This document shows, in pieces, positions 1 to 9,000 of a stretch of DNA of 9,000 nt (position 1 is the first letter of the stretch; each line of letters starts with the position of its first letter). A program made the translations under genes and the position numbers. Source of the DNA: Candidatus Electronema aureum. Lineage in GTDB: Bacteria; Desulfobacterota; Desulfobulbia; Desulfobulbales; Desulfobulbaceae. The DNA is taken from the NCBI GenBank assembly GCA_004284765.1, contig NQJD01000060.1:1-9000 (forward strand). The letters run 5' to 3'. Below the pieces are notes generated by a model that was given only the letters and a program-made list of their open reading frames with translations, did not search any database and had not been told where the DNA came from.

Positions 1-140
1 AAGCCACACCAAGTGGGAATGCAAGTATCACATTGTCTGGATACCAAAATACCGCAAGAAAGCTCTCTTTGTCGAGTTGCGGACAACAAGCTCAGGAGAA
101 GGAAGACCAGCGTCTTGAGCAGCTCAACCTGTTTGAATAG
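1..140 (+). pseudogene. tnpA: IS200/IS605-family Y1 transposase (TnpA) remnant with a large internal deletion; 5' end off-window
   Basis: Frame 2 (nt 2-82) reads SHTKWECKYHIVWIPKYRKKALFVELR, the conserved N-terminus of IS200-type TnpA. Frame 3 (nt 84-140) reads QQAQEKEDQRLEQLNLFE then TAG (138-140), the typical C-terminal tail. The roughly 100 aa that should lie between them (HUH motif, catalytic Tyr) are missing, and the two parts are in different frames. Confidence 0.7.
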
Positions 141-142
141 CG

Positions 143-217
143 GCTGCCTTCAGGCAGCTCAAGTTGTTTAACCGCTTTGAGCGGTTCAGAATCTCAAGCC
201 ACCGGCTTTGCCGGTGG
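143..217 (+). repeat. Three tandem short hairpins just downstream of the tnpA remnant; probable IS200/IS605 right-end subterminal palindromes
   Basis: The three hairpins are gctgcc-ttca-ggcagc (143-158), aaccgc-tttga-gcggtt (170-186) and ccaccggc-ttt-gccggtgg (199-217). All stems are perfect. The motif ctcaag precedes hairpins 2 and 3 (158-163, 193-198). IS200/IS605 elements carry TnpA-recognised hairpins at their ends. Confidence 0.55.
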
Positions 218-1112
218 TACTTGACTTCTTTACATAGACAAGAGCATCTTCCAGAGACATTTTGCCCTTGAACCGTTTTGTGAACTGAGATGGAAACAAT
301 AAAAGATTTGAGAAAAATTTGTTAATCAAATCATGATTTAATTCGTGAATATACAGCTCTTCGCATGGTTTTCTTGCAGAAACTTCAAGAAGAGAAAATA
401 AATTTTCATAAACACCTTTGTATTCATTTTTTGTTTTTTCTGTCCAGCCACCTTCGGACTCTTCCCAGAATGTAGAAAAGAAATCTTTCAGAAAGGTGCC
501 ATTAACAGCAGATTCATCCTTTCTCTGAGCATCGTTCTGCTCAGGAATATGGCGGTCTTGATGATCATAAGAAGGAGGATTGCTTATGAAATTTTTTTTT
601 CTATATTCATGCTCATACAGCATTTGAGCTGTTCTGTAGCAGAACAGATTGTATTCCTTAGAATCTTTTGGAACCAGCAATTTCTTCCATTGAATGATTT
701 TATCAGCAAGCTCTTGAAGTTCTGGGATAGAATTCCAGCCGACTGTAGAATCGTCAAGACGAATGAATTGGTCATATTCTGGCGGGATAAATTTTAACGG
801 GTTATAGTCATCATTGAAATCAGGGCCATGCTTTTCAACAGCATGAACATATCGTTGATAAATAATATCAAAAGCATGATCAACAGCCTGTCTAATCTCT
901 TTCCATGTAATTAACGGATTTTTCTCTGATTTTTTCATAACGAGATCAAATACAATTTTTAGTTCTCTTGAAAGGCTCACAGCTTCGCTCTTCCGGCTTA
1001 CCTTCAAGGATTTGATAAACTCTCTCTTGCCGTGATGCTGCCGGGTTGTGGCGGGAAGACTATGGCGAAAGTAATACGTGTCAGCCTTTTTGACAAGGTA
1101 GGATGCGGCCAT
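186..1112 (-). pseudogene. int: Tyrosine recombinase/phage-type integrase truncated at the C-terminus (N-terminal arm-binding and core-binding regions only)
   Basis: Starting at ATG 1110-1112, the ORF reads MAASYLVKKADTYYFRHSLP..GKREFIKSLKVSRKSEAVSLSREL. This matches the DUF6538-type integrase N-terminus (consensus recalled from memory). The stretch W-TEKTKNEYKGVYENLFSLL..ELNHDLINKFFSNLL looks like a SAM-like core-binding domain. No R..HxxR..Y catalytic domain follows. The last ~14 codons (KSSTTGKAGGLRF) are translation of IS hairpin 3, so the gene is cut at about nt 218-235. It is AT-rich (14/60 and 20/60 G+C in two hand-counted lines) and adjacent to a tRNA 3' end. Confidence 0.7.
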
Positions 1113-1152
1113 TTTGTACCATGAGTTTGTACAAAGCCGCTGCAAATAGAAA

Positions 1153-1189
1153 CAGGGCTTTGATATTTACCAACAATATCAAAGCCCTG
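1153..1189 (-). terminator. Rho-independent terminator downstream of tRNA-Leu
   Basis: A perfect 15-bp stem, cagggctttgatatt (1153-1167) / aatatcaaagccctg (1175-1189), encloses a 7-nt loop. On the minus strand it is followed by TTTCTATTT. It begins 16 nt past the tRNA CCA end. Confidence 0.6.
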
Positions 1190-1204
1190 CATATTTGACT
1201 TCTA

Positions 1205-1291
1205 TGGTGCCGAAGGGGAGAGTCGAACTCCCACAAGCATACACTCACTAGACCCTGAACCTAGCGCGTCTACCAATTCCGCCACTTCGGC
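1205..1291 (-). tRNA. tRNA-Leu (anticodon CAG), 87 nt, CCA encoded
   Basis: The reverse complement folds as a class II tRNA. Acceptor is GCCGAAG/CTTCGGC and the D-arm is GCG-GAATTGGTAGA-CGC. The anticodon stem is CTAGG/TCTAG with loop TTCAGGG (CAG). There is a 15-nt variable arm, a T-arm GGGAG-TTCGACT-CTCCC, discriminator A and CCA. It closely resembles E. coli tRNA-Leu(CAG). Confidence 0.92.
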
Positions 1292-1300
1292 ACTGCGGCG

Positions 1301-1332
1301 ATTAATATGCCTCATTCCGGGGGCGGTGTCAA
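1301..1332 (-). promoter_or_regulatory. Putative sigma70-type promoter for tRNA-Leu
   Basis: The minus strand reads gaaaaattg-TTGACA-ccgcccccggaatgagg-CATATTAAT-cgccgcagt-GCCGAAG(tRNA +1). The -35 is perfect (plus-strand tgtcaa, 1327-1332). An A/T-rich -10 region lies 17-19 nt downstream, about 9 nt before the mature 5' end. An A/T tract sits upstream. Confidence 0.45.
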
Positions 1333-1449
1333 CAATTTTTCATCGCCTTCAGATGCTTTTTTCGCCGGGGCGCATGAACTGTTTGCGGCTTTCGTCGGCT
1401 TGAGGTACATATTCGGTGCTGTTCGGCGGCAGAACCTCAACCAGAAACA

Positions 1450-2436
1450 ATGCGCGACATGCAGATTCACACCAGCTTGCAGGAGATCACCCGGCCTTTC
1501 CATCGCCCCATCGTCACTATCGGCAACTTTGATGGCGTGCACTTGGGGCACCAGTTGCTCTTCAGCGAGGTGCTGGTTAAGGCACGGCGCAGCGGCGGCA
1601 CCGCCGTGGCGGTCACGTTTGACCCGCACCCGCTCAAGGTGCTGCGGCCCGAAGGCATCCGCCTGATCTCCAGCACCGGGCAGAAGACCGAGCTGATCCG
1701 CTTGGCGGGCATGGACGCGTTGGTGATCATCCCCTTTGACCGCCAGTTTGCCCAGATGAGCGCAGCGGCCTTTGTTGAGGACATCCTTTGCCGCACCCTC
1801 GGCGTGCAGGAGCTGGTGATCGGCTACGACTACGCGCTGGGCCGGGGCCGCGAGGGAACCATAGACTTCCTCCGGCGGCAGGGCGAGGAGCGCGGCTTCC
1901 CAGTCACAGTGGTCGAGGCCCACTACGAGGACGGCCTGCCGGTCTCCAGCACCCGCATCCGCCAGTTAGTGACAGAAGGGCGGATGCAGGAGGTGCGCCG
2001 TCTGTTGGGCCGCTGCTACCACATCCGGGGCGAAGTGCAGCGCGGCAGGCAGCGTGGGCGCGGGCTGGGTTTTCCGACAGCCAACCTGCATATCACCGAG
2101 GAAGACCTCTGCCCGAAGAAAGGCGTGTACGTCACCCAAGTGATCTGCGGCGGCAGGATGTACGGCAGCATCTCCAACATCGGCCGCAACCCCACCTTCG
2201 GCGAGAACGAGCTGGTGGCGGAAACCCACATCTTCGACTTCAGCGACGACATCTACGGCCAGCCTATCCGCCTGAACCTGCTCCGCCACCTGCGGGGAGA
2301 GATCAAGTTCAATTCGGCAGACGAGCTGGCCGCGCAAATCCGCAGGGATGTCGAGACCGCCCGCCATGTACTGGAGGACGCGGCCAAAGAGCGGCTCCTC
2401 ACCTGCGAGGAAGCGGCTGACCAGAGGATGCTCTGA
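1450..2436 (+). CDS. ribF: Bifunctional riboflavin kinase / FMN adenylyltransferase
   Basis: The 328-aa product carries IVTIGNFDGVHLGHQ (the FAD synthetase nucleotidyltransferase motif). It also has the C-terminal riboflavin kinase signature GRGLGFPTANL...YGSISNIGRNPTF...ETHIFDF. ATG 1459 is an alternative start; no clear SD precedes either. Confidence 0.92.
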   Translation: MRDMQIHTSLQEITRPFHRPIVTIGNFDGVHLGHQLLFSEVLVKARRSGGTAVAVTFDPHPLKVLRPEGIRLISSTGQKTELIRLAGMDALVIIPFDRQFAQMSAAAFVEDILCRTLGVQELVIGYDYALGRGREGTIDFLRRQGEERGFPVTVVEAHYEDGLPVSSTRIRQLVTEGRMQEVRRLLGRCYHIRGEVQRGRQRGRGLGFPTANLHITEEDLCPKKGVYVTQVICGGRMYGSISNIGRNPTFGENELVAETHIFDFSDDIYGQPIRLNLLRHLRGEIKFNSADELAAQIRRDVETARHVLEDAAKERLLTCEEAADQRML

Positions 2437-2470
2437 TGGGCCGCGCAACATCACAAAACGAGATACCCTC

Positions 2471-2986
2471 ATGACACCAGACAATATCATCATCCGAAAC
2501 GAGACCGAGGCTGACATCACCGCCATTGCCGCGCTGACTGAAGCGGCCTTTGCGAGCTTGGAGATCAGCAATCACACCGAGCAGTTCATCATTGCCGCGC
2601 TGCGGGCCGCAAAGGTGCTCACGATCTCCTTGGTTGCGGAAGCGGACGGCATTGTGGTCGGGCATGTCGCCTTTTCGCCCGTGCGCATCGCGGACGGCGC
2701 GGCAGGCTGGTTCGGCCTCGGCCCGGTTGCGGTGCTGCCGGAGCGTCAGCGGCAAGGCATCGGCACCGCCCTGATCCACGAAGGACTGGCCCGGCTGCGC
2801 GCTCTGCACGCCAAAGGTTGCTGTCTTGTCGGTCATCCCGCATATTACACCCGCTTTGGCTTCAGGAACGTTTCCGGCCTGTTCCATGCGGGTGTGCCGC
2901 CGGAAGTCTTCTTCGCTCTCTCCTTTGACGGCTGCCTGCCGCAGGGCGAGGTCAGCTTCCACGAGGCGTTTCACGCGGCGGCCTGA
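2471..2986 (+). CDS. GNAT-family N-acetyltransferase (YhbS-like), 171 aa
   Basis: From ATG 2471 the ORF reads MTPDNIIIRNETEADITAIAALTEAAF. It contains the acetyl-CoA binding motif LPERQRQGIGTALI and a C-terminal GHPAYYTRFGF. The upstream part of the tracked ORF (2348-2470) overlaps ribF and is not credited. Confidence 0.85.
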   Translation: MTPDNIIIRNETEADITAIAALTEAAFASLEISNHTEQFIIAALRAAKVLTISLVAEADGIVVGHVAFSPVRIADGAAGWFGLGPVAVLPERQRQGIGTALIHEGLARLRALHAKGCCLVGHPAYYTRFGFRNVSGLFHAGVPPEVFFALSFDGCLPQGEVSFHEAFHAAA

Positions 2987-3106
2987 TCAGCGCATGACCG
3001 CAACGACCGCAGCCGCCAATTTGCTTGCGGTCTGCCGCAGGCGGCGTATAAGTTGAACGCGGCATCCGTGCCGCCGGAGCATCTCATCAACCACAAGGAG
3101 CATGAC

Positions 3107-3244
3107 ATGAGCGAGAAAAAACCGCCCGCAGCAACGCCGCCGCGACCAACCCCGTCGCCGGGGCGACAGAAAAAAGGCAAGGCCGGAGGCTATGTCGCGC
3201 CGCCGCCGCCCAAGCCGATGACCCCTTCCAAGAAAGGCCGATAG
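3107..3244 (+). CDS. Hypothetical 45-aa Pro/Lys-rich basic peptide
   Basis: AAGGAG (3095-3100) lies 6 nt before ATG 3107. The product is MSEKKPPAATPPRPTPSPGRQKKGKAGGYVAPPPPKPMTPSKKGR. Third-codon positions are G+C rich, like host genes, and a strong hairpin terminator lies ~50 nt downstream. No family was recognised. Confidence 0.35.
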   Translation: MSEKKPPAATPPRPTPSPGRQKKGKAGGYVAPPPPKPMTPSKKGR

Positions 3245-3294
3245 CGCGCGGGCCGGACTGCGTTCCGCCTACCGCCGCATCCGCCGTTCCTGCC

Positions 3295-3340
3295 AAAAAA
3301 GGATTCCCATCCCGATCCTAAAAGGATGGGAATCCTTTTT
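3295..3340. terminator. Bidirectional rho-independent terminator; copy 1 of a repeated hairpin element
   Basis: A6-GGATTCCCATCC (3301-3312) pairs with GGATGGGAATCC (3324-3335)-T5 across an 11-nt loop. The core stem is a perfect 12 bp, extended by A/T pairs. A T-run follows on both strands. Confidence 0.65.
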
Positions 3341-3363
3341 ACATTTCATCGCCCGTAGAATAC

Positions 3364-3456
3364 AAAAAAGGTTACTCAACCCAGCTGCAATTCATCGAGC
3401 GTATAATTCCACGCGGGATGAGTATCCCAGCGCGTTCGCATCGAGTAACCTTTTTT
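3364..3456. repeat. 93-bp element bounded by perfect 14-bp inverted repeats
   Basis: aaaaaaggttactc (3364-3377) is the exact reverse complement of gagtaacctttttt (3443-3456). The 65-nt interior contains a second hairpin, cgcgggat-gagt-atccc(a)gcg (~3412-3433), and a lone TATAAT (3402-3407). Confidence 0.5.
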
Positions 3457-3517
3457 CCGCTGGACGAGCGTTCCGCCGCTGCAACTGCCCTTGCTTGTCT
3501 TTACGAAGCGTTCCCGG

Positions 3518-3546
3518 TTGACAGAGGCGGTTCCGGTGCTTACCGT
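3518..3546 (+). promoter_or_regulatory. Possible promoter for the 89-aa orphan gene
   Basis: TTGACA (3518-3523), 17 nt, then TACCGT (3541-3546). The -10 is weak (3/6), so the call rests on the perfect -35 and on position ~70 nt upstream of ATG 3616. Confidence 0.25.
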
Positions 3547-3615
3547 AGGATGATCAGCACGTTGGCATTTAAGCAGGAGAATATCACCCAGTATTCCAAA
3601 GAGAGGTTCTTTAGC

Positions 3616-3885
3616 ATGAAGATCAATATGGCGCATCTCAAAGAACGTTCAACTAGCGGCGGATGGATTAATTTTGCCGTATTCGACGCGAAATCGACAA
3701 ATGGTGACAACGCTGGACTTCTAAACAAGTTAACAATCGAAGCCCGATCAAATGGACTTAAGGTTTATCAATCAGCTTTAGCATTTCAGTCAGGAGGACG
3801 TATCCAGTTTTACGGAGATAAAGATCTTGTTGCCTATCTATCCAAGGGTTGGAGACCTCAGTGGACACATACTATTAATATATAG
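3616..3885 (+). CDS. Hypothetical protein, 89 aa, no family recognised
   Basis: GAGAGG lies ~10 nt upstream of ATG 3616. The product is MKINMAHLKERSTSGGWINFAVFDAKSTNGDNAGLLNKLTIEARSNGLKVYQSALAFQSGGRIQFYGDKDLVAYLSKGWRPQWTHTINI. It is AT-richer than the host (48/120 G+C over nt 3661-3780 by hand count). Hairpin copy 2 follows ~60 nt downstream. The tracked ORF start at 3418 would read through the 93-bp inverted-repeat element and is not credited. Confidence 0.55.
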   Translation: MKINMAHLKERSTSGGWINFAVFDAKSTNGDNAGLLNKLTIEARSNGLKVYQSALAFQSGGRIQFYGDKDLVAYLSKGWRPQWTHTINI

Positions 3886-3941
3886 ATTGAAAACTTATGG
3901 TCTATTTTAAAGCATTGCGCCTCGAGTCAGTGCTATGACAT

Positions 3942-3982
3942 AAGGATTCCCATCGTATCCAAAAAAGGATGGGAATCCTTTT
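3942..3982. terminator. Hairpin terminator; copy 2 of the repeated element
   Basis: aaGGATTCCCATC (3942-3954) pairs with GATGGGAATCCtt (3968-3980), followed by tt. It is near-identical in sequence to copy 1, with small indels in the loop (gtatccaaaaaa versus cgatcctaaaa). Confidence 0.6.
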
Positions 3983-4020
3983 CTCCGCCTGAAAATCACC
4001 CCTCCCCTTCCACAAACCCC

Positions 4021-4049
4021 TTGACAACATCTCCGCTGCGATTTACGCT
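4021..4049 (+). promoter_or_regulatory. Possible promoter of the three-gene cassette
   Basis: TTGACA (4021-4026), 17 nt, then TACGCT (4044-4049). The layout is the same as the candidate promoter at 3518, with a weak -10. It lies ~60 nt upstream of ATG 4108. Confidence 0.3.
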
Positions 4050-4107
4050 GCCGAGAAGCATTATCCCACCTGTCTGCGCTTCATTTCCCTTTGCATTGGA
4101 GCATGTT

Positions 4108-5181
4108 ATGGCAACAATTCAATGTCGGCTCGAAGTCAACGCCCTCACCGTTCCCCAGTCCTACAAGATACGTTTCGTGCCCCGCGACAGCATGGACACG
4201 GACGGCATAGCCGCTGCGATGGCGGCAGAGAACCCGAACTACAGCCTGGAAGACAACAAAACCATGCTGGCCAATCTGGTGCGCGTCCTCCAGAAGAACC
4301 TGATCAACGGCACGCAGAGCACGGTTGACGGCGCGTTCACGTTCGGCTTTTCCTTCACCGGCAGATTGGACAACCCGGATGACCCGCTGCCGCCGGCTGA
4401 GGACATCCTGCGCGTGGATGTCCACGTGCTGGCTCCGTTCCTCAAGGAAATCCGGCGGCAGGCCCAGCTGGAGCGGCTACCCATGATCGAGAAGGCCCCG
4501 CTGATCAACGCGGCGGAAGACACGGTGCTCGGCCTTGACGACGTGCTGCACAGCGGCGGCGCATTGCGGCTGACCGGCAGCAATCTGCTCTTTGATCCGA
4601 AGAGGTCGGACGAGGGCTGCGTGATTGAAGGAACGCGCTCCGGGCGGGCCGCGCAGACGCGCTTCGCCGGCATTTCCAATGCGGAAGTCACGCTGCTGCC
4701 TGAGTTCCCGACGCAGAACGAGCCGTGGAACAACGAGTACATCCTTTCCCTCAGCACACGCTACACCGAAAACGGCACCCTGCGCACCGGCATCTACCGC
4801 CGCAGGCTGCGCGCACCGCTCACTGCGGCGCAGCTCGGCAGCCCGACTCCGCCGGAGACTGGCATCCTTACCGATAAGGCCGCCTCGCCCTATGTCAAAA
4901 TCACAGGCGGCAGTTTGAACGCCGACGAGACCGTGCGCGTCCAAGCTGTTCTTGAGCACGACGGCAGCCTTTCTGTCAGCCTGCTCGACATGAGCGAAGG
5001 CGGCAGGACAGGCGCGTCGGTTCGTGTTGCCGCCAACGGCGCATACGTGCTGCCGGGCTTCGCCGGTTCCGCTTTGAGCAGCCTGAACATCACGGTCAGC
5101 AGATTCGCCGATCTGGTGAAGATGATCAGGAGCGGGTACAGTGGACGAGTTGTGGATGTGCTGGTGGTGAAGACAGCGTAA
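4108..5181 (+). CDS. HU-like (Bacteroidetes-type histone-like) DNA-binding domain fused to a DUF4469-like Ig-fold domain, with an extra C-terminal beta-rich region; 357 aa
   Basis: GGAG (4097-4100) lies 7 nt before ATG 4108. The N-terminus, MATIQCRLEVNALTVPQSYKIRFVPRDSMDTDGIAAAMA...NKTMLANLVRVLQKNLINGTQSTVDGAFTFGFSFTG, follows my recalled pattern for HU_HIG/DUF4469 proteins. That pattern is Y-L-N-LT..DY-A-V..S...EDI..M, then L..G..V-T, then S..G-F. The middle, PLINAAEDTVLG..DVLHSGGALRLTGSNLLFDPKRSDEGCVIEG...NEYILSLSTRYTENGTLRTG, matches the DUF4469 pattern P-I..V-D...LTPGG-L-I-G..LKFD....GVFF...Y-L-V-T-Y. The assignment is from memory and was not searched. Confidence 0.6.
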   Translation: MATIQCRLEVNALTVPQSYKIRFVPRDSMDTDGIAAAMAAENPNYSLEDNKTMLANLVRVLQKNLINGTQSTVDGAFTFGFSFTGRLDNPDDPLPPAEDILRVDVHVLAPFLKEIRRQAQLERLPMIEKAPLINAAEDTVLGLDDVLHSGGALRLTGSNLLFDPKRSDEGCVIEGTRSGRAAQTRFAGISNAEVTLLPEFPTQNEPWNNEYILSLSTRYTENGTLRTGIYRRRLRAPLTAAQLGSPTPPETGILTDKAASPYVKITGGSLNADETVRVQAVLEHDGSLSVSLLDMSEGGRTGASVRVAANGAYVLPGFAGSALSSLNITVSRFADLVKMIRSGYSGRVVDVLVVKTA

Positions 5182-5203
5182 CTATGCACAAAGGAGAATC
5201 GTT

Positions 5204-5503
5204 ATGGATGTAAAGGCAGCAGTGAAATTGGCGAAGGAGTATGCTCTTGATCTCTTTGCTGATGAAAACATCACCAATCTTGGACTTGAAGAAGTAAGTT
5301 TTTATGATGAAGACGGGGAATGGACAGTCACGCTCGGCTTCTCGCGCCCGTGGGATGAGCCGCGCAACACGCTTGCCTCGTTGGCGCAAACAAATCTGCC
5401 CCGCCGCTCATATAAGATTGTGCGTATTGATGACAACGGGAAAGTGAAGGGTGTCAAAAACCGCGAGGGGAAATACGAGATGAACTATGAGGCACCTTTT
5501 TAA
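5204..5503 (+). CDS. Hypothetical 99-aa protein, candidate partner or antitoxin of the downstream PIN protein
   Basis: AAGGAG lies ~8 nt upstream of ATG 5204, 22 nt after the previous stop. The product begins MDVKAAVKLAKEYALDLFADENITNLGLEEVSFYDEDGEWTVTLGFSRPWDEPRN... I see no RHH, AbrB, HTH or Phd-like motif. Its last 17 nt overlap the next gene. Confidence 0.7.
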   Translation: MDVKAAVKLAKEYALDLFADENITNLGLEEVSFYDEDGEWTVTLGFSRPWDEPRNTLASLAQTNLPRRSYKIVRIDDNGKVKGVKNREGKYEMNYEAPF

Positions 5504-5963
5504 AGGCGGTCTGCTCATAGACACCAACCTGCTGGTGCTGTTTGTTGTCGGCACGGCGGCAAAGGAGTATATTGCCAAGCACAAGAAGCTGACCGAGTTC
5601 ACGGTGGAAGACTATGACCTGCTGGTCAAGCTCATCGCAAGGGCTTCGGAGGTGCTTGTCACCCCGAACACATTGACCGAGACTTCCAACTTAGCGGCAT
5701 ACATCGGCGAGCCTGCGCGGAGCAAGGTAATGGATGTTCTGCGCACGGTGAGTATAGACTCGCAGGAACGGTATGTGCCCAGCAGCGCGGCTGCCCGGCG
5801 CAGCGAGTTCATCCGGCTGGGACTGGCTGATGCCGCCCTGCTTGAGGCAACTGCGGCGGAGAAGGTGACGTTGCTGACAGCCGACTTCAACCTGTATCAC
5901 GCTGCGCTGGCCAAGGGCAATCAGGCACTCAACTTCAATCATCTCCGCGACCGATATATGTAG
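5487..5963 (+). CDS. PIN-like domain nuclease, 158 aa (candidate toxin/effector)
   Basis: Acidic residues sit at PIN-typical positions and contexts: LLID12TN, TPNTLTE65TSN, GLAD115AALLE and LLTAD133FNLY. The size fits a PIN domain. The start ATG 5487 overlaps the upstream gene by 17 nt, which suggests translational coupling. Confidence 0.75.
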   Translation: MRHLFKGGLLIDTNLLVLFVVGTAAKEYIAKHKKLTEFTVEDYDLLVKLIARASEVLVTPNTLTETSNLAAYIGEPARSKVMDVLRTVSIDSQERYVPSSAAARRSEFIRLGLADAALLEATAAEKVTLLTADFNLYHAALAKGNQALNFNHLRDRYM

Positions 5964-6052
5964 AAGCGGGCGCGGAACGCAATCATGCAGGGGCAGAAGA
6001 TTCATCGTCCTTGTCTTGAATGACATCAACCTGAACAACGGAGAACTGCAAT

Positions 6053-7483
6053 ATGGCAAAGCTGACCAACAATGTGGGCGCACCAGTGGCGGACAATCAG
6101 AATGTGATGACTGCCGGGCCGCGCGGGCCAATGCTCCTGCAAGACGTGTGGTTCTTGGAGAAGCTCGCTCATTTCGACCGCGAAGTGATCCCGGAGCGGC
6201 GGATGCACGCCAAGGGATCAGGGGCTTACGGCACCTTCACGGTGACGCATGACATCAGCAAATACACGAAGGCCAATATCTTCGCTGCGGTCGGCAAGCA
6301 GACCGAAGTCTTTATCCGCTTCTCCACGGTTGCGGGCGAGCGCGGCGCGGCGGATGCGGAGCGCGACATCCGGGGTGTGGCGATGAAGTTCTACACCGAG
6401 GAGGGCAACTGGGATTTAGTGGGCAACAACACGCCGGTTTTCTTTCTCAAAGATCCGCTCAAGTTCCCTGACCTCAATCACGCAGTGAAACGCGACCCGC
6501 GCACCAACCTGCGCAGCGCGCGCAACAACTGGGACTTCTGGACGAACCTGCCTGAGGCGTTGCACCAAGTCACCATCACCATGAGCGAGCGCGGCATTCC
6601 CGCGTCCTACCGCACCATGAACGCGTATGGCAGCCACACCTTCAGCCTGATCAACGCCACCGGGGAACGGGTTTGGGTGAAGTTCCACTTCAAGACGCAG
6701 CAGGGGATCAAGAATCTCACGGACGCAGAGGCGGAAGCGATTGTCGGCAAAGACCGCGAAAGCCATCAGCGCGATCTCTATGAGAGCATTGAGAAAGGCG
6801 AGTTCCCAAAATGGGCGATGAAGATCCAAGTGATGACTGACGAGCAGGCCAAGAGCTGCCCGTTCAATCCCTTTGACCTAACCAAAGTCTGGCCGCACAA
6901 GGACTACCCGCTCCACGACGTGGGCGTGCTGGAGCTGAACCGCAACCCGGACAACTACTTCGCTGAGGTCGAGCAGGCGGCCTTCAATCCCGCGAACATC
7001 GTGCCGGGCATCAGCTTCTCGCCGGACAAGATGCTGCAAGGACGGCTCTTCTCCTACGGCGATGCGCAGCGCTACCGCTTGGGCGTGAACCACCACCTCA
7101 TTCCGGTCAACCGCGCCCGCTGCCCCGTGCATTGCTACCACCGCGACGGCGCGATGCGGGTGGACGGCAACTTCGGCAGCACGCTGGGCTATGAGCCGAA
7201 CAGCTACGGCGAGTGGCAGGAGCAGCCGGAGGCCCGCGAGCCTGCTCTGCCCCTCAGCGGTGCAGCGGATCACTGGAGCCACCGCGAGGATGACGGCGAC
7301 TATTACACGCAGCCGGGCAATCTCTTCCGGCTGATGACCCCGGCGCAGCAGCAGGTGCTTTTCGACAACACGGCACGGGCGATGGGCGACGCGCCGGAAG
7401 CTGTCAAGCGGCGGCACATTGCCAACTGCGCCAAGGCGGATCAGGCGTATGGGGCGGGCGTGGCCAAGGCGTTGGGGATGTGA
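6053..7483 (+). CDS. katA: Monofunctional haem catalase (small-subunit type), 476 aa
   Basis: Canonical catalase motifs are present: [18 protein letters not shown] (distal His), [29 protein letters not shown] and [14 protein letters not shown] (proximal Tyr). GGAG lies ~8 nt upstream of the ATG. Confidence 0.95.
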
Positions 7484-7516
7484 GGCAGAAGGCAGCCAAG
7501 AGGTGGAGGGGGAAAC

Positions 7517-7551
7517 GACAAAAGGGCAGGCGCAATGCCTACCCTTTTGTC
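7517..7551. terminator. Bidirectional terminator between convergent katA and the cytochrome c gene
   Basis: gacaaaagggcaggc (7517-7531) pairs with gcctacccttttgtc (7537-7551) with one mismatch. The G+C core is flanked by an A-tract and a T-tract, so TTTTGT follows the stem on either strand. Confidence 0.6.
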
Positions 7552-7580
7552 AGTGCTGCGAGGCAGAGGAGAAGAATTAC

Positions 7581-7949
7581 TTACTTCTTCTCAGCAGGAG
7601 CAGCCGGAGCCTCAACAGGAGCAGCCTCAGCCTTCTCAGCAGGAGCCAAGGAGAGAATCCATGTAGCAATTGCCTTGGCATCGTCCGCGCTTACACTTGC
7701 CTGCGCTGCCATAGGCATTTTGCCCCATGCGTCCTTGCTGCCCTCTTTGATTGCAGTCTCAATCTTCTTGGCACCCTCTGCATCGTCTTTGTACTTTGCA
7801 GCGATCTCTTGCATACTGGGTCCCATAGCTTTCTTGTCTAACTGATGGCAGGTCATGCAATTGTTCTTCTTTGCCAATTCCTCGCTGGCGAAAGCAGAGC
7901 CAGAAACCAGCAAACAGGCAACGGCACAACCAAGTATTGCGTACTTCAT
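7581..7949 (-). CDS. Class I monohaem c-type cytochrome (c551/c552 family) with signal peptide and Ala/Pro/Glu-rich C-terminal tail; 122 aa
   Basis: From ATG 7947-7949 (AAGGAG upstream) the signal peptide reads MKYAILGCAVACLLVSGSAFA. The mature part, NNCMTCHQLDKKAMGPSMQEIAAKY...IKEGSKDAWGKMPM...SADDAKAIATWILSL, aligns by eye with Pseudomonas c551: CxxCH, D-K-x-GP, AAK, GS-G-WG-x-PM and W-L-S. The upstream 27 codons of the tracked ORF are not credited. Confidence 0.85.
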   Translation of the reverse strand: MKYAILGCAVACLLVSGSAFASEELAKKNNCMTCHQLDKKAMGPSMQEIAAKYKDDAEGAKKIETAIKEGSKDAWGKMPMAAQASVSADDAKAIATWILSLAPAEKAEAAPVEAPAAPAEKK

Positions 7950-8064
7950 GTTGTTTCTCCTTACGTAATGAGTGAAGTGAAATACTGCGTATAAGATACT
8001 GTAAAGCTTGCCATCCCGCTTATCTTCCATCGGGTATGGAATGAATCAATCGTGAATGGAGTAT

Positions 8065-8093
8065 AACATATATATCCACAGGCAGGATGTCAA
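8065..8093 (-). promoter_or_regulatory. Possible promoter for the cytochrome c gene
   Basis: The minus strand reads TTGACA (plus-strand 8088-8093), 17 nt, then TATGTT (8065-8070). It lies in an AT-rich intergenic region ~115 nt upstream of the start codon. Confidence 0.3.
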
Positions 8094-8207
8094 GAAAAAA
8101 GAGCAATACGGAATTAGTAGATATTACTATAAAGAAGCTGCATCGTTGCCTGTTATGCAGCACCAGCTCCTTCCTCCTTGGTCTTGAAAAAGAATGTGGA
8201 GCTGATT

Positions 8208-8895
8208 TAGGGCCTGTTAACACTACTGCTTAATTAATAACCTTTTGTTATTGTTGCCCTATGGAAATAACACAGGAGCAATACGAGAAGATAGCCGACA
8301 GCTTGCCTCGTCAGAGAGGCAATGTCACAATTGACAACCTCACGATGCTGAACGCCATGCTGCATGTCCTTGAACATGGGTGCACTTTTCACTCGACAGC
8401 ACGGTCATCAAAGTTCATCCTGACGGAACTGGGGCATTAAAAAAAATGGCCCTCAGTCGATCGGCAAATCCTGTGGCGGATGGACAACAAAACTGCATAT
8501 GATTGCCGCATCTGCTGAATGCGCGGTGATTTTCTCTCTTTCTCCCGGCTAGGCCGGAGATGCGCCGGAAGGCCGCAGGCTGCTGATAAAACTGGGAGCG
8601 GCCTCGGAACCCTGCGCGATGATCATGGATAAGGCGTATGAAGGAGATGAGACGAGAAAACTGGTCTCGGAATGAGGCTTTTCTCCTGTCGTGCCGCCGA
8701 AAAGCAGTCGGACAGAACCTTGGGAGTATGACAGGGAACTGTATAAAAAACGAAATGAAGTCGAGTGGCTGTTCAGGAGACTGAAGGGATTCCACCGCAT
8801 CTTCACCCGGTTTGACAAACTCGATGTCATGTTCATGGGGTTTGTCGTTTTGGCCCTGATCGTGACAGCAATCAAATAATGTTAACAAGGCCCTA
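8208..8895 (+). mobile_element. Decayed IS5-family insertion sequence with terminal inverted repeats
   Basis: The left end is tagggcctgttaaca (8208-8222). The reverse complement of the right end (8880-8895) is tagggccttgttaaca, differing by one indel. The outer TA on each side may be a 2-bp target duplication. The interior encodes a broken DDE transposase. Confidence 0.75.
8261..8879 (+). pseudogene. IS5-family DDE transposase pseudogene
   Basis: The N-terminus MEITQEQYEKIADSLPRQRGNVTIDNLTMLNAMLHVLEHGC (frame of 8261) breaks off where KWR.LP should follow, indicating an internal deletion near 8385-8392. It resumes in another frame as LDSTVIKVHPDGTGALKK. A further -1 shift in an A8 run (8439-8446) leads to NGPQSIGKSCGGWTTKLHMIAA...SPG-TAG(8550)-AGDAPEGR...DKAYEGDETRKLVSE-TGA(8673)-GFSPVVPP...YKKRNEVEWLFRRLKGFHRIFTRFDKLDVMF. 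These are classic IS5-family motifs. Confidence 0.8.
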
Positions 8896-8897
8896 TC

Positions 8898-9000
8898 TTG
8901 GAGATGCAGAAGAAAATTGCCGAGCTGAAGCGCCCTGAAGGCTACGAGATTGCCCAGCACACCGCCGGGCTGCCAGAAAGCTCGGCCCGCTTGTCCATGA
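8898..9000 (+). CDS. Partial ORF continuing beyond the window; function unknown and 5' end probably removed by the IS insertion
   Basis: This is the only open frame after the IS. It reads LEMQKKIAELKRPEGYEIAQHTAGLPESSARLSM with about 28/34 G/C at third positions, like host genes. The internal ATG at 8904 has GGAG directly abutting it, which is poor spacing, so it is unlikely to be the native start. Confidence 0.35.
   Translation, partial: MEMQKKIAELKRPEGYEIAQHTAGLPESSARLSM

Follow-up and report, generated by a model that had tools for sequence, protein, structure and literature searches.

The locus described here carries three intact open reading frames (genes A, B and C) on one strand, and it raises the question of whether they form one three-part system or two units that are transcribed together. 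The stretch of DNA analysed, referred to as the window, is 9,000 nucleotides long and belongs to Candidatus Electronema aureum, a cable bacterium. The features of the interval are listed in Table 1. An earlier note on this DNA had read the three genes as a candidate tripartite toxin-antitoxin (TA) or defence module. Based on the comparisons below, we propose instead, with a probability of roughly 0.68, that the B-C pair is an autonomous VapC-like TA-type unit, separate from the co-transcribed HU-HIG-like gene A.

Table 1. Features of the A-B-C interval and of the DNA upstream of it (positions in the window).
Feature	Position	Strand	Description
Second dyad-element copy	3296-3340		Paired with 3937-3985 (repeat search)
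Dyad-symmetric element	3937-3985	.	13-18-nt arms; A-run before, T-run after
Gene A promoter, sigma-70-type (candidate)	4021-4049	+	TTGACA 4021-4026, 17-nt spacer, TACGCT 4044-4049
Gene A	4108-5181	+	357 aa; TTG at 4021 also in frame
A-B spacer	5182-5203	+	22 nt; Shine-Dalgarno AAGGAG 5191-5196
Gene B	5204-5503	+	99 aa, acidic, pI 4.85; putative inhibitor (antitoxin) of C
Gene C	5487-5963	+	158 aa, predicted VapC-like PIN-domain nuclease

The tight same-strand layout described earlier, with the AAGGAG-containing spacer and a 17-nt overlap between B and C, was confirmed in the sequence. No convincing terminator was found inside A-B-C, in agreement with the earlier statement that there is no internal hairpin; the sole plus-strand candidate (5522-5537) was at chance level, the scan having found 5 terminators against 3.6 expected. 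A promoter scan of the 3' end of A flagged no internal promoter for B-C, although such a scan could miss a weak one. In the window, C has TTT in place of its ancestral TTG start, so that an upstream ATG has to be used. The base composition is mosaic as had been noted, with GC3 values of 0.80, 0.53 and 0.73 for A, B and C, respectively, and 0.83 for katA. The interval lies in an accessory patch, every element of which was found again: a repeated hairpin, the catalase gene katA, IS4/5 transposase relics and, near A-B-C, a DUF6538 integrase relic adjoining tRNA-Leu. A low-GC insert also flanks the region.

A single promoter upstream of A had been suggested from the sequence. In 10/10 examined members of the A family, these hexamers with the same spacing (TTGACA-N17-TAnnCT) occur 74-88 nt ahead of the ATG, which supports this assignment; a generic promoter consensus scan made no call for the candidate. 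The in-frame TTG at 4021 was rejected as the start of A because it belongs to the -35 hexamer and the homologues all open with MAT(I/V)Q, so that translation is assigned to the ATG at 4108. The dyad-symmetric element sits 39 nt upstream of the -35 hexamer, at the same position as the palindrome arrays of the A paralogues, and it could be a bidirectional terminator insulating the A promoter. The array differs between the A paralogues examined and is always of 23-bp period, and it directly precedes a promoter that is otherwise the same. Among close relatives, the HU-like domain of A and the DNA upstream of it have been replaced together.

The protein encoded by gene A consists of an HU/IHF-like N-terminal domain (about residues 6-110), a DUF4469 Ig-like domain (about residues 133-224) and a beta-rich C-terminal third. 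The HU-type and Ig-like assignments of the earlier note were sub-threshold in the window protein with Pfam (HU-DNA_bdg and DUF4469) and became clear at the family level, where 15 of 19 members matched HU-DNA_bdg (best 4e-9), 11/19 Bac_DNA_binding, 10/19 DUF4469 (best 3e-6) and 8/19 HU-HIG. A profile of A matched the structure 4FMR weakly over residues 28-224, the aligned part of 4FMR being residues 32-224 (E 0.04). The C-terminal third was considered as a second DUF4469-like repeat, and this was rejected (hhalign probability 0.5%). The HU-like domain of A is acidic (pI 5.1), which makes it doubtful that A supplies the DNA-binding function of the cassette, as had been suggested. No relevant literature on DUF4469 was found.

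Gene A is identical (100%) to CDV28_1606 of Ca. Electronema aureum and belongs to a family of 883 homologues, of which all the named ones are from Candidatus Electronema, Electrothrix or Desulfobulbaceae. Several paralogues are present per Electronema genome: at least four in E. aureum, and at least four A-family genes, one of them 5'-truncated, in Electronema sp. VV. They share 50-67% identity, and the family is very uniform in length (about 357-359 aa). Their neighbors differ each time (purL, HigBA, DUF4160/DUF2442, AbiTii, a radical-SAM gene, an M48 peptidase, and also HEPN/MNT-like genes), one paralogue has its own terminator hairpin, and the family sits in accessory regions rich in TA and defence genes. 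The HU-HIG clade has been described as expanded in a lineage-specific manner, with hardly any operon partner conserved, and a part in biological conflicts was proposed for it (PMC5499826). A is one copy of a lineage-specific, multi-copy cable-bacterial expansion that evolves separately and resembles the Bacteroidetes HU-HIG clade, and by this likeness its role may be tied to genetic conflict.

For gene C, the acidic tetrad pointed out earlier (D12, E65, D115 and D133) was invariant in an alignment of 19 diverse homologues, and the AF2 model (pLDDT 93, pTM 0.89) has a PIN fold. The best Foldseek matches were all PIN domains, i.e., VapC of M. tuberculosis (5x3t_B, TM 0.61/0.69), SMG6 and PAE2754, with a modest best E value of 1.7e-3. 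The Pfam PIN match of C itself was below threshold (E 1e-3), while its paralogue C' in locus L001, 32% identical to C, was above it. A sequence search of the PDB with C gave zero matches even at E 10. The motifs of the protein are an N-terminal hhhDTN, a central TETSN, GLxDA and TxD. E. aureum has a second copy of C, P0035, for which no record was found, and a metagenome scan for close relatives of C yielded 9 short contigs only. From the fold and the conserved residues we infer that C is a Mg2+-dependent PIN ribonuclease of the VapC type. The domain calls of the earlier note (HU-like and DUF4469-like for A, PIN for C) were upheld, for A through the family-level profiles and for C through the fold and the acidic residues.

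The product of gene B had been described as having no recognizable DNA-binding motif, and this description held. No match for B was found in Pfam, NCBIfam or PADLOC, zero matches were found for 24 B homologues against Pfam and NCBIfam, and neither family searches nor the fold model revealed an AbrB, RHH, HTH or Phd/YefM domain. The AF2 model (mean pLDDT 82, core above 90) shows one helix packed on a four-stranded sheet, a cystatin/PepSY/propeptide-like fold. The best Foldseek matches were 4k90_B and 4r80_A (best E modest, 2.7e-2), and among known folds a protease propeptide and a designed cystatin fold come closest. A sequence relationship to amoebiasin-2 was rejected because the motif match was at chance level. 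At 50% identity the B family falls into 2539 clusters, which are nearly all stand-alone proteins of 90-100 aa. Literature searches on PIN with PepSY and on cystatin-like antitoxins gave nothing relevant. By gene order, coupling and analogy, B is most likely an antitoxin that binds and blocks C.

Co-localization across genomes had been proposed as a check of the three-gene cassette, and it separated the pair from gene A. In 80/80 genomes the gene directly before C is B; these genomes come from many phyla, including Proteobacteria, Chloroflexota, Nitrospirota, Acidobacteriota and Cyanobacteria, and the pair is present in at least 551 species genomes. In most of the 80 loci the junction is between -4 and +10 nt, with a 4-nt overlap as the usual arrangement. 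In contrast, A was found beside B-C in only two of the 80 species genomes (tblastn and phmmer, E up to 10), both of Desulfobulbaceae (L001 and L003). Among 143 neighbors, neither all-vs-all clustering nor a Pfam scan brought out a recurring third gene; these flanking genes match 128 Pfam families, the commonest being Mrr_cat (6), G_glu_transpept (5), Bac_luciferase (5) and NA-iREase1 (4), followed by N6_N4_Mtase, Uma2 and Type ISP (3 each). Many copies have housekeeping genes on both sides, among them threonine synthase, biotin synthase, ilvC, ftsH and spoU. No match for A, B or C was found in PADLOC-DB v2 (E up to 1) or in PHROGs. This distribution points to B-C as a two-gene module that is autonomous and has moved horizontally across many phyla. 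Hence, the earlier TA reading fits the two genes B and C, and its extension to a three-component system does not stand.

Within cable bacteria, the linkage of A to the pair has a history of its own. The A-B-C order was observed in the window and in L001, L003, L101 and L102, with a spacer of about 22-28 nt and a conserved leader. It was kept in at least four cable-bacterial lineages in which A has diverged to 50-60% identity and the genes downstream vary (katA, a 244-aa gene, a rhomboid gene and ispG); retention despite differing contexts could reflect selection for the linkage. The leader before B is conserved in all cable-bacterial B-C copies, with AAGGAGAA invariant (alignment A5). A relic of the 3' end of A remains upstream of B in L104 (about 45 nt) and in L103 and L002 (about 17 nt each), three loci that have no adjacent intact A and yet retain intact B and C; in L103, a truncated A is found about 1.2 kb upstream of the pair. 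Intact pairs without A also occur in L105 and L106, and the pairs of L089-91 have neither A nor a clear relic of it. Gene A of the window is 67% identical to an unlinked copy (L081), 61% to that of L101 and 53% to that of L003. By these identities, the A genes linked to B-C do not have one another as closest relatives. Within cable bacteria, the juxtaposition of A, B and C is old and appears in more than one genomic setting, and co-transcription and some lineage-specific functional coupling of A with B-C may exist there.

Gene B differs from its flanks in its divergence. Between the window and L001, dS was 0.86 for B versus 0.10-0.13 in the adjoining stretches of A and C. Positive selection behind this divergence was rejected, as dS itself is elevated and the dN/dS of B is low (0.1-0.26). 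The divergence of B is therefore attributed, on the substitution pattern, to allele replacement by recombination between close relatives.

The pair shares several properties with the VapBC type II TA systems: a PIN fold whose four acidic residues are conserved, a small co-oriented upstream partner that is conserved with the toxin and typically overlaps it by 4 nt, and a patchy, multi-copy distribution with horizontal spread, near other TA and restriction-modification genes. It differs from them in that B has a compact helix-plus-sheet fold in place of an AbrB, RHH, HTH or Phd domain, and in that C is so divergent that it matches no sequence in the PDB and stays below the Pfam PIN threshold. 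The A family shares with the HU-HIG proteins (Burroughs, Kaur, Zhang & Aravind 2017, PMC5499826; 4FMR from Bacteroides vulgatus) the HU-like N-terminus with the DUF4469 Ig-like domain, the many rapidly diverging paralogues per genome in conflict-type neighborhoods, and the lack of a conserved operon partner, the A-BC linkage in one copy set being the exception. Unlike them, it occurs in Desulfobulbaceae cable bacteria and not in Bacteroidetes, is about 90 residues longer with the extra C-terminal domain, has a uniform length, a conserved private promoter and upstream 23-bp repeat arrays, and includes one sub-lineage long linked to a PIN module. With the tripartite systems paaR-paaA-parE and TAC (HigBA with a SecB-like chaperone), the locus has in common three tightly packed, co-oriented genes with a single promoter and the toxin last. 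Here, however, the third gene (A) is not conserved together with the pair, is not an HTH regulator or a SecB-like chaperone, and forms a multi-copy family that also exists apart from B-C.

In the reading that we prefer, the interval would comprise two distinct units that share a transcript at this locus. Each A copy would be driven by its own strong, conserved sigma-70 promoter, and B-C would be expressed in the window from this promoter by read-through across the spacer. B would be made from the same transcript as C by translational coupling, and would bind and block C in the manner of a type II antitoxin, though one that lacks a DNA-binding domain. With a partner unable to bind DNA, the pair probably relies on whichever promoter is found upstream. 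A and B-C would have been joined once, in the ancestor of the cable-bacterial B-C copies, and then carried to several sites, with later deletion of A from some copies, retention of B and C, and swapping of B alleles by recombination.

Several other readings were weighed against this one. A lineage-specific tripartite system, in which the cable-bacterial A was recruited as regulator, sensor or scaffold of B-C, would explain why order, spacer and leader are kept in five loci despite about 50% identity of A and differing flanks; it also fits the one promoter with no terminator between A and B, the fold of B, and the tracing of all cable-bacterial B-C copies to an A-linked ancestor. We consider it unlikely, as B-C stays intact in loci where A is missing or truncated, 78 of the 80 genomes have no A beside the pair, A paralogues stand with unrelated neighbors, the linked A genes do not group together by identity, A has an acidic HU-like domain, and B has been exchanged independently of A and C. 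A more specific form, in which A-type proteins are regulators or sensors that bind nucleic acid sequence-specifically at private operators and one such sensor captured a PIN pair that lacks a DNA-binding antitoxin, is improbable; it draws on the paralogue-specific 23-bp arrays and on the joint replacement of HU-like domain and upstream DNA. If true, A-B-C would form a three-part effector module that responds to conflict and is confined to the cable-bacterial lineage.

B-C could otherwise be an anti-phage abortive-infection or stress-triggered RNase module rather than an addiction module, with B as an inhibitor or sensor that an invader signal sets free and A as a neighboring, separate defence-island gene. 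The modest enrichment of Mrr_cat, NA-iREase1, Type ISP, N6/N4 methylases and ApeA around the pair, HsdRSM beside it in Electrothrix, the AbiTii, HigBA and HEPN/MNT-like genes adjoining A paralogues, and the conflict role proposed for the HU-HIG clade all lean this way, and exchange of B alleles is a possible product of an inhibitor/sensor arms race. No PADLOC model fits the three proteins, though, many copies sit among housekeeping genes, and the low dN/dS of B speaks for allele replacement and not for positive selection on residues. We consider this reading unlikely. That the genes are functionless remnants in a decaying patch is very improbable: the integrase and IS relics, the low-GC insert and the lost TTG start of C are compatible with decay, but the three reading frames are intact with dN/dS of 0.18-0.33 between the window and L001, the catalytic residues of C are invariant, and promoter and Shine-Dalgarno sequence are conserved.

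The conserved unit consists of two genes, in place of the attractive but over-extended tripartite claim. B-C would represent a large TA-like family without prior characterization, missing from NCBIfam, PADLOC and, for B, Pfam. The putative antitoxin, with a fold unlike known VapB antitoxins and no DNA-binding domain, poses the question of what regulates such pairs. For the cable bacteria, the HU-HIG-like expansion would offer a second, independent lineage in which HU-HIG-type function can be studied.

The window derives from the freshwater cable bacterium Candidatus Electronema aureum (Desulfobulbaceae), and A, B and C matched CDV28_1606, CDV28_1607 and CDV28_1608, respectively, with 100% identity. 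The three-gene layout described in the earlier note was borne out by the ORF map and the sequence (see table). The start of A was placed at ATG 4108 because all homologues begin with MAT(I/V)Q, and the TTG at 4021 which opens the long ORF of A is the -35 hexamer of its promoter. A generic promoter scan missed this site. A TTGACA promoter with the 17-nt spacer was found 74-88 nt 5' of the ATG in 10 of 10 A-family genes examined, and the promoter of A is therefore well supported. The terminator scan inside the A-B-C interval gave no terminator-like site above chance. In the clade, C usually starts with TTG or GTG, which overlaps the stop codon of B by 4 nt (TTGA/GTGA). The usual TTG has become TTT in the window, where C starts at an ATG that lies four codons further upstream, resulting in an atypical 17-nt overlap (5487-5503); the product has 158 aa instead of 154 aa.

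Coordinates and neighbourhoods of the features (L numbers are homologous loci used for comparison, with coordinates within each locus)
Feature	Location	Strand	Evidence or context
Promoter of A	window, -35 from 4021	+	TTGACA - 17 nt - TACGCT; recurrence in A family
Gene A	window 4108-5181	+	ORF map, sequence, homologue starts
A-B spacer	window 5182-5203 (22 nt)	+	AAGGAG at 5191-5196
Gene B	window 5204-5503	+	ORF map
Gene C	window 5487-5963	+	ORF map; 17-nt overlap with B
Paired hairpins	window 3937-3985 and 3296-3340		
A-B-C	window and orthologue L001		katA downstream
A-B-C	L003		244-aa gene downstream
A-B-C	L101		rhomboid downstream
A-B-C	L102		ispG downstream
BC without adjacent intact A	L002		
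BC without adjacent intact A	L103		upstream 5'-truncated A, DUF3800 gene, RelB-like gene
BC without adjacent intact A	L104-106		after spoU
BC without adjacent intact A	L089-91 (Electrothrix)		after hsdRSM
A copy	L081		between ars-type operon and purL
A copy	L082		between HigBA and DUF4160/DUF2442 pair; own terminator hairpin
A copy	L085		downstream of AbiTii
A copy	L107		adjoins purL and radical-SAM gene
A copy	L108		upstream of M48 peptidase
Palindrome arrays	L081:4740-4891, L082:1243-1293, L085:4789-4857, L003:4339-4466		
Palindrome arrays	L107:3265-3356, L108:3264-3401, L101:2301-2381, L001:3481-3569		

The three genes had been read as a tripartite toxin-antitoxin or defence cassette. One genome per species was scanned with a profile of C, which gave at least 551 loci, and the best 80, from many phyla, were kept. 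In these, B was directly upstream of C in 80/80, mostly overlapping it by 4 nt or separated from it by a few nucleotides, and A was present in two, both Desulfobulbaceae MAGs. No recurring third gene was found among the 143 nearest neighbours of the B-C pair (BC), which match 128 Pfam families. With respect to the rival explanation that BC is an abortive-infection module, restriction-type domains were among the commonest neighbours (Mrr_cat 6, NA-iREase1 4, N6_N4_Mtase 3, Uma2 3, Type ISP 3 and PemK 2), and two housekeeping families, G_glu_transpept (5) and Bac_luciferase (5), were equally frequent, alongside many other housekeeping genes. Given the rarity of A in these loci and the other neighbours of A copies elsewhere, the three-component system was not borne out; the toxin-antitoxin-like reading of the pair itself holds.

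A tripartite system might alternatively be specific to the clade. Inside the cable bacteria, the A-BC linkage is older and commoner than the 2/80 figure implies, since the A-B-C order occurs in four lineages with differing downstream genes, between which A is only 50-62% identical. BC also occurs in four places in cable bacteria without an adjacent intact A. In three of the four, relics of the last codons of A are joined to the conserved leader (~45 nt in L104, ~17 nt in L103 and L002), so the BC copies of cable bacteria go back to an ancestor in which A was linked to them. A has been lost repeatedly since then, with B and C left intact. A further rival explanation is a decaying patch. The BC-linked A genes are not mutual closest relatives, and A of the window shares 67% identity with the L081 copy, which is not linked to BC. 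From these comparisons we read A-BC as a historical juxtaposition with probable co-transcription, not as an obligate partnership.

Several other arrangements were observed in these loci. L103 (1588-4465, Electronema sp. VV) begins with an A of 302 aa that is truncated at its 5' end, followed in order by a DUF3800 gene, a gene for a 66-aa RelB/Phd-like antitoxin, and B-C. This canonical DNA-binding antitoxin gene lies 22 nt upstream of B, and its last codons (LKTA*) match the A terminus, which indicates a recombination junction within the 3' end of A. In L001 (3692-4502), a second divergent BC-type pair is directly upstream of A, giving the order B'C'-A-B-C; B' has 108 aa and is 30% identical to B, and C' has 163 aa. 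Its position is that of the low-GC 600-bp segment of the window (3340-3940, GC ~0.41-0.50), which lies between two hairpin copies and contains an 85-aa ORF (3628-3885) for which Pfam, NCBIfam, PADLOC and PHROGs gave no hit and the related loci no homologue. On the minus strand of the window, a low-GC ORF (186-1291) opens with a DUF6538 domain, an N-terminal domain of the type that phage-type integrases start with, and no catalytic domain was detected; the ORF adjoins tRNA-Leu(CAG) (1205-1291) and looks like an old integration site. A broken IS4/IS5-family transposase (8261-8876) consists of DUF4096 N-terminal and DDE_Tnp_1 C-terminal pieces in different frames, overlain by a long antisense ORF.

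The match of C to Pfam PIN was below threshold, and no match was found among PDB sequences. D12, E65, D115 and D133 were invariant in an alignment of 19 diverse homologues. The AlphaFold2 model of C was confident (pLDDT 93, pTM 0.89), and its top Foldseek matches were all PIN domains (M. tuberculosis VapC, SMG6 and PAE2754). C', which shares 32% identity with C, exceeds the Pfam PIN threshold. For B, searches of Pfam, NCBIfam, PADLOC and PHROGs gave no match. In its model (core pLDDT >90), a single helix packs on an antiparallel sheet of four strands, the closest solved folds being a fungalysin propeptide and a designed cystatin fold, and the modelled fold ruled out AbrB, RHH, HTH and Phd. B is acidic (pI 4.85). 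Compared to VapBC, the partner B is non-canonical.

The mosaic base composition reported for the interval is real, with GC3 of 0.80, 0.53 and 0.73 for A, B and C, respectively. Between the window and L001, identity is mostly 90-100% over katA, gene C and the 3' two-thirds of A, 78-88% over the HU-like domain of A and only 60-80% over gene B, and the upstream DNA is unrelated. Identity drops sharply at 4105-4400 (the HU-like part of A) and 5185-5510 (B). The dS was 0.86 for B and 0.45 for the HU-like part of A, a 4- to 10-fold rise over the flanking parts of A and C (0.10-0.13), and the dN/dS of B was 0.26. Between L101 and L102, dS was 2.2 for B and ~0.2 for the flanking parts of A and C, with a dN/dS of 0.11 for B. 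Since dS is raised and dN/dS is low, B alleles have been swapped by recombination, independently of C. Positive selection as the driver of B divergence was ruled out by the raised dS and the dN/dS of 0.11-0.26.

The window A matched HU-DNA_bdg and DUF4469 weakly. Scanning 19 members of its family gave HU-DNA_bdg in 15, Bac_DNA_binding in 11, DUF4469 in 10 and HU-HIG in 8, so the HU/DUF4469 call stood, and the family profile aligns over the HU and Ig domains of the Bacteroides vulgatus structure 4FMR. The last third of A has no domain assignment; it was also considered as a DUF4469 repeat, which was rejected. The arm region GRLDxPDDPLPP, inspected by eye in the alignment, has many acidic residues, where canonical HU arms have basic ones. 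The family is multi-copy: 883 homologues were found, each Electronema genome has several paralogues, and the neighbours of non-BC copies differ widely from locus to locus. This matches the description of the Bacteroidetes HU-HIG clade, which shows lineage-specific expansions and rapid divergence and is "almost entirely" without conserved operon partners (PMC5499826). For the Ig-fused form, 4FMR suggests a clasp that is not DNA-binding (PMC5499826), and the acidic HU-like domain of A (pI 5.1) is consistent with this. In L107 (1-8080, Electronema sp. VV), a full-length purL (1261 aa) is separated from a second, shorter purL-like gene (917 aa) by an A paralogue and four genes that are small or accessory, and in L081 (5001-8633, E. 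aureum) an A paralogue is 21 nt upstream of an 844-aa purL-like gene. These layouts suggest that an insertion at purL was accompanied by partial duplication.

The A-family promoters are preceded by arrays in which 2-7 units, each with a short palindrome, repeat at a strict period of 23 bp (46 in two cases), the sequence differing from paralogue to paralogue. TRF on 161 kb of cable-bacterial DNA detected arrays with a period of 23 or 46 nowhere else. In most loci the array ends 12-63 nt 5' of the -35; that of L001 is an exception, ~1 kb upstream and ahead of B'C'. In the window, the 3937-3985 hairpin takes the array position and has AAGGAT words 23 nt apart. That A-family proteins are sequence-specific binders or sensors with private operators is an improbable reading of these arrays.

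The analysis demonstrates the modelled folds and the catalytic residues, together with coupling, distribution and recombination. C is most likely a Mg2+-dependent RNase of the VapC type and presumably toxic, and B most likely acts as its inhibitor, a co-translated protein that would bind C. BC would be a mobile module, complete in itself, that relies on transcription from upstream since B is unable to bind DNA, and in the window this would be supplied from the promoter of A by co-transcription. The B-C pair is a new variant on the VapBC theme, and A is a new non-Bacteroidetes branch of an HU-HIG-like expansion.
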